64,000 nucleotides of DNA from a virus. Taxonomy: Duplodnaviria; Heunggongvirae; Uroviricota; Caudoviricetes. A program made the translations under genes and the position numbers. The number at the start of each line of letters is the position of its first letter. Position 1 is the first letter of the stretch. Below, piece by piece: positions 1-64,000 of this stretch. The stretch is from positions 1 through 64,000 of the IMG/VR virus record IMGVR_UViG_3300005836_000011, one strand, 5' to 3'. The notes beneath the pieces were generated by a model that was not told the DNA's origin, ran no database searches, and saw nothing but the letters and a program-made list of their open reading frames with translations.

Positions 1-285
1 GATGGAGTCGATCAGATTCTTCTTCGTGCTCTTTGTAGCCGACTCGTGTATGCAGGTTCGGCCTGTTGTCACCATGAGTTCATATTCGAGGACGTCACTA
101 TCGCCACGCTCGCGGCCATAGACAAAGAGTTTCGCAAGAGTGGTAAACGTCAGTCTAGGGGGCTGCTAAAAGGCGTAAAGCGCAAGCCGCTAGCAACTCC
201 TGCTGTATCCGAATACAGGGAAGGAAAGTACCTGACTGAGGTAGTATTGGACCTGTTCAACCCTGAAAGGAGCTCACATGGATAA
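1..285 (+). CDS. hypothetical protein, C-terminal fragment running in from upstream of the window
   Basis: Frame 1 is open from nt 1 to the stop at 283-285. The listed ATG at 46 is internal. Confidence 0.3.
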   Translation, partial: DGVDQILLRALCSRLVYAGSACCHHEFIFEDVTIATLAAIDKEFRKSGKRQSRGLLKGVKRKPLATPAVSEYREGKYLTEVVLDLFNPERSSHG

Positions 286-457
286 GCAACTTGAGGAAAC
301 CTTGGGGGGGTTCGCGCAAACGACCACTGATGCCATCCTTGCACTCGACGCGCGAGTGAGGGCGCTAGAAGGAATTGTCATAGAGATGGGAAATCTTCAC
401 GAGAAGTCGGCAGCAGCCATTCTTCAACTTCTCGAGGGGCGGAAGAAGCCAGAATGA
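278..457 (+). CDS. small hypothetical protein (59 aa)
   Basis: ATG at 278 follows 'gaaaggagctcac'. Stop TGA at 455-457 overlaps the next ATG (ATGA coupling). Below the ORF-track size cutoff. Confidence 0.35.
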   Translation: MDKQLEETLGGFAQTTTDAILALDARVRALEGIVIEMGNLHEKSAAAILQLLEGRKKPE

Positions 458-627
458 TCATCGCTGCCCTCCAACTAACCGAACCTAAGTCTAGGAACCT
501 AGACGAAGAGGAACGCCTCCGTGATCTACACAGAATCAACTACTATCTCCACTCATTGGCCGAGGATCTTCTCGATCTGCTGCCAGGAGAATGGGAGGTA
601 AAGGTCAGCGAGGCGCAGTATGAATAA
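454..627 (+). CDS. small hypothetical protein (57 aa)
   Basis: ATG at 454 overlaps the previous stop. It contains the CTAGGAACCTAG motif, which encodes SRNLD. It ends at TAA 625-627, overlapping the next ATG at 620. Confidence 0.3.
   Translation: MIIAALQLTEPKSRNLDEEERLRDLHRINYYLHSLAEDLLDLLPGEWEVKVSEAQYE
491..502 (+). promoter_or_regulatory. CTAGGAACCTAG dispersed near-palindromic 12-mer, copy 1
   Basis: Exact 12-mer; member of the repeat family described in the findings. Confidence 0.5.
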
Positions 628-973
628 GTGGAATGCCATTCTCTTCACCGTAGTCAGCATTGGTGTGACTGCGCTCTACACAACGTTGGCCTGGGGTGGC
701 GATCACTACGCGCTTCTAGCGCTGGCGGTACTTTCTGTCATCGAAGCTATCTTTGCTGGCCTCTTTCTGTGGGAGTGGAAGGTTGCTCTGAAGGGATGGG
801 GGAGAAGCACGAGTGGATGGGCTTCATCGCAGACATGGGCGATTCAGCAAAACATCATCCTTCGTGACACTCTCAACGAGCTACGCGCGTACGACGAGGA
901 AGCCTTCTCCATTCACAGCGGAAGAGCAACTTCCGCCAGTTTCGAATATCTCAAATCATCCGAAAGGGGGTAG
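620..973 (+). CDS. membrane protein with two predicted TM helices
   Basis: ORF track; hydrophobic segments FTVVSIGVTALYTTLAW and ALLALAVLSVIEAIFAGLFLW. Confidence 0.5.
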   Translation: MNKWNAILFTVVSIGVTALYTTLAWGGDHYALLALAVLSVIEAIFAGLFLWEWKVALKGWGRSTSGWASSQTWAIQQNIILRDTLNELRAYDEEAFSIHSGRATSASFEYLKSSERG

Positions 974-1176
974 TGATGGACGAAGCCTGTATTGCTACTT
1001 ACACTGTCCAGATCTTTGGGCCAGAAGACGACGAGGAAAAGCCTTACCGCTGGCTTGAATCTGACAAGCGCGTCCTGGCGGATCTTCCGGCCATGCTTGA
1101 ACATGCCGAAGAAAATATCCAAACGCTACTGCCCGAAGGATACAAGGCAGTAATCAAGGAGTGGGATGCTGTATGA
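973..1176 (+). CDS. hypothetical protein
   Basis: ORF track; start abuts the previous stop. Confidence 0.4.
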   Translation: MMDEACIATYTVQIFGPEDDEEKPYRWLESDKRVLADLPAMLEHAEENIQTLLPEGYKAVIKEWDAV

Positions 1177-1709
1177 CTGATGTGACATACGTTGGCACTG
1201 TGCATGGGCTAGTCGAGAAGAAGGGAGGCTGGCACTCAGTAGAGATAGCGGTGCCCGGAAAACAGTGGCCGATAAAGGCGGACACAAAGCTCGAACCTCT
1301 GCTCAAGCAGGTGCGCGAGATTCGCGACGGAGATCTCACGGCCACCTTCACCGTCTCAGAATCTGAGTCTGAGAACATCAACCCCAACAGCGGTAAGCCG
1401 TATATCGAGCGGCGCTTGGAGAAGGTGGAGCTAGGTGCTCAAAACGCTCCAAACGCGACCGTGAGTCCTTCTGCCTCCTCTCAGGATGTGATGTCCAAAG
1501 AGGAATGGGCGCGCAAGGATTCTGCCATCCACAAGATGGCGTGCATCAAGACGGCCGCTGATGCGCTGAAACACACACTCCCCTCCGATCCAACGACGGA
1601 AGATCTGAACACATTCAAGAGCCGTGTAATTGATCTAGCACTTGCGTGGCACCGATCAGTCCTGGCTGAGAGAGATGACCCGACCGGGGATGACATCCCT
1701 TTTGAGTGA
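1173..1709 (+). CDS. hypothetical early protein
   Basis: ORF track 1161-1709. The likelier start is ATG 1173 (MTDVTYVG), overlapping the stop of the previous gene. Confidence 0.5.
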   Translation: MTDVTYVGTVHGLVEKKGGWHSVEIAVPGKQWPIKADTKLEPLLKQVREIRDGDLTATFTVSESESENINPNSGKPYIERRLEKVELGAQNAPNATVSPSASSQDVMSKEEWARKDSAIHKMACIKTAADALKHTLPSDPTTEDLNTFKSRVIDLALAWHRSVLAERDDPTGDDIPFE

Positions 1710-1723
1710 AGGGGAGTCGGATA

Positions 1724-2122
1724 ATGGCTAAGCGCACGTGTGAATGTGGCAATTGCAAAAAGTGCAGACACCGCGAATACATGAATGCTTGGTACCGACG
1801 CCCTGGAAGCGCAGAGCGTGTTCGTAGCTGGGCCACGCGATATCGCGAAACAAACGCGGATAAGGTCCGAGAATATGACCGTGGCAGAGGATTTCGCGAA
1901 GGGGACAGAAATAAAATCAAAGCTCGCTATATCCTGAATCGAGCAATCGAGCGTGGGGATATCGTTCCTCCGGACATATGCGATGAGTGTGAGACACCGG
2001 GCCGAGAGTTTTCAGACGGACGGCGCTCTATCCAAGCACACCATGACGATTACGCAGAGCCATGTTCCGTTCGATGGCTCTGCGTGTCATGCCACGGGAA
2101 AACTCATCGCGTGATCGTCTAA
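1724..2122 (+). CDS. HNH endonuclease
   Basis: Cys clusters (CECGNCKKC, CDEC) and an HNH core IQAHHDDYAEPCSVRWLCVSCHGKTH. Start probably MAKRTC at 1724. Confidence 0.6.
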   Translation: MAKRTCECGNCKKCRHREYMNAWYRRPGSAERVRSWATRYRETNADKVREYDRGRGFREGDRNKIKARYILNRAIERGDIVPPDICDECETPGREFSDGRRSIQAHHDDYAEPCSVRWLCVSCHGKTHRVIV

Positions 2123-2370
2123 TGTCTGATTTTGCGCATCCAGAAACAGGTGAGATACTGCGCACACACAGCGAGTTCCTGGATGCCATACAAGAAATCG
2201 AGGAGCGCCTGGCGCCGCTATATGGCGTGCGCCGGGCGCTCAGGAAGGAAATGGCAGAACGCTTTCCTCCTCCCGAAATGCCTCGACCACGGGAGCGTAC
2301 TGCCACGCAAGACAAGGTCGCACGCTGTCCACGTTGCGGTGGACGTGTGGAAGACGATCTAAGAACCTAG
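2122..2370 (+). CDS. hypothetical protein with C-terminal Zn-ribbon (CPRCGG)
   Basis: ATG 2122 overlaps the TAA of the HNH gene (MSDFAHPETG...). The stop TAG at 2368-2370 lies inside a degenerate 12-mer copy. Confidence 0.4.
   Translation: MSDFAHPETGEILRTHSEFLDAIQEIEERLAPLYGVRRALRKEMAERFPPPEMPRPRERTATQDKVARCPRCGGRVEDDLRT
2359..2370 (+). promoter_or_regulatory. CTAAGAACCTAG, degenerate copy of the 12-mer
   Basis: One mismatch to CTAGGAACCTAG. Sits immediately upstream of the 2395 gene. Confidence 0.35.
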
Positions 2371-2394
2371 ACCCCCATCAACCGAAAGGAAGAA

Positions 2395-2967
2395 ATGAAG
2401 AGATTCGTTCTCTATCTCATTGCTGCATTTTTGCTTGTACCCGCCATTGCGCTCGCTGGCGGAAGCTCTGCAACTCAGAACGTCTGCTTCACAGATGTCA
2501 CAGGACCACCGATCGAAGGTAACGGAAGCGATAACAACAACGGCCACACTCACAACGTCACGCTCTGCGGAGACGTTCCCGTCGGTGAGCAAGGCCCTGC
2601 TGGTCCCCAGGGACCCGCTGGTCCTGCTGGTCCCGCCGGCCCTGCTGGTGCAGCTTCAACGGTTCCCGGACCCGCCGGTCCCGCAGGCCCTAAAGGCGAC
2701 ACCGGTCCCGCCGGTCCCGCTGGTAGTGGCGTAGCTGGTCCCGCAGGTCCCGCTGGACCACAGGGTATTCCTGGTCCCCAAGGCCCGCAGGGTCCCGCTG
2801 GACTAGCTGGTGTCTCGCGCACCATCACGAGAACGGTGAAGCTAAAGCCGACAATCATCATCAAGCGCTACACGAAGGTGATTGTGAAGAAGGTGTACAT
2901 CTATGGGTGCCCGAAGGGGTACACAACCGATCCGAGCGGTAAGTGTCAGCCGCAGGGAAGCGGCTAA
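2395..2967 (+). CDS. secreted collagen-like (Gly-X-Y) repeat protein
   Basis: N-terminal signal-peptide-like [23 protein letters not shown], about 80 residues of [13 protein letters not shown] repeats, and a Cys-containing C-terminus. Confidence 0.7.
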
Positions 2968-2981
2968 GCCGCGCTGGCCAG

Positions 2982-3209
2982 ATGAGAAAAAAGCCTAACC
3001 ATCGCCGCAGTCATTTCGTGGAAGCGGCGGTTGAGAAAACAACCTGGTTACGTCAACAGAAAGGAGTAGATCTGGATGTCGTAGAAACAGTGGAGTTACT
3101 CGCTGAAGCACTCGTTCGGCTAGATGCGCGAGTGCGAGTAAGTGAGAGTCATACCGACAGGAAGCTCGCAAAACTACGAAAGGAATACGATGACCACCAT
3201 GACCGATGA
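2982..3209 (+). CDS. hypothetical protein
   Basis: ORF track 2943-3209. The preferred start is ATG 2982, after the stop of the upstream gene. Confidence 0.35.
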   Translation: MRKKPNHRRSHFVEAAVEKTTWLRQQKGVDLDVVETVELLAEALVRLDARVRVSESHTDRKLAKLRKEYDDHHDR

Positions 3210-3597
3210 ACTGCGCGGCATTCAGACCGTGCGCGTAGAGAAGGAACCACTCCTCAAGCGCATCAGGGCCAACAAGGAGGACCATCGCAAGATCTATGAG
3301 GAAGCGATGGAGGGCTGGAAGCGTTCAGTGATTGAGGAGTTGGAAAAGGCATACAACGACGCACTCACAGGTAAGGACTTCCGAGTCGTCGTTCGTCTTG
3401 AGCGTCCCGAGGATCACACGAACGAGTACGACACCGTGATCGAGCTGCTCAAGATGTCCGTGGATGAGGAGTTCGAGTTGACCTACGTGGAGTTCTCGAA
3501 CTTCGTACTCGACAAGTGGGGATGGCAGGCAGGGTTCCTGCGCACCGCTTCGAGCTACGGCTCGACGCTCGCCATGTCCAAGGGCGACATCGTCTGA
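3193..3597 (+). CDS. hypothetical protein
   Basis: ORF track 3142-3597. Likely start ATG about 3193 (MTTMTDELRG) after 'aaaggaatacg'. Confidence 0.5.
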   Translation, partial: TTMTDELRGIQTVRVEKEPLLKRIRANKEDHRKIYEEAMEGWKRSVIEELEKAYNDALTGKDFRVVVRLERPEDHTNEYDTVIELLKMSVDEEFELTYVEFSNFVLDKWGWQAGFLRTASSYGSTLAMSKGDIV

Positions 3598-3767
3598 GTT
3601 GCATTAGAGACGTGAACGTACTAATGTCTCCCTTGCTCAGGGCAGCCTGAGTTTTCTCTCCCCCAGGGCCACATCGGACGGTTCATGGTCCCGCCCGGTG
3701 TGGCCCACCCCCACAACCAAAGGAGGTGACGCCATGCGAATAGCCACCGCATAGGAGGTGATTTCAC

Positions 3768-3941
3768 ATGGCTGCATCCGGAGGGAAGGGCAAGGCCCGC
3801 TCCGACAAGGACAAGGACCGCGCCGCCTACATGAGGCGCATGGGTATCGTGCGCACGACAGGTCGCTGCGCCGTCTGCTACAAGATCGTTACGATCGACA
3901 GCTGGAAGTCGCGCTACACGCACCGCTGCTGGACGCACTAA
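3768..3941 (+). CDS. small Cys-rich (Zn-binding?) protein, 57 aa
   Basis: ATG 3768 with a strong RBS AGGAGG at -9. MAASGGKGKARSDKDKDRAAYMRRMGIVRTTGRCAVCYKIVTIDSWKSRYTHRCWTH. Not in the ORF track (<60 aa). Confidence 0.45.
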   Translation: MAASGGKGKARSDKDKDRAAYMRRMGIVRTTGRCAVCYKIVTIDSWKSRYTHRCWTH

Positions 3942-3984
3942 TATTCGAGATACCGGGATCCAGTGAGACCCGGTGGACAAGACG

Positions 3985-4026
3985 CAAACGCCCCCGTCCT
4001 GCGCTGCGGGGGCGTTTGTGCTTTCT
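3985..4026 (+). terminator. rho-independent terminator-like hairpin
   Basis: caaacgcccccg / cgggggcgtttg stem with a 10-nt loop, followed by tgctttct. Confidence 0.5.
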
Positions 4027-4036
4027 AGGTTCCTAG
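4025..4036 (+). promoter_or_regulatory. CTAGGTTCCTAG 12-mer copy
   Basis: Exact copy between the terminator and the RBS of the 4055 gene. Confidence 0.5.
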
Positions 4037-4054
4037 AGGAAGGAGGTAACCGAA

Positions 4055-4354
4055 TTGGCCTACATGAGAGACGACTACTACATCTGGTCTGACGGGGTGA
4101 ACGTCCACATCCATGACCGATCTCGTGGAGATGACGCAAGCGTTAGTCATGTATCAGTTCCCGAGGATACTTTCGAAGAACTGGCAGCGATGGTCTTTTT
4201 GCGCTTGTCAGAACAGGAACGCGAGAAGGCGATCAAGCGTGCATACAGGAATCACGGTGGCAACTTCGGCTGCGAAGGTGTGGCCAAGTATCTTGGCAAG
4301 CCTTCGGGGTACGACATGGTCAGCAAGATGGTCGAAGGAAAGGAGTCGTCATAA
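4055..4354 (+). CDS. hypothetical protein
   Basis: ORF track; RBS ggaaggaggt upstream. Its stop lies immediately before the SLOG-domain ORF, which is in the -1 frame. Confidence 0.5.
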   Translation: MAYMRDDYYIWSDGVNVHIHDRSRGDDASVSHVSVPEDTFEELAAMVFLRLSEQEREKAIKRAYRNHGGNFGCEGVAKYLGKPSGYDMVSKMVEGKESS

Positions 4355-4689
4355 GAGTTCTCTTCTGTGGGTCACGCGACTGGACGGATGCCGGCAAGAT
4401 CGCGGCAGAGTTCGACGCCGTTCAGCCCACCGTTGTCATCGAAGGGGAAGCCAGGGGTGCAGACACCCTTGCGCGTCTCGAGGCTGAGCGTCGTGGTATC
4501 CGCGTACTCCCATTCGAGGCTGATTGGGATATCTACGGAAGGGCGGCCGGCCCCATTCGCAATAAGGAGATGCTTGAGCTGGGTAAGCCCGAACTCGTCA
4601 TTGCCTTCCAGCTAAACGACAGCAAGGGAACGAAAAACATGATCCAACAGGCAGAGAAGGCAGGAGTACCCGTAAAACTCATCACCTGA
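4354..4689 (+). CDS. SLOG/DUF2493-like Rossmann domain ORF (YspA/DprA-related) with no start codon
   Basis: Frame-1 translation RVLFCGSRDWTDAGKIAAEFDAVQPTVVIEGEARGADTLA...GIRVLPFEADWDIYGRAAGPIRNKEMLELGKPELVIAFQLNDSKGTKNMIQQAEKAGVPVKLIT has DUF2493-type motifs. No ATG/GTG/TTG is in frame between the upstream stop at 4144-4146 and nt 4590. Confidence 0.55.
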   Translation, partial: RVLFCGSRDWTDAGKIAAEFDAVQPTVVIEGEARGADTLARLEAERRGIRVLPFEADWDIYGRAAGPIRNKEMLELGKPELVIAFQLNDSKGTKNMIQQAEKAGVPVKLIT

Positions 4690-4700
4690 AAGGAGCAAGA

Positions 4701-5624
4701 GTGAGTTATCTCGTTCTTACATTCATTCTGTTCGTGATCTGCGCGATCACGTTCGGTATAGGGAGGTCGTTCGCGAGTACACCGGACGACGCGTATGAAG
4801 CAAAAAGCAAGCAGTCCATAGGAAAGATCACCGAGTGGTCGGCGATCATCATCTTCGTATTGCTTTTTGTCCTCTGGACAGGAGCCAAGACATTCCATGC
4901 CGTCCCTGCTGGCCACGTCGGCGTCGTCTATCAGTTCGGGAACATCGTCGGCCAAACTGACGCCGGCCTCGTCACCACGGCACCGTGGCAGGACTTGAAG
5001 CAGGCAAACGTGCAGGTGCAGCGTGAGTCATTCGATCAGCTCGACTCGTTCTCGAAGGAGACGCAGGACGTATTCATCAAGGCGACCATCAACTATGAAG
5101 TTAGCCCCAAGGACATCCAGACGCTCTACCGCACAGTCGGACCAAACTACTTCGACAAGCTGGTCCCCACACGCGTCAACCAGTTGTTCAAGGACGAGAC
5201 GGTGAAGTTTGCGGCCGTCAACATCGCACCTAACCGAGAGGTCATCCGCAAAGAAGTGCTGGCTCGGCTAAAGGCCGAACTTGCCAGGTATTCGATCCAG
5301 GTCGACGATCTCCTGATCGACAACATCAAGTTCTCCAAGGAGTTCACGAAGTCGATCGAGGATAAGCAGATCGCTACCCAGGAAGCCAAGGCTGCAGAGA
5401 ACCGCGTCAAGACCGCACAGGCCCAGGCACAGCAGGCAATCGCCGCGGCCAAGGGGCAGGCGAAGGCGCAGCAGCTGCAGCGCTCGACACTCACCCCGCT
5501 GCTTGTTCAGAAGTATGCGATCGACAAGCTCAACCCGAACGTGCAGGTTCTCGTGGTTCCCTCGAACGGAAGCATCCTGCTGCCATCGTCGCTACTGAAC
5601 AGCCTGCAGACAGGGAGGAAGTAA
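4701..5624 (+). CDS. SPFH/band-7 (stomatin/HflC-like) membrane protein
   Basis: N-terminal TM helix, an SPFH-like core (HAVPAGHVGVVYQFGNIVGQTDAGLVTTAPWQDLKQANVQVQRESF...) and a C-terminal Ala/Gln-rich coiled coil. Confidence 0.75.
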   Translation: MSYLVLTFILFVICAITFGIGRSFASTPDDAYEAKSKQSIGKITEWSAIIIFVLLFVLWTGAKTFHAVPAGHVGVVYQFGNIVGQTDAGLVTTAPWQDLKQANVQVQRESFDQLDSFSKETQDVFIKATINYEVSPKDIQTLYRTVGPNYFDKLVPTRVNQLFKDETVKFAAVNIAPNREVIRKEVLARLKAELARYSIQVDDLLIDNIKFSKEFTKSIEDKQIATQEAKAAENRVKTAQAQAQQAIAAAKGQAKAQQLQRSTLTPLLVQKYAIDKLNPNVQVLVVPSNGSILLPSSLLNSLQTGRK

Positions 5625-5737
5625 TGGGCAGGGCAATCGAGTTGTCACTTCTTGCCATCATCGTCATCGTCGTTGCCTTCTTCGTGATCCCGAAGGTGCT
5701 CATCGAGATTCAGAAGATGCGGAAGGAGGATCATTGA
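5624..5737 (+). CDS. small membrane protein (37 aa), translationally coupled to the SPFH gene
   Basis: ATG overlaps the TAA of the SPFH gene. MGRAIELSLLAIIVIVVAFFVIPKVLIEIQKMRKEDH. Confidence 0.4.
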   Translation: MGRAIELSLLAIIVIVVAFFVIPKVLIEIQKMRKEDH

Positions 5738-5913
5738 TCAGCCCTTATGACAGATCCCACATCGGAGAAATCCTGGCTGGCCAAGGAGATTGGTTCACGG
5801 CCAAGCTCCTGCGTCTGTGCATGAAGGCGGATTCCAGCAACCTCGAGCGGATTCGTCTTGGCTTCCCCGAGGTCGTCGAAGCCTTCGAAGAGTGGAGATG
5901 GAGGACAGAATGA
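5734..5913 (+). CDS. small hypothetical protein (TTG start)
   Basis: Frame-1 ORF LISPYDRSHIGEILAGQGDWFTAKLLRLCMKADSSNLERIRLGFPEVVEAFEEWRWRTE reads as a real protein. The listed 5790-6059 ORF has a junk-like Arg-rich N-terminus. Confidence 0.3.
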   Translation: MISPYDRSHIGEILAGQGDWFTAKLLRLCMKADSSNLERIRLGFPEVVEAFEEWRWRTE

Positions 5914-6059
5914 TTACCTACTGGCTCACGCTCGCGATCACCGCGGAGGATCTCGCCAAGGCCCTCAAATGCGAGGAGGATGAAATCGAGACGCAGGACT
6001 ACATCGGCGCGATCCGTGATTTTGGGGAGATCGTGAAACTGGAGGAGGTCGAAGAGTGA
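5910..6059 (+). CDS. small acidic hypothetical protein
   Basis: ATG 5910 overlaps the TGA of the previous ORF. MITYWLTLAITAEDLAKALKCEEDEIETQDYIGAIRDFGEIVKLEEVEE. Confidence 0.35.
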   Translation: MITYWLTLAITAEDLAKALKCEEDEIETQDYIGAIRDFGEIVKLEEVEE

Positions 6060-6277
6060 AGTGCAAGAATCCACAACAGCGTTTCCTGAACAAGATGCGG
6101 AGACGCAGATGTGCGTGCGGTTTTCCGTTAAGGGCGTGGGATATGTCTAGAGAAGAGGTAGAGAAGATTCATTTCGGTGGAACCACAGAGTACATCGGAG
6201 GATCGTGGCGTGTCACGTGTGAATGCATCAATGGCCACGTCTGGTCCGAATCATATCCCGAAGATGCCGCCGCCTAA
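6056..6277 (+). CDS. small Cys-rich (Zn-finger-like) protein
   Basis: ORF track; GTG start overlaps the previous stop. Has CACG...CECINGH. Confidence 0.4.
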   Translation: MKCKNPQQRFLNKMRRRRCACGFPLRAWDMSREEVEKIHFGGTTEYIGGSWRVTCECINGHVWSESYPEDAAA

Positions 6278-6404
6278 GATCTATCGCTGCGCTGCCTGCA
6301 ATCGACCGCTGAAGAAGGATCGCTGGGTATACAGTCCATCCACGCGTGCACACTACTGCTTCCCAGGAGATTGCAAACTCGACAGAAAGAAGAAGAAACA
6401 ATGA
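6264..6404 (+). CDS. small Zn-ribbon protein
   Basis: ATG 6264 (MPPPKIYRCAACNRPL...CFPGDC) follows the end of the previous ORF. The listed ORF 6177-6404 shares this frame; the first 29 codons upstream of the ATG are not counted. Confidence 0.3.
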   Translation: MPPPKIYRCAACNRPLKKDRWVYSPSTRAHYCFPGDCKLDRKKKKQ

Positions 6405-6688
6405 AGATCACGGTCGATGGATCTGTCGTCTATCTCGGAAAATGCGAGACAGGCGTCTACGTGTACGTGGGAGAGCAGTCGCAGGGAGATTCACCGATTC
6501 CCGTGGATGAGACAGAATCCATCCTCAACGGAGTATTGGTCGACTACGCGGAATCTGGCGAAGTCATCGGCGTCGAGATTCTCGTTCCCACCGGAGACTC
6601 ACGCGCTGAATACCCATGCGAATGCTTGGATGGAGGACACAAAACAAGAGATGGAACCTGCATGTGCGGTGGCTTCATCCGTAGGTAG
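6401..6688 (+). CDS. DUF2283-like small protein
   Basis: ATG 6401 after 'agaaagaagaagaaacaATG'. The VDYAESGEVIGVEIL motif is typical of DUF2283. Confidence 0.5.
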   Translation: MKITVDGSVVYLGKCETGVYVYVGEQSQGDSPIPVDETESILNGVLVDYAESGEVIGVEILVPTGDSRAEYPCECLDGGHKTRDGTCMCGGFIRR

Positions 6689-6697
6689 GCGGTAACA

Positions 6698-6735
6698 GAA
6701 GGGCGGCCATTTTGTTTGCGGCCGCCCTTTCTGAT
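6698..6735 (+). terminator. rho-independent terminator-like hairpin
   Basis: aagggcggcc, an 11-nt loop, ggccgccctt, then a weak T tail. Confidence 0.45.
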
Positions 6736-6816
6736 ACCGTTGTCATTCTGCGATGACGATCTCACCTTATCAAGTCTGACGGATGTTCCGCAATCGAACG
6801 TCCGCAGGGTAATGCT

Positions 6817-6832
6817 TGGCTCATATGAGCCA
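6817..6832. promoter_or_regulatory. 16-bp perfect palindrome TGGCTCATATGAGCCA (candidate operator)
   Basis: Perfect inverted repeat in the 250-bp non-coding gap after the terminator and before the 6988 operon. Confidence 0.4.
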
Positions 6833-6915
6833 GCGTTGCGTCGGCTCCACGCGGGGGCGCGGCGTGTCCTATGCAGCTATGCGACGACGGCAAATGGTCG
6901 GGGTGGGACCGGGTC

Positions 6916-6959
6916 TTCTCCGCCTACGCCTTGCGGCTACGGCGGCACTCCGCCTACGG
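6916..6959 (+). repeat. direct repeat of CTCCGCCTACG(S)C, two copies
   Basis: tctccgcctacgcc ... actccgcctacggc, 30 bp apart, just upstream of the 6988 gene. Confidence 0.35.
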
Positions 6960-6987
6960 CGTCGTGCACTACGAAAGGAAGTGCGCA

Positions 6988-7350
6988 ATGACGGATGACC
7001 TTGAGCTCTTCGACTACGGCATCGAGAGAAAGAGCGGTGACGTAACTCCAGCAAACGCTAGGGATGTCGTGGCTACCGTTGTTGAGATCTTCGCAGAGGA
7101 AGGTGTCCCGCTGGCGGGAAGATTCCGAGGCATGATCGGGAGGCATGCGAAGGATCTCCTGGACTCGGGCTTCGATTACTCCACTGTCGTCGTCGCTGCT
7201 GTTATGGCGTGCAAGCGGGGAGTCCCGCAGCACCTCACCTTCATCGCCCAAGATTTGGTGATGGCGCGCGCAGGTGTAAGAATGACTCGTCGAGAATATG
7301 AGCGAGCCATCCAGGATGAGATGGAGATACGGAGGCTAGAGGGTCGATGA
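6988..7350 (+). CDS. hypothetical protein
   Basis: ATG 6988 after 'gaaaggaagtgcgcaATG'. Listed as part of 6871-7350. Confidence 0.5.
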   Translation: MTDDLELFDYGIERKSGDVTPANARDVVATVVEIFAEEGVPLAGRFRGMIGRHAKDLLDSGFDYSTVVVAAVMACKRGVPQHLTFIAQDLVMARAGVRMTRREYERAIQDEMEIRRLEGR

Positions 7351-7616
7351 ACGCGAGTGAGACGCAGGATGTATGGGTGGTGATACTCATCGTTGATCCT
7401 GAGCCAATCGAGGGGATGATGGAAGTATTTGGCACGCCGGTACGCGCGAGACACCAGCCAATGAGCTACCCGCAAATTGGCTACGTGCGTGACGATGGTC
7501 AGGGACCAGAAGCTGCAGCGCGCGCAATGCTAGAGACGCTGGATCCTTTAGAGCGCTTGCTCGTGCATGTGGCAAAGGTTGGGCGGATCGCAGAAATTGA
7601 GGAAGTGCGGCTGTGA
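7347..7616 (+). CDS. hypothetical protein
   Basis: ORF track; ATGA overlap with the previous gene. Confidence 0.45.
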   Translation: MNASETQDVWVVILIVDPEPIEGMMEVFGTPVRARHQPMSYPQIGYVRDDGQGPEAAARAMLETLDPLERLLVHVAKVGRIAEIEEVRL

Positions 7617-8080
7617 ACGCCAGAGAGACGCAGGAAATTACGAGGATGGTGGAATCTGGGTGGAGCTGTGACTTCGGGATGGAGGGGCGGAGGCTGTGGT
7701 TTCACATGCTCTCTCCTTATGACCCCGAGGTAGCCACCAAGGCCGTTATCGAGATGTCGAAGTTTCCCCTACCGAACGGTCGCTTCAAACCGCAGATATC
7801 GGATCTGCGCGCAATCATCGTCTCCCTTAACAATCGCACGGAGAAACAGCAAGAAGCTCTCACGGAGGGGAAGCGGGGAGTAGCCACGCCGGAGTGGGTA
7901 TGGGTGTGGTCGTGGTCGCGATTTATGAGGAATCCTCCCGAGCCTCGCGCGTTCCCGCAACAGGAGCATTACGCCGATCCCACGAAGATGATGTCGAAGC
8001 AGGAGTACGAGGGACTACGCAACGAGTGGATTACCCTTGGTTCTCCGAAGAGCGCAAATCCCCTACCGAGTCTTCCCTAG
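7613..8080 (+). CDS. hypothetical protein; N-terminus is a paralog of the previous gene
   Basis: GTG start overlaps the previous stop. N-termini MNASETQDVW and MNARETQEITRM share a roughly 25-nt direct repeat at the DNA level. Confidence 0.45.
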   Translation: MNARETQEITRMVESGWSCDFGMEGRRLWFHMLSPYDPEVATKAVIEMSKFPLPNGRFKPQISDLRAIIVSLNNRTEKQQEALTEGKRGVATPEWVWVWSWSRFMRNPPEPRAFPQQEHYADPTKMMSKQEYEGLRNEWITLGSPKSANPLPSLP

Positions 8081-8141
8081 CTGGCGGTAATGGTATAAGA
8101 TTCCTCTAGTCGCCCACGGACCCTACTGAAAGGAGCGCGAC

Positions 8142-8306
8142 GTGGAGATTAGGAATGGCTGCGGTTGTGTCATCGCCGTATATACGGGCAACGCAGTCGG
8201 GACTCCAAGAGAGAAGATTCGGATCGAACCTCTTGAGGTTCCGATTCCAAGGGAGGTTCCTGCGCCAGCTACCCCCGTTGAGGTGCCTGAGAAAGTGCCA
8301 GCGTAA
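8142..8306 (+). CDS. small Pro-rich hypothetical protein
   Basis: GTG 8142 with RBS gaaaggag at -6. The stop TAA overlaps the ATG of the 8306 gene. The alternative listed ORF 8155-8370 is Arg-rich and junk-like. Confidence 0.3.
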   Translation: MEIRNGCGCVIAVYTGNAVGTPREKIRIEPLEVPIPREVPAPATPVEVPEKVPA

Positions 8307-8884
8307 TGGCAAGTTTCTTCAACTGGCAGAGGTTCATAGGGCAGGGAGTGACGTCGCCACAGGCTTTTAGCAGTAGCGCCATGACTTATACGTTCTCCCC
8401 CCTGCATCTTGAGACTACGACTGAAATTAAGGATCGCGGTCTTGCAATCGAACCAATCGTGGGAATCAGAGAGTTCAGGGTCGACTTGGATGAAGAGCCG
8501 ACGATCTACTCCTTCAACGGCACGCCCTGGCCTCAGCGCCAGCCGTTGTATGCGTCCTGTGGTCATGATCTCTTCGGGGATCACGAAGTCCCAGATCCAG
8601 GTTGCTCCTGTGGAATCTACGCCTGGCATGAGAACCAGACGAGCGATGTAAACGGGAAGCTCTATGGAGAGGTGTACTTGTGGGGCGATGTGCTCATCTG
8701 CCAGGCTGGCTACCGCGCAGAAATCGCATACCCGAAGTCGCTGACCATTCGTGCCGTTTCAACACGATCTGCGCTACGTGTACGCGCAGGTCTGGAACTA
8801 GCTTATGGAGTTCCGGTGACTATCGTTGATCCCGTTCCTCCGATGGAAGGTACGTTCAATGACTTCAGCACGACTGATAAGTAG
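8306..8884 (+). CDS. hypothetical protein with Cys/His cluster
   Basis: ORF track; CGHDLFGDHEVPDPGCSCGIYAWHE. Confidence 0.5.
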   Translation: MASFFNWQRFIGQGVTSPQAFSSSAMTYTFSPLHLETTTEIKDRGLAIEPIVGIREFRVDLDEEPTIYSFNGTPWPQRQPLYASCGHDLFGDHEVPDPGCSCGIYAWHENQTSDVNGKLYGEVYLWGDVLICQAGYRAEIAYPKSLTIRAVSTRSALRVRAGLELAYGVPVTIVDPVPPMEGTFNDFSTTDK

Positions 8885-9055
8885 TGCGCTGTAATGCTCA
8901 GGTGCGTGCCCACGCGCTTACTCTTCGCTCCTGGCATAGTGAGGACGAAACGCCTCAGTGTCTTCGTCCTGCCAAGTACTGGGGCTACTGCTATCAGCAT
9001 TGGGCTGAACTTAGGCCACATCAGAGAGTTCTAACCCGGATTCTGGCGATACCCG

Positions 9056-9067
9056 CTAGGAACCTAG
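9056..9067 (+). promoter_or_regulatory. CTAGGAACCTAG 12-mer copy
   Basis: Exact copy immediately upstream of the RBS 'gaaggag' and the ATG at 9078. Confidence 0.5.
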
Positions 9068-9077
9068 AGAAGGAGTA

Positions 9078-9296
9078 GTGATGGGAAAGACGGAATACAA
9101 GGTGCTGTTCCGGGATGCAGGTAGTTGGATCGAGTTTGACGATACCGTGGAGGCAACGAGCGCCAAGGGCGCAATCCGAGCCGCTCTGAATGCAACAGAG
9201 GATTCATCAGGAGGAATCTTGTGGGCAGTACCACTCAGGAGCTTCAAGCCTATGCCCGTGAAGGTGGAGACAGAGAAGAAGCTCAAGATCGGGTGA
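9078..9296 (+). CDS. hypothetical protein
   Basis: ORF track; RBS gaaggag. Confidence 0.4.
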   Translation: MMGKTEYKVLFRDAGSWIEFDDTVEATSAKGAIRAALNATEDSSGGILWAVPLRSFKPMPVKVETEKKLKIG

Positions 9297-9796
9297 CCGC
9301 CCCGGCTAAGCACACGGTTCAACTTCTCGCGGAGTTGGAGAAGGTAGGAGCTGTCATTGACAACGGCCTCTTCCTTCCTGCCGACCTTGAGTACGACAGC
9401 TATGAGAGCGTAGGGGCAATGCTCGGCGCGCTGCATCAGGCAACAGGATTCCTGATCGGCGATTACCTCCTATATGGAGAACACACCTACGGAGAACGCT
9501 ACGCACAAGCCGCGCTGCTCTTGGGACTGTCTCCACAAACATGCGCGAACTACCAGTCGATCGCTAAACGCGTTCCTCCTGGTCGTCGCAAGGACGGGGT
9601 GAGCTTCTCTGTTCATGGCGAGGTTGCATCCTTGCCACCCGAGCTTCAGGAACACTGGCTGACCGTCGCTGCAAACGAGGGTCTCACAAAGCAAGAGATA
9701 CGAGACCGATTGCGTCCACCCAAGGAACTATCAGCAGCCGATAAAACCGTAACCTGCCCCCGCTGTGGATGTTCATGGTGGCCTGATGCAAAATAG
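9221..9796 (+). CDS. hypothetical protein, possibly DNA-binding
   Basis: GTG 9221 with RBS aggagga at -6. HTH-like segment LTKQEIRDRL and a C-terminal CPRCGC. Confidence 0.5.
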   Translation: MGSTTQELQAYAREGGDREEAQDRVTAPAKHTVQLLAELEKVGAVIDNGLFLPADLEYDSYESVGAMLGALHQATGFLIGDYLLYGEHTYGERYAQAALLLGLSPQTCANYQSIAKRVPPGRRKDGVSFSVHGEVASLPPELQEHWLTVAANEGLTKQEIRDRLRPPKELSAADKTVTCPRCGCSWWPDAK

Positions 9797-10211
9797 TGAA
9801 GCTCTATGTGTCTGCGGTTGTGGTCAACCCGTAAGCCGTGCTCTTCAGAACTTTCCCGAACGCGGCTATAAGAAAGGCGACTACTTTCGTTATGCCAGGG
9901 GTCATCGCGGCAAGCACCCTGCATGGAACAAGGGACATTGGAGCGAAGTAGTAAATGAGTTCTCAGCGAGAGTTCGGGCGCGTGGAATCAAGGGACCTGG
10001 TCTATGTGAACTAGTCCGCATTGGCGGATGCTCCCCAAGGCTCCACGTTCATCACATAGACGGAAATCCATTTAACAACGATCCAGCCAATCTTATGAGA
10101 CTTTGCATGTCCCATCATGCGCTTGTGGAGAGAGATCGCATTGACTTAGACAACCCAGTCATGCCACCATTCACTATCTCCAGTGGGAAACGGAGATACA
10201 GATATGGCTAA
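9786..10211 (+). CDS. HNH endonuclease
   Basis: CVCGCG Zn cluster and an HNH core LHVHHIDGNPFNNDPANLMRLCMSHHALV. Confidence 0.65.
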   Translation: MQNSEALCVCGCGQPVSRALQNFPERGYKKGDYFRYARGHRGKHPAWNKGHWSEVVNEFSARVRARGIKGPGLCELVRIGGCSPRLHVHHIDGNPFNNDPANLMRLCMSHHALVERDRIDLDNPVMPPFTISSGKRRYRYG

Positions 10212-10229
10212 CGGCGCATCGTTCTGGCC

Positions 10230-10547
10230 ATGAAAGGAGTTCGAATGACCGCATATCCCTATGCAGAGCGTATTGATCCAACGATCCGAAGTCAGATAGC
10301 TGTTCGTCTGGAGGCGGCTAACAGCGATTGGGAGTCTGGACGCGCGACTTCTCCTGATACCCTAGATTTCGTGAACTTCGCAGATCAGATCCTCAGCAAG
10401 CGGCTTGGTGACAAGTACATCGGAAGCACCGTCGAGGGACGCCAACTCATTGCGGATGCGATGTGGGAGATCCAATGCGAGGGGGGAAGATTGCAGGAGT
10501 GGGGCGACATGGCCGATTACCTCGTGGATCAGCTCGTCGCTGAATAA
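10230..10547 (+). CDS. hypothetical protein
   Basis: ORF track. Confidence 0.45.
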   Translation: MKGVRMTAYPYAERIDPTIRSQIAVRLEAANSDWESGRATSPDTLDFVNFADQILSKRLGDKYIGSTVEGRQLIADAMWEIQCEGGRLQEWGDMADYLVDQLVAE

Positions 10548-10548
10548 A

Positions 10549-10746
10549 ATGATTATCTGCAAGCTCTGTGGAAATCCGATCCATCAGCCACGACAGGCGT
10601 GGAAGGAACAGATTGGATGGGTTAGTCCACATGGTGCAAAGTCGATGACGGGGGCTTGGCAGACAGGAGAGTTAGCTCATCCGGAATGCATTAACCTCTT
10701 GCGCGCAAAAGTTCCGATCGAGCAGGAGTCCTTCGATGTGCTGTAA
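10549..10746 (+). CDS. small Cys-containing protein
   Basis: ATG 10549 just after the previous stop. MIICKLCGNPIHQ...HPECINLLRAK. Confidence 0.4.
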   Translation: MIICKLCGNPIHQPRQAWKEQIGWVSPHGAKSMTGAWQTGELAHPECINLLRAKVPIEQESFDVL

Positions 10747-10752
10747 GGATCA

Positions 10753-12354
10753 ATGCGCGTAGGCAGTCTCTTCTCCGGTTGCATGGGCTTCGATCTGGGT
10801 CTTGAAGCGGCCGGCTTTGAGATCGCATGGGCTTGTGAATCCGATGCGGCCTGCCGTCGAGTAATCGCACGACATCGTCCTGACCTTCCCGTATACGAAG
10901 ATGTACGTATGTTCTCCGAAGGCGAGAGCATTAAAGAGGTTCCCTATGTTGATGTAATCGCCGGAGGATTTCCATGCCAGGATCTATCGCAAGCAGGCTC
11001 AGGGGCAGGTCTCGCAGGTGAGCGCTCGGGACTCTGGTTTTCCATGCGAGATGCCATTCGCGCGCTTCAACCCGGATACGTCCTCATCGAAAACGTCCCC
11101 GGACTTGCAACCAAGATGGGTTCCCGCCCAGGAGAATCTGCTCTCGGAACAGTCATCGCTGGTCTGGCCGAAGCAGGGTATGTGGGATCTTGGATTCGCC
11201 TACGAGCTTCCGAAGTCGGCGCCCCCCACAAACGAGAGCGAATCTTCCTTCTTGCAGCTAGAGCCGACATTGACTCCGCGCGAACTGACTCCAGAGACAG
11301 CTTGGGCAGCCGGTCTGTTCGAGGGCGAAGGGTACTTCTGCAATCCAGAACGAAAAAAGCCACGACCTCGGATCATGGCTGGTCTGATCAGTACGGACGA
11401 AGACACGGTGCGCAAGTTCCACAAGATCGTCAGGATGGGGACAGTGGGGGGGCCATTCCCACAACAAGGGATAGGGAAAAAGCCTTATTGGAGATGGAAC
11501 GTATTTGGCCCTGTTGCTGTATCGGACCTGCTGGAGATGCTTTGGCTTGGCCTCGGGGAGCGAAGGCGTGCTACTGCTTCGGTGGTACTCGACCTTGTGA
11601 TTGCTGGCCGTCAGCAACATCCGCTCAAGGGAGACGTTCTCTTGCTGCCAACACCGAATGCATACGAATCGACACCCGCGCAGGATTATGTGGACGAGGT
11701 ACGCAAGAACCTAGACGATCCGCACAAACGCCTGTATCTACCGGGCCGGAAATGGCACGCACAGAGGACGCTATCGAGGATAGCCCCGCTTCTGCCGACA
11801 CCGGGAGCAAACGACTCCACGGGTCCGGAGAACGAGACGAGGAAGAAGCGACAGAAGAAAGGCACGGGGGGACCGGCTCTACGCGATCTGACGCATCTCC
11901 TTCCGACACCGACAGCGGGAGACGCGAACTCGTCGGGGTCGAGGAAGCTTCCGAGTTCGAAAGCGCACGCGGGGACGTCACTGACGGATGCGATCGTGAG
12001 AGAAAAGCTGCTTCCGACACCGACAGTGAACGACGCGAGAAACACCGGAGGCCCATCACAGCACACGAGAAACTCACTTCCGCTGGTCGAGATAGCGAGG
12101 GACGTGAGTGGGGCGTCTATGGACCAGCAATCAAGCGATGGACAGATGCCTTCGGGAGAGAACCCCCAAGACCAACTGATGATCGAGGGAGATTGAACCC
12201 CGCCTTTACGGAATGGATGATGGGATTTCCCGACGGATGGACGGAGGGCGAGAGCAGAACGCAAAGGCTTAAAATGCTTGGTAATGCTGTCGTCGTACAA
12301 GTGGGTGAGGTGGTTGGTCATATGCTCATGGAGGGAGCGATGCGTGGAGAGTGA
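10753..12354 (+). CDS. DNA (cytosine-5)-methyltransferase, Dcm-like, interrupted by a frame-shifted LAGLIDADG-like domain (possible pseudogene or recoded gene)
   Basis: Frame +1 carries motif I (LFSGCMGFDLGL), IV (GFPCQDLSQAG), ENV (LIENVPGL) and VIII (HKRERIFLLAAR), ending at about 11262. Frame +2 (11267-12100) carries a LAGLIDADG-like block and four LLPTP-x-A-x-D TRD repeats. Frame +1 resumes at about 12100 with motifs IX/X (WGVYGPAIKRW...RLNPAFTEWMMGFPDGW, GNAVV). Confidence 0.7.
   Translation: MRVGSLFSGCMGFDLGLEAAGFEIAWACESDAACRRVIARHRPDLPVYEDVRMFSEGESIKEVPYVDVIAGGFPCQDLSQAGSGAGLAGERSGLWFSMRDAIRALQPGYVLIENVPGLATKMGSRPGESALGTVIAGLAEAGYVGSWIRLRASEVGAPHKRERIFLLAARADIDSARTDSRDSLGSRSVRGRRVLLQSRTKKATTSDHGWSDQYGRRHGAQVPQDRQDGDSGGAIPTTRDREKALLEMERIWPCCCIGPAGDALAWPRGAKACYCFGGTRPCDCWPSATSAQGRRSLAANTECIRIDTRAGLCGRGTQEPRRSAQTPVSTGPEMARTEDAIEDSPASADTGSKRLHGSGERDEEEATEERHGGTGSTRSDASPSDTDSGRRELVGVEEASEFESARGDVTDGCDRERKAASDTDSERREKHRRPITAHEKLTSAGRDSEGREWGVYGPAIKRWTDAFGREPPRPTDDRGRLNPAFTEWMMGFPDGWTEGESRTQRLKMLGNAVVVQVGEVVGHMLMEGAMRGE
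11252..11600 (+). mobile_element. LAGLIDADG homing-endonuclease-like domain embedded in the methyltransferase gene, in frame +2
   Basis: TPRELTPETAWAAGLFEGEGYF...DEDTVRKFHKIVRMGTV...YWRWNVFGPVAVSDLLEMLWLGLGERRR is colinear with the free-standing genes at 17226 and 36670 (revcomp). It begins 5 nt after methyltransferase motif VIII, with no ATG (possible TTG at 11270). Confidence 0.6.
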
Positions 12355-12595
12355 ATACGAGATCAGAACCGCTGCCTATGAGGCGGTTGCAAACGGAGAG
12401 GCGGAGGTCGTTGGAGAAGAGGACGGCGAACCCGTGTTCAAGCTCACAGAAGCAGGTCGCACGCGTGCAGAAGAAATCATCGACGCTGCTATTAGACGCT
12501 GGGGTCACGAAGCTCCGGAGCAGCTAGCCAACGCGCTTGGTGTCTCTATCGAGATCGGCGAGGAACTGGTGGCGCTGAGAGAAGGTACAATCTAG
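12344..12595 (+). CDS. hypothetical protein (HTH-like C-terminus)
   Basis: GTG 12344 overlaps the methyltransferase stop. Same frame as ORF track 12278-12595. Confidence 0.4.
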   Translation: MESEYEIRTAAYEAVANGEAEVVGEEDGEPVFKLTEAGRTRAEEIIDAAIRRWGHEAPEQLANALGVSIEIGEELVALREGTI

Positions 12596-12597
12596 TC

Positions 12598-12927
12598 ATG
12601 ACCGCTATGTGTGAGCGTTGCGGTATGGATGCGCCAGCTCCTAATGACGACTGGTGTAAGGATTGCATCTTGGAGGTGGAGATAATCTTGGCCGAAATGG
12701 AGGAACGCCAAGAGCCAGACTTTCGCTGGCGAGCGCTCGGTAATAACGGGAAGTACACGTTCGAGGATCTTGAGATGCGAGTCGCTGAATACGAGGATGA
12801 ATACGGACTACCCTCTGATGCGCTCCTCGAGATGCATCGGGATGACCGCGCTCCCGATGATCTTACGAGCTTCGATCGTCATGTATGGCTAAGCCTCTAT
12901 CGAGAGATGCTGGAGCATAAGCAATGA
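12598..12927 (+). CDS. hypothetical protein with N-terminal Zn-ribbon (CERCG...CKDC)
   Basis: ORF track. Confidence 0.45.
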   Translation: MTAMCERCGMDAPAPNDDWCKDCILEVEIILAEMEERQEPDFRWRALGNNGKYTFEDLEMRVAEYEDEYGLPSDALLEMHRDDRAPDDLTSFDRHVWLSLYREMLEHKQ

Positions 12928-12991
12928 CTAAATTCCTCTTAGGGATTGGCGTCGCGTCCGTCGCCCTTATCAGTACTGGCATCGCGGTGGT

Positions 12992-13231
12992 TTGGCGTGG
13001 CCTTCAGTGGAAAGCGTGACAGAACAGAAATACGAATACGCCTACCATTGGAAAAACACACCAGAGCGCGAGAAGTTGTTTGGCAAGCGCTGTCGTGTAG
13101 TTACGATGGGCGGAGGGTTGCGCACCGTGCTCATCGAGTTCGAGGATGGAAACAGGATGGTCGTCTCACAACGCGCTATCAGGAGGGCAGATGGCGGCCG
13201 GCTCGGAGCAAATAAGCAAGAAATGGATTGA
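12992..13231 (+). CDS. hypothetical protein
   Basis: ORF track (TTG start); RCRVVTMGGGLRTVLIEFEDGNRMVVSQRAIRR reads as a real protein. Confidence 0.4.
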   Translation: MAWPSVESVTEQKYEYAYHWKNTPEREKLFGKRCRVVTMGGGLRTVLIEFEDGNRMVVSQRAIRRADGGRLGANKQEMD

Positions 13232-13421
13232 GGGCGCGGGGCGAATCTGCTGTAAATGCGGAGTCCAGATCACGAACATGGCAAAGCAGGTAGGTGAAGT
13301 GCGCACGCGCTATGGGTCGAAAAAGCATCTCCAACGAGAGATCGTCTGCATGGACTGCATGGCCGCAAGAAGTGCTGCGCTCGTGAAAGAAACACGCGCG
13401 CGCCTGGGACTTCCTCAGTGA
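13190..13421 (+). CDS. Zn-ribbon protein
   Basis: ATG 13190 after 'aggagggcag'. CCKCG...CMDC. Confidence 0.45.
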
Positions 13422-13696
13422 TAGTTCGTGTGCGTTTCATCGGCGGTCCGTTCGATGGACTAGCGCAAGGTTGGAATGTTCAACGCGCGCTTCCCGAGAG
13501 GCTAAGAATGTCTTACCGACTTGCCGATGCTCGGGGCGGCGTACGTATGGAAGTTACCGATCCTTCCGCCTGCGGCGCTCTGCTCTCCCATGAGCGTGAG
13601 TCGGATGAAGTCGTCTACCGCCAGCGTGAACTTGGAGAGTATTACTTCGATCCTATTTCCGATGACTTTGAGGTTATGGCAATTGGCTCAGCCTGA
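13418..13696 (+). CDS. hypothetical protein
   Basis: ORF track; GTGA overlap with the previous gene. Confidence 0.45.
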   Translation: MIVRVRFIGGPFDGLAQGWNVQRALPERLRMSYRLADARGGVRMEVTDPSACGALLSHERESDEVVYRQRELGEYYFDPISDDFEVMAIGSA

Positions 13697-14024
13697 TCCC
13701 AAACCACCACGCGTAGTTCGAAACAGGGAACTTCTGCGCCTCCTACACGGTCGCTGGAGAGAATGCGCTCTCTGCCACACAACCGCCAATCTGTCCCTCC
13801 ATCACATCCACAAACACCCCAGAGATGATGTGAAGGGAAATCTGGTAATGCTCTGCGGGGACGGCGTCCAGGGCTGTCACGGACTCATAGAGAGCAACGA
13901 CGCGCCCACTGTGAGGCGCCTGATGCAATACATCATGGATTCGCGCCCCGACACTATGGCATACCTCATGGTGAGATTCGGTCCGGTATCTGCAACGGAC
14001 TGGATCAGGCGCCAAATGTCCTGA
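13686..14024 (+). CDS. HNH endonuclease
   Basis: C-terminal part of ORF 13521-14024: CALCHTTANLSLHHIHKHPRDDVKGNLVMLCGDGVQGCHGLIE. The N-terminal 55 aa of the listed ORF are low-complexity. TTG near 13686 is the likely start. Confidence 0.6.
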   Translation, partial: AQPDPKPPRVVRNRELLRLLHGRWRECALCHTTANLSLHHIHKHPRDDVKGNLVMLCGDGVQGCHGLIESNDAPTVRRLMQYIMDSRPDTMAYLMVRFGPVSATDWIRRQMS

Positions 14025-14055
14025 GTGCACCCTAGGCTTTCAGTAGAGCTATGTC

Positions 14056-14274
14056 ATGGCCGTAAAACCTAAGAAGCCTGAGAAGGCCGTAAAGGAGTTC
14101 GATGAGTTCGAGCGCTTGACGCGCTGGCGCTTCCAGGCCCTTCTTCGAATCGGCCTCGCTCCCGATCAGGCGGTGACTCTTATCGAAACGGCCGACGTTG
14201 TCCACGCTGCGCAGGACCTCGCTGACCGGGGATGCCCTCCGGCGATCATCGCCTCGATTTTGCAGGGAGATTAG
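14056..14274 (+). CDS. hypothetical protein
   Basis: ORF track. Confidence 0.45.
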   Translation: MAVKPKKPEKAVKEFDEFERLTRWRFQALLRIGLAPDQAVTLIETADVVHAAQDLADRGCPPAIIASILQGD

Positions 14275-14313
14275 TCCTCGTGTCCGCTTGTAGCTAGTAG
14301 TATTCTTGCCATC

Positions 14314-14679
14314 TTGGAATACGACAGACGTCTTTGCAAGTGCCATGATCTCCCTATGTACAAGAATGGAGTCTCACCCACCGGGCGGCAAAGATACCGA
14401 TGCTCCGTTCAAGAGGTAATTAGGTGGGCGGAGCGTTACCGATCAGATTCGATATGGCGAGAGAAAGTTCGTTCCCGTAGGGAAAAAAACAGGCAGGCGA
14501 GACGCGCCGATGGGTTTTGTGCCGATTGCGGTAACAAGAGACTTTCCGACTGGTATTGCTGGGAGTGTCTCAATAGAAGAGACTTCGGCAAGATCGACAA
14601 GGAGGCACTTAAGTGGCAAGACTCTCAGACCACACTCTCCGAGATGCCCAACACGCTGCTCGTTCAGCTATCCGGGTAG
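14314..14679 (+). CDS. double Zn-ribbon protein (InsA/IS1-type transposase-like zinc ribbon)
   Basis: CKCHDLPMYKNGVSPTGRQRYRCSV resembles the C..C...KNG...G.QRY.C ribbon of IS-family transposases. Second ribbon CADCGN...CWEC. No transposase catalytic domain is present. Confidence 0.4.
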   Translation: MEYDRRLCKCHDLPMYKNGVSPTGRQRYRCSVQEVIRWAERYRSDSIWREKVRSRREKNRQARRADGFCADCGNKRLSDWYCWECLNRRDFGKIDKEALKWQDSQTTLSEMPNTLLVQLSG

Positions 14680-14702
14680 AGGTATCTCGCTACATAAGGA
14701 GG

Positions 14703-14864
14703 ATGGATGAGCTGGCGTTCGCTCACATCAAGTCCTGCATCGAGCGAGGAGAAGCCGTCGACGGAACCGAGCTCGGGCGAGAAGCTGGCACCCTTGCCAT
14801 TTCTACCTACATCGCCCCCGGTGAGCCACACGCGGCTATCGACGCTCCCGGAAATTCCTCCTGA
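14703..14864 (+). CDS. small hypothetical protein (53 aa)
   Basis: ATG 14703 with a strong RBS AAGGAGG. MDELAFAHIKSCIERGEAVDG... Confidence 0.4.
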   Translation: MDELAFAHIKSCIERGEAVDGTELGREAGTLAISTYIAPGEPHAAIDAPGNSS

Positions 14865-15423
14865 ATCAGTTACTAAGATCCTAGACTGGGACTGCGAAAC
14901 AATTGCTGCTGGTTTCGCTGATCCAGATTGGGTTCCCCAGAAGATCACCTGTGTAGCTTGGTCTTGGATTGGCTCTGATCAGATAGAAGCTCGTATCTCC
15001 ACATCTGAAGGATTGTTCTCCCAGCCCAGGAAGCGCTATGAGATGCTCGAGCCACTCCTACAAGCCATCGACGAAGCCGATATGGTAACCGGACACAATC
15101 TCCTTCGCTTCGACCTGCCGGTGCTTAATTCAGAATGCCTTCGACTAGGGTTTCCTTCCCTAAGAGGGATTCTCGTCCAAGACACAATGCGACTGGTTAG
15201 AACGAAAGGATTCAAGAAGGGTCAGGACAACATTGCATCTCTAGTCAAAGTGCCGATCAACAAGCTTTCATTGTCCTGGCAGCAATGGCAGGATGCTTAC
15301 GAGGAGCCGGGTTGGGAGACGGTGATTGAACGTTGCAAGAGTGATATAGCGAGTCACAAACTCATGCGCCAGGAAATGTTGGAACGCGGGTGGCTGAAAT
15401 CTCCGATCAAATGGAATCCATGA
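14821..15423 (+). CDS. DEDD-family 3'-5' exonuclease (DnaQ/RNase T-like)
   Basis: Exo I ILDWDCETIAAG, Exo II MVTGHNLLRFDLPVL, and His-containing Exo III near SDIASHKLM. The N-terminal 55 aa of listed ORF 14707-15423 are Ser/Pro low-complexity. GTG 14821 is proposed as the start. Confidence 0.65.
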   Translation: MSHTRLSTLPEIPPESVTKILDWDCETIAAGFADPDWVPQKITCVAWSWIGSDQIEARISTSEGLFSQPRKRYEMLEPLLQAIDEADMVTGHNLLRFDLPVLNSECLRLGFPSLRGILVQDTMRLVRTKGFKKGQDNIASLVKVPINKLSLSWQQWQDAYEEPGWETVIERCKSDIASHKLMRQEMLERGWLKSPIKWNP

Positions 15424-15716
15424 ACGAGATCGACCACGTCATCTTGGACGCCAAGCTCAAGCGCCATGAGGAGTGGACACCTAAGGCCGTCGAGATGATG
15501 ATTGCTTGGCTGCACGAGCACCCTGATGAACTTATCGCCATGGCTCGTGGCCGGCATGTGTGGGGGCACTTCAGATTCGGTGACCGTAATTACGCAGAGT
15601 ACGATCAGGATCGTCTGATCGCAGAAGCCGCTGAGGAACTCGCTGACTGCGTGAACTACTTGGCTCTCTACTTGCGCCGTCAGGAAGAAGCAAGGACTAG
15701 AGGAGATCTGCTCTAG
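15419..15716 (+). CDS. hypothetical protein
   Basis: ATG 15419 overlaps the exonuclease TGA (ATGA). ORF track 15390-15716. Confidence 0.45.
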
Positions 15717-15724
15717 GTTCCTAG
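15713..15724 (+). promoter_or_regulatory. CTAGGTTCCTAG 12-mer copy
   Basis: Exact copy overlapping the stop codon of the 15419 gene. Confidence 0.5.
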
Positions 15725-15776
15725 CGCTTTGGTTAGACCGAAGTTTTCTGTAGGCTTTCAATACTTACCTACAGCC

Positions 15777-15800
15777 AGGAAGGGGCTTTTGGTCCCCTTC
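15777..15800 (+). other. GC-rich hairpin (ggaagggg / ccccttcc)
   Basis: 8-bp stem with an 8-nt loop. No T tail on either strand. Confidence 0.3.
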
Positions 15801-15870
15801 CGTCCGAGCGTCGACAGGTTCGGCGCAGAGCGAGTAAGGAGGAACGCGTATCCGAGTTGGCATACTCGTT

Positions 15871-16542
15871 TTGTTTGCAATCGCAGTAGTAGTAGTATCT
15901 ATCGCAGTGACCAATTTCACGACAGCTTCGGGCGCGGCGTCCACATCATCGACGAGTGGCCTGCCAAGCGTCGCGCCCGTACATTCGGAGCGGGCGACGG
16001 TTCGTAAGCTCGCAAGGGCCACGACGGGTACCCGCGTGCGAACGGCCCGCTCCGGTTCATGTAAGAGCGCCCGCAAGGGCCTCACCTACTACCTACGCCA
16101 GGAAGCTCTCTGGCGCTACAAGATGGGGGCAGGAGTGTCCCGTGCGACGCGGGTATCGCCAGGAGAGGCGAGCACCTGCCCCCGTATTCGCTATCTCGCG
16201 AAGAAGTGGAAGGGCAAAGCAGCATCAGCGAGGGTTCGTTACCAACGCTGGCATGACTATCACTGGGCCTGGTCGAAGTGGCTTCCTGGTGAATGGCGAG
16301 CACGCTCTCGCTGTGAACTTGGGTATGACCTTCAGCCACGTTCGTGGCGTTCCAACGTTTTCACCAGAAATGGGAACTTCCAGGGCTTCGTAAACTTCTA
16401 CAACGGCACTTGGGATTCTTACCGTCAGTCGGGATTCCCGTCCGAGGCGTACCTCGCTACTCCGCGCCAGCAATACGTAGTTGCTGTCGCGGTCGCAAAT
16501 GACGTCGGTCTTGGTGCATGGCAGAGTTGTGCCTCACCGTAA
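15871..16542 (+). CDS. secreted or membrane-anchored Trp-rich protein (moron-like)
   Basis: N-terminal hydrophobic MFAIAVVVVSIAVTNF, then a basic, Trp-rich domain. Flanked by 12-mer copies, with its own downstream terminator. Confidence 0.5.
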   Translation: MFAIAVVVVSIAVTNFTTASGAASTSSTSGLPSVAPVHSERATVRKLARATTGTRVRTARSGSCKSARKGLTYYLRQEALWRYKMGAGVSRATRVSPGEASTCPRIRYLAKKWKGKAASARVRYQRWHDYHWAWSKWLPGEWRARSRCELGYDLQPRSWRSNVFTRNGNFQGFVNFYNGTWDSYRQSGFPSEAYLATPRQQYVVAVAVANDVGLGAWQSCASP

Positions 16543-16583
16543 TCCACTAGGTCAGCACCGCGGGTTGAAGCCCCGCGCACCAT

Positions 16584-16730
16584 ATGAGTAAGCACGACCG
16601 AGCACGGCAAGAGAAGGACCAACGTAATGCGCTCTACGCGGAAAAGTACCGCCAGCGCAAATGCCATCAATGCGGACACAAGAGTAGTCGCCGTGGAAAG
16701 TGCATTTTGTGCGGCGGAGAAATGAGGTGA
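16584..16730 (+). CDS. small Zn-ribbon protein (48 aa)
   Basis: ATG 16584. CHQCGH...CILCGG. Below the ORF-track cutoff. Confidence 0.35.
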   Translation: MSKHDRARQEKDQRNALYAEKYRQRKCHQCGHKSSRRGKCILCGGEMR

Positions 16731-16779
16731 TTGCCTCTGAAGCCTTACAAGTCTGACTTGCAAAAGGCATTAGAGTGAC

Positions 16780-16822
16780 AAAGCGGGGAGAGCCAACATC
16801 GGCTTTCCCCGCTTTTTGTCGT
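16780..16822 (+). terminator. rho-independent terminator
   Basis: aaagcggggagagcc, loop aacatc, ggctttccccgcttt, then ttgtc. Confidence 0.6.
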
Positions 16823-16823
16823 T

Positions 16824-16835
16824 CTAGGTTCCTAG
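16824..16835 (+). promoter_or_regulatory. CTAGGTTCCTAG 12-mer copy
   Basis: Exact copy directly after the terminator. Its second CTAG supplies the stop of minus-strand gene 16832-17191. Confidence 0.5.
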
Positions 16836-17191
16836 ATCGCTCCGCCGTTCAGCTTGTCCTTCGTACCTGCGAACTGGTAGACGAAGCCAGTGGCGACAAT
16901 GGCAGTTGCAAGAGCTGTCAGCTGTTCAGCTCGACTGACCGTGTTGTCATCAAGCGCAATGACGAGTGAGCCGATGCCAGCACTCAGGAACGCCATGATT
17001 GCTTTGATCGTAGGAGCAGCTGGTCCATTCTCCGACAACCACACCATGCCACCCGAGCCGAGCACAACGCCTGCGGCAATGAGCCAACTCTGGGTGGAGA
17101 TATCGCCGAAATCAGTCGCCCCGGTACCGAGCGCTACAACGAGCGCGCCAAGCGCCGAAACAACAACGGCCAAGATCGCTTTTGGATACAC
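16832..17191 (-). CDS. holin-like multi-TM membrane protein
   Basis: GTG start with RBS AAGGAGG (reverse complement of 17198-17204); three or four hydrophobic helices. Lies downstream of the lysin genes on the minus strand. Confidence 0.5.
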   Translation of the reverse strand: MYPKAILAVVVSALGALVVALGTGATDFGDISTQSWLIAAGVVLGSGGMVWLSENGPAAPTIKAIMAFLSAGIGSLVIALDDNTVSRAEQLTALATAIVATGFVYQFAGTKDKLNGGAI

Positions 17192-17225
17192 TACAAAACC
17201 TCCTTGCTATAGGGTGTGATGGACA

Positions 17226-17615
17226 ATGATACATCAGACCGATAGAGAATTACTAGCATGGGCAGCTGGTCTGTTTGAAGGCGAGGGGCATATTAAGCAT
17301 CGCCGTTATAATAGAAGCAGCCGACCGGGTGAAACTGCAATGCAGCGTGGCCTGACGCTCACAATGGCTGACGAGGATGTCGTGCGACGCTTCCATGAAA
17401 TTGTTGGTGTTGGGAGCGTTAATTTCTCTAAACGTGCGAGGCCACACTGGAGTGACCAATGGAGATGGGACTGTACAAGCTGGCCAGATGTAAGAACTCT
17501 TCTCCATCAATTTCTACCCTACCTTGGTAAGCGAAGAACTCTTAAGGCTCAGGAATTGTTGGCTGACCCAGCTCGCACATATACTAAGCGCAAAGTTACA
17601 ACGCGCGAAAGATGA
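17226..17615 (+). CDS. LAGLIDADG-family homing endonuclease (single-motif type), free-standing
   Basis: RELLAWAAGLFEGEGHI matches a LAGLIDADG motif. Plus-strand gene sits between minus-strand lysis genes. Confidence 0.7.
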   Translation: MIHQTDRELLAWAAGLFEGEGHIKHRRYNRSSRPGETAMQRGLTLTMADEDVVRRFHEIVGVGSVNFSKRARPHWSDQWRWDCTSWPDVRTLLHQFLPYLGKRRTLKAQELLADPARTYTKRKVTTRER

Positions 17616-17681
17616 GGATCACGAGTAGGATCACCAGCAGCAAGCCGATGATCCCACCCCCGATCAAGACATCTGCGATCA

Positions 17682-17921
17682 TTAGGAAACCGAAACCGTC
17701 CCAGAGTCGATGACCGTACCGTCCGCGGCGCGAATCTCGATAACCGAGTCGCCTGCGAAATCAGCCGGATAGAACAGGCCGGCTTCGCCGCTATTGGCTT
17801 GCGGGGCCTTGTTATGCACGTCGCCATCTTCGCCCGTGGCGTAGACGGTGATCTCTGAAGAGTCAGCTCCATCCCAGAGGATCGAGACGCCCTTGCGTAG
17901 AGAGTTAAGTCGAACTGCCAT
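17682..17921 (-). CDS. hypothetical protein
   Basis: ATG 17921 with RBS AAGGAG (reverse complement of 17928-17933). In ORF track 17682-17951. Confidence 0.4.
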   Translation of the reverse strand: MAVRLNSLRKGVSILWDGADSSEITVYATGEDGDVHNKAPQANSGEAGLFYPADFAGDSVIEIRAADGTVIDSGTVSVS

Positions 17922-18028
17922 GTGATTCTCCTTGTTAGCTTTCAACTCCATTGTAGTTGGACGTGGTGTGAGCTGGATTTATTCCTAAATGAATAGCCGA
18001 TCTTGCGCCTATCCTCTCGCCCCTAGAG

Positions 18029-18409
18029 GTGATGTCCACATTACGGAAACTAGAGACGGAGAAGAACCGCTCGAGAGTCATGAGGAAATCGGCAACTCGG
18101 CCGAGGGAAAATATCACTCTCCGAGAGCTAGAGATCATCGCGCTGATCGCGCTCGGCTACTCCAACTTGGAGATCGGGGTAATCCTCTACATCTCCCACG
18201 AGACAGTCAAAACGCATGTCCGACATGGACTTGCAAAGATGAGGGCGCGGACGAGAGCAGAACTCGTCTACCGCGCAATAACGGACGGGTGGCTCGCAAC
18301 GCCCTCACAGGAACCGACGAAGATCCCTTCCCAAAACTCCACCCAGATGTACGTAGAAGAGTGGAACGGTATACCGGAACAACTCTTGAGAAATCTTATG
18401 AAGGACTGA
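18029..18409 (+). CDS. LuxR/GerE-family HTH transcriptional regulator
   Basis: LTLRELEIIALIALGYSNLEIGVILYISHETVKTHVRHGLAKM matches a GerE-type HTH. Confidence 0.7.
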   Translation: MMSTLRKLETEKNRSRVMRKSATRPRENITLRELEIIALIALGYSNLEIGVILYISHETVKTHVRHGLAKMRARTRAELVYRAITDGWLATPSQEPTKIPSQNSTQMYVEEWNGIPEQLLRNLMKD

Positions 18410-18508
18410 CCGAGATGCTTCTGCGCGGTTTGCGAGCAGTTTGGAGAGAGGAAGCTCGAGCGGACAGGCCTGCCCTTCCTGCCCGCTCACACCGAAAGCG
18501 GGGGTTCT

Positions 18509-19228
18509 CTAAGGGGCGGTAGTAGTTAACGGCTGCGTCTGTGCGGTGATCGGACCTGGAGCGCTCGGAGGCGTCTTGTCACTTGCTCCTGCCAACGGTG
18601 GCGGACTGGCGGTGGGAATCGCCATTGGCCCATTGCCGAGCGCGCAGGCATAGGTCTGCACAGCAGCGAACAACGCCGCCCCGAACTGCGTCTTCATATC
18701 CTGGACGAGACCGGTCCCGTTGCCGCACAACGGAGTTGCCATGTGCCCGGATACGCAGACCTTAAGCGGTGGCCCAGTCGGATTGGCGGGGTCGGTGATG
18801 CTACCCATAACGCACATGCGCGCAAGTTCGCCAGGGTTCGCCTTCGCCCAGTTCTTATACAGCGTGGCATTGACGAGCGAATCCCAGAAGGAATAACGGA
18901 TCATGCCTGCGGCTGCATCACAGGGATCAGCCTTCGGTGGAGTGACCACGGAGCACTTTCCGAGATACTGCGTGTCAGCGTCATACGTTCCGGTATATGT
19001 CTGGATATTTAGAGCACGCAAGGCAGGGTTCGTGGTGTCAGGCGCGTAGTAGGTAGTGCCGTTAGCGACGCTTTGTACCGTCATCTGATCCGCCTGGAAA
19101 CCAGCTGCGGATGTGCTGTAGGTTGTGCTGGAGGAGTACGGATTTCCATTCAGCCAAATCGCTCCTCCAAGGCCGACCGCAAAGAGCACGACAGCTCCGA
19201 TAACGATGTATGCGGTTTTGCGTGTCAT
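18509..19228 (-). CDS. membrane-anchored extracytoplasmic Cys-containing protein (lysis-associated?)
   Basis: N-terminal TM YIVIGAVVLFAVGLGGAIW and a Pro-rich C-terminus. Adjacent to the endolysin genes. Confidence 0.5.
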   Translation of the reverse strand: MTRKTAYIVIGAVVLFAVGLGGAIWLNGNPYSSSTTYSTSAAGFQADQMTVQSVANGTTYYAPDTTNPALRALNIQTYTGTYDADTQYLGKCSVVTPPKADPCDAAAGMIRYSFWDSLVNATLYKNWAKANPGELARMCVMGSITDPANPTGPPLKVCVSGHMATPLCGNGTGLVQDMKTQFGAALFAAVQTYACALGNGPMAIPTASPPPLAGASDKTPPSAPGPITAQTQPLTTTAP

Positions 19229-20073
19229 ATCGCTAGCTCCGTAGAGACGATAGCGTCTGCTGGGATAGACGGATCGAGTCCTGGTAGCAGTTTGTCGAAG
19301 TCAGAAACTGTTATCCGGAAGTATCCACCGAGACCCCAGGAACTACCCCATGAATTGACGGCTAGATACGACTCGGTTGGCTCTTCCGGTTGGTGCGCAA
19401 TCAGCACATAGAAATGGCCACCTGCTATTGCTCCAGTGGGTCGCACATATCCAGTGGGACTTGGATTGAACATATCGTTCGTCCAATCGGTCCCGACCAT
19501 AACTGGACCCCGCGTTCGAAGCCAGTCAGTAATCGCATCTGTGCTGTAGGCAAATGCATAGGTCGAGAGTCTCCCGCGCGCTTTAAGCGCCTTGGCGACC
19601 CAGCGTGACTCGACTCCGTCCTCGTTACGTCCCCCCATTCCGATCTTCACCGCTTCGTAGTAGAGGTCGTGGGCATCAGTGGCCGTATAGTGATCATCGA
19701 CAGGAAGGGTGTTCCCCCAATGGCATCCACCAAATCCGCCGCAATGATTGGTGTTCTTTTGATCGAGCAAAGGATCATTCATCGCCCAATTCACGTTCTG
19801 CGGCACTGGAATAGGGGGGCTAAGTAGCGCCCGCGCAGAATCGAAGGCGTTCAATGCCTTCCACCAATGCGTGGTGGTCGGATCAGCGTACTTCGTAGCC
19901 GCCCACTTCTGGAACGTTACGGTGGTTTTCTTTAGCTCAGATACGCCAGCCTCGATCAGGAGACTGGGATCGGTTATCTCGAGCTTGTCCGTAACAAAGT
20001 TGTCCGCGCGGAAGTCGCGGTCATCCGGAGTCGTAGGACGCCGGCCAAGCAGATGTGGACCAATCTCAGCCAT
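19225..20073 (-). CDS. papain-like (C1 family) cysteine peptidase, putative endolysin domain protein
   Basis: NHCGGFGGCHW (catalytic Cys region) and NSWGSSWGLGGYFRI (papain-family C-terminal signature). Confidence 0.65.
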   Translation of the reverse strand: MAEIGPHLLGRRPTTPDDRDFRADNFVTDKLEITDPSLLIEAGVSELKKTTVTFQKWAATKYADPTTTHWWKALNAFDSARALLSPPIPVPQNVNWAMNDPLLDQKNTNHCGGFGGCHWGNTLPVDDHYTATDAHDLYYEAVKIGMGGRNEDGVESRWVAKALKARGRLSTYAFAYSTDAITDWLRTRGPVMVGTDWTNDMFNPSPTGYVRPTGAIAGGHFYVLIAHQPEEPTESYLAVNSWGSSWGLGGYFRITVSDFDKLLPGLDPSIPADAIVSTELAI

Positions 20074-20081
20074 TCTTCTCC

Positions 20082-20804
20082 TTAGTGTATGCCGCTTACA
20101 TGTACGTGGCCTTCATGACCACCATACGTATATGAATGCAGACCTTTTTCCTGGCTCCAGATCGAATTTCCACATATCACATACGAAACCTCCGGGCGCC
20201 CAACCATGCTGTTGAAAAACGCCTTCGCAATCTGATTGTTCATACCTGTCTGAGGAGTGAATCCAACATCAAAAGCGTAGGCTGGGAAATAGGCGTGATC
20301 AGATGGAGCACCGGACGGAAGTTTAGAAGAAGGATTATAAGTTCCTAGATCCGTAAGACCCATATTCCGCGCAAGAGAATAATCACCCCACAGCTCCTTG
20401 ACGAGTGAAGCCCATCCCTGTCTTGGCTCGACGAGAATGGGTGGCGGAGGTACCGGGACTTTGAACAGGAGATATCGGTATTTCCGATATGCGTCCAAGT
20501 AGTTCCAGACCACATCCCAGGTTGGCTGACCGACATTCCCCGTCGCGACCTTGATTGTGGTATTTCCTTTTCCACGTTCAAGCTGCTGCAATGTCTTAAC
20601 GGCCTGAGCTGTTACAGCGTTATAAATCTGATCATGCGGAGGAGGCTTAAAGAAGTTGTCCTCATACTTCCAGAGTCCCCACTTTAGGATCTGCACGTCC
20701 GCTCCCTTGGTTGGGCCACGCGGATCATCCGGACCATACATCTGGCGCTTAAGCTTCATAGGACATATTCTCCTAGGTAATCCACGCCTGGCCAATCCTG
20801 CCAT
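20082..20804 (-). CDS. peptidoglycan hydrolase: PG-binding domain plus M15 (VanY-like) peptidase-like domain
   Basis: GADVQILKWGLW (PG_binding_1-like), SDHAYFPAYAFD (SxHxxGxAxD-like) and GHEGHVHV. The start is more likely MKLKRQ at about 20760. Confidence 0.5.
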   Translation of the reverse strand: MAGLARRGLPRRICPMKLKRQMYGPDDPRGPTKGADVQILKWGLWKYEDNFFKPPPHDQIYNAVTAQAVKTLQQLERGKGNTTIKVATGNVGQPTWDVVWNYLDAYRKYRYLLFKVPVPPPPILVEPRQGWASLVKELWGDYSLARNMGLTDLGTYNPSSKLPSGAPSDHAYFPAYAFDVGFTPQTGMNNQIAKAFFNSMVGRPEVSYVICGNSIWSQEKGLHSYTYGGHEGHVHVSGIH

Positions 20805-21340
20805 TCCGCATAGGACGGAGCAGGAACACCACCGACTGGATAGACACCGAACACAGGCTGCGAAGTTGCCCAGCCTAGGTTCCTGGCGGTGAAGTTCATA
20901 GCGTCAGGAGTCATGCGCAGATCTTCATTCATATACGCCTCTGTAAGACAGGTGAAGCCAGCGTCGATCAAGGGTTTGGCATTGGTGCGATTCATGGTCG
21001 AGAAATTCGTGACGATCGCAAGAGGGCAAGTCGGAAGCGGACCACCTCCTACACCATTGATTACGTTGGTGACTCCTTCGAGATCTCCCGGTCCTTCTAT
21101 CTCAGCGATTGAGAAGGCAGCATCAGACGGTGTCTTGTGGATATCACCACCTCCGGTGAACCATACGCCAGGAAGGATGTTGTTAAGTTGGCAGTGATAG
21201 TGAAACTGTGGATACCAGTTCTCTGGGTCGAAATTAGGATCGTCGTACTCAAGTGCCGCCCATTCATAGCCTTGAGCCTCAGCGCGCGCCGCAAACTCAG
21301 ATGGAGAGAATTGACCCACCGAGAACATCCATGCGAGCAT
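20756..21340 (-). CDS. putative cell-wall hydrolase / lysin domain protein
   Basis: C-terminal 195 aa of ORF 20756-21466, starting at MLAWMFSVGQFS (ATG 21340). The N-terminal extension is Arg/Ser junk. The function call rests on context only. Confidence 0.4.
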   Translation of the reverse strand: MLAWMFSVGQFSPSEFAARAEAQGYEWAALEYDDPNFDPENWYPQFHYHCQLNNILPGVWFTGGGDIHKTPSDAAFSIAEIEGPGDLEGVTNVINGVGGGPLPTCPLAIVTNFSTMNRTNAKPLIDAGFTCLTEAYMNEDLRMTPDAMNFTARNLGWATSQPVFGVYPVGGVPAPSYAEWQDWPGVDYLGEYVL

Positions 21341-21347
21341 TACCCCC

Positions 21348-21659
21348 TTACGGAAAGGGGCGGGCTGCAGGTGCCTCCTTAAGCGCCTGCACGTCTGCAC
21401 GGAGTTCGATGATCGACTGACCGTGGGCGTCGAGGTCCTTCTTCTGATTGTCGAGCATGACGGCATTGGAGTTCACGACGTCGCGTAAGCCGCTCGAATC
21501 GAACTCAGCCTCTCCACCAATCCAACGCTTCCATGCCGGGAGTTTGGTAGCGCCAATCGGCAATGCCCCGAGACCAGCCTTCTTCGAGAGCGCATCAACG
21601 CGATTCACCAACACCGACATATCTGCTGCAGGCGGCTGGGTGGGTTTTGCGCTAGCCAT
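21348..21659 (-). CDS. hypothetical protein
   Basis: ORF track. Stop is 7 nt upstream of the next gene's ATG. A hairpin cccctt/aagggg lies at 21343-21360. Confidence 0.4.
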   Translation of the reverse strand: MASAKPTQPPAADMSVLVNRVDALSKKAGLGALPIGATKLPAWKRWIGGEAEFDSSGLRDVVNSNAVMLDNQKKDLDAHGQSIIELRADVQALKEAPAARPFP

Positions 21660-21687
21660 ATAGATTCAGTCTACGCGCGGCTTAGGT

Positions 21688-22701
21688 CTAAAGTGCTTCC
21701 CAGACCCATTGATTTATGTCTCCATCATCCAGTTCCACAAGCACGATCTTCAGGTAAACACCGCTTAGCCCACGGTCGCCGCCCGTGTTGTTGGAGACGT
21801 AGGGATCCAGGTGGTTATTGCCGTTGGAGAAAAGAATCCCTCCAACTCGCTGGTACGTGGAGCCCTGCATATCGCCGTCCCCGTCCGGGACGTTCCAGTC
21901 GGAGCCAACCTGGAACGATGGCAGTTCCAGATCAGGACCGAGGGGATCGAGAACACCGTCCAGCGTTATCCCTAGACGCACGGTGCCGATCCCGTCCAAG
22001 CCAGTATCGTCCCAGGAGACGACACAGTCGATGAGGTAGATGCCGGACTGAAGGATGCGTAGACGCAGGCGGTCGTTTCCGGTATCTCCAACGTCCGTGG
22101 TCGACCAATCGAAGTAGGCGTCTGCGGGATCGTGGTTCTTGGCGGCAATCGTGTAGTTGACGGGCCATGCGGACTCCCCGTCGGGAACTGTCGTGAAACC
22201 GTTTTCCACAAACGCCCAAGGAATACCAACAGCTGATGACCAACGAACAGTTACTTCTCCCGTTGTGTTATCAACGTAGGCCGTTGCATTCGTGATGCCT
22301 GTTTCATCTCCTGTTGTAGTAATGCGTAGAGAGAAAGAATCACTCCCAGTTCCTGGTGGAATTAAATCAACCTCTCCAAGAACCAGTCCTGGCATAATCC
22401 AAGCAACCGTTCCAGATGTCGCGCTACTTACATCAATAAATCCCTTGGTCTGTATAAGACCGTCTGTATTTAGACGGAAGGAAAATACTTCTAAGTTTCC
22501 CGTTGCCTGTGTAAAGCTATTTAGAAATGAAGGCTCATCTCCGCTGCAATCATTTGCGCAGTCTATCTCCCACCAGCGAAAAGCTTCTGGCTTCTGACGC
22601 ACATCCTTAGTCTGGAACTGGTTATGCCAGATCTCCTTATATTCATTTGGCTCGCCAAGCGGAACGGTCATCTCAAATTCCCTCCTGGTCAGGTGAGACA
22701 A
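21688..22701 (-). CDS. minor tail protein
   Basis: Thr/Gly/Asp-rich beta-type composition. Position downstream of the tape measure and other tail genes. Confidence 0.55.
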   Translation of the reverse strand: MSHLTRREFEMTVPLGEPNEYKEIWHNQFQTKDVRQKPEAFRWWEIDCANDCSGDEPSFLNSFTQATGNLEVFSFRLNTDGLIQTKGFIDVSSATSGTVAWIMPGLVLGEVDLIPPGTGSDSFSLRITTTGDETGITNATAYVDNTTGEVTVRWSSAVGIPWAFVENGFTTVPDGESAWPVNYTIAAKNHDPADAYFDWSTTDVGDTGNDRLRLRILQSGIYLIDCVVSWDDTGLDGIGTVRLGITLDGVLDPLGPDLELPSFQVGSDWNVPDGDGDMQGSTYQRVGGILFSNGNNHLDPYVSNNTGGDRGLSGVYLKIVLVELDDGDINQWVWEAL

Positions 22702-23923
22702 CGAGTTCGCTTAACTCCAGCACACTATCTCCAGTCCAATTCACCGTGAGTTCATAGATTCTTTGTATACCAGAGAATCCTCCACGAACGACTGGTGTAC
22801 AACTGACACGAATACGATCTCCGATTCCGAAGGCATTGATGCCATAATCTGAGATAGGAGTGACGTGATAGAGCTTTCTGGGTTCTACTCGTATCGCAGA
22901 TTCGCGATACCAGCGCACACGAAATAAGCTGCGTACAGGATCAAGGTACTCACATAAACCATTACCTTCCACGGTGCGCTCACGTGAAAGGGTGTCCACA
23001 TCATACTCTTGGATTTCCATGCGAACACCAAAATCGGACCTAGATTGCAGGCGCCGCGTCTGAAGATCTGCCATTTCTGTCGCGCCGACGGTATATGGAA
23101 GACAGGGATCATCACCTGTGATGTTGGCCTGATAGCGACGTATCGTCGGTTTCGGACCAAAGAAGTACTGAAGCTTATTTGTGACGTTGGCAAGATCTTC
23201 GTTCCAACGCAGATGCTTGATGTTATGTGCGCCTTGTCCGTATTCTAAATGAACAGATCCAGTTCGGTCAGCTCCATAGTTTCCGTTGTAGACATCTATC
23301 ACTCCCATGTTTCCACCAGAGTCGATCGGCGTGATGACAATGTCCATTTCTCCTGTGGAAACAAGCATGGAAGCCAACTCCGCAATGGTCATGGGCCAAT
23401 TAGTGAAACCACCGGAAAGGTTAACTCCGCCAGACTCGAATCCGCCGAATTGCAGAAAGAGTGGACCCTCTGCCGCTGTAGGAATATAGACCGGATTCTC
23501 GGACGCAAAGAGCACTTCCAGAAGCATCTGTGGACCAGAGTTTCCCAACTCCTCAAATCCTGGGAACCTGAGTCTAAACGGGAAATGAGGGTCGATCATG
23601 TTGCCTGGCGTGGGGCCGAGGAAATCTCGACAGGGACGCCAGCGCCACAACTCCATAGGATCCTCTGAGTTGTAGACGGTATAGCCGGTGTCCTCTTCGG
23701 CCTCCGTTTCGCACACGGTCACAAAACCGTGATGCCAGAGAGTGCCGTCAATCTCCACCTTGATGCGAGAACCAACTCCTCCAATAGCCAGATGCTGCGG
23801 CACCTTCACCTGGGTCTGGGAGGGAAGATTCAGACGGCGAGTAACCGATCCTTCGATCGCGCTCGTGCCACTTCCCGCTGGCGGTAGAAGCTCAATGCCG
23901 TCTATGAAAACTTTGGCGGCCAT
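22673..23923 (-). CDS. minor tail protein
   Basis: 416 aa. Position downstream of the tape measure protein, overlapping neighbours by a few nt. Confidence 0.55.
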   Translation of the reverse strand: MAAKVFIDGIELLPPAGSGTSAIEGSVTRRLNLPSQTQVKVPQHLAIGGVGSRIKVEIDGTLWHHGFVTVCETEAEEDTGYTVYNSEDPMELWRWRPCRDFLGPTPGNMIDPHFPFRLRFPGFEELGNSGPQMLLEVLFASENPVYIPTAAEGPLFLQFGGFESGGVNLSGGFTNWPMTIAELASMLVSTGEMDIVITPIDSGGNMGVIDVYNGNYGADRTGSVHLEYGQGAHNIKHLRWNEDLANVTNKLQYFFGPKPTIRRYQANITGDDPCLPYTVGATEMADLQTRRLQSRSDFGVRMEIQEYDVDTLSRERTVEGNGLCEYLDPVRSLFRVRWYRESAIRVEPRKLYHVTPISDYGINAFGIGDRIRVSCTPVVRGGFSGIQRIYELTVNWTGDSVLELSELVVSPDQEGI

Positions 23924-24261
23924 TAGCGCCTTATCTTCTTTAGGTAGTAGTTAGCCTGCCACTTATGTAGCGCGATCGCATAACTCGTTGCATGAGCTGG
24001 CGTGTCAAAGATTCCAAGATGACTTCTTGTCCGTTTGTAGTGAGACCAAGCAGATTGGTTGGACACAACCCGATCTCCAATTACCGTAGGAACGAGTACT
24101 TCTGCTCCCTTGGGTCTGTTTTGGAAGTTGTCGAGATGGAAGGAGACAGAACGTACTGTCGATATGGAACCATCTCTGTTCTTTACAACAGGACGAGCAG
24201 TAAGATCAATGTTCCCGCGTACCAACAATCCTGTGTGTGGGTTGATAACAAAGACTGGCAT
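23923..24261 (-). CDS. tail-associated hypothetical protein
   Basis: ORF track; start/stop overlaps with neighbours. Confidence 0.4.
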   Translation of the reverse strand: MPVFVINPHTGLLVRGNIDLTARPVVKNRDGSISTVRSVSFHLDNFQNRPKGAEVLVPTVIGDRVVSNQSAWSHYKRTRSHLGIFDTPAHATSYAIALHKWQANYYLKKIRR

Positions 24262-24264
24262 AGA

Positions 24265-24720
24265 TCACCAGTCCGGATCCGCTGCAACTAAGCCAAAGGA
24301 GAATGTTTCTACGAGATAGTCCTGGTCGTGACGAAACTCAAGCTGCACGTCGTGACGCACTGTGAGACTTCTTGCGCTTTGCCCCTGGGGAGTCCAAGCA
24401 AACGTTCCGTCAGCCTGCATGATGCTCTCGAGGTTGGTCCGCAAAGTTTCCTCGAACGTATTACGTATCACGACAATGTTGTCCTGAACGCGCGTCGAGA
24501 GGATGAGAAAGATTCCATCGACCACAATAGTGCGGGGTCCTTTCCAGGCGTTATGGACAATGCCACCATGGCCGAAAGGTACCGGATCAATAGGAGCGCG
24601 CACAGGAGGACCACCTAGACCCTCAATGCTCACGATATAGATCTGGTCGAGAGAATCGTCGTTAAAGTTGACGGTTCCCGCGGGAGTGGTAAGCGTATAA
24701 GGGACACCGATGTCAGCCAT
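24265..24720 (-). CDS. distal tail protein-like
   Basis: Immediately downstream of the tape measure protein; 151 aa. Confidence 0.45.
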   Translation of the reverse strand: MADIGVPYTLTTPAGTVNFNDDSLDQIYIVSIEGLGGPPVRAPIDPVPFGHGGIVHNAWKGPRTIVVDGIFLILSTRVQDNIVVIRNTFEETLRTNLESIMQADGTFAWTPQGQSARSLTVRHDVQLEFRHDQDYLVETFSFGLVAADPDW

Positions 24721-27700
24721 TTAGGTAGCCATCCCCCTTGCGGCCTGGCGTTGCTCATTTGTGCGCGCCCCAGGATGCTTGGTCGCACCACTTAGACTCT
24801 TAAGCACTTCTAGCATCTGCTTATTGATATGGATGAGCATAGACATCTGTCCTGCCGTGCTTCCATGTGGGCTAGACGTGGCTTGCGCTTTTTGTAGTTT
24901 CCCGCCAGGACCATAATCTCCACCACCATGGGCCATTCCAGATCCTACGCCTGGAATCGAAATTGCAGTTCCTCCGATGATTCCACCACCACCGCCGCCA
25001 GTCGCAATAGGAACACCACCAGCGCCACCAACTCCAGTAGGATTCGGGCTAGTCGGGAAGAGATTCCCAAGCAGGCTGGCTGTGAATCCCTGCTGTGCCT
25101 GTAGGAACTCGAACATGAGCTTGGACATGGCGTCGTTCTTCTTGGCCGTTGTCCCCTTTAGGTCATTGATTGCCTTGATCTCATCCTGTTCCGCTGCCTT
25201 GACGCGCAACCATTCCAGGCTGTTGCGACCATACTGCTTGCGCACTCGCTCAAGCTCCTTCTGAATAACTTGGAGCTTGGCACGATGGGCCTTAAGCAGA
25301 GCCGCGACATTCGCATTTCTGTCTGTGACGTGCGCTTCCGCGATCTGGATACGCAGGTCTGCCCTCTCTAGCGCCCTGTCTACGAGCGCCTGAGCCATCG
25401 CTTCCTGATTCTTTTTCTGCTCTGCAGCAAGACGCTTGATCTCTGTGGTCGTGGTGAAAATCAGATCGTTGATCTGTTTCATCGCTGCGCTGATCACAGA
25501 CTTCGCTGCACCGACGGCTTCAAGGCGCTTTCGAATGACATCTCTTGCGTGCTTTAGATAAACGATCCAGGCTCTATTAGTCTTGAGATCATCCCCGAGT
25601 TGTTCGTTTAGACCGGCGCTCGTGATCCGACGCTGCAGAATCGTCGCCTTCCTTCCCTGGAGGATCTGATCGACGATCTTCTGTCCTTCTTCGTTGTGCT
25701 TCGTCTGGGCATCCTTAATCTTCTGAGCAGCATCCTTGTTGGCTGAAGTGATTTCTCCCGAAAGACGTTCAACCTCAGCATTGGCTGCATTCAGTTCGTC
25801 TCTCGCATCTTCAAATGCTTTCTGTTGCGCGTCTCCTGTGAAGAAGGTTCCACCCTTCGTCGCAGTATTGATTTTGTTAAATGCTGCCTGCGCCTTCGCT
25901 TGGCTTTTCTTTGCGACTGAGAGCAATTCCGGAGTAGACGCTCCCTGCGCCATGGCAGTAGCTATGGCGTCGCTCACATTGAAATTGGCCTTGAATCCCT
26001 CGGAGGCACCCTTTCCAAGAGCCGCTCCGATATTGGTCCCCATATGCTCAAGCCATATGGTGTTGTCGTCAATGACCTTTTTGATATTTGGCTTTAGCTC
26101 GGCAAGCAACGCCTTACGAAGAGCGGGACCCAACCCAGAGAATTTCAGCAGACCTTTGATGAACTCCTCTCGCGCTGCAACTCCAGTAATTCCCATCTCC
26201 CTGATCAAGTTGGCGAGCGCAACTTTCAGATTGGGTGCTTTGAAAATCGCCTGAATAAGGATAGGCTTTACATTTACGTTTCGCGTCTGTAGGATTAGCC
26301 CACGGATAAGAGCTTGCTTTCGTCCGAGAGATTGCTGTTCAGCAGAATCCGACGCAATATTTTTCTGCGACAATTTGCCAATTGCGTCCGCAGTATTCTT
26401 TAGAAGCAATACCTTTCGTACTTCTTCTCCGAATGATCCCTTGTTCAGCTTAGAGCGAATCTGTTCAGTAATAAGCAATCTCTGAACCGCGACGACTTCA
26501 TCGAATCTGGCCTTCTTGATTGCGTCACTAGCAGCTGCCTGTTTTTCCTGCGTCGCCTGAAGATCTTTAATTGCCTTGTTGTAATCCTGTGTCGCAAACG
26601 TGACATCCTGCGTGGCAACGAGAACATCAAGTTCCTGTTGTCTGCGTTCGTTACTACCACGAGGAGCGTTGGATTGGGCGAGCGCTACTCGGGCACGCTG
26701 CTGATTGAGAACAGCCTGCGTGAGTCCAGTCTGAAGTTGCTGGACACTTCTCTTTCCCGTATCCAGAGAAGTAACAGCATCATTTAGCTCTCCATAAGCC
26801 TTGGCGAGTCGCTCGGTCGCTCCTTGCAGGCTGGCAGTTGCCTTTTCAGTCTGGCTTTGGCGAGTGAGCAGGTAGACCAAGCCACCAGCAGCTACGGCCG
26901 CAGCAATGGCATAGAAATTGAAACTCTTTGCGCCACTAGCGAGTAGGGTTCTAATACCAGCAACGCTCCGTATAGATACAGCGTTATTTGCTTCGAAAAA
27001 CTTTTGCGCTAGTGCCAATGACTTATAACCATCTGCAGCTCTCTTCAGAACTCCTGGGAGTATTCTGTATGCTGCAACAGCTGCAAGAATATTTCCAACA
27101 CCTATTCCGGTAGCGAGTCTCGCTAGGGCATTTACAGCTGGTAGGGCTACGGCCGATATGCCCTTCATAGCCGAACCGAGAAGGCTAAAGGTTTGGCCGA
27201 GCGCTGTCAGCGACTGATTAAGCGACAGCGCAACCTGATCAGATTGCGAGAGCGCGGTAACCCCTGCTGCCACTCCTCGCACCATGGTTGCGAGGGCAGG
27301 ACCAACATGACCAGCGGCAGTCGTGCCGACCGTTTCCAACGTGGACTGCAGGGCATCCATTGCTCCGTGAAGACCCTTTGTGCGTGCCGCAGCTAGCGCA
27401 GCTGCGCTTCCCTCTTCGCGTAGGGATTTGCGCAGAGCAAGGAAACTAGAGATCGACTGTCGGCCAAGGATAGTGACTGCTCGGAAGGCATCCTGTCCTC
27501 CGATCAGAGCGATAGTGGCATCACGTTGAGCTGGTCCAAGCTTCTCAGCGGCGTTTGCAATCTGAATGAAGACGTCGGGGCGAAGTTGTCCCTGAGCATC
27601 TCGTACTTGGATTCCGAGTTGCGCGAAAGCCTCCGCTGCCTTCTTACTCGGATTGACGAGTCGAATAAGCGCGGTACGCAATGACGTACCGGCGTCAGCC

Positions 27701-29415
27701 CCACGCAATCCATTTTTCGCGAGAATCGTAAGGAAGGTGGCGGTGTCTTGGAAACTCAGTCCTACCTGACGTCCGGCTGCAGCAGCCTGCTGGAACGCTG
27801 TTCCGATATCTGCAATCGAACCCTGGGCTAAGTTGGCTGCGTTAGCAAACGTATCTGCGACAGCCACGGCTTCTCTGCCCTGTAGGCCGAACGCATTGAG
27901 CGCATTAGCTACAAGCTGGGTTGCAGCTGCATTGTCGATTGCAGCCGCAGTTGCGAGTTCCAAGACACCACGTGCGGCCGACATAGAATCTGCAACCGAG
28001 AGACCTGCTTTCGCAAGCTCAACCATCGCGCCAGCAGCATCAGACGCAGATACAGAAGGCAGGGTGAGATCGGCTCCGAGTTTTCGGGCCTCCTCCCTAA
28101 CAGCCGCCATCTGAGAAGCGGTGGCAGAAGTCGTTGCCCGGAAGACATCCAGATTTGTCTCGAGGTCGGCGAACGATTTAACGGCCTTCGCAAAAACTGT
28201 GATCGCGGCAGCTCCGACGAGGAACGAGCGGCTCGCTGCCAGCGTCGCGCCGCGAATGCCTGCGAGAGAGAGAATAGAAGCCTGGCCACCGCGTGAGAAC
28301 TGTTCCGAAGAGCGCGCCTGTTTTGCAGACTCTCTCGTTTGCGACTTAATTGCCGCAACCTGATCCTTGGATGCCTGAACTTGCTGCTTCGCGAAGTCCA
28401 CGTTGCGCTTCGCGATGATTTTGAAGTTTTCACTCTGGCTCTTCTCTGCCTGCGTGAGAGCCTTGGCGGCATCCGAGGCAGCGTGGGAGCGTATTCTCAG
28501 AACGTCTTGTGCTCCAGCCAGATCCTTCGTGCTCTTCCCGAGTTTGTCTGATGCAGCCTGCGCTTCTTTCAGCCCAGCAAATGACCGACCGAGAGAAGTA
28601 AGTCCGGTGGCCCTCGCACTCGTAACCGTTCGGGGAAGTCCTGGAGCGACTGCGGGCGTTTGCGACGCAGCTCGCGCCTTCTCGGTCTCAAGCGCCCTAA
28701 CAGCTGCTATGGCCGCTTCTTGATCTGCTTTGATTTTGACAAATACCGCTCTTGTCGTTTTCGTGAGCGATGTCTCCAAGCCTTTCTCGGAGAGCGCATA
28801 TGCCTTGTTGATTGTGGCTAGGCGTGATTTAGCTTGAAGCGCAGGAGTTGATTTTGTGAGTGCCTCCGACTCAGCATTGGCTGCCAACTTAGTCGCCTGA
28901 GCGCTGAACTTCTCGGCACGAGCTTGTTGCTGGGCGCGAGTTTCACGCTGCTTACTAGCGGCATCTCCACGCTTTCTCGCTTGTGTGACTTTTTCTTCTG
29001 CTACCTCGACGTCACCAAGCAACACAGCTCCGCGAGCAAGACCGGCATTAATGCGCTCTTGATTTGCCGAGACATTCCCCGCAATTGGACCTAGGGGTGC
29101 AGCAGCGGATCCAGTCCTTCCCGCAACCGATACTGGTGCTTGTACAACATTGAGAAGCTGGCGCCGAGACGGCGATTCGATAACCGTCTTGATAATGATC
29201 GGCTTGACTCTGCTCTGCGCCTGAAGTACTGCTGCGTTGACTTGTCGCCTCAGATCTCCGACGAAGTTAGAGGTGAGCGCAGGAGCTATTTTTACTCTGT
29301 AAGGCTTCTCATTGACCTTCGCCATGATCGCCTTGAGTTGTTTCTCAAGGTCGGTCTTAAAGCCCGTTAGGCTCGGAGTAATACGAACGGTTGCTTCAGC
29401 GAAATGATCGCTCAT
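24721..29415 (-). CDS. tape measure protein (1564 aa)
   Basis: Length, Ala/Gln/Lys-rich coiled-coil composition and Gly-rich C-terminal stretches. Preceded by a G/G-T chaperone pair. Confidence 0.85.
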   Translation of the reverse strand: MSDHFAEATVRITPSLTGFKTDLEKQLKAIMAKVNEKPYRVKIAPALTSNFVGDLRRQVNAAVLQAQSRVKPIIIKTVIESPSRRQLLNVVQAPVSVAGRTGSAAAPLGPIAGNVSANQERINAGLARGAVLLGDVEVAEEKVTQARKRGDAASKQRETRAQQQARAEKFSAQATKLAANAESEALTKSTPALQAKSRLATINKAYALSEKGLETSLTKTTRAVFVKIKADQEAAIAAVRALETEKARAASQTPAVAPGLPRTVTSARATGLTSLGRSFAGLKEAQAASDKLGKSTKDLAGAQDVLRIRSHAASDAAKALTQAEKSQSENFKIIAKRNVDFAKQQVQASKDQVAAIKSQTRESAKQARSSEQFSRGGQASILSLAGIRGATLAASRSFLVGAAAITVFAKAVKSFADLETNLDVFRATTSATASQMAAVREEARKLGADLTLPSVSASDAAGAMVELAKAGLSVADSMSAARGVLELATAAAIDNAAATQLVANALNAFGLQGREAVAVADTFANAANLAQGSIADIGTAFQQAAAAGRQVGLSFQDTATFLTILAKNGLRGADAGTSLRTALIRLVNPSKKAAEAFAQLGIQVRDAQGQLRPDVFIQIANAAEKLGPAQRDATIALIGGQDAFRAVTILGRQSISSFLALRKSLREEGSAAALAAARTKGLHGAMDALQSTLETVGTTAAGHVGPALATMVRGVAAGVTALSQSDQVALSLNQSLTALGQTFSLLGSAMKGISAVALPAVNALARLATGIGVGNILAAVAAYRILPGVLKRAADGYKSLALAQKFFEANNAVSIRSVAGIRTLLASGAKSFNFYAIAAAVAAGGLVYLLTRQSQTEKATASLQGATERLAKAYGELNDAVTSLDTGKRSVQQLQTGLTQAVLNQQRARVALAQSNAPRGSNERRQQELDVLVATQDVTFATQDYNKAIKDLQATQEKQAAASDAIKKARFDEVVAVQRLLITEQIRSKLNKGSFGEEVRKVLLLKNTADAIGKLSQKNIASDSAEQQSLGRKQALIRGLILQTRNVNVKPILIQAIFKAPNLKVALANLIREMGITGVAAREEFIKGLLKFSGLGPALRKALLAELKPNIKKVIDDNTIWLEHMGTNIGAALGKGASEGFKANFNVSDAIATAMAQGASTPELLSVAKKSQAKAQAAFNKINTATKGGTFFTGDAQQKAFEDARDELNAANAEVERLSGEITSANKDAAQKIKDAQTKHNEEGQKIVDQILQGRKATILQRRITSAGLNEQLGDDLKTNRAWIVYLKHARDVIRKRLEAVGAAKSVISAAMKQINDLIFTTTTEIKRLAAEQKKNQEAMAQALVDRALERADLRIQIAEAHVTDRNANVAALLKAHRAKLQVIQKELERVRKQYGRNSLEWLRVKAAEQDEIKAINDLKGTTAKKNDAMSKLMFEFLQAQQGFTASLLGNLFPTSPNPTGVGGAGGVPIATGGGGGGIIGGTAISIPGVGSGMAHGGGDYGPGGKLQKAQATSSPHGSTAGQMSMLIHINKQMLEVLKSLSGATKHPGARTNEQRQAARGMAT

Positions 29416-29416
29416 G

Positions 29417-29428
29417 CTAGGTTCCTAG
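29417..29428 (+). promoter_or_regulatory. CTAGGTTCCTAG 12-mer copy
   Basis: Exact copy 1 nt upstream of the tape measure ATG (29415-29413). Provides the TAG stop of the G-T extension. Confidence 0.5.
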
Positions 29429-29758
29429 ACCGCCCATCATCGAGCTGAGTTCCCGTAGCGCAACTTCATTTTTGCGCGCGATTTCCTCTTCAGACGGCAC
29501 ATGCGCAGTCTGGGCTGCAGATGGATCTGAAGTTCCGCCGGCACGCAGATTGGCGGTTTGTTCGACCGCATCAAGCAAGGAAATGTTGACGCGCGTATAT
29601 TCCGCGATGAGCAATGCATAGGCAGCGTCAAGAAACTTTCGAAGAGTGAGCTTGTCAGGATCTCCTCCCGCTAGCGTTATGCGGCCTTCAATGAGCGAGC
29701 GGTTCTCCCAGGCCCAGAACCCGAGGGCGAGGGCGTCTGTGTAGGGCGCTCTGTCTGC
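29417..29758 (-). CDS. tail assembly chaperone -1 frame extension (T part of G-T)
   Basis: The -1 frame relative to G is open from 29758 to the stop at 29417-29419 and overlaps the 3' 80 nt of G (stop 29677-29679). Confidence 0.5.
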   Translation of the reverse strand, partial: ADRAPYTDALALGFWAWENRSLIEGRITLAGGDPDKLTLRKFLDAAYALLIAEYTRVNISLLDAVEQTANLRAGGTSDPSAAQTAHVPSEEEIARKNEVALRELSSMMGGLGT

Positions 29759-30114
29759 TCACCTACCAACCATTCGAGAATCGCATTGAGCTGAATGATC
29801 GTGATGGGATTCTCTTCTCGCTCGCGCAAATTCGTCCACCGCGCACGATCTTCGGGAACGAGGAAAAGCATGATCTGCTCATCGAGCTGCGCCCAGATAC
29901 CAGAGTTGTCATCTGGATCCTTCTCAGCATCACCGTTCTCGGAGGGCTTAAACGCGGTAAGGACCTCGGGACGAACGTCATTCCACGTAAACGTCTCACC
30001 TCGCACGACAAAGGTGCGGTCTTGGGAAATGAGATCGTCGAAATTACGGGCCACTACTCCTCCTTCGTTAGATGTCATCTCCATCATCGAGGATGAGGCG
30101 GTCTCCACGCGCAT
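29677..30114 (-). CDS. tail assembly chaperone G
   Basis: 145-aa acidic protein immediately upstream of the tape measure, with an overlapping -1 ORF. Confidence 0.55.
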   Translation of the reverse strand: MRVETASSSMMEMTSNEGGVVARNFDDLISQDRTFVVRGETFTWNDVRPEVLTAFKPSENGDAEKDPDDNSGIWAQLDEQIMLFLVPEDRARWTNLREREENPITIIQLNAILEWLVGEQTERPTQTPSPSGSGPGRTARSLKAA

Positions 30115-30173
30115 CGTTATGCTGCAGTTGCGGTACAGTTTCGTCTATGACTTTCAAGCATTCACCTCATATG

Positions 30174-30878
30174 AGCTATGGCGACCTACCTATCGTCTAC
30201 ATCGTCGACCTTGGCGGCGAAGAGTTCGTCGGACTCCGTGATACAGAGGGAAACTTCCAAGAGGTGGCATCTCTACGAAATGTCCCGGACACCGAATACG
30301 CACAGGTTGAGATGTTCGGTCCGAGTCTTGGCTTAATCGTGCCTTGCTCTATCGACATTCTCGATCAGCAGGGAAGCGCAATAGCCAAGATGACCATAAG
30401 GGTCACGAACAAAAAGGTCGGATGCAGGAGCATCTTCGCCGGGCCGAACTACGAACTCACCGGAACGCTCCTACGACAGGTTCCGTTCGCGCGTCTCATT
30501 AGAGAAGCTGCGCTCGCCAACACTGTCCGTGTCCTCGAAACCGAGGATGGCATCACCTTCGGCGCTCGTTATGTCGAAGGCGGACCCGGACTCGGGTCAC
30601 TCCATAGCGATCTTCGCCGCGAACTAGCGACAGTAGGCGATCGAGGACGGAGGCGCGTTATAGATGACGCTTTTCTGCAGCGCGTTGCTGGTGTCTATCG
30701 AGACGCCATCATCCAGGGATATCCCCCGGCACGAGCAGTCGAGGAACTTCTCGGTCCCACCACTCCGACAAACGCACGTCGCTGGATCGCAGCCGCTCGA
30801 GCCGATGGTTTCCTCGGACCGGCACCCGCACGAGGGAGAGCAGGTGAACTCGCTCACGTGGAGAACACTTCCTCGTAA
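30174..30878 (+). CDS. hypothetical protein on the opposite strand inside the tail gene block
   Basis: 234-aa ORF with balanced composition and GC-rich third codon positions. Antisense ORFs in the same span are Cys/Arg junk. Confidence 0.45.
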   Translation, partial: SYGDLPIVYIVDLGGEEFVGLRDTEGNFQEVASLRNVPDTEYAQVEMFGPSLGLIVPCSIDILDQQGSAIAKMTIRVTNKKVGCRSIFAGPNYELTGTLLRQVPFARLIREAALANTVRVLETEDGITFGARYVEGGPGLGSLHSDLRRELATVGDRGRRRVIDDAFLQRVAGVYRDAIIQGYPPARAVEELLGPTTPTNARRWIAAARADGFLGPAPARGRAGELAHVENTSS

Positions 30879-31444
30879 CCATCAAGCGCGACCTCGATGG
30901 GCCAGTACCAACCAACACAATTACCCTCGGGCTGAAGCGCAGTAAGCAGGCCCCACTTCACTTCGGAGCAGAAGGAAAAGAGGATGCCGTCTCTTACGAG
31001 ATTGAAGAGATGATTCCATAGCGCCCATCCATCTGCATTGACCTGCGCGGCGGCTGCTTCCAACTCCGCTTGTGCGGGCATGATCTTTTCCGTCGGTGCA
31101 CACCGGAAAAGCGTCATCGCTAGCGTCACTTGGTTCTGTCGTGTTGTCATAGCGCTCCTTCCCGGAACAGCCGCACCGAGCTGGTCTTCAAGAACACCGA
31201 CGGTGTGTACGGTGAGCTGAGGACAACAATCAGCCGCAGGGCGACCGGGAGCGACAAAGCTCCGCACAGGAGCTCCTTCAAGTCCTGGTATGAGAATGGG
31301 AATGGTGTCGAGGGCTTCCTCGCAGACTGCGAGAAACTCCTCGGCTACCAACATCAGGTCAGAAGGATCAGTCCCCATTACTTCAGCACTCGAACACGTA
31401 CGGGAAGACCTGGCATAACCGATCGCACAGCATCGCTCATCCAA
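30854..31444 (-). CDS. virion structural protein (head-tail / major-tail region)
   Basis: 196-aa ORF at the position expected for a tail terminator or major tail gene. Confidence 0.4.
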   Translation of the reverse strand: MDERCCAIGYARSSRTCSSAEVMGTDPSDLMLVAEEFLAVCEEALDTIPILIPGLEGAPVRSFVAPGRPAADCCPQLTVHTVGVLEDQLGAAVPGRSAMTTRQNQVTLAMTLFRCAPTEKIMPAQAELEAAAAQVNADGWALWNHLFNLVRDGILFSFCSEVKWGLLTALQPEGNCVGWYWPIEVALDGYEEVFST

Positions 31445-31980
31445 TGCGTCGCATCAAGAGCGGGGGCCTGCACTATCAGTCGCGGCCGATCCAGAGGAGT
31501 TGGATTGAATCCCTTAGACCGTGGACCATTGGATCGCAGAAAGTACCCACCTTTCTTCTTCCCTCGGTAGGGAAATTCTGGCTTGATGATATGCTCATCA
31601 GTTCCGATTTCTAGCCACTTTCCATGCTCAACAGTAGTTCCGACACCTACCTCCACATTCCCTCCCCTACCACCACGCACGATGGGAATGACAGAGGTAA
31701 TGAGAGAAGTCGTGCGCTGATTGAATAGCGCCCCAGCATTAAGTCTCGCCGCAAGTACCATGCGGGCAGCTAGCGCATTTGCGTCACCACGCGCGAATCC
31801 GCGACGAGCGCCCATGCTCGTGCCGGCCAGCGGCGAGGACTGCATGAAAGAACGGATGCCGCTTTCATTCAGAGTGACGCGACTAGATGCCAACTTTTCG
31901 CGCCTGCTTTTGCGCTCCGGGAACGTAGAGGATAGGACGCCGCTGAAGCCCCCTGGGGTTGTACGCATTGAGGAAAGCAT
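31378..31980 (-). CDS. head-tail connector-like protein
   Basis: ORF track. GKWLEIGTDEHIIKPEFPYRGKKKGGYF weakly resembles HK97 gp10-family motifs. Confidence 0.35.
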   Translation of the reverse strand: MLSSMRTTPGGFSGVLSSTFPERKSRREKLASSRVTLNESGIRSFMQSSPLAGTSMGARRGFARGDANALAARMVLAARLNAGALFNQRTTSLITSVIPIVRGGRGGNVEVGVGTTVEHGKWLEIGTDEHIIKPEFPYRGKKKGGYFLRSNGPRSKGFNPTPLDRPRLIVQAPALDATHWMSDAVRSVMPGLPVRVRVLK

Positions 31981-33019
31981 CGACGAGCGTCAATCCCGTG
32001 CGCCAGATACCCGTAAAATCGCGCCCCCAAGATATGAGTGCTGGCAACTCATATGTGATGCCCTGGCGCGTTACGCGCGTGACCCCCTCGGGAAGCTCGC
32101 AGTCTCCCTCTGTATCTGTCGCATCACAGGACTTATAGATCTCAAATGCGAGATCGCGTGCGGCCATCTGTCCGATCAGCGGAATTGCCTGACCGTATTC
32201 ATACGTCACGCTCCACGTTCCTACTTCAGTGTCCTCAAGATCGAGGCGCTGGCAGGCTGGCCAACGTCCTCCATTCATACGCACGAGATACTGCTGACCA
32301 TCGAGTCGATACTCACCGGGGTCAAGAACGACTCCGTCGATGACTACCTCAAGGATGTCACGCACGGGGCGCCCTGCCAACTCCACGCTCGAGAGTGGCG
32401 TGCAACCACAGTCCATACCCCAGCTCACTCCATTCCAACCCCAATCGGGCGGTAGGACGACGTAACCTCGGGATAGGGTCTGGATGCCGCAGAACATTCC
32501 AGCGGTCTGACAGGGCCGCACAGTGCGTTCGCAGAGACCTGGGAAGCGCCGCGCAGAGAGTTCATAGAGAATCTCGCTTGCAGCAGCGATGGCATCGTCG
32601 TAGACGTTCGAGTTTGGAACATCCATGCAAGCGGCGATTGCTGCGCTCGTAGTCCAGGCTGTACATGGGCCGGGGCGTATTCCGCCATCGGCTGGTGGTG
32701 GAAGTGGGGGAAGAACTCCCGTTGAGCCAACTGCGACGATGACAAGTTCGTCTGCCGTCGAGTTTGTGAGCGCGTTCCAAGACCCATCAGGAGACCAGAT
32801 GATCGTATACTGGCCAGTGCTAAGTGGCGCTCCTGGAGCGTTCCATGTGTACACACCGAGAGGGATGATCCCAACCATCTCTTCGGTGATATTGGCGGCA
32901 GTCGGACCGAAGACGATATTGCCATCTCCATCGAAAATGGCTACTTCAATGCCAGGGACGAGGCCAGATCCGCCGTGAGCGTAGACGGCCTCAAATGGTT
33001 GTCCAGCTTCTACATACAC
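31883..33019 (-). CDS. virion structural protein, 378 aa
   Basis: ORF track. Confidence 0.4.
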   Translation of the reverse strand: MYVEAGQPFEAVYAHGGSGLVPGIEVAIFDGDGNIVFGPTAANITEEMVGIIPLGVYTWNAPGAPLSTGQYTIIWSPDGSWNALTNSTADELVIVAVGSTGVLPPLPPPADGGIRPGPCTAWTTSAAIAACMDVPNSNVYDDAIAAASEILYELSARRFPGLCERTVRPCQTAGMFCGIQTLSRGYVVLPPDWGWNGVSWGMDCGCTPLSSVELAGRPVRDILEVVIDGVVLDPGEYRLDGQQYLVRMNGGRWPACQRLDLEDTEVGTWSVTYEYGQAIPLIGQMAARDLAFEIYKSCDATDTEGDCELPEGVTRVTRQGITYELPALISWGRDFTGIWRTGLTLVDAFLNAYNPRGLQRRPILYVPGAQKQARKVGI

Positions 33020-33078
33020 CGTTATCAGTCTAAGACCTGATGCGGTCCTTGCTCTAGCAGTAGATTCCTACCGCTTCC

Positions 33079-33789
33079 TTACGGTCGAGCAAAGGCCAAT
33101 CCGCTCCAGGAGAAATAACCACCGGGTGTGAACGCTCGAGCCGTTGTGGTGAGACCGAGATCGAAACGAAATCCTCTCTCCTCTATGACTGGTATCCAAT
33201 AGTCATCTGTCTGGCAATTCACATGGTGATGTCCACCTTGACCAGGAACGGCATGGGTCATCAGGAGCAGTCGGCCCCGCTGGAAGGCGGTGAGATAATT
33301 CTCCATGAACTCGTGCGCGACGTGCTCGACGAACTCGCAGCACCAGACGAGGTCGAAATCACGACCTGGGTCGTAGGGGCCAAGCGTGAAGTCATGTTGT
33401 TGAATCAGCGGGTCATGCGGTGGCAGCCCATCCACTCCATATGCCTCACATCCCAGACTCTTGAAGAAATGCACAGTCTTTCCCGCTCCGCATCCAACGT
33501 CGAGGATTGATCTGACATCACAGGTGTCTCGGAGCCACGTCCACAACTCGGGGTAGTAGCTCAGCGGATCCCCGTCGGGAAAATAGCCCCCGAGCCAAGG
33601 TCGTTCCGAGTCCACAACCTGTCCGTACTCAGAGAGCTCGCTCATGCCGAGAAAACGCCGTAGAACGCCCGACCGGATGCACCGCTTTCGTCGATCTGCG
33701 CCACGAATCCGGAAGAGCCGAGCCATTCCTCTAGCTCGTCCTTGACGAGCATGTGCGGGTGACCTGGATATGGAGGGATGTCGATCCAC
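33079..33789 (-). CDS. class I SAM-dependent methyltransferase
   Basis: Motif I ILDVGCGAGKTVHFF. Real start probably MSELSEYG at about 33645. Confidence 0.6.
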   Translation of the reverse strand: MDRHPSISRSPAHARQGRARGMARLFRIRGADRRKRCIRSGVLRRFLGMSELSEYGQVVDSERPWLGGYFPDGDPLSYYPELWTWLRDTCDVRSILDVGCGAGKTVHFFKSLGCEAYGVDGLPPHDPLIQQHDFTLGPYDPGRDFDLVWCCEFVEHVAHEFMENYLTAFQRGRLLLMTHAVPGQGGHHHVNCQTDDYWIPVIEERGFRFDLGLTTTARAFTPGGYFSWSGLAFARP

Positions 33790-34292
33790 TCGAAGATCCG
33801 AATAGTCGATGCCAACTCACGAGCTCGAGTGATGACGAGGGCAGGATCGGTGACGTGTTGTAGGACGTTGTAGATCCAGGCTTCGTCCAGGGTGTATCCG
33901 GTAATCACCTCGCCGGGCATCTTCCAATACTCAATACCCTCCGCCTCGTATCGTCCCAGCACCCAGGTCGGCCATTCAGCCGGATCAGCCACGATCGCTC
34001 GCCCGCGGTTGACGCACTTGAGCAGCAGACTCACCGGACCGCCACCGATGTCGATGACTGACTTACCACCCAGATCAAACACGGGCGGATGCCCCACGCC
34101 CCACTGGGCATAGAGTCCCATGCGAGCGGCATAGACGAGTTGTTTCTGCTCCTCCTGCAACGTGTTCGCGCAGGTCCCCCACCAGTCGGTCTCATACTCG
34201 CTCACGTGGACCAGCCCTCTCTTATCGCTTGATTGGTGCGCCACAGATAGGGCACATCGGATGGGCAAGCGTTTCTGGGAACTCATGCCCAC
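33642..34292 (-). CDS. SAM-dependent methyltransferase
   Basis: Gly-rich motif VIDIGGGPVSLL. Confidence 0.55.
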   Translation of the reverse strand: MGMSSQKRLPIRCALSVAHQSSDKRGLVHVSEYETDWWGTCANTLQEEQKQLVYAARMGLYAQWGVGHPPVFDLGGKSVIDIGGGPVSLLLKCVNRGRAIVADPAEWPTWVLGRYEAEGIEYWKMPGEVITGYTLDEAWIYNVLQHVTDPALVITRARELASTIRIFEWIDIPPYPGHPHMLVKDELEEWLGSSGFVAQIDESGASGRAFYGVFSA

Positions 34293-34304
34293 GCAGACAG
34301 ACGA

Positions 34305-35435
34305 TTATGCGGACCAACCTTCCCCCCAAAGAGTGTCGAGCTGGTCGAACCAGCGTGTAAACTTTTTCCCGACCGCGTCGAAGCCGTAGCGGTCGATCGC
34401 AGCCTTGCGAATCTTCTTGCGGTCCAGAGTCTCGGCGTACTCGACTGCGGCCACGGCCTGACTCAAGGTACTGAAGCGAGCGCCCACGTCGGGGGTGACG
34501 ATCTCGGTGAATGATCCCCAGTCGCTCGCTACCACAGGGGTTCCGCTCATCATCGCCTCGACCGCGACGCCTCCGAATGGCTCAACGTAGAGCGTCGGAA
34601 CGATTACCGCCGCTGCGTCGGCCATGAGATCGGCGCGATCGGCGAAGCGCACCTCACCAACGTATTCGATCCCCGGCGCCCTGAGAGATACCTCGGGAGC
34701 ATTGATCTCACCCTTCTTCCAAGTTGAGGGACCTGGTCCAGCGACGAGCAGGCGCCTCCCCATGCGCTCGGCGATCGCTGCAGCTACCTGCGGCCCCTTG
34801 CGCAGCACCACGCGACCGATGTAGAGCAGGTAGTCATCGCTCTTTTTGCGCTTGCGCTTCGCAGGGTCATGAAACTGTGTCTGGTCGAAGAAGTTGGGGA
34901 TGACAGAATCGAAGGCCCGCCCGTTGCGAATCTCGCGCATCCCGTAGACGTGGTGCATCCAGGCGTAGCTCTCGAAGGCGCAGAAGGGAGAGAAGATTCC
35001 TTCGTACCCGACTGCCCACTCGACGGTGATCGGATTGATGAACCCAGGGCCACCGATCGCATGAGCGATGGGATGATGCGCCCAGCCAGCGGTAACGCAG
35101 AGATAGTCGCGTGGCTGCACGCGCTCGCGGAGTGCGTCAATCGCCCTAGTGTTCGCCTCGAAGAAGTACGGCTCAGAGGGGAGCCATAGGAACGGACTTC
35201 GTACCGTATCGAAGCCATCCCCAAAGCCCCAGCGATCGCGATCTGCCTTTGTCGTGATGACGACGTGTTCATCAGGCTCGCAGGCGATCTCGTCAGGTCC
35301 ATAGAGGATGACCTTGCAGCCCTGCGCCTGCATCATCGGTACGAACTTCAGAACTTTCATCGAGTACGCGCATGAAGAATCTTTCTCGGTTAGCGTCGTG
35401 TGTGGCAATGCCACAACATGGAGAACGCGAGTCAC
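34305..35435 (-). CDS. GT-B fold glycosyltransferase (GT4/GT1 family)
   Basis: VIVPTLYVEPFGGVAVEAMMSGTPVV is the E-x7-E donor-binding signature of retaining GT4 enzymes. Confidence 0.7.
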   Translation of the reverse strand: MTRVLHVVALPHTTLTEKDSSCAYSMKVLKFVPMMQAQGCKVILYGPDEIACEPDEHVVITTKADRDRWGFGDGFDTVRSPFLWLPSEPYFFEANTRAIDALRERVQPRDYLCVTAGWAHHPIAHAIGGPGFINPITVEWAVGYEGIFSPFCAFESYAWMHHVYGMREIRNGRAFDSVIPNFFDQTQFHDPAKRKRKKSDDYLLYIGRVVLRKGPQVAAAIAERMGRRLLVAGPGPSTWKKGEINAPEVSLRAPGIEYVGEVRFADRADLMADAAAVIVPTLYVEPFGGVAVEAMMSGTPVVASDWGSFTEIVTPDVGARFSTLSQAVAAVEYAETLDRKKIRKAAIDRYGFDAVGKKFTRWFDQLDTLWGEGWSA

Positions 35436-35484
35436 AATTGTGAAGCGTACACATCGGTTCCGACGGTATCTCTAGAATTATTCC

Positions 35485-35892
35485 ATGGGACCGGGAGATC
35501 GTTTCGGTCGCCTCGTTCTTTTGGAGCGAGTCTCAACTGACAAGAATTACAACGTTAAGTGGCGCTGTCACTGCGACTGTGGGCGCGAGACACTTGTGTT
35601 TAGGCAGCACTTACGAAGTGGACGCAGCACGTCATGTGGATGCCGACGTAGCGAGGTAACCTCTGCGCGAAATTGGAAAGGTGACCGAGCGAGTTACAGC
35701 GCTTTGCACAAATGGATCGCGAGTCGCAAGGAGAGGTCGGGAATATGCAGCCATTGTGGGAATAAACGTCGTACACAGTGGGCGAACATCGACCATCGCT
35801 ATCGCCGCGATCTTAGCGATTGGATAGAACTATGTTCACCTTGTCATTGGAAATATGATCAGGCAACCAAGACCATTATTTCCATGGGGTGA
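35485..35892 (+). CDS. HNH endonuclease
   Basis: CHCDCG and CSHCGN Zn clusters, then NIDHRYRRDLSDWIELCSPCH. Opposite strand to its neighbours. Confidence 0.65.
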   Translation: MGPGDRFGRLVLLERVSTDKNYNVKWRCHCDCGRETLVFRQHLRSGRSTSCGCRRSEVTSARNWKGDRASYSALHKWIASRKERSGICSHCGNKRRTQWANIDHRYRRDLSDWIELCSPCHWKYDQATKTIISMG

Positions 35893-36130
35893 TCATCACG
35901 CCAAGATGGACCTGTGCAAACGGGCTCCATCCGCTGATCGTTGCGCTCCTGTCGACCGCAGAGCGGGCAGCGATACACGAATCCAGATCCAGTCTCGAAG
36001 AGGCCGGTCTCGATGAGGGCCTTGGCCGAATCGTCCTCACCGTCGTAGGCTCGTCGTTCGCGCTTGACCAAATACGGCTCCTTATGAGTGGGAAGCCAAA
36101 TAGGAGTTCCCTCGGTATGCCGTAGTTCAG

Positions 36131-36673
36131 TCATTGCCACTCCTCCACTGGGCATGTGATCCCTGAGAGAATACTCTCTCGATCAGCCTCGTATCCATTC
36201 GCGTACTTTCCATTATGCCACTCGATGAGGATCTGCGAGAATCTATCCATGAGGCCGTTCTCGATCAGATGAGGAAGGAGCACATATTCGGCTCCCTCGA
36301 TGTCGACCTTGAGCACGATCCGAGCCTCGGGCAGAGTCCTGACCCAGGCGGAGAAATCGAAGGCCTTGGTCCGTTCTTTCTCGTCGAAGTCGACATGAGT
36401 ACAGTTGCCTTGCAGACAGAGGCCGACCTCAATGTCATCCGTCCAAGCAGCCCTCCGAGCAGTGATGACGGTGGTTCCGAAGACACTGCCGACGGCATCC
36501 GGCAAGCCTGGGTGAGGATCAAAGCCAAAGAGGACGGTCGGTGAGAAGCGCTTGATCAGTGTTTGGATTGAGTCCTCTAGCCGATTTCCTCGCTGATAAC
36601 TACAGCAACCGAGGTCGATGACAATGTCGGTCTCGAGCGACGAGACTGAGTGAACGGCGAGCGCGTTACTCAT
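36131..36673 (-). CDS. FkbM-family methyltransferase
   Basis: IVIDLGCCSY...KVDIEGAEYVLL is diagnostic of the FkbM family. Confidence 0.6.
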   Translation of the reverse strand: MSNALAVHSVSSLETDIVIDLGCCSYQRGNRLEDSIQTLIKRFSPTVLFGFDPHPGLPDAVGSVFGTTVITARRAAWTDDIEVGLCLQGNCTHVDFDEKERTKAFDFSAWVRTLPEARIVLKVDIEGAEYVLLPHLIENGLMDRFSQILIEWHNGKYANGYEADRESILSGITCPVEEWQ

Positions 36674-37260
36674 TGCATCATCTTGTCGTGCTCTGGCAAG
36701 TGACTCGGAGGACCCTGTGGCCCTTTCTTCTTCGCGCGGTGCCGAGCTTGGTACTCACGCATCTTCTCACGGCGGCGGATCTGCTGTTCGGTGAGTCCTT
36801 CGGTGCTGTATCGCGAGTGTCGGCCACAGGTGCATCCTGGGGAGCAGGGCTTCGTGCCTCCGAGTCCCTGGGGTGAAGGCTCTGGACGTTCGTCGAACTT
36901 CTCTCTCGCTATCAGATATTGCTCGCGCTTCGGATCGCAGAGCCAGGGCCAGAGAAGATCAAAAAGAGTATCCACAGCCTTCCCGGAGACCTGATAACTC
37001 CACTGAGGATTCTGGGAGAGCAGATTCTTTGTCGGGATGTATGGACCGTAGATCTTGCCGACCCCCACCGCGCGAACGAAGCGATCAAGAGGTTCTCGCC
37101 TGTTCTGATTCACGCTGGCTCGCAAGTAGATATCGCTGGCTACGCGCTTCCTGCCGTCGTTCTTTCCGTAGCACCCACAGGAGCCTTCTCCGTCCCAGAA
37201 TCCCGCGGCCCAAGCAAGCTCCTCACGATGATATGCCGCCTGTGCGCGTTCATCACCCAC
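36670..37260 (-). CDS. LAGLIDADG-family homing endonuclease, free-standing paralog
   Basis: REELAWAAGFWDGEGSC, LDRFVRAVGVGKIY and QWSYQVSGKAVDTLFDLLWPWL are colinear with the 17226 gene. Confidence 0.65.
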   Translation of the reverse strand: MGDERAQAAYHREELAWAAGFWDGEGSCGCYGKNDGRKRVASDIYLRASVNQNRREPLDRFVRAVGVGKIYGPYIPTKNLLSQNPQWSYQVSGKAVDTLFDLLWPWLCDPKREQYLIAREKFDERPEPSPQGLGGTKPCSPGCTCGRHSRYSTEGLTEQQIRRREKMREYQARHRAKKKGPQGPPSHLPEHDKMMQ

Positions 37261-37293
37261 ACAGGCAGCATATCAGCGTCAGTGGATACCCAC

Positions 37294-37629
37294 TTAGCTG
37301 AAAATGTACCCTCCGATCGTCAGCATAACGATCGAGCCTGTTGCCGTGTCACTCTTGTAGCCGAGCCACGACACGGTAGTCGCCGGAACGACCCACCACC
37401 CGTTGAAGATGGCAGGAACAAGCGCCGTCAACGCGTAGGCATCGAACAGCCTCGTCGCAGCCGCGTCCGCGGTACCGACCGTAACCGTGAACGAGTGCGA
37501 TGCAGCAGAACTCGATGCGTGAATCGTGCGTAGAACGCCGGTGTTCGCCGCGGTCGAGGTCTGATACGCCGCTGTCGACGTAATCGACGTCATTGCCGGA
37601 ACGAGTGCAGCTGGATTGTAAGCAGCCAT
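37294..37629 (-). CDS. hypothetical small structural-type protein
   Basis: ORF track; Ala/Thr/Ser-rich. Confidence 0.4.
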   Translation of the reverse strand: MAAYNPAALVPAMTSITSTAAYQTSTAANTGVLRTIHASSSAASHSFTVTVGTADAAATRLFDAYALTALVPAIFNGWWVVPATTVSWLGYKSDTATGSIVMLTIGGYIFS

Positions 37630-37633
37630 GTGT

Positions 37634-38365
37634 TTATTTCACCTCCTGCATCATCTCGCGGTTCAGTTCCTTTAGCTCGTCATCGAGTTCGACGAGATTG
37701 ATGTCTTCTCCGATCGCGTTACGAATCGAGCCATGCGGATAGACCACCATCGTCTTGTGATGGCCGGGGTTGCAGGCAGGGACGAGGATGGGCGTATAGC
37801 CCGCCTCGCGCGCGCGCCAGGAGAAGGAGAGGTCTTCGCCAGTTGAGCGCTCGTCATTGACGGGCCAAAATGCTCCTGGCCCAATCTCCTCGAACACCTC
37901 TCGATGGACAAGCGTAAAGCCCATTCCAACAACGCCGACCTCAATAGGCTTTTCTGGCAACTGCACAAGATTGTGGTAGACCATCGGCTCGTCGTCGTTC
38001 CAAACTCCCACGACCTGGAATCCGTTCTCGAGGACATACGTTCCCGCATACACGCCAGGTCCGCGCTTTGCAGCTTCGTCATAGAGCGCAAAAACGTCTG
38101 CTGGCGTGAAGACCATGTCGTTGTCGACGGAGAGCAGCCATTCACGACCGGTGTCCATGAACTGGTTCTGCAGCTGATTGCGGTTGGCGTGGATATAGGG
38201 GCCAAAGACCAATAGCCAATCTGAGTTGAACCGATTGTTCGGATCGTTCTTGAACAGGTTGAGCACCGAGTGCATGAACCAGAAGTTCACGCTGGGACCT
38301 GTGATGAAGCCGAGGATGGAGTCGGGTTGATTCATGGCGCGGAGTGTAGGGCTTGTCTCGGTCAT
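37634..38365 (-). CDS. GT-A fold glycosyltransferase (GT2-like)
   Basis: LLSVDNDMVF DxD-type motif. Confidence 0.5.
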   Translation of the reverse strand: MTETSPTLRAMNQPDSILGFITGPSVNFWFMHSVLNLFKNDPNNRFNSDWLLVFGPYIHANRNQLQNQFMDTGREWLLSVDNDMVFTPADVFALYDEAAKRGPGVYAGTYVLENGFQVVGVWNDDEPMVYHNLVQLPEKPIEVGVVGMGFTLVHREVFEEIGPGAFWPVNDERSTGEDLSFSWRAREAGYTPILVPACNPGHHKTMVVYPHGSIRNAIGEDINLVELDDELKELNREMMQEVK

Positions 38366-39729
38366 TACAGGCCCACTGCCCTTCGCATGCTACTGATCAA
38401 GCACATCGAGAGACCGGGCGCGAGCCTAGGCCGCCTCTCGCTCCACCACTCGCGCACCCACTTCATCAGCACGCCCGGATCGTTGAAGTTCACGAACCCC
38501 TGCTCCAGCACCAGCACCGTCGCGACGTACTCGGTCACTGACTCGGTCAACGTGATCCACGAGTCGCCAGCCGCGCTCGCGCTCGTACCGTTGTAGGAGA
38601 AGCGCAAGGTCTGCCCGGTGACCACCGCGCCGAAGCCGTCGTCATAGAACACACGAAGCCTCAACCGTTGACCATCGGTAACCGACACATCTGGCCCGAG
38701 GATCTGAAGTTGCCAGGTGGAGGTATCGGTGATCGTCAACTCGTTAGAACCTGCGGTTGTATCAAAGGCCATCGTGCACACCCCGAACAACGTCGCACCA
38801 CTGCCGTCGTTGTTCACGACGTGCAACTCGGCGTGCAACTTGGCGTGCACTGTAGTCGTGCAATAGGCGCGCAGATTTACAAGTACGACCCCTGAGAGTG
38901 TGAAGGCGTTGAGTTGCCGCGAGTACCACTCGATTGCGGTGCCGCCACTCGTCCACTGCGTCGGACTGACCGGCCCAGCCGCGCTCGTCATCGTGGCTTC
39001 GACCGAACCGGAGCCGCGACTCGTCCACATCTCCTTCTCTAGGTTCGCCCCGACATCTGGCCCGGCCGTGTCGGTCAGGAACATCTGCGTTCCGGCGGGA
39101 TCGCTCGTCACGACGGAGAACGTTTCGTTGAACTGGATGTAGGTGTCGCCGTCAGCCGCCGCAGTCGGTCCGTTCGTGTCCACTGTGAAGGTGAACCCGG
39201 TCCCCATCGTGGTCGAGTCGTCTCCGTAGATCCTCAGTCGGATACGGTCGCCCTTCTTCATATCCGTCGAAGTAGGCGTGACCGTGAAGTTCTGAACGGC
39301 TACCGACGTTCCCAACTCGGTCGTCCTCGCTGTCTGCGCGATAGTGCTCCTGGCAAGGGTCGTGCCGTCGATCCTTTCGATGATCGCGTTGATCGCGACG
39401 TTCGCGCTCATGTTGCTCTCAAGGGCCCAGAAGTTGAGCGTGATCGTTCCCGAGATGGTCACGTCCGCGGCCAGCGGATCGCTCACCCAGTCAACGCTTC
39501 CGACCTCGATCCCGTTCGTTGGCCCCGCGACGGTGTTGGACGTTTCGGCTTGCTTGGTCCACGTCCCGGTCGGCGACCCCTGTTGATTCAGCCGTCTCGG
39601 TCCAGACCAGTAGAGCGATGTGCCTGCGAGAGTGTTGCTCGGTGTCAGATGTACGCCGCCCTTTATGCACGCCGCCCCAGATGAAAGAGCGACACCGGGA
39701 TCGGTCACAGGATAGAAGCGGGTCGCCAT
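38365..39729 (-). CDS. protein with tandemly duplicated beta-sandwich-like domain
   Basis: Internal repeat: RIRLRIYGDD...FTFTVDTNG...AAADGDTYIQFNETFS versus RLRLRVFYDDGF...LRFSYNGTSASAAGDSWITLTESV. Confidence 0.5.
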   Translation of the reverse strand: MATRFYPVTDPGVALSSGAACIKGGVHLTPSNTLAGTSLYWSGPRRLNQQGSPTGTWTKQAETSNTVAGPTNGIEVGSVDWVSDPLAADVTISGTITLNFWALESNMSANVAINAIIERIDGTTLARSTIAQTARTTELGTSVAVQNFTVTPTSTDMKKGDRIRLRIYGDDSTTMGTGFTFTVDTNGPTAAADGDTYIQFNETFSVVTSDPAGTQMFLTDTAGPDVGANLEKEMWTSRGSGSVEATMTSAAGPVSPTQWTSGGTAIEWYSRQLNAFTLSGVVLVNLRAYCTTTVHAKLHAELHVVNNDGSGATLFGVCTMAFDTTAGSNELTITDTSTWQLQILGPDVSVTDGQRLRLRVFYDDGFGAVVTGQTLRFSYNGTSASAAGDSWITLTESVTEYVATVLVLEQGFVNFNDPGVLMKWVREWWSERRPRLAPGLSMCLISSMRRAVGL

Positions 39730-39953
39730 CTAACTCCTCCACCAGCGTCGCCAGGGTCGCCATGCTGGCCGCTCGGCATTCAGGTTGCGCTGGCCGGGCC
39801 AGCCGTCGAGGCGGAAGATAGCCCGCCGAAGGATCGGCGTCTGCAACGTGTCGAAGCGCTGCGCGTGGTCACGCAGATCCCGCTCGGCCTGGTCGATCCG
39901 CACCGACAACGAGGCGATGTGCTGTTCCGCCTCCTCCAACGAACGTACCTGCG

Positions 39954-40385
39954 TCATCCCGTGAAACTCACCACATTGGAGTCGGGGCGCGTGTAGTCGC
40001 CCGCCCCGCTCGGCTGGTAGACCCATGCTGAGCAGGCGACCCCAGGTCGCGCGAGGGCGGTGAGGAACGTCGGCACCGTCTGCCCGAAGTAGGGTGAGAG
40101 TGGGTCGGTGACGATCAAGCTGGTGACCCAGCCCGTGTCGCCCACGGTGGAGAATCCCTCGCAGCGCACGACGACCTGCGCGAGCCACCAGATATTCTGA
40201 CGCCGGTTTGACCGCTGCACCTCGACGGTCACGGTGTCGTAGGGCGAATCCGTCGCCACGCTTGCCACACGAACGGTGAACCCGTTGTCGTTGCCCTTCG
40301 CGGTCGCGCCCGCACTCAGGACGAGCCCCGCTACGAGCACGGCGGCCAGCGACGCAATCCTGCTCATCACTGCCTCCTTAGACAT
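39954..40385 (-). CDS. secreted protein (signal peptide)
   Basis: [23 protein letters not shown] looks like a signal peptide. Confidence 0.45.
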
Positions 40386-43300
40386 TCTTCCTCGTATAGT
40401 TGATCATCACGCCAATCAGCATCGCATCTGCCGCAAGCGTGTCAGAGCCGTCGGCAGGTACGCGCTTCACACGAATGAACACCGTTTCGCTGGCTGCGGG
40501 AGTTCCGCCAACCGTGATCGCGGGAGTGGATGCGCTTTGGAACTGGAGCAACGTCGTACCCGCGGTCGGTGTATCCGCGATCTGCTGCGCTGTGCCATAG
40601 GCGGAGGCCGTATCTGTGCCATCGCCCAGAGCGACCGCCTCCAACGCCCAGACAACCCCGCTCGTACTCGTGCCCACGCGCGTCCAGTCAAACTGCGCGG
40701 TGATCGTTCCACCATCCCAGTCCGACGGCATCCGCAGAGTTGCACAAGCGAACTCCTGTGTCGTCTGGTCGAAGTCGAGCGTGTAGTAGTTGTGGCTGCT
40801 CGTTCCAGCGACATTCTTGTTCTGAGCAGCGCCGTTGGTCGTCGCTGGCACCATGCCCGAAGCGGTGAGATAGAGCTGCCCCGCAGGTGCCGGGCCACGC
40901 TGCCCATCAAGGCCGTGGATGCCCTCTGGCCCGGTCGCACCTGTCGCGCCGGCTCCTGTCGCTCCCGAGACTCCCGTTGCCCCGGTAGCACCCGAGATGC
41001 CGGTCGCGCCTGTTGCGCCAGAGATACCCGTCGGCCCGGTTGCTCCCCTGTCGCCAGACGGCCCCTCCAGACCATCGAGTCCCTGTGCTCCTGTTGCACC
41101 ACTGATTCCGGTTGCGCCAGTTGCGCCCGATATGCCGGTCGGCCCAGTTGCGCCCGAGACACCCGTGGCCCCCGTCGCCCCACTGACGCCGGTGGCGCCC
41201 GTTGCTCCTGAGACACCCCTATCTCCCGACGCACCCTCCAGGCCGTCGAGGCCCTGCGGCCCAGTGGCTCCGCTGATGCCAGTAGCTCCAGTTGCGCCAG
41301 ATACGCCGGTAGCCCCGGTAGCACCAGAAACGCCCGTGGCGCCAGTGGCCCCCGACACCCCGGTGGCGCCCGTGGCGCCAGAGATGCCGGTTGCACCTGT
41401 CGCTCCGCTGACGCCCGTTGCCCCAGTCGTTCCCCGATCTCCCGAGCGACCTTCGAGACCGTCGAGACCCTGTGGGCCGGTTGCTCCACTGATTCCCGTA
41501 GCGCCGGTAGCTCCGCTCACTCCGGTAGCGCCAGTAGCGCCTGAAACTCCGGTTGCCCCAGTAGCGCCCGAAACACCGGTTGCACCAGTGGCGCCCGAGA
41601 CTCCGGTGGCTCCAGTAGCCCCGGAGACACCAGTGGCGCCAGTGGCACCCGACACCCCAGTTGCTCCCGTCGCGCCAGACACACCGGTCGTACCAGGCGA
41701 TCCATCGAGTCCGTCAATCCCCTGCGGGCCCGTCGCTCCCGAGACGCCCGTGGCACCAGTCGCACCGGATACACCAGTTGCTCCCGTCGCGCCAGACACA
41801 CCTGTGGCTCCAGTCGCGCCAGAGACCCCGGTCGCGCCCGTTGCGCCAGAAACGCCTGTCGCTCCAGTCGCGCCAGAAACGCCCGTCGCCCCCGTCACAC
41901 CCTTGTCGCCGGAAGCTCCCTCGAGACCATCGAGACCCTGGGGACCCGTCGCACCGGATACGCCTGTCGCGCCAGTAGCGCCGGAGACCCCAGTAGCGCC
42001 GGTTGCTCCACTGACTCCGGTAGCACCAGTGGCACCGGATATGCCTGTTGCACCCGTTGCTCCAGAGACGCCCGTCGCTCCAGTAGCACCGGATACACCA
42101 GTGGCCCCCGTAGCGCCCGAGATGCCTGTGGCACCTGTGACTCCCCTATCTCCTGATGCTCCCTCCAGTCCATCCAGCCCCTGCGATCCAGTAGCACCAC
42201 TTATTCCTGTGGCACCAGTTGCCCCGGATATTCCGGTTGCGCCAGTGGCTCCGCTGATGCCTGTTGCGCCTGTCGCGCCAGAGATACCCGTTGCTCCGGT
42301 GGCTCCTGAAATACCTGTGGCACCCGTAGCTCCACTAACTCCTGTGGCACCCGTTGCTCCTGAAACACCCGTAGCTCCCGTAGCCCCTGTGACGCCCTTG
42401 TCTCCCGATGGCCCCTCCAGCCCATCGAGGCCCTGCGCGCCGGTTGCGCCGGATATGCCAGTCGCGCCCGTTGCTCCTGATATTCCCGTGGCACCAGTTG
42501 CACCAGATACCCCGGTTGCCCCCGTAGCTCCGGAGACACCCGTGGCACCAGTAGCACCGGAAACACCGGTTGCCCCAGTGGCACCACTGATTCCTGTGGC
42601 ACCAGTGGCCCCTGAAACTCCAGTCGCTCCTGTGACTCCCTTGTCTCCAGAGGCCCCTTCTAGGCCATCGAGACCCTGTGGGCCGGTAGCGCCCGACACA
42701 CCAGTTGCACCCGTAGCCCCACTGATTCCCGTGGCTCCTGTCGCCCCGGAAACTCCGGTAGCGCCTGTGGCTCCCGAAACCCCGGTTGCGCCAGTTGCTC
42801 CGGATACCCCCGTAGCACCAGTTGCGCCCGATACTCCGGTCGGGCCTGCCGCTCCGGATATCCCAGCACTTCCATCAAGCCCATCCAACCCTTGCGGCCC
42901 AGTAGCCCCCGACACTCCAGTAGATCCGGTCGCTCCCGAAACCCCGGTTGCGCCTGTTGCCCCAGAAACTCCGGTTGCTCCGGTAGCGCCGGATACTCCA
43001 GTCGCACCCGTTGCTCCTGAAACTCCCGTAGCGCCTGTTGCACCCGATACGCCAGTTGCTCCAGTTGCTCCGCTGACTCCTGTAGCCCCCGTTGCTCCGC
43101 TGGCACCAGTTTGGCCCTGAGAACCATCAAGCCCAGGGATGGCCTCTGGACCAGTCGCACCAGAAATCCCTGTTGCTCCGGTAGCTCCAGAGATACCTGT
43201 TGCGCCGGTAGCACCGCTAACTCCGGTTGCTCCAGTTGCACCCGAAACTCCGGTTGCTCCAGTGGCGCCGCTTATACCTGTCGCTCCGGTAGCCCCACTT

Positions 43301-45180
43301 ACTCCGGTTGCCCCCGTGACCCCCTTATCACCCGAAGCGCCTTCCAGGCCATCGAGTCCTTGCGGGCCGGTTGCTCCACTAATCCCAGTCGCTCCAGTCG
43401 CACCTGATACACCCGTAGCTCCCGTAGCGCCCGAAACACCAGTAGCTCCAGTTGCACCGGATACGCCAGTCGCGCCAGTAGCGCCGCTGACACCTGTTGC
43501 TCCTGTAGCGCCGGAGACCCCGGTAGCGCCCGTGGCTCCTGAAATGCCTGTCGCGCCAGTAGCGCCTGAGATACCTGTCGGCCCCTGCCCTCCATCAATG
43601 CCATCGAGGCCAGCCGGCCCAGTTGCCCCACTGATTCCGGTTGCTCCGGTGTTTCCTCCCCCAGGACCAGTCTGGCCCGTGGGACCCGTGGCACCCGTGG
43701 CGCCTGACCCGGTGGCACCGATGCCTCCGTCAACGCCATCCAGTCCGGCGGGGCCAGTCGCTCCACTAACGCCCGTGGAGCCTGTCGCTCCCGAAACCCC
43801 CGTCGCCCCGGTGGCTCCGGAAATCCCAGTAGCTCCAGTTACACCCTTGTCGCCCGAAGGTCCATCGAGGCCATCGAGTCCTTGAGGACCAGTGGCTCCC
43901 GAAACCCCGGTAGACCCGGTAGCCCCAGAAATCCCTGTGGCTCCAGTGGCTCCGGAAATGCCCGTGGCGCCTGTCGCGCCCGACACTCCGGTCGCACCTG
44001 TTGCACCCGAGACACCTGTGGCACCTGTAGCTCCGGAGACTCCTGATCCGGTCGCGCCCGTCCCTCCAACAGCGCCATCAATTCCGTCAGTCCCCTGTGG
44101 GCCGGTCGCACCGCTTGATCCTGTGGCGCCAGATACACCAGTCGCTCCTGTTGCTCCGGAAACTCCCGTAGCGCCCGTCGCTCCGCTGACACCAGTTGCC
44201 CCAGCACCCGTAGCGCCAGTCGCTCCCGAGCTCCCGGTAGCACCCGAGACACCTGTCGCGCCTGTCGCGCCCGTGACGCCAGCGCCTGTCGGCCCAGTCG
44301 GGCCGTCTGCGCCAGATGCGCCATCGGATCCTGTGGCACCCGTATTGCCCTGCGCTCCCGCCGAGATCGGCGTCAGCACCGACGACGTGTTCACCGAACC
44401 CATGTAGTACGTCGTGAGGTCGGTAGAGCCGCCGCCCGAGTCCTTGACCGCGTAGAGCTTGACTACAAGCAGGTCGTCTACGAGAAGCGCTATTGGAGCC
44501 GCTTGCGAGTACGTCCAGATTGCAGACTGAACCAGCGTGTTATCGATCTCTCCCGAGTCCGACGTAAAGAGCAGCGTCTCGCCACCGCCAGCCGCGCGCT
44601 TGTAGACCTCGGCGCGCAGGTAGACAACGCCGATTGCGCTGTCCACGTCGGCGCTAATCGAGAAGCGCCAGAGGCCGACGGGAATCTCCTCGATGGCCGG
44701 TACGCCAACGATGGTCGAGAACTCCTCGATGAGAACCGGGCTCGTTCCGGTCGTGACGCCGGCGATGATCGTGTCCTCGGCATCTGCCGATGGAAACTTC
44801 CGCGCCTGTCCATACCCGCCTATCGTCGGGTGAGCCGTCGTCCATAGCCAGAATCTCGCCCCAGCCTCACCTGCTGGCCCAGTCGGACCGGTTGCGCCCG
44901 TCGCGCCAGTGACTCCGTCCGTTCCGATCGTGCCGGAAGGGCCAGTAGCGCCAGTCGCACCCGAAGGGCCACCAGCAGGGCCCGTGGCGCCCGTTGCTCC
45001 AGTCTGTCCTGCGCCCGATCCTCCGGCAGGAGGATCAACGTACTCGTGAATCCAGCCACCAGGGAAGCCAGGCTCGCCCAGTACCGCCGGGCGGGTCTGG
45101 AGCATCTTCTGGTCGCCGATGGCCGAGTCATCGACGTCAAGAAGCCTGCGAAGGAAACGTATTACGCGAACAGCGGCCAT
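40378..45180 (-). CDS. giant collagen-like triple-helix repeat protein (1600 aa), putative virion fibre
   Basis: About 1150 residues of uninterrupted Gly-X-Y ([13 protein letters not shown]..., punctuated by [19 protein letters not shown]). N-terminal 250-aa and C-terminal 230-aa non-collagen domains. Confidence 0.85.
40880..44350. repeat. nested tandem repeats (9/27-nt and about 300-nt units) encoding the Gly-X-Y region
   Basis: Repeats are visible at both nucleotide and protein level. The antisense strand carries spurious Pro/Ala/Val ORFs. Confidence 0.8.
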
Positions 45181-45260
45181 AGTGACCTCCGCAGCTCGGC
45201 ACCGCCCTCACTCACGAGGGCAGTGCCGTGGCCTAGCGGTAAACCTCCGAAGAGTTCAAA

Positions 45261-46091
45261 TTACGGTGTCCAGTCGACCAAGACGCCGACTTGAAGTGCA
45301 CCATCCCAACTCACATTGGCGAGTTTTTCTGCGCGGTAGATAACTTCGTTAGTTTCGTGATCGACCATTCCAGAGATCTCATCCGGACCCGCCAGAAGCT
45401 CAGAGAGACGCACCTGAACTGGGCCGGTGGCGAAGATCCAGTCATGACTTGAATCAGGACTCGCTTCACTCACAGGATCGGTGCCGATGTAGCCAGCCCC
45501 GATTACGACGCTGTTGCCCGTTAGCGTGGTGAGAACACCACTTCCGTTGTCGGAGAGGTTGGAGTCAAGTTGCGCGGCTACCGCTGGCGTTAGATGAATA
45601 ACGCCCCTCCGACCAGTAGCACCTATTGCGTTCTCTAGCGCACTAAGTGCAGCCGCTGGCCCACTCGCCGTAAGCGCAACGAGATCTGCATCCCCGAGAA
45701 ACTTATTATCGGGAAGACCTGGAACCCCCTGAGCGAGTGCCTTTTCGATTGCAAACGACTGTGTGGCTTCAAGAACTGCGTCAGCTCGCTTCGCCCAACC
45801 AGCAAGGTCATTAGCGATTCCGAGCGTGGAACAGAGTCCAGAAACGTAGATCACGAAGCTATCGAAGCCTTCGATCGGAACATCGCCAGACTCATCTTCC
45901 TTCGTTCTATACGTACCAGCAGAGCAGGCATCCCAGAGCGAGGGAAGACCATCTATGAAGCCCCACATATTGATGCCACCCTCCCAGCGTCCTCCGCTTT
46001 GGAGAACACCGGGAGTGGCGAGCAGATTATGAAGGGGGGCCGACGGGGTTGGCCCGTCGACCCTGATCCTTCCTACGGCGATTGAACTCAT
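45261..46091 (-). CDS. virion structural protein
   Basis: ORF track; lies between the capsid gene and the collagen-like gene. Confidence 0.45.
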   Translation of the reverse strand: MSSIAVGRIRVDGPTPSAPLHNLLATPGVLQSGGRWEGGINMWGFIDGLPSLWDACSAGTYRTKEDESGDVPIEGFDSFVIYVSGLCSTLGIANDLAGWAKRADAVLEATQSFAIEKALAQGVPGLPDNKFLGDADLVALTASGPAAALSALENAIGATGRRGVIHLTPAVAAQLDSNLSDNGSGVLTTLTGNSVVIGAGYIGTDPVSEASPDSSHDWIFATGPVQVRLSELLAGPDEISGMVDHETNEVIYRAEKLANVSWDGALQVGVLVDWTP

Positions 46092-46113
46092 GTTGAGCCT
46101 CCTCGCCTATGTC

Positions 46114-46773
46114 TTATGACGTTGCCGTGACAGCGGCCGATGCGCAGTCCGCAGTCGGCGGATCGACGTTGGTCTTCCACCAGCCACCTTCACTGATGTC
46201 CTGACCATCTGGCGGACCGTCCCCGTAAGGACCGTCGCCCCATTGCGAGTTCGTGCGCGAGAAGCCTTCCACCGTCGGGTTAGCGATTGCTTCCTCGAAG
46301 GTGTTGTCTCCCAGGCGCCACACGGTCTTTGGGAAGACCCAGTGGATCCAAGGATAGGTGCCGTCCTGTCCTGAACCGACGATGTGCTTCGTCCAGAACT
46401 CAAGTCCGACAGCAGGCTCAGCCTCGTCGCAGGCCAGTGCGCCAGCAAATGCCTGACCAACGACGTCGGCTCCATCCTCGATTGTTGGAGAACCAAGCAG
46501 CATGGACATCAACTCTGGCTCAAGAGCTGCCTGGGCGAGGGTGAACTCGAACCAGTTAAACGTGTTATTCGCCTTGAAGCGAGCGATGGAACAACCGCAG
46601 CCGTTACGGCTGGAGAAGGTTGCGCCATCCTCGATGTTGGGCCTCAGAGCAAGCGAAATGATGTTGTCTGAGACGTAGGAGTTGTTAGCTCCGGCAACTA
46701 CGTTCCCTGCCGCATCGACCACTGTCGCGCGGAGAGCGCAGATTCCGAAAGAAACACCACAATTAACAGCCAT
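46114..46773 (-). CDS. virion structural protein
   Basis: ORF track; immediately downstream of the capsid gene. Confidence 0.45.
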   Translation of the reverse strand: MAVNCGVSFGICALRATVVDAAGNVVAGANNSYVSDNIISLALRPNIEDGATFSSRNGCGCSIARFKANNTFNWFEFTLAQAALEPELMSMLLGSPTIEDGADVVGQAFAGALACDEAEPAVGLEFWTKHIVGSGQDGTYPWIHWVFPKTVWRLGDNTFEEAIANPTVEGFSRTNSQWGDGPYGDGPPDGQDISEGGWWKTNVDPPTADCASAAVTATS

Positions 46774-46879
46774 GTCTAGAGCACCTCCGGTGGCTCAGTG
46801 ACGGTACGGACGATGGAGAGGAGGCGGATATCGGTGATCTTTGTCTTCATCTCTATCCGCCTCTCTCCGTTGATTTCCC

Positions 46880-48619
46880 TTAGACCAGAGCCGGGAACTC
46901 GCCCGACGGTGTCACAGTGGAGGAGACCCACAACGCGGCCTGTGCTGGAGCGATGCGGATAACGTTCTCGAACTGCTCGCCGAAGATCTGGAAGTCGTTC
47001 GTCGAGTTGAGTGTCGAGTCACGGACGATCCCAAGATCAAGCGTTCCACCATCGAGATGGAGGAAGGCACCTTCGGGATAGAACGCGAACTGAATGACGC
47101 TTGGGAAGGCATCCACAGCGCCAGCACCCTGAGTGCCGAAGCCCTGCGATGTCCCACCAGCGACGTCGTCCAGGTAGTACGCGGCCGAGATGCCGTAGTT
47201 GTCAAGAATCGCAGCCAGCTGAGCCTGCGTCGAGAAACGAGCCTCGGCATCCTGCGTCTTGATCGTGTCCGAAACGAGCAGCTCAGGAACCCACGCGGGC
47301 ATAAGAACGCGGAAACGAGCGTCGCTCATGCGCAGGCGGTAACGCACTCCAGAGCGGAGTCGGACGATGACATCAACCAGGTCGGATAGGGCGCCAAGCA
47401 CCTGTGCCGACGTGACGTTGACAGACTGTGCCTTGATCTGAGACAGCAGATAGGACTCTGCTGTCCTCGCAAGAGCAGCCATTGTCAGGTCATTCTCGTG
47501 CGCGATCTTCTCAGGCCACGCGCGAGCATTGAGGTTTCCGTACTCGCGACAATGCGCTAGCACGGTCACCGTTGCGTCTCGATAGTCGGGACACGAGAGA
47601 TCCTGACAGGACTTCGTGTACGTCCCCGAGACATCCTCGTCGGCCGTAATGGTGGAGATGGCCTCGCTGATGTCTCCGATGATCGTCGCCTCGGGAACCG
47701 AGACGCCCCCGCGATCCGCCTGGAAGGACGGAAGCGCGTCGCGGACCGGTCGGGCGGTCACTGCGAAGTTCGGCATCGAATAGAATGGCTCGAGAGGAGC
47801 ACAGAGTCCACCGGAAGCGGTGAGCACCTTGTTCCCCTTCATGCCTGTGATGCCATCCGGAATGACGGCCTGGATTTTCTTTGCGTTTACATCTAGCTCA
47901 CCCGGCATGAGCCTCCGCTCGTCGGGATACGGGAAGTTCGCCTGCGCGATGAAGAAGCGCTGCTCGATCCCGTTCTCGCTCTTTGCGGGTGGGCCTAGCC
48001 GGCGGGCGACCGTACGCATCGCCTCGGCGAGCGACAGCCTGTCCAACGGCTGACCGCCCCTGATTCCATCAAGACCAGCGGCGGCAGTCAGAACTGCGGC
48101 CGGCTCGCTCGGGAGTCTGTTCGCGGATGGAGCAGGCGGTCGCCGAAGCTTGCGCTCTGCACGGTTTTGCACGACGTCGGCCGATGCGACAAGAACAGCC
48201 GTCTCTTCCTCGACCTCGTCCTTGCTCTCTACCTCGTCTTCGACCTCAGCGTCTTCTGTGGAGGCCTCAACAATTTCGGCCTCGTCCTCAGTTTTTGCCT
48301 CTTCGTCGATTTCATAGGCAGCCTCTTCGACCTCCTTGCTCTCCATGTGCTGCTTACGCCGCTCTGCAAGTGCTTCCTTGCGAGCCGCATACTCCTGCTC
48401 CTGCTCAACCCGACTGGCCTGCTCAGCAACGATCTGCTCGATCTGCTCGACGCCAGTCTCGAGGGCCATGAGAACCTCTTCAGGACTCATACCCTTCGTA
48501 AATTCCTCATCCTCAGACTCAATTAGCTCTGCGGTGATCTGATGCTCTTTTAGAAGATCAGCAAGCTCCTCGTCAGACAGTGAGGAGAAATCCTCTGGGA
48601 GCTCTGGGAAAAGATCCAT
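46880..48619 (-). CDS. major capsid protein (HK97-fold) with fused acidic scaffold-like N-terminal domain
   Basis: The N-terminal 170 aa are Glu/Asp-rich coiled-coil (scaffold/delta-like). The C-terminal 400 aa are of capsid-protein size. Sits after portal and protease. RBS aggag at -9. Confidence 0.65.
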   Translation of the reverse strand: MDLFPELPEDFSSLSDEELADLLKEHQITAELIESEDEEFTKGMSPEEVLMALETGVEQIEQIVAEQASRVEQEQEYAARKEALAERRKQHMESKEVEEAAYEIDEEAKTEDEAEIVEASTEDAEVEDEVESKDEVEEETAVLVASADVVQNRAERKLRRPPAPSANRLPSEPAAVLTAAAGLDGIRGGQPLDRLSLAEAMRTVARRLGPPAKSENGIEQRFFIAQANFPYPDERRLMPGELDVNAKKIQAVIPDGITGMKGNKVLTASGGLCAPLEPFYSMPNFAVTARPVRDALPSFQADRGGVSVPEATIIGDISEAISTITADEDVSGTYTKSCQDLSCPDYRDATVTVLAHCREYGNLNARAWPEKIAHENDLTMAALARTAESYLLSQIKAQSVNVTSAQVLGALSDLVDVIVRLRSGVRYRLRMSDARFRVLMPAWVPELLVSDTIKTQDAEARFSTQAQLAAILDNYGISAAYYLDDVAGGTSQGFGTQGAGAVDAFPSVIQFAFYPEGAFLHLDGGTLDLGIVRDSTLNSTNDFQIFGEQFENVIRIAPAQAALWVSSTVTPSGEFPALV

Positions 48620-48742
48620 GTTGGTAACTCCTGGTTTTTGAATGACTTAACCAAGGGAGTCCCCTGGACCCCTTTCCGAGCGCGCGACCTTCGTGCGCTA
48701 CTGAAAGCTAGTGTGAACTACCGCGCGGACATTGGGTAAGTT

Positions 48743-48754
48743 CTAGGAACCTAG
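48743..48754 (+). promoter_or_regulatory. CTAGGAACCTAG 12-mer copy
   Basis: Exact copy 125 bp upstream of the capsid start. Overlaps the stop of the 48751 gene. Confidence 0.5.
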
Positions 48755-49287
48755 ACAGCCGTCCAGTCAAGTTCGAGCGGATCAGAATCACCAATGTAAT
48801 TAAACGCGCGCCTTCGTTTGTTTTCTGTTCCGCTCGGAACATTGGAACCTTCGCTCCACTTCACGGAAAGTGTGTCGTCGGGATGCTCGACGATTGAAGG
48901 AACCGTTGCGAGCACGGTTTGACGAGTAAATTTCATCCACGATCCCACAACAGCATCATCAGATCGTGGATTCGGCAAACCCGGAAGCTTTGCGTCCTTC
49001 GACCACTCAAGAAATTCCTCAACCTTTGCGCGCGGCCAGAGAACGGCAACGACGGGAAGAAAGTCCTGAAACCAGATCGTGGAGTAACGATTGCCGTTGC
49101 GCGCAGCTTTCATATAGTGCTTCAGCGTCTTCGTTCTCGTGGCGCTTACGAACAGGCATACCGGAACATCTGGATGAACTTCAGCAATGACCTCTATCGC
49201 GGCAGCGAAGTTCTGACAGACGACGGCGTCGTCTTGGATGACGACCGCGTGCGAGTCCGATGTCTCGAGGGCTGTCTGTAAACACAA
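48751..49287 (-). CDS. putative glycosyltransferase-like protein
   Basis: VVIQDDAVVC acidic motif. Low-confidence call. Confidence 0.3.
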   Translation of the reverse strand: MCLQTALETSDSHAVVIQDDAVVCQNFAAAIEVIAEVHPDVPVCLFVSATRTKTLKHYMKAARNGNRYSTIWFQDFLPVVAVLWPRAKVEEFLEWSKDAKLPGLPNPRSDDAVVGSWMKFTRQTVLATVPSIVEHPDDTLSVKWSEGSNVPSGTENKRRRAFNYIGDSDPLELDWTAV

Positions 49288-49417
49288 GCGATAACCGCGC
49301 CAGGGACTCGGCGGAGGAGATCCATCGTCCTCGACCGTTACCGCTGGCGGGATATCCGCTAGAAGCCGTTGTCGAAGCTCCGCTCGACTAGGGACGCTCT
49401 GTACAACGTAAAGCAGA

Positions 49418-49906
49418 TCAACTCGCTACAATATAGCCACTAGCAGCACCGATGACATAGGTCGTCGTAGCTGGGATCAGATAGTTCCCGTTCACATCTC
49501 GTAGATCCCAAGCACAGACAGGAACAAGCGTGGTGTCTGTACCGCTAGTGGTATCGGGGTCATACGCTAGAACGGCCTTAGCCCAGGTTGCTCCTGCTCC
49601 AATTGCTGTGAACGTCTGATTCGGGAAGGAGAGAGTCGTCGTATGGGCGGCGCTATCAATTACAGGAGCGGAAACGTCCGCGTCGGTCAGGACCTTACGC
49701 GCATAGTTGGCATTCGCAACCTCATCATTGGTTGCCGCAAGTAGCGTTGAGATCAAGGCATATGTGCGCAAGACGGAATCTACTTCCAATCCGGCCAAGG
49801 CAAGTACTAAGAGAACGAACCCAGCGTTCGTCGGATCGTTGTCGTTCACTCGGTTGTGGAATTCAACCTCGCGTCCAAGAGCAATATCGAAAGAGAAGTT
49901 CGCCAC
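49418..49906 (-). CDS. hypothetical head-associated protein
   Basis: ORF track; between the protease and capsid genes. Confidence 0.4.
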   Translation of the reverse strand: MANFSFDIALGREVEFHNRVNDNDPTNAGFVLLVLALAGLEVDSVLRTYALISTLLAATNDEVANANYARKVLTDADVSAPVIDSAAHTTTLSFPNQTFTAIGAGATWAKAVLAYDPDTTSGTDTTLVPVCAWDLRDVNGNYLIPATTTYVIGAASGYIVAS

Positions 49907-50061
49907 TACTGCACCGCCGGAAGCTCAATGGTGACTGTTTCTCCACTAGTACTCACTGACATGGGCTGAACGGAACTCTGAATCGAGACAGGTGGAAGAT
50001 CAATATGCACAGGTGGATTAGTAACTGTGATAACGAGCGGAAGTACGATCGTCTTCGACAT

Positions 50062-51885
50062 CTACTTATAGTCGTCGAAAATCTTTCCGTTACAACGGAG
50101 CGATCGCACGCGCTTCTTGATGTGAGCGACAGCTGCAGCCTGATCCTTGGCCCTGCCTTGAGCATGAATGGCGTTTTCAGCATCAGCGCAGTTTGCAATC
50201 GGGAAGCTTCCATCAGGCATCGCCTGGCCCGATTTCGCCATTCTCTTGCGATCCTCTTCGCTATAGGCGAGCTCAAGTGAAGCGACAGCACGTCTTTCAA
50301 CGAGTTCTTGCATTCGCCGGCGGTAAGTCGGGACATCCATCGGGATGTATTCATCCTCGAGTTTGTATTCCTCGCTATAGCCACTTGCGATGAGCGTCTT
50401 AACCTCTTCCTCGCCATTCTCCGCGCTCGCAATCAGCGCTTCGATACGAGGGATCGGGAACCCTGGAACGGGGACGGATAGTACGGCTACCAATTCATCC
50501 TCTCTCCAGTCACCAGACGGCGGGTTGGCCCGTAGATCACGCACTTTCTCTGCCGGAGCGTCCGAACGAACAACTCCGGAGAGCCAAATGCCGTTTTTCC
50601 CATCTTCTGCACGAACGAAAGCGGCAACACAGCCTGTCTTGTCATAGTGCTCCATCGCACCAGGTCGACCTAGAACGACTGAGGCATGTCCACCCTTTGC
50701 ATTTCCACCCTGACCCACAGTGATGCGACCGACTGGAATGAGATCACCCTCTGCAGTCTCGATCTCACCCACATGGAAGTACGAATATCCACTGCGCGAG
50801 CGTGGGGCGCGCTCACAGCTCGCAAAAGCGGGGTGACATTGGTTCCAGAGCGCCAAATGTCCATACACGTGACCATCCGAGGTCACAGTCAGTGGCGTGG
50901 GCGTATCCGGCTCCTCCGTATAGAACCAGTCCTTCGGTGGCTCGAGGGGTGCAGCACCTGCAGCCGCGGCAGTAAGCACATCCTTGGGCTTCATTCGGAA
51001 CCCATATGCCGACGCAACGAGCGCATGGCCTGGAACGAGGACGATTGATGCTTGCTCGAAGGCTGGAATGGACACGATGGTTAGTGCGGCGATCTTTCCA
51101 CCGATACCGATGAGATAAGAGCCTTCCATCAATGCCTGGAAGTCGATCTCCTCCTCAGGAACCTCTTTGAGCGTTTCGGGGTCAAAAGCAGCAATACGAT
51201 CCGGCGGCATGTCAATGGACACTCCAGCACCGTTTTCCATCATGCGCTCAGCATCCTGCGCAAATTTCGATGTATCAAAGGTTCCTGTCGCCCATACGAT
51301 GACTGCTTCGTCTCGCACGTCCATGAGATTGAATTCGTTGCGCTGCGCAAAATCTGCGATAGGGATATAGTCGATCGACTCAATACGTCCGCAGCTCTCG
51401 GCTCCCATATGTCCCTGCTCTGTTGCTGTTTGCACCATGACTGGGATGGGCAAGTCGCGATTACTGATCTCGTCCGGAATGAGATAGCGACCATCACTGG
51501 TGGGTGAACCGATAACAGCGAGCACTCCCTCGAAGGCGGGTCCACGCTCAGCCGTATCAGTCCCACCTGGCGTGACCTGGAAGCTTCCGAGGGGATTGGT
51601 CACATAGTTCCAAGTTGTGGTGACCCCGGACGCGCTAGGCAGGAACCAGTATGTGGTTGGCACGGTCACTGTCGTGTTTGTTCCATCCATATTCATGATG
51701 GTAAAGGTAGCTCCTTCTACGGACGCTCCGTTTCTTCGAGCCTCTTCTGCGTAGAGCGCACTTTGTTGCTTACGTGCCCCTTCCTTCGAATCGTGACAAC
51801 CAAGCGATCGTCCACTAGCACGATTATTTACTTCACGATGGACGCACCATTGGTTTCCTTTCTTAACGACGACGTACGGCATCAC
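50062..51885 (-). CDS. capsid maturation protease-like protein with extra N- and C-terminal domains
   Basis: Position between portal and capsid. DGHVYGHLALWNQCH matches a prohead-protease-like His motif. The N-terminal MMPYVVVKKGNQWCVHR domain is DUF2188-like. GTG-ATG start with RBS ggagg. Confidence 0.5.
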   Translation of the reverse strand: MMPYVVVKKGNQWCVHREVNNRASGRSLGCHDSKEGARKQQSALYAEEARRNGASVEGATFTIMNMDGTNTTVTVPTTYWFLPSASGVTTTWNYVTNPLGSFQVTPGGTDTAERGPAFEGVLAVIGSPTSDGRYLIPDEISNRDLPIPVMVQTATEQGHMGAESCGRIESIDYIPIADFAQRNEFNLMDVRDEAVIVWATGTFDTSKFAQDAERMMENGAGVSIDMPPDRIAAFDPETLKEVPEEEIDFQALMEGSYLIGIGGKIAALTIVSIPAFEQASIVLVPGHALVASAYGFRMKPKDVLTAAAAGAAPLEPPKDWFYTEEPDTPTPLTVTSDGHVYGHLALWNQCHPAFASCERAPRSRSGYSYFHVGEIETAEGDLIPVGRITVGQGGNAKGGHASVVLGRPGAMEHYDKTGCVAAFVRAEDGKNGIWLSGVVRSDAPAEKVRDLRANPPSGDWREDELVAVLSVPVPGFPIPRIEALIASAENGEEEVKTLIASGYSEEYKLEDEYIPMDVPTYRRRMQELVERRAVASLELAYSEEDRKRMAKSGQAMPDGSFPIANCADAENAIHAQGRAKDQAAAVAHIKKRVRSLRCNGKIFDDYK

Positions 51886-53663
51886 GCTGCCTCCTTCATT
51901 TCAAGGTGCCCTGAAAAATGGGGAGGCACCTGCGGAAACTCGACGTTATACAGCGTGCGTGCGGCGAGTACTTCGATCATCTCTCCGACTGCATTGGCTG
52001 ATTCATCCGAGTATCCCTTGACTTTGAGAAGCGAACGCAGGTTGTCCGCTCCGCCCGCAACGAGTGCGAGCGCATTTGACAGACCCATCTCTTTCAAGAT
52101 CGTCTTTCCCAAGGCAGGAGCCACTTGCGCATAAGGCTCAGCCGCAACAGATGCGATGCGATCTGGGAACTGCTTTGCTTTCTGATGAATGCGAATGCCG
52201 GCCAGTTCTCTACAACGCATGAGCGCCAATTCAAACGCAGCGAACTCTCCATCAATAGATGCCGTTACCCTAGTCTTTCGGCCGGAGTCACCTTCGGGAC
52301 CCGGCAATGGGGGGCCTTGTTCGGCGACCTGCTGAGGCGGTGGTGCTATCTGCCCTCCATGCAGAAGTGATGGATCGCGCATCTTGACTGCAAGCCATAG
52401 ATCTTTCTCTTCCTCGCTTGGCTTGAAGTCCTTTGGAATATCTTTCATGGCTCTATAGCCATCATCAGAGATCTGACCACGATCCCATGCCTTGTCTGCA
52501 TCGTCGGAGCGGTCAGGTTTCATCACAACACCGGAGTCGTCATATGTCACAACGACAGATTCCCAATCGGCAAATCCCGCTTCGAGCAGAGCTGGCCGTA
52601 GATAGCTCGCGGTGATGTCATCACAGAACTGCTGAGCGATCGGCGCTCCATGCGACTTCCACATATCGAGCAAAATCTGCAAAGCGGCCCAATGGTTCGT
52701 ATGCCCGAGGCCAAGGAGCGCCTCGGGCGGAAAGTCAATGCCGCGCGCAATGCGTTCAACCGCTTCTTTGCGTAGCGCAGATTCCATGTAGTCGTTCTGG
52801 GGATCATGCATCTGCACCCAGCGAATGCGGTCGATGTAATCGTAAGCTGCTTCGAGTAGCCACGGGGCCACTGCGGCAGGTGACCCCGCGTTCTCTACCT
52901 GCGCTTCTAGGTGGCGGCCTAGATCCGAGATAAGACCCTGATCTTCAACTGAGTCGTCCGCCGTCTCCGCCTCTGGGGGACTGATCTCTGCCGGAATCAG
53001 CAACATGCCGCTCGTTGCACGCGTAGTCGCGGTGGACAAGACAGCGGTCGTGAGCTTAATGAGTTCCTCTGCTACATGTCCCTCAACGATCGGTCGCATT
53101 GGTGAATCCGCTTCACCTGTACGTCGGGGATGTGGGGTCCAGAAGCGATAGACGACAGCTTCATCCGGACCATACTCATGCTTCTCCCCAACAACTGGCT
53201 CCCAGGTGATCTTCTTAATTCGCATTCCATCGCGTTCGACATCCAGTTCGTCGTTCCAAACGAAAAGCCACGTCTCATCGGCTGAACCTAAGTCGTAGCC
53301 AAAAAGATTTCCTTCTCCCGTCGCGAACATCAGCCTGCCATAGTTGCTGAGGATCTGCGAATGTCGACCTCCCGGATCGCGAACCTGATTGAGAAGATCA
53401 ACTGGTGGTCCACTCGTAATCGGCTTCAGCTCTCCTTGGTCATCCAGATTTGCCGGAAAGAGCCGTATCTGCTTGAGCGTCCTGGAATAGAAACGTGATG
53501 CATAGTTCAGTTCCGGAACAAGGTCGATATAACGCAGCGCACGTCCCTGCCAGGACATGCTTTGGCGATCTTTATAGCCGCTATCTAGCGTATCGCCGCT
53601 CCCCAACTGGACAGCAGACGAGGTAAGAACACGCCTACGCCGTGCTCGAAGTGGGAGCGTCAA
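51882..53663 (-). CDS. portal protein
   Basis: 593 aa; located between TerL and the protease. Overlaps the protease start by 4 nt. Confidence 0.6.
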   Translation of the reverse strand: MTLPLRARRRRVLTSSAVQLGSGDTLDSGYKDRQSMSWQGRALRYIDLVPELNYASRFYSRTLKQIRLFPANLDDQGELKPITSGPPVDLLNQVRDPGGRHSQILSNYGRLMFATGEGNLFGYDLGSADETWLFVWNDELDVERDGMRIKKITWEPVVGEKHEYGPDEAVVYRFWTPHPRRTGEADSPMRPIVEGHVAEELIKLTTAVLSTATTRATSGMLLIPAEISPPEAETADDSVEDQGLISDLGRHLEAQVENAGSPAAVAPWLLEAAYDYIDRIRWVQMHDPQNDYMESALRKEAVERIARGIDFPPEALLGLGHTNHWAALQILLDMWKSHGAPIAQQFCDDITASYLRPALLEAGFADWESVVVTYDDSGVVMKPDRSDDADKAWDRGQISDDGYRAMKDIPKDFKPSEEEKDLWLAVKMRDPSLLHGGQIAPPPQQVAEQGPPLPGPEGDSGRKTRVTASIDGEFAAFELALMRCRELAGIRIHQKAKQFPDRIASVAAEPYAQVAPALGKTILKEMGLSNALALVAGGADNLRSLLKVKGYSDESANAVGEMIEVLAARTLYNVEFPQVPPHFSGHLEMKEAA

Positions 53664-53815
53664 TGTGACTAACCTGTCTTTTCCGGAGGTGGTGCCTTCG
53701 GAGCCTTAGGAACCCTGGGCAGTCTCTTACCCTTTTTACATCCGCAGGGGATCTTAATCGCCTCCTTATTTGCTCAGCGCTGAACGAAAGAGTAGGGACT
53801 AGTTCGGTCGTTACG

Positions 53816-54169
53816 TCATTCTGCAGGATCTAGCTTCGAACGAATGACCCCAACGACGCACGAAATAGCGAACCAAACACCGATGGCGGTAACGACTTGG
53901 CTCGAAGAGTGGGGGTGATCGCCAACCGTAAACATCCATCCCACATATACGAGAAGGCTTATCCAGAAGCCCATACACCATGCGCACGTTAGAAACGCTG
54001 CGAGAGAAGCTCGATAGGTGAGTGGAACAGGATCATTGTCTTCCCATGTCTGCGGAAGACGAACGATAAAACGGCGAGGGCGTTCAAGAATCTCATCCTC
54101 GGCAAGTAGACGCCACAGGCGATATGCCACGAGCGAAAGCAGGATGAATTGATAAATCGGAGGGATCAT
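53816..54169 (-). CDS. membrane protein (3 TM helices)
   Basis: ORF track; hydrophobic helices. First gene of the cassette between TerL and portal. Confidence 0.45.
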   Translation of the reverse strand: MIPPIYQFILLSLVAYRLWRLLAEDEILERPRRFIVRLPQTWEDNDPVPLTYRASLAAFLTCAWCMGFWISLLVYVGWMFTVGDHPHSSSQVVTAIGVWFAISCVVGVIRSKLDPAE

Positions 54170-54669
54170 TCTAAGTTCCTAAAGACTGCCAGAGATTCTG
54201 TGACCTCTACGTTCTCTACGTTCGTAACGGCAGCCAAACCACTTGTGACACCGAAGCGGCCATAATCGTGAAAGGCTATCCAACCTCCGGGCTTCACGAG
54301 ATCATGCGCGATTGCGTAGTGGCGTATGACTGAATCCTCGTCATGGGCGGCGTCGATGAACGCTCCATCGAAGTCGATGGGAAGCTCGTGGACGACTTCT
54401 TCAAACTTACCCACGATCGTGATGACGTTTGCGATCCCGTAGCGGTCGAGGTTGTAGTGATAAACACCAAGGGTTGGCTTAGCGCCAGCGTGAAAATCCC
54501 CTTGGTGCCAATCCACTGCCCACACCTTCTCGGCAACAGACGCTAAGCAGATCGTAGAACGTCCCCATTGCGATCCAACCTCCAGCACCTTTTGTCCCTG
54601 CGCCAGTTCTGCGAGCTTCTCACATTCTGCCTTCTCGACCGAAGAAGGAATCTCAGCCGCAAAGATCAT
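54166..54669 (-). CDS. class I SAM-dependent methyltransferase
   Basis: VLEVGSQWGRST motif-I-like sequence and ...WIAFHDY. Confidence 0.55.
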   Translation of the reverse strand: MIFAAEIPSSVEKAECEKLAELAQGQKVLEVGSQWGRSTICLASVAEKVWAVDWHQGDFHAGAKPTLGVYHYNLDRYGIANVITIVGKFEEVVHELPIDFDGAFIDAAHDEDSVIRHYAIAHDLVKPGGWIAFHDYGRFGVTSGLAAVTNVENVEVTESLAVFRNLE

Positions 54670-55304
54670 ATTTTCATCCCCCGATCCGCCCAGCTACGAA
54701 TGTAGTACTCATCATCTGGACTTTCAAATGCAATTGGCTGAATACATGGACTCTTCACGCGCGCCCAGGTATATCCCATTCTCCGGACGGCGGGAGAAAA
54801 GAGCGAGTCTTCGGTATAGCCCCTCCCATGAGCCTCGGCGAGTTCTGGCCAGGGGCGCTCGTCGTAGCGCAAGCCAGCATCCCATAGTTCTCGGCGAATA
54901 ACACAGTTTCCCCCAACATTCTGCGGGGAAATGCGTCCCTTGCCACACTCCTCCTCCGAAGTGCGTAGTCCTACCTGTCCAATCTTCTGTGTGCGGAATG
55001 TGCGCTCAACTTCCTCGCACCAGCCGGGAAGGAAGATGAAATCGTTATCTGCGCGGTGCAGGAAATCGGCGTCCATAGGAGCGCGCTCCCAGCCGTGATT
55101 AGTGGCAAATCCCGGATAGTGATTGCGCGTAAGCGCAATGTACGGATGATCCCATGTATTGAGCCACTCTTTTGTCCCGTCACCAGAACCGTTGTCGATG
55201 ACGAGATAGGTGAAAGGGACGGTTACGGTATCGAGGTAGGAAGCAATAGCTCGTTCAGTGAGTTCCCGCCGGTTGTAGGTAATGAAGACGGTGTGGATCT
55301 TCAT
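54666..55304 (-). CDS. GT2-family glycosyltransferase
   Basis: FITYNRRE...LVIDNGSGDGT...ADNDF. Confidence 0.65.
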   Translation of the reverse strand: MKIHTVFITYNRRELTERAIASYLDTVTVPFTYLVIDNGSGDGTKEWLNTWDHPYIALTRNHYPGFATNHGWERAPMDADFLHRADNDFIFLPGWCEEVERTFRTQKIGQVGLRTSEEECGKGRISPQNVGGNCVIRRELWDAGLRYDERPWPELAEAHGRGYTEDSLFSPAVRRMGYTWARVKSPCIQPIAFESPDDEYYIRSWADRGMKI

Positions 55305-55909
55305 GCCAAAACATCCGCGCGCGCAATCTCATATGCCTTCATGTACTCAGGGTGATCGCGTTGCAGCACATGATGCTTGGACTCCTCATTGTAGTGAGCC
55401 ACATAAATCGCTTTTGGCACCTTCACAATACGCGCTCCTGCGCGTACGCAGCGTGCCCAGTAGTTCCAGTCCTCGAGTCCATGTGGATGTTCACGAAACC
55501 CTCCAATCTTTCGATGCAATGCAGCCGGAACAACAGTTCCAATGATAAGCCAGTTGCCTGTTTCAAATGAGCATTCCGGGAAGAAGAACGCACGTCTCGA
55601 TTTTCCTCTCCGTATCTGTTGTACCGCCGGCGTTAGAAGAAGCGATCCACCCCCTTCTCGCTCGCTCGCTCGCTCTATAGCCTCCACAAACCCAGGAGCT
55701 AGTTCATCGTCAGCGTCGAGAAAACAGAGCCAGTCTCCTTTTGCTTTTGCAGCAAGTTCGTTCCGCGCAGAAGCAATCGTTCCATTGGGATCATGACCAA
55801 CAAGAATCTCTTCACAGGTAAAATTAATCACCGAGCGGAGCGCGCGCCGTCGAGCAAGTTTCTCCCAGTCTTCACTACCATAGGTTGCAATCAAAATCGA
55901 GAGCTTCAT
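55301..55909 (-). CDS. GT2-family glycosyltransferase
   Basis: ILIATYGSE...LCFLDADDEL. Confidence 0.65.
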   Translation of the reverse strand: MKLSILIATYGSEDWEKLARRRALRSVINFTCEEILVGHDPNGTIASARNELAAKAKGDWLCFLDADDELAPGFVEAIERASEREGGGSLLLTPAVQQIRRGKSRRAFFFPECSFETGNWLIIGTVVPAALHRKIGGFREHPHGLEDWNYWARCVRAGARIVKVPKAIYVAHYNEESKHHVLQRDHPEYMKAYEIARADVLA

Positions 55910-56706
55910 TTCTTCCTCTTTCTATTTCTATATTGAAAGAGCGCTTTGCGTCTCTCTTCTCGCATCGCAGCACGTTCAGCAATAACCGCTTCCCTGCGTG
56001 CCTTGCGATCAAGCTGAGTTCCTGAGCGCATACGCTTCAGATACAAATGTCCATCCGAACCTGTAGCCCGAAGAGCCTTCTCATACGTTGCATCTAATTT
56101 CGATTTATTCCAATTCGGATGAAGATGCTCTACTTTGGAGCGTTTCGAGAATGCCCATTGACCACGCCTGATCGCAGTCTGAACGAACTCATTGTCTACA
56201 AACTGATGGTCATAGAGTTCGCAGAAAACGAGGCCAGTGTTGTCGATTGTACCGCCGTACTGATTGATATAGGTACGACGGATGAGTGAGTGGGTAGAGT
56301 GACCGCCACGCTTCACGAGGGCATTACCCATATCGTCGGTTCCCACGACACCGACCTCGCGCCTATCCCCCAGCTTAATGGCATAAACATCCCAACCTGG
56401 ATGGAAGCGAAGATCGTCGGCAGCCTGAAAGACCCAAGGAGCATCTGTCTGTGGGAAGGCCCAATTAATCTTGCGCGCAAAATCCGCCTTTCCCGGTTGC
56501 CAGTTGGTGATCAGCGTTGTGGCGTCAGCTGCGCGACAAGTCTTGATCTGTTCCTTGTCCGAGGGTGAGCAGATAAAGAAGACGCGATATGAATGTGACG
56601 TTACCTTGACCGACTCCATGAATGGATGAACGTTCTGGGGACGTGCTAGAACCGGAACCAGGATGTCGATGTCACTCATAAGCTCGAGAGGTGAAACCCT
56701 GAGCAC
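55906..56706 (-). CDS. glycosyltransferase-like protein
   Basis: ORF track. Operon context with two GT2 genes. Acidic motifs YDHQFVDNEF. Confidence 0.4.
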   Translation of the reverse strand: MLRVSPLELMSDIDILVPVLARPQNVHPFMESVKVTSHSYRVFFICSPSDKEQIKTCRAADATTLITNWQPGKADFARKINWAFPQTDAPWVFQAADDLRFHPGWDVYAIKLGDRREVGVVGTDDMGNALVKRGGHSTHSLIRRTYINQYGGTIDNTGLVFCELYDHQFVDNEFVQTAIRRGQWAFSKRSKVEHLHPNWNKSKLDATYEKALRATGSDGHLYLKRMRSGTQLDRKARREAVIAERAAMREERRKALFQYRNRKRKK

Positions 56707-57059
56707 TCTGAACAGCGATATGCCGTCCTCTCATGCTTCGGGCGGCCCTTGCCGCCCTTGCGCTTCGAACGTAATTCGATCTTGGACAGTGCGATCATTG
56801 CCGACACCTTGTCTCGATACCGGATCTTTCCGGTCGAACAATTAGACAATGTATTCCTCCATTCGCGCTACTCCATATTCCAACTCTTGAACCATCTCAA
56901 CTACTTGCATCCTCGTATCATCGGTCACGGATTGAGGATCCTCGATGACGGTAAGCAATAAGTTCGCCAGCGAGAGGGTATTCATGTGTGAGAGGTGTAG
57001 TAGCTCTGCCCAGCCCATCCCATCAAGCATAAGTTCAGCCTTTCGTCGTCTACGAAAGA

Positions 57060-57422
57060 TCATTTCGGTTCCTCGACATTCAAACGAAGTCTCCAGGCAT
57101 AGATGTTTTCACGGTGGCAACCTCCGAACAAGGCTTCTGCCATCTCGGCAATTTCCTCGTCAGTATAACTTCGCAGCCAGAAACGGCGCTCAGCGTTGGT
57201 CGGAGGAATTCGACGAGCTGGAAACCGACAAAGGTTGCAGAGCGTCTTATGTGAGCTTCCCCGCCGCACATGGCGGTCGGTTAGCTCGCGTAGACGACCG
57301 CAGCCTGGACAGCGAACGGTTTGAGAATATGTTCGCCGCACCGATGCAGTTGCTCCCATGCGGTGATGATCGCCTTCGCTACGGACGGTAACCTCAACGT
57401 CTGGACACCAGTGACCGTGCAC
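57060..57422 (-). CDS. Zn-ribbon hypothetical protein (possible HNH-associated)
   Basis: CPGCGRL...CNLC. Overlaps the TerL stop. Confidence 0.35.
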   Translation of the reverse strand: MHGHWCPDVEVTVRSEGDHHRMGATASVRRTYSQTVRCPGCGRLRELTDRHVRRGSSHKTLCNLCRFPARRIPPTNAERRFWLRSYTDEEIAEMAEALFGGCHRENIYAWRLRLNVEEPK

Positions 57423-59019
57423 GGGCCGGTGCTGCCGACTTTGCTCTAAGCCAGTTCATAGCTTGCGACCATGCATCCACATCATCGTCATACATGGCAA
57501 ATGGGAAGGTGGCCATCGAATGTACGAACGCATTGATGTCCGCTGGCGTGCGTGCCTCGTCCATTGCAGGCTGCCAGGGAGGCCCATATCCAGGAATCCA
57601 ACAGTTGCCAGATTCGAGAACATCGGAGGCCGCTTCGGCTCGAGAGATCTTGTCACCGAGTGGCCCAGGAACAACCTTCTGCACACCGATGATCTCACGC
57701 TTCAGATCAACGATCAGCTCAATACCGTATCCAGCATTCTCGATCAAGACCGTTGAGTGGCAGTAGGGCCAGGTCTTGCGCGTCCACTTCGCCATCTCCA
57801 CGATACGGCGCTTGCACTTGCCGTAGTTCATCTTCCCCAGGTCGATGTCGAGGAGATAGCGATCTGCGCCGCGCACACCCCAAGCCTGAACGGCAACGTT
57901 GTCTGAGGATTCTTTGTCTTTCAATGGTGTATCGGCAGAGATAACGATTCGAGAAAACTTCGGAAGTTTTGTTGGATCACCGCGCCAGCGAGGGTCATAG
58001 AATCTCCACCAGTCGCGCTTGAGCAGGTTGCCTTCTCGAGGTGCGGGTCGCTGCTGCAACTGGCCAGCTGCACGGAAGGTTCCAAGCTCGGCCTCTAGGT
58101 TCCTAGACGCCTTTTCGTCTCGACGTGCTGGCCAGATGAGTTCTCCCTCAGCGCGTGGATCTCCGTACTCAAGAACTGGAGCGAGGTAAGGCTTTACCGC
58201 TGGATGTATGCGTTCTTTTCTCCAGGCATAAGGGTGACCTTCCTCGAAGCGTTCGGGAAGGCAGAGGATCGTCCAATCGTCTCCGCCTAGATCGAGCATA
58301 TGTGCAGCGAGATCATTCTCGTGAAGTCTCTGCATAACGAGAACGCGCGCGTGCTTGAAGTTCATATCAGCGTTGTCGACGTAGCGAGAAGAAGCGGTCG
58401 AGTCGTACCACTCGTTCGCTCGCGTCAACAGCGTACGCAGATCCATCACGGGGTCGCTCGAGTTATCAGCAGCCCGCGCCGGCACAGGATCGTCGATGAC
58501 GATTCGGTGGCCATGTTCTCCCGTTCCGGTTGACTGAGGGGTTGTTGCGAAGCGAGAGCCACCTTGTTTGTTGTTCCAGTAGGTTGCAGCCTCGAGGTTA
58601 AGTTCAGCTCCCTCGGGCCAGCGTTCCTTGTACCAAGGACTCGATACCACGGTTTGCGCGTCAAGTGAGAAGCGCTGCACGAGATGGATCTCATAGGAAG
58701 CTGTGAAGTAGCGAAGCCACGGCCTCATCGTCCATTCCCATGGATGCCAGTACACGGTGACCATTCCCGTCTTCATCGTTCCTGGTGGGATCCAGATCTG
58801 AAGACGATGAATCTCCCCACGTGTCACAGCCTCCAAGTGAGCGGCGATGGCTTCGAGGTGCCAGTTAGAGATGAACGGCTCGTGCTTTTTGACAGTGAGC
58901 CAGGCTTCCTTCACAAATGCCGAGAATGACTCGCGCAGTCGCTCGCGATCTTCCTGGGCCTTGGCCTGCTCTTGCCCCACCTTGAGGGCACTAAGAAGAT
59001 CAGCGTGGGTGATTGACAC
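57394..59019 (-). CDS. terminase large subunit
   Basis: 541 aa, first large gene of the late block. ATPase-like N-terminus and nuclease-like C-terminus (D/E-rich motifs). Confidence 0.7.
   Translation of the reverse strand: MSITHADLLSALKVGQEQAKAQEDRERLRESFSAFVKEAWLTVKKHEPFISNWHLEAIAAHLEAVTRGEIHRLQIWIPPGTMKTGMVTVYWHPWEWTMRPWLRYFTASYEIHLVQRFSLDAQTVVSSPWYKERWPEGAELNLEAATYWNNKQGGSRFATTPQSTGTGEHGHRIVIDDPVPARAADNSSDPVMDLRTLLTRANEWYDSTASSRYVDNADMNFKHARVLVMQRLHENDLAAHMLDLGGDDWTILCLPERFEEGHPYAWRKERIHPAVKPYLAPVLEYGDPRAEGELIWPARRDEKASRNLEAELGTFRAAGQLQQRPAPREGNLLKRDWWRFYDPRWRGDPTKLPKFSRIVISADTPLKDKESSDNVAVQAWGVRGADRYLLDIDLGKMNYGKCKRRIVEMAKWTRKTWPYCHSTVLIENAGYGIELIVDLKREIIGVQKVVPGPLGDKISRAEAASDVLESGNCWIPGYGPPWQPAMDEARTPADINAFVHSMATFPFAMYDDDVDAWSQAMNWLRAKSAAPARARSLVSRR
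58095..58106 (+). promoter_or_regulatory. CTAGGTTCCTAG 12-mer copy inside the TerL coding sequence
   Basis: Exact copy; encodes SRNLE in TerL. Confidence 0.45.
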
Positions 59020-59357
59020 GTTTCACCTTATCTACGAGGACAGTTCCAGGGAAGTGGTGGAATATGTCCGCAAGGACCATACCCTGTCGGGGTATAGAAG
59101 AAGAAAGGAGTTCCTTCATGAGCCCCTTCTCCTCCTTACCCATGCTCCTAGAGAGCTCGCCTAGATCGTAGATGGTTAGCTCTCCTGGCGCTTTCTTCTC
59201 AGCCATGGGACTCGTTCGTTTTCGATCGCTTCGATGTCGGCGCGAGAATACCGCCGGCCCCCATAGCGATCGGTTGTGGGATCGTTCTTGCGTAGCCTGA
59301 GATCGCTCTCGAATTCAGCGTCCTTTCGTCTGCGCTCTTCAATCCTTTTAATGACGC

Positions 59358-59786
59358 TCACGCGGCCACCGAGTGATCTTCGATCATGCGTTGTTCAACG
59401 GTTTCAATCAGGCGGTCGTAGTCCTCTGAGGGAAGGTACTTCGCGAGGACACCGGCAATAGCCTGAATCTCTACGGTGCCGCCAACTTCCACCTTCGCAG
59501 AGCGCGCCCATGCAAACGCTTCTCCATAGGTAGTGAGCATGAAGCGAAGCGCAGGCCAGTGGCCACCCATCGCTAGCTCTACCGCACAGCGCTCAAGGCG
59601 CTCGGTGAGTTCGCCGCGTCCCTCAACCAACGCCTGCTCATAGAGGCGATTGAAGGATGGGTCTCTATTGCACAGGAATTTAAACTTGGTGGCTGTCGAT
59701 CCAACTGCCTCTGCAGCCTGCTGACGGTTCATGCCATCGCGTATATGCGCGATGAACTCCTCCTGCTGTTCAACGGTTAGCTCCAC
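59358..59786 (-). CDS. terminase small subunit-like protein (N-terminal HTH)
   Basis: MNRQQAAEAVGSTATKF HTH-like. Position upstream of TerL. Confidence 0.4.
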   Translation of the reverse strand: MELTVEQQEEFIAHIRDGMNRQQAAEAVGSTATKFKFLCNRDPSFNRLYEQALVEGRGELTERLERCAVELAMGGHWPALRFMLTTYGEAFAWARSAKVEVGGTVEIQAIAGVLAKYLPSEDYDRLIETVEQRMIEDHSVAA

Positions 59787-59814
59787 ACTGTGAGTGTAGA
59801 ACTAATCGCGGCTA

Positions 59815-60189
59815 TTACGACAGACCAAGCTTGGCAAGAGCCTGCAAAAGAGAGTCTGGAGTAGCTTCTCTGTTCGTCGTAATATGAACTGGCTTCGTAA
59901 GCGGAGGGCCGAGTTCTTCCCAGCGCTTATCACTTTTCTTGAGCGCTTTGCTAGCAACATTAACTGCAGCTAGATCTCCAACCTCCATGACATTTTCTAG
60001 AGCAGACCGAAACTCTTTGGCATCTAGGTAGATGCGCTTGCGCTTTTGCCACAACCACTTTCCATATCCATTCTTCACGGCTTTGCGAGACCAAAGTTTC
60101 TTATTTTCTGGATCTGCGTACGGCATTTTATGCTCCCTCCTCGAGTTCTTCCTTATGTCGTAACCAAGACTCAGGCATGGGTTGAGCAC
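59815..60189 (-). CDS. hypothetical protein
   Basis: ORF track. Confidence 0.35.
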   Translation of the reverse strand: MLNPCLSLGYDIRKNSRREHKMPYADPENKKLWSRKAVKNGYGKWLWQKRKRIYLDAKEFRSALENVMEVGDLAAVNVASKALKKSDKRWEELGPPLTKPVHITTNREATPDSLLQALAKLGLS

Positions 60190-60331
60190 CGAGAGCTACC
60201 ACGCGATCTGTGTGCCATTTGGAAATCTCCTCGCGCACGATCGTTCTCACCCACTGTTGGATTTCACGACCTTCCGTTGCTTCGATGACGCGCGCATCTT
60301 CGGCGCGCACATATACGACGATTTTCGGCAC

Positions 60332-60667
60332 TTACACCTCCTCGCCTTGCTTGAGTGCGGCGCAAGCGGCGCAGGGATTCGTTTCACCGAACTCCTGGCA
60401 GGCCCCTATCCCGCCGTCGAGATAAAACTGGCAGCCTCCCTCCCGCAGCGCCGCCTCAAGTTCGCGCACGCGGGCTTCGGCGGCTTCGGCGCGGGCTACG
60501 GCTTGTCGCCAGTTCCAGTCTTCGGTTTGCTGCTCCTCGATGCGAGCTTCCAGGCGGTCGAGAGCGCTCCACGGGTCAGCCGTTATGCCAGTCAGTTCTC
60601 GTGGTTCTGGCCCCAGCGCCTCCCTGACAAGCTGTACGTCGGAGGCGGTCACGCCCAGATCACCCAC
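60332..60667 (-). CDS. hypothetical protein
   Basis: ORF track. Confidence 0.4.
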   Translation of the reverse strand: MGDLGVTASDVQLVREALGPEPRELTGITADPWSALDRLEARIEEQQTEDWNWRQAVARAEAAEARVRELEAALREGGCQFYLDGGIGACQEFGETNPCAACAALKQGEEV

Positions 60668-60725
60668 CCGGCGAGCAGGCCCAACGCGAACGGGAGCAGC
60701 ACCACGAAAGCGGATTCAGCGAAGT

Positions 60726-61013
60726 TCACGGCTTGCGCTCCGAGTCAGCGGGGGCGGGGCGGCGACGAAGATCGAGCGGCGGATACGTCCCCGGCTTGTC
60801 GTGGTCGCGTGAGGCCCGGAACATGTTCATGTCCTTCAGTTCTCGCTCTCCGAGCGCCTTGCTCACGTAGTCGTAGAGCCACTGGGCGCGGGCGAGTCGC
60901 CAGGCGTCGTGGTCGCCCTTCACGACTCCTCGCTGGGACGGATATGTGAACTTGCCGGGGAGGAGCAGCCGCTTGGCGTCCTTGAATGCTCGCTCGTAGT
61001 CTCTGCCGCTCAC
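60726..61013 (-). CDS. hypothetical protein
   Basis: ORF track. Confidence 0.4.
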   Translation of the reverse strand: MSGRDYERAFKDAKRLLLPGKFTYPSQRGVVKGDHDAWRLARAQWLYDYVSKALGERELKDMNMFRASRDHDKPGTYPPLDLRRRPAPADSERKP

Positions 61014-61198
61014 CGCTCTCCCTCCAACGCAGCACGAACGTGGGTTTCAAGGTAGTGGGCGCGGTAGGAGTCATCCCGCCAGAATCGCCGTCCGCATTGA
61101 CCACATCGCCTCCACCACCACACATACAGCGGCAGCGGCACGGCGGGCGTCCATCCGCGCTCGGGGTGCTTTGGGTCGAACTGCATGGGGTGATTCAC
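61010..61198 (-). CDS. C2H2-like Zn-finger protein
   Basis: CGQCGRRFWRDDSYRAHYLETH. Confidence 0.4.
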   Translation of the reverse strand: MNHPMQFDPKHPERGWTPAVPLPLYVWWWRRCGQCGRRFWRDDSYRAHYLETHVRAALEGER

Positions 61199-61599
61199 TG
61201 CCGCTCTCCCTCCAACTCAGTCTCAAGGGCGGCGAGGGCGCGGAAGGGAGTCAGATCAGGCCACTCTTCATCCGCGAGCATCGCAGCGAGCCGCGCGCAG
61301 TTCGGCTTGTGTTGACCGCAGTCGTCGTGGAAGGTGTTGAGGCAATCCGCGCAGTAGTGACTATTGCCGACGAAACCGAGAGCGCGAATCACAGCAACAC
61401 CAGATCCTTCTCGCTCCGCCGCCTCGGTGAGCGCGATCAGGGCGGGGAGGGGCACCGAGGCAAGTAGCGAATCTTGCGGCGTCCAGTCTCCTTCGCCAAT
61501 GAGTTCCAGCGAAGCACGAACCGCCGCGTCCAGCGCCTTCAAGGATTCCGAGGCGGTCACTGAACGCTCCACCAGCCAGCCATGCCGCCGATCAGCCAT
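61195..61599 (-). CDS. hypothetical protein
   Basis: C-terminal 134 aa of ORF 61195-61761, starting at MADRRHGW. The upstream part of the listed ORF is Cys/Arg junk overlapping two small TM genes. Confidence 0.4.
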   Translation of the reverse strand: MADRRHGWLVERSVTASESLKALDAAVRASLELIGEGDWTPQDSLLASVPLPALIALTEAAEREGSGVAVIRALGFVGNSHYCADCLNTFHDDCGQHKPNCARLAAMLADEEWPDLTPFRALAALETELEGERQ

Positions 61600-61688
61600 A
61601 CCGCCAGCGTGATCATCAGGAAGCACGTCGAGAAGGCGATGACGCCCATCGTCACCATGAATACGAAGAATGCGCGATCGTCGTTCAT
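61556..61688 (-). CDS. small TM protein (43 aa)
   Basis: MNDDRAFFVFMVTMGVIAFSTCFLMITLAVWLIGGMAGWWSVQ. Its ATG overlaps the TGA of the upstream small gene. Confidence 0.4.
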
Positions 61689-61780
61689 GAGAGCCACCAA
61701 GCAAGCAACGCGATGCCAATAGCCAACAGCACCATAGAGCTAAGAAACACTGGCAACACAACCCACGGTGGCATCATGAT
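61685..61780 (-). CDS. small TM protein (about 30 aa)
   Basis: MMPPWVVLPVFLSSMVLLAIGIALLAWWLS; RBS ggagaaatc. Confidence 0.35.
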   Translation of the reverse strand: MMMPPWVVLPVFLSSMVLLAIGIALLAWWLS

Positions 61781-61947
61781 TTCTCCTTCAGCGCATCTTC
61801 CATAGCGGCCATCGCATTTCCGAGATCGTTGGAGATCGCTTCTGGCTCGGATGACTTCACCGCATCTATGAGTTCCTGGGCGAGACGCTCTAGTTTCAGT
61901 ACGCGCATACGCGCTCTACGTAGACGTAAATAGTCAAAGGTTTTCAC
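61775..61947 (-). CDS. small hypothetical protein (GTG start)
   Basis: VKTFDYLRLRRARMRVLKLERLAQELIDAVKSSEPEAISNDLGNAMAAMEDALKEKS. Stop overlaps the next ATG. Confidence 0.3.
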
Positions 61948-62408
61948 TTAGGGGCGGTCAGTCGCTTAAACAGCGGAACCGGCTCCATGCCCATCTGCTC
62001 GGCATAAAAATTGGCAACTCCCCTAAGTGCGCGATGAAGATAGCGACCAGAAGGCTTCCCATCTTCTCGATACCACTTGGTCGAGGTGGCGTAGCCGTTG
62101 GTGAATCCATACCAGGGCTGCCAGCCGCGACGGTCATAGAGACTTCGCGCTCTCGACAGATTCTCGGGAACTCCATACAGCTTGCGCTCGGCCGCAGTTC
62201 CCACTTCCTCAAAGGGAATGTTGATCTGAAACAACCCGACATCCCGCGACGGCTTATCACCGACGTTGTCGTGATAGGCAAGTGGATAGCCATTCGACTC
62301 AGAGAGACACACCGCCACTGCCTTCACAAGTTCAAAGTCTTTCCAGCCAGCGGCATGACACAATCGTGCCAACTCCCGTGGCTCCAGAGCTTTCCCAATG
62401 AGCGGCAT
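61944..62408 (-). CDS. lytic transglycosylase (Slt/lysozyme-like) domain protein
   Basis: ESNGYPLAYHDN...DVGLFQIN resembles the E...S...GLMQ signature of Slt-family transglycosylases. Confidence 0.5.
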   Translation of the reverse strand: MPLIGKALEPRELARLCHAAGWKDFELVKAVAVCLSESNGYPLAYHDNVGDKPSRDVGLFQINIPFEEVGTAAERKLYGVPENLSRARSLYDRRGWQPWYGFTNGYATSTKWYREDGKPSGRYLHRALRGVANFYAEQMGMEPVPLFKRLTAPK

Positions 62409-62680
62409 CACACCTTCTTCCAATCGTCAGGCAGAGGAACATCCTTCCGCGCTTCAGGTGGAAGCTGTAAAGCAAGCCAGCGCGCTAGAAGCTCAGCGGC
62501 CCCTTGCACATCCCGTGACACATCAGCCAGCTTCTTCAGTTCATTAGAGTAGTCGGGTGGCTGTGGGATCTTATGAAAGCTGCGATAAGAATAAACACCC
62601 AGCGCAACCTGAATGTTGTTAAGCGCCTGAATCAGCTCCTCGTGGCGTTTCTGACTGCCCGTAAAAATTCTGATTTTCAA
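62408..62680 (-). CDS. hypothetical protein
   Basis: ORF track. Confidence 0.4.
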   Translation of the reverse strand: MKIRIFTGSQKRHEELIQALNNIQVALGVYSYRSFHKIPQPPDYSNELKKLADVSRDVQGAAELLARWLALQLPPEARKDVPLPDDWKKV

Positions 62681-63006
62681 AACCGCCCTTTCTTCTTCGC
62701 CGGCACCGGTTTGAAGTCTGGCTTGAACTCCTTCACATACGACGCGGGGGAACTCTCGGAGCGGGACCGGCCAGTCATGGGTGTGTCATCCCGCATTTCG
62801 GTAGATTCCCCGGTGGGGTTGTCTGCCTTATGACCGTCGCCTGACACATAAGGCGGCGTGGTCGCATCCCGCTCCGACAATGCCTCCGACCTCTCGCGAA
62901 ACAGTCGATACACCATCTCCCTCTGAAGGGATCGCCTCGACCCGTTCGCCCACTTCTGTAACAACTCCAACTCCTCTTCAGTGAGTCTTAGATTGACTTT
63001 AGGCAT
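62677..63006 (-). CDS. ribbon-helix-helix (CopG/Arc-like) DNA-binding protein
   Basis: N-terminal MPKVNLRLTEEELELLQKWANGSRRSLQREMVYRL looks like a beta-strand plus two-helix RHH. First gene downstream of the repeat array. Confidence 0.5.
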   Translation of the reverse strand: MPKVNLRLTEEELELLQKWANGSRRSLQREMVYRLFRERSEALSERDATTPPYVSGDGHKADNPTGESTEMRDDTPMTGRSRSESSPASYVKEFKPDFKPVPAKKKGRF

Positions 63007-63200
63007 GGGGCCAGCCTATCACATTCTGGGGCCAGAATGGCCCTATAGGGCCAAGTATCAGATGTCACTGTAGTTGCCAGGAAGTGGTGCACTAGTACCC
63101 CAGTATAGCTGAATTTGTTATATACACAGGGCGGGACCTCGCGCCTGCCGGCGGCGGGTGGGGGTCGGCAATGGGCAGGCCGGTTCCCGCGCCCGAGCTC

Positions 63201-63480
63201 TCGCCAAGACTGGCAACGGGCGATGCCAAGACGGGCAACCTAAACCGTTGCCACTACTGGCAGCGCGTTGCTAGTGGCGACAACTAGTGGCCGGGACTGG
63301 CAACGCGTTGGCCGTTTCGCGAACGGGCAACGTCTAGGATCCTAGACCCTGCGACGTTGTCAGAATCGGACACGCTCCGCGCGGCGAATCCCGCCGGGAC
63401 GGGGAGAGAGAATCCCGCCGGGAAGTAGCGGCGTTGCCAAGCTCGGCAGCTAGATCGGCGTTGGCAATTAGGCTTACAGC
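63201..63480. repeat. iteron-like array of GGCAAC/GTTGCC hexamers, including direct repeat GCCAAGACNGGCAAC
   Basis: At least eight copies in 280 bp of non-coding DNA (63212, 63234, 63247, 63266v, 63301, 63327, 63433, 63469v), in both orientations, plus the palindrome-like ggcaacgcgttggcc. Confidence 0.6.
63334..63345 (+). promoter_or_regulatory. CTAGGATCCTAG, perfect-palindrome variant of the 12-mer
   Basis: Inside the repeat-rich divergent control region. Confidence 0.45.
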
Positions 63481-63725
63481 GCGAAGGGGAGTAGCATTAG
63501 GGGTGCAGTAGGAAGTAGGCGGCAGAACCGGAGAATACGGGGAGCGCGCCGGGGAAGCGGGGGAGATCCGTTTCCGCTCGCGAGAGAAAGACTCGCCGCG
63601 TGACACCATCCGATTGAAAGCTCGCCAGGACGGCAGCGACCGACCTACCCGCGAGCTTGAGAGTGTGGTCTTGGCTAATGCTCGAGATCCGCCGAGAAAC
63701 GGCGGAGAACGGAGAACCCAAGACC

Positions 63726-64000
63726 ATGAGTACCACCGCAGACAAAGCACAGGCACCAGTCAGCAACGCTAAGGCGATTCGTTCCGAGTGCTCGCGCGAG
63801 ATTGGCGCGGCGCTTAAGGATGAGGCCAGAGCGGCGCTTAGGATCGGCGTTGCGCTCAACCTCGCAAGCTCGACGTTCACCGTCGAGGAGAGGGAAGCGT
63901 GGCAGGCATGGGCAACGAGTGTCACCCGCAAGTCTTGGAAAACGTGCCAGTCGTATATGGCAGTCGCCAAGACCCACGGCAAGCTCACCCGGCAGGCCGA
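63726..64000 (+). CDS. hypothetical protein, 5' fragment continuing past the window end
   Basis: ATG 63726 after 'ggagaac'. Frame open to nt 64000. Divergent from the RHH gene. Confidence 0.35.
   Translation, partial: MSTTADKAQAPVSNAKAIRSECSREIGAALKDEARAALRIGVALNLASSTFTVEEREAWQAWATSVTRKSWKTCQSYMAVAKTHGKLTRQA

Follow-up and report, generated by a model that had tools for sequence, protein, structure and literature searches.

In an uncultivated tailed phage, a non-coding interval rich in short repeats separates two divergent gene blocks, and the question raised by this locus is what these repeats do and which protein reads them. The window, i.e., the whole 64-kb stretch of DNA analyzed, belongs to a source contig of 83.5 kb, ~19.5 kb of which lie beyond it, and is the genome, or a large part of the genome, of a novel tailed phage. 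The terminase large subunit (TerL) encoded in the window matched PHROG 38 (E 7e-74), and a TerS-like gene and an SLT lysozyme gene were located nearby. The closest TerL among GenBank phages was 35% identical, and a 68%-identical TerL was found on a Fimbriimonadales MAG contig. Close copies of positions 62000-64000 were not detected by blastn in GenBank phages or PLSDB plasmids. Exact-protein look-ups returned no record for the genes of the window.

The genes from 63006 down to ~18.5 kb are encoded on the minus strand and those from 1-18.5 kb mostly on the plus strand. The interval is the divergence point between a ~44-kb minus block, headed by a ribbon-helix-helix (RHH) gene, and a plus block. 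The RHH gene is followed in the minus block by the lysozyme gene and, further on, by the terminase gene, and this gene content suggests that the minus block is late and the plus block early. The cumulative GC-skew reached its minimum at the interval and tracked the strand switch. No replication, partition or integration genes were detected among the scanned ORFs of the window.

The interval (63007-63725) is 719 bp long and flanked by an ORF on the minus strand (62677-63006) and an ATG on the plus strand (63726). Codon-usage scoring, trained on the long genes of the window, revealed no coding frame in it, in agreement with the ~700 bp of non-coding DNA described in an earlier note on this sequence. 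The interval contained no tRNAs, no Rfam match either at the gathering threshold or at E values up to 1, and no sigma-70-like promoter detectable by scan. A single terminator-like match was dismissed as chance level, and TGGCAGCGCGTTGC was judged by eye not to be a sigma-54 promoter, the GG-to-GC spacing being one base short. We tentatively regard the interval as a divergent control region that may be a mosaic of separate protein-binding modules, arranged as follows.

62677-63006, minus strand: Arc-like RHH gene (109 aa), heading the ~44-kb minus block
63006-63053, by the RHH start codon: candidate RHH operator with four TRGGGCCA repeats, in the same layout in contig L001
63054-63116, minus strand: leader extending from the TATA-like box to the RHH-proximal repeats, ending ...TGGGGTACTAGTGCACCACTTCCTGGCAACTACAGTGACATCTGATAC
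63117-63177, minus strand: clade-conserved promoter-like module with invariant alignment columns, present once in the 64-kb window
63201-63331: GGCAAC/TGGCAACG array, a ~130-bp phage-specific cassette by its repeat and dyad statistics and its absence in relatives
63332-63347: 16-bp perfect palindrome GTCTAGGATCCTAGAC, containing CTAGGATCCTAG at 63334-63345
63386-63467, plus-gene side: repeat zone
63470-63725, plus strand: purine-rich stretch, presumed 5' leader of the plus gene
63726-64000, plus strand: first gene of the plus block, running off the window end (full protein P0124)

The GGCAAC/GTTGCC hexamers reported in the earlier note were confirmed, with a small correction to the count of at least eight. 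Seven exact copies were found in the interval, at 63073(-), 63212(+), 63234(+), 63247(-), 63299(+), 63326(+) and 63433(-), and the eighth (63911) lies inside the plus gene. The expectation derived from the rest of the window was 0.55 (Poisson P 2e-6), and none of 2000 dinucleotide shuffles contained seven hexamers, the shuffle maximum being three. The octamer TGGCAACG was a better motif, with four exact copies and 11 copies at one mismatch or less vs. 0.75 expected (P 5e-10). Its highest density in the window, 10 copies in 250 bp, was found from 63211 onwards. The copies alternate in orientation, half of all copies being inverted, and they form four dyads accompanied by extra half-sites.

63211-63228: dyad TGGCAACGggCGATGCCA
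63233-63253: dyad GGGCAACCtaaacCGTTGCCA
63258-63273: dyad TGGCAGCGCGTTGCTA
63298-63313: dyad TGGCAACGCGTTGGCC
63275 and 63325: extra TGGCAACG-type half-sites of the array

At two mismatches or less, four dyads were detected in the 64 kb, all of them inside the array. Centre-to-centre distances are 23.5, 22.5 and 40 bp, or about two and four turns of the helix, and the half-site spacing within the dyads is 0, 0, 2 and 5 bp. The array can also be divided into direct units, two of 22 bp (63203-63246) and two of 40 bp (63247-63326), and its five same-strand octamer cores are spaced 22, 25, 40 and 27 bp apart. Several smaller elements listed in the earlier note were recovered: its direct repeat corresponds to GCCAAGACNGGCAAC at 63203-63217 and 63225-63239, its quasi-palindrome to GGCAACGCGTTGGCC at 63299-63313, and its single 12-mer copy to CTAGGATCCTAG within GTCTAGGATCCTAGAC. 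The array has a GC content of 60-64% and is flanked by a segment of 80% GC. Its distance is 75-215 bp to the TATA-like box and ~400 bp to the plus-gene start, both of which lie downstream, and it overlaps no recognisable promoter. The proposal of a divergent control region carrying a genuine, binding-site-like array was borne out.

Folding of the array was stronger than that of shuffled sequences both as DNA (z -4.0) and as RNA (z -4.6 and -3.7 for the two strands). Since it folds well on both strands, this indicates dyad symmetry at the DNA level and not a strand-specific RNA. The RHH leader displayed no excess of RNA structure (z -0.13) and the folding of the plus-gene leader was not significant (z -1.6). 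An RNA element was therefore dropped as an explanation, given these leaders, the symmetric array and the lack of Rfam or tRNA matches.

The locus was compared with those of L001 and of contigs L038, L039 and L042, the last three of which were found through TerL (76%, 76% and 68% identity). All five loci displayed the same order towards the RHH gene: one to three copies of the 12-mer palindrome, a GC-rich stretch (TGCCCAYYG and GGCGCGAGG), a TATA-like box (GTATATAAC in the window, GT(A/G)TATA in general), CCTGGGGTACTAGTGCACCA, short repeats reaching the start codon, and a small RHH gene. A conserved CCTGGGGTAC..GCACCA was located between the TATA-like box and the RHH-specific repeats in L001, L038, L039 and L042. 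The TerL relatives L002-L034 from IMG/VR (62% identity or less) were too distant, with no RHH homologue, 12-mer or alignable intergenic region, and the loci around P0034 (L044-L047) had another organisation, with HTH_3 repressors.

Against this common order, the array stood out as specific to the phage of the window. No TGGCAACG-like cluster was present in the intergenic regions of L001, L038, L039 and L042, and no comparable cluster was detected at the intergenic region of any fetched locus. In the alignment with L001, homology was found on both sides of 63201-63331 but not inside, which identifies the array as a discrete ~130-bp cassette inserted between the 12-mer palindrome and the promoter-like module. 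An exact 37-mer from the array had no match in IMG/VR, GTDB genomes or JGI metagenomes. The consensus palindrome TGGCAACGCGTTGCCA occurred in IMG/VR as five isolated single copies, with no cluster and no P0124 relative, and these were taken as chance. No description of the octamer TGGCAACG or of the 12-mer CTAGGWWCCTAG was found in the searchable literature.

The promoter-like module, read on the minus strand, comprises the following elements.

63177-63169, minus strand: TGCCCATTG
63145-63137, minus strand: GGCGCGAGG
63125-63117, minus strand: GTATATAAC, the TATA-like box

The combination GGCGCGAGG-N11-GTATATAAC presumably drives the minus block. The leader downstream of it is nearly identical in L001, and its CCTGGGGTACTAGTGCACCA part is kept in L038 and L042. 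The window and L001 were 84% identical in the leader, compared with 61% in the RHH gene and 42% in the sequence preceding the TATA-like box. One GTTGCC (63073) is located inside the leader, and its equivalent in L001 is GTTGTC.

The earlier note had described the flanking minus-strand gene as a CopG/Arc-type RHH gene. Our analyses agree with an Arc-type protein at marginal significance, with a Pfam Arc E value of 0.0064 (score 16.8, gathering 20.4) and a PDB match to Arc repressor at E 0.0033. The N-terminus MPKVNLR aligned with MPQFNLR of Arc, the aligned span covering Arc residues 7-42, and the predicted topology was strand-helix-helix. An AF2 monomer model of low confidence (mean pLDDT 61) displayed an extended segment at residues 1-9 and helices at 10-22 and 25-46. 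The tail beyond residue 46 was predicted to be disordered, and a C-terminal motif, EFKPDFKP..KKKGR, is kept in L001. A fold search with the low-confidence model was uninformative. The next genes after the RHH gene encode a 90-aa unknown protein, the SLT lysozyme and a 188-aa unknown protein, and no NTPase domain of the ParA or ParM kind was detected in these three genes. Searches of IMG/VR, metagenome contigs and GTDB genomes revealed no relatives of the RHH protein. The sole relative was P0002 (49% identity), encoded on the 2.5-kb contig L001.

The repeats closest to the RHH gene are not those of the array. TRGGGCCA occurs six times in the window, and four of the six copies are located within 48 bp at 63006-63053.

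63006-63013: TGGGGCCA, overlapping the RHH start codon
63027-63034: TGGGGCCA, second copy
63038-63053: 16-bp palindrome with the halves TGGCCCTA and TAGGGCCA

The copies in the same orientation are 21 and 19 bp apart. The window and L001 have a common reading head, MPKVNLRLTEEE, and common TGGCCCC/TAGGGCCA repeats, and their TGGCCCCA/TAGGGCCA sites show equal 21- and 19-bp spacing. In the other three phages the proximal repeats were a tandem 17-bp ACGAACTTCTTGTGTAT in three copies (L038), GTATAGC in about eight copies as counted by eye (L039), and GGTATATA in three copies (L042). The RHH genes of the five phages represent different sequence types, and the proximal repeats change accordingly. 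Since these repeats vary with RHH type, the most economical reading is that the TRGGGCCA set is the RHH operator. From this comparison of sequences, the Arc-like RHH protein is predicted to bind the four TRGGGCCA repeats at 63006-63053 and not the GGCAAC array, which is probably not made up of binding sites for it. The RHH protein would then repress its own operon through an operator located downstream of the promoter. The set follows the TATA-like box at a distance of ~65-120 bp. Repressor operators are not usually placed in this way, and the true RHH promoter may be located elsewhere.

A close parallel to this arrangement is found in the immI-type RHH repressor-operator pairs of phage P22, Arc and Mnt. 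Residues K3, N5 and R7 of the RHH protein aligned with Q9, N11 and R13, the three residues of the Arc beta-strand by which operator bases are contacted. As in P22, short inverted and direct subsites are located beside the RHH gene itself. Arc and Mnt differ in reading head and in operator subsites together, and the altered reading heads of the related phages likewise go with altered subsites. However, the RHH protein scored below the Pfam Arc gathering threshold and carries a 60-residue disordered tail with the conserved C-terminal motif. Its gene heads a 44-kb structural block and not an immunity region. The putative operator overlaps the start codon and is preceded by the one promoter-like box that could be recognised.

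On the other side of the interval, the plus-strand gene encodes P0124, a protein recovered in full from the 83.5-kb source contig, with 254 aa from the called ATG at 63678 and 238 aa from 63726. All homologues of P0124 begin at the equivalent of 63726 (MSTTADKAQ...). Therefore, the boundary given in the earlier note is better than the source call at 63678. The plus-gene side of the interval contains further repeats and the presumed leader signals.

63386-63399 and 63410-63423: two copies of GAATCCCGCCGGGA
63429-63440 and 63456-63467: CGGCGTTGCCAA and CGGCGTTGGCAA, two like-oriented TGGCAACG-type half-sites at a spacing of 27 bp
63689-63705: hairpin CCGCCGAGAAACGGCGG in the plus-gene leader
63703-63717: two GGAGAA Shine-Dalgarno-like repeats in the plus-gene leader

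In the structural model of P0124, residues 1-30 were disordered and the remainder was all-helical, and the predicted fold was that of a KorB/ParB/SopB-type DNA-binding domain. None of 14 family members had a ParBc Pfam match, the mark of the ParB N-terminal CTPase domain, and the only Pfam match was a weak one to DUF3102 in 2 of the 14. The family is rare, with 12 representatives at E up to 0.001 among 1.84 billion proteins. IMG/VR, metagenome contigs and GTDB genomes yielded no relatives, and tblastn gave no matches in phages or plasmids. Positional orthologues were identified in L038, L039 and L042, with ~22-25% identity over the full length and ~30% when the comparison was restricted to the 91 N-terminal residues. 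The presumed recognition helix TRKSWKTCQSYMAVA is kept in P0124-P0134 but differs in the orthologues of L038, L039 and L042, which lack the array.

ParB-family HTH domains read palindromes, for example the KorB operator OB (PMC11790492), and the four 16-21-bp dyads are located 410-515 bp upstream of the P0124 gene. From this proximity, the predicted fold and the single covariation contrast, we infer that P0124 is the best candidate to bind the TGGCAACG dyads. P0124 differs from KorB with its OB sites on plasmid RK2 (PMC11790492), and from the HTH domains of ParB, SopB and VirB, in lacking an N-terminal CTPase/clamp domain, and spreading as a sliding clamp is therefore not expected. It also has no similarity to these proteins at the sequence level, and no KorA, IncC or ParA partner was seen.

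Most likely, the array is nothing more unusual than a lineage-specific group of sites bound by a regulator. It would consist of operator sites for a dimeric helix-turn-helix protein controlling one or both of the divergent promoters, four TGGCAACG/CGTTGCCA dyads and extra half-sites being likely read by the adjacent P0124. Taken as a whole, this specific version, with lineage-specific dyad operators and the KorB-DBD-like neighbour as the probable reader, has in our judgement a little less than an even chance of being correct. The interval as a whole would then combine the TRGGGCCA operator, the promoter-like module, the GGCAAC array, the clade-wide palindrome and the plus-gene leader. The assignment of proteins to sites and the regulatory outcome are our interpretation of the repeats and their statistics.

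The operators OR1-3 of phage lambda offer a comparison, with several imperfect dyads at ~23-bp centre spacing between divergent units. The lambda OR centres are ~23-24 bp apart. In contrast to lambda, the half-site spacing of the array varies and its dyads lie off recognisable -10/-35 elements, no CI- or Cro-like gene was identified, and there was no sign that the phage is temperate. Some of the evidence goes against operator sites: the variable half-site spacing (0, 0, 2, 5 bp) is awkward for a rigid dimer, the array overlaps no recognisable promoter, no sigma-70-like site being found, and octamers spaced by ~22 bp in both orientations also suit an origin.

The main rival explanation is a P4-like octamer origin, in which the array would be the phage replication origin and the TGGCAACG octamers would be iterons for an initiator or helicase-primase encoded beyond the window. 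The type I octamers of ori and crr in phage P4 are direct and inverted and are bound by the alpha protein. The array resembles such iteron origins, P4 included, in that its core occurs many times and in both orientations, with some copies ~22 bp apart. The direct 22- and 40-bp units, the series of five same-strand cores and the strong hairpin or cruciform potential would fit an origin, and so would the missing replication genes, which are probably located downstream of the plus gene. Origins also co-vary with their initiators and can hence be lineage-specific. The array lies at the turning point of strand polarity and of cumulative GC-skew, but this minimum is equally explained by the switch in transcription direction. 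An AT-rich unwinding element was not found by the array, since the lowest 50-bp GC (0.42, 63075-63124) is the clade-conserved promoter-like box, and no DnaA box TTATCCACA was detected at one mismatch or less in 63007-63725. DnaA boxes or host-initiator sites are frequent but not obligatory in iteron origins. The adjoining genes encode the RHH protein and the KorB-DBD-like protein, with no Rep, primase or helicase among the scanned ORFs of the window, and the array is missing at the equivalent position in four relatives that have conserved flanking modules. The origin suggested in the earlier note is thus disfavoured by the lack of an AT-rich element, a DnaA box and a detectable initiator gene in the window, and by a position that is not conserved, and we consider it unlikely. 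Improbable, too, is an array without any dedicated function, either as an expanded repeat/hairpin cassette in a fast-evolving region or as a terminase site of the pac or cosB kind. This would account for its lineage specificity, its location in the least conserved intergenic part (the sequence preceding the TATA-like box, 42% identical to L001), the degenerate repeat copies and the fact that the related contigs L001 and L035 end near the interval. However, the octamer core is kept in 11 copies while the flanks diverge, indicating selection on the core, successive dyad centres are in phase at about two and four turns of the helix, TerS is encoded at a distance of ~3.2 kb, and the array does not coincide with the contig ends.

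Two explanations remain in which a neighbouring protein would use the array for partition or as its own operator. A centromere-like site (parS- or sopC-like) for P0124, by which a plasmid-like prophage or the replicating genome would be partitioned or spatially organised, is quite improbable, although the predicted ParB/SopB/KorB-type fold of P0124 would suit it and the 16-bp dyads in ~40-bp repeat units recall sopC of F. The sopC site consists of 43-bp units, each with a 16-bp inverted repeat. P0124 lacks the N-terminal CTPase domain of ParB, the next genes after its orthologues in L038 and L042 encode 34-76 aa and are too short for ParA, the scanned ORFs of the window include no integrase, protelomerase or plasmid Rep, and the relatives carry orthologues of P0124 but no such array. 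Binding of the array by the RHH protein in the manner of omega, ParG or CopG, as an autoregulatory operator or a centromere, is very improbable. Omega and ParG are RHH proteins that bind arrays of short repeats in either orientation, the RHH gene adjoins the interval, and the GTTGCC at 63073 is located within the conserved leader. L001 speaks against it, because its RHH protein has the same DNA-reading N-terminus and yet no TGGCAACG-like site was found in the 259 bp available upstream, the leader copy being the variant GTTGTC. Other repeats, specific for the RHH type, were located by the start codon in five of the five phages, and no ParA/ParM-type gene follows the RHH gene. The pairing of the RHH protein with the GGCAAC array implied in the earlier note was thus not upheld, the proximal repeats following the RHH type, nor was ParG-type partition, with no ParA/ParM partner in the scanned ORFs. 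Operator sites for a dimeric helix-turn-helix protein remain the reading that we prefer.

The 12-mer palindrome adjoining the array is distributed differently. CTAGGWWCCTAG was detected in nine exact copies in the window (0.3 expected) and in three more at one mismatch. The copies are mostly located at gene junctions, and one is found within the coding sequence of TerL, at a position that is conserved. Inverted GCAACG/CGTTGTC half-sites (63325-63332 and 63355-63362) flank GTCTAGGATCCTAGAC. The mycobacteriophage stoperators (PMC9283540) are comparable in that ~10 copies of the 12-mer are spread genome-wide, mostly at gene junctions and some in the main control region. They differ in being asymmetric and oriented, while CTAGGWWCCTAG is a perfect palindrome for which no repressor was identified, and one copy of which is inside the TerL coding sequence. 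The dispersed, clade-wide 16-bp palindrome and the interchangeable RHH-plus-operator module heading the minus block are by-products at least as interesting as the array.

A more speculative possibility, which we consider doubtful, is that the clade runs a plasmid-style global circuit. A CTPase-less ParB/KorB-type protein may act with dispersed palindromic operators (CTAGGWWCCTAG, the TGGCAACG dyads or both) and with the interchangeable RHH protein in timing the two blocks, or alternatively a P4-like octamer origin may lie within the switch. If true, the global circuit would amount to a network resembling those of KorB or the stoperators in a phage of lytic appearance.

Clustered binding sites are, by themselves, what one expects in the control region of a phage. 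If the assignments hold, the locus would provide a compact and testable map of a regulatory switch in a phage lineage without cultured relative, consisting of an interchangeable RHH protein with its operator, a conserved promoter-like module and a CTPase-less ParB-fold protein beside phage-specific dyads. In practical terms, a few related contigs suffice to assign repeats to neighbouring regulators.

The 12-mer palindrome CTAGGWWCCTAG was detected 12 times in the window, compared with 0.3 copies expected, and its longer form GTCTAGG..CCTAGAC was frequent among these copies. The copies were distributed as follows:

491, 4025, 9056, 15713, 16824, 29417, 48743, 58095 and 63334: exact copies of CTAGGWWCCTAG
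2359, 14873 and 20875: copies with one mismatch

Gene junctions held most of the copies. On inspection by eye, those at 2359, 4025, 9056 and 29417 preceded a start codon or Shine-Dalgarno sequence by 2-25 nt, and some copies overlapped the stop codon of the preceding gene. Terminator-like hairpins appeared to precede the copies at 4025 and 16824. The motif was kept throughout the clade of related phage contigs (L001, L035-L039, L042 and L043), and in L042 it formed clusters between small genes on the side of the plus-strand gene. This distribution is similar to those of the KorB OB sites and of the mycobacteriophage stoperators.

One copy was found inside the coding sequence of TerL, where it encodes SRNLE or SRILE. 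It lay 901-916 nt from the TerL start, at a near-equivalent position in the four closest phages, whose TerL proteins are at least 80% identical; the TerL genes of L038 and L039 did not contain the 12-mer. The positions of the TerL-internal copies were:

58095-58106: window
about 3957: L035
about 2344: L037
about 2770: L043

No recognisable replication genes were identified in the plus-strand block of the window. The block encodes a collagen-repeat protein, an SPFH/Band-7 protein, a C5 cytosine methylase and two HNH endonucleases, as well as a weak LAGLIDADG-like ORF. These genes and a further ORF of the window were located at:

2395-2967, 4701-5624, 9765-10211, 10753-12354, 13521-14024 and 17226-17615: genes of the plus-strand block named above
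40378-45180, minus strand: 1600-aa ORF, in a segment of 65-67% GC with strong negative GC skew

Short repeats in frame were abundant in the 1600-aa ORF, among them many copies of GGCAAC on the minus strand, and the ORF resembles one for a repetitive structural or fibre protein.

The tail of the RHH protein closes with a conserved motif, Y..EFKPDFKP....KKKGR (window 62677-62720; L001 about 490-541), while its remainder is divergent between the two phages and predicted to be disordered. The C-terminal motif might act as a docking peptide for a partner. The plus-gene product also exists in a version of 161 aa, encoded on a second JGI contig of 4.5 kb (comparison of P0123 and P0124). The two versions are identical to about residue 109 and diverge completely thereafter (about 64010 onward, just past the window end), suggesting that a strain variant carries a frameshift or a rearrangement junction.

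Where gene 61195-61761 meets gene 61774-61947, there are two weak TGGCAACG-type dyads with three mismatches each (61703-61718 and 61751-61773, 48 bp apart), which could be fortuitous or mark a secondary site. L039 (824-847, 1010-1037) and L042 (2237-2260) have in common a palindrome of the type CCGG(N)CCGATCGG(N)CCGG, located 25-70 bp upstream of the KorB-DBD-like gene in both; in these phages it may correspond to the operator or promoter.

A promoter-like module, ordered TGCCCAYYG ... GGCGCGAGG-N11-GT(A/G)TATA and then CCTGGGGTACTAGTGCACCA, was kept as one copy per genome in five phages:

63117-63177, minus strand: window
about 95-150: L001
about 1625-1690: L038
about 1060-1125: L039
about 2395-2450: L042

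The rest of the surrounding intergenic DNA has diverged among the five. No sigma-70-like -35 element was found in the module, which may be the promoter of the minus-strand block, dependent on an activator or a phage factor.
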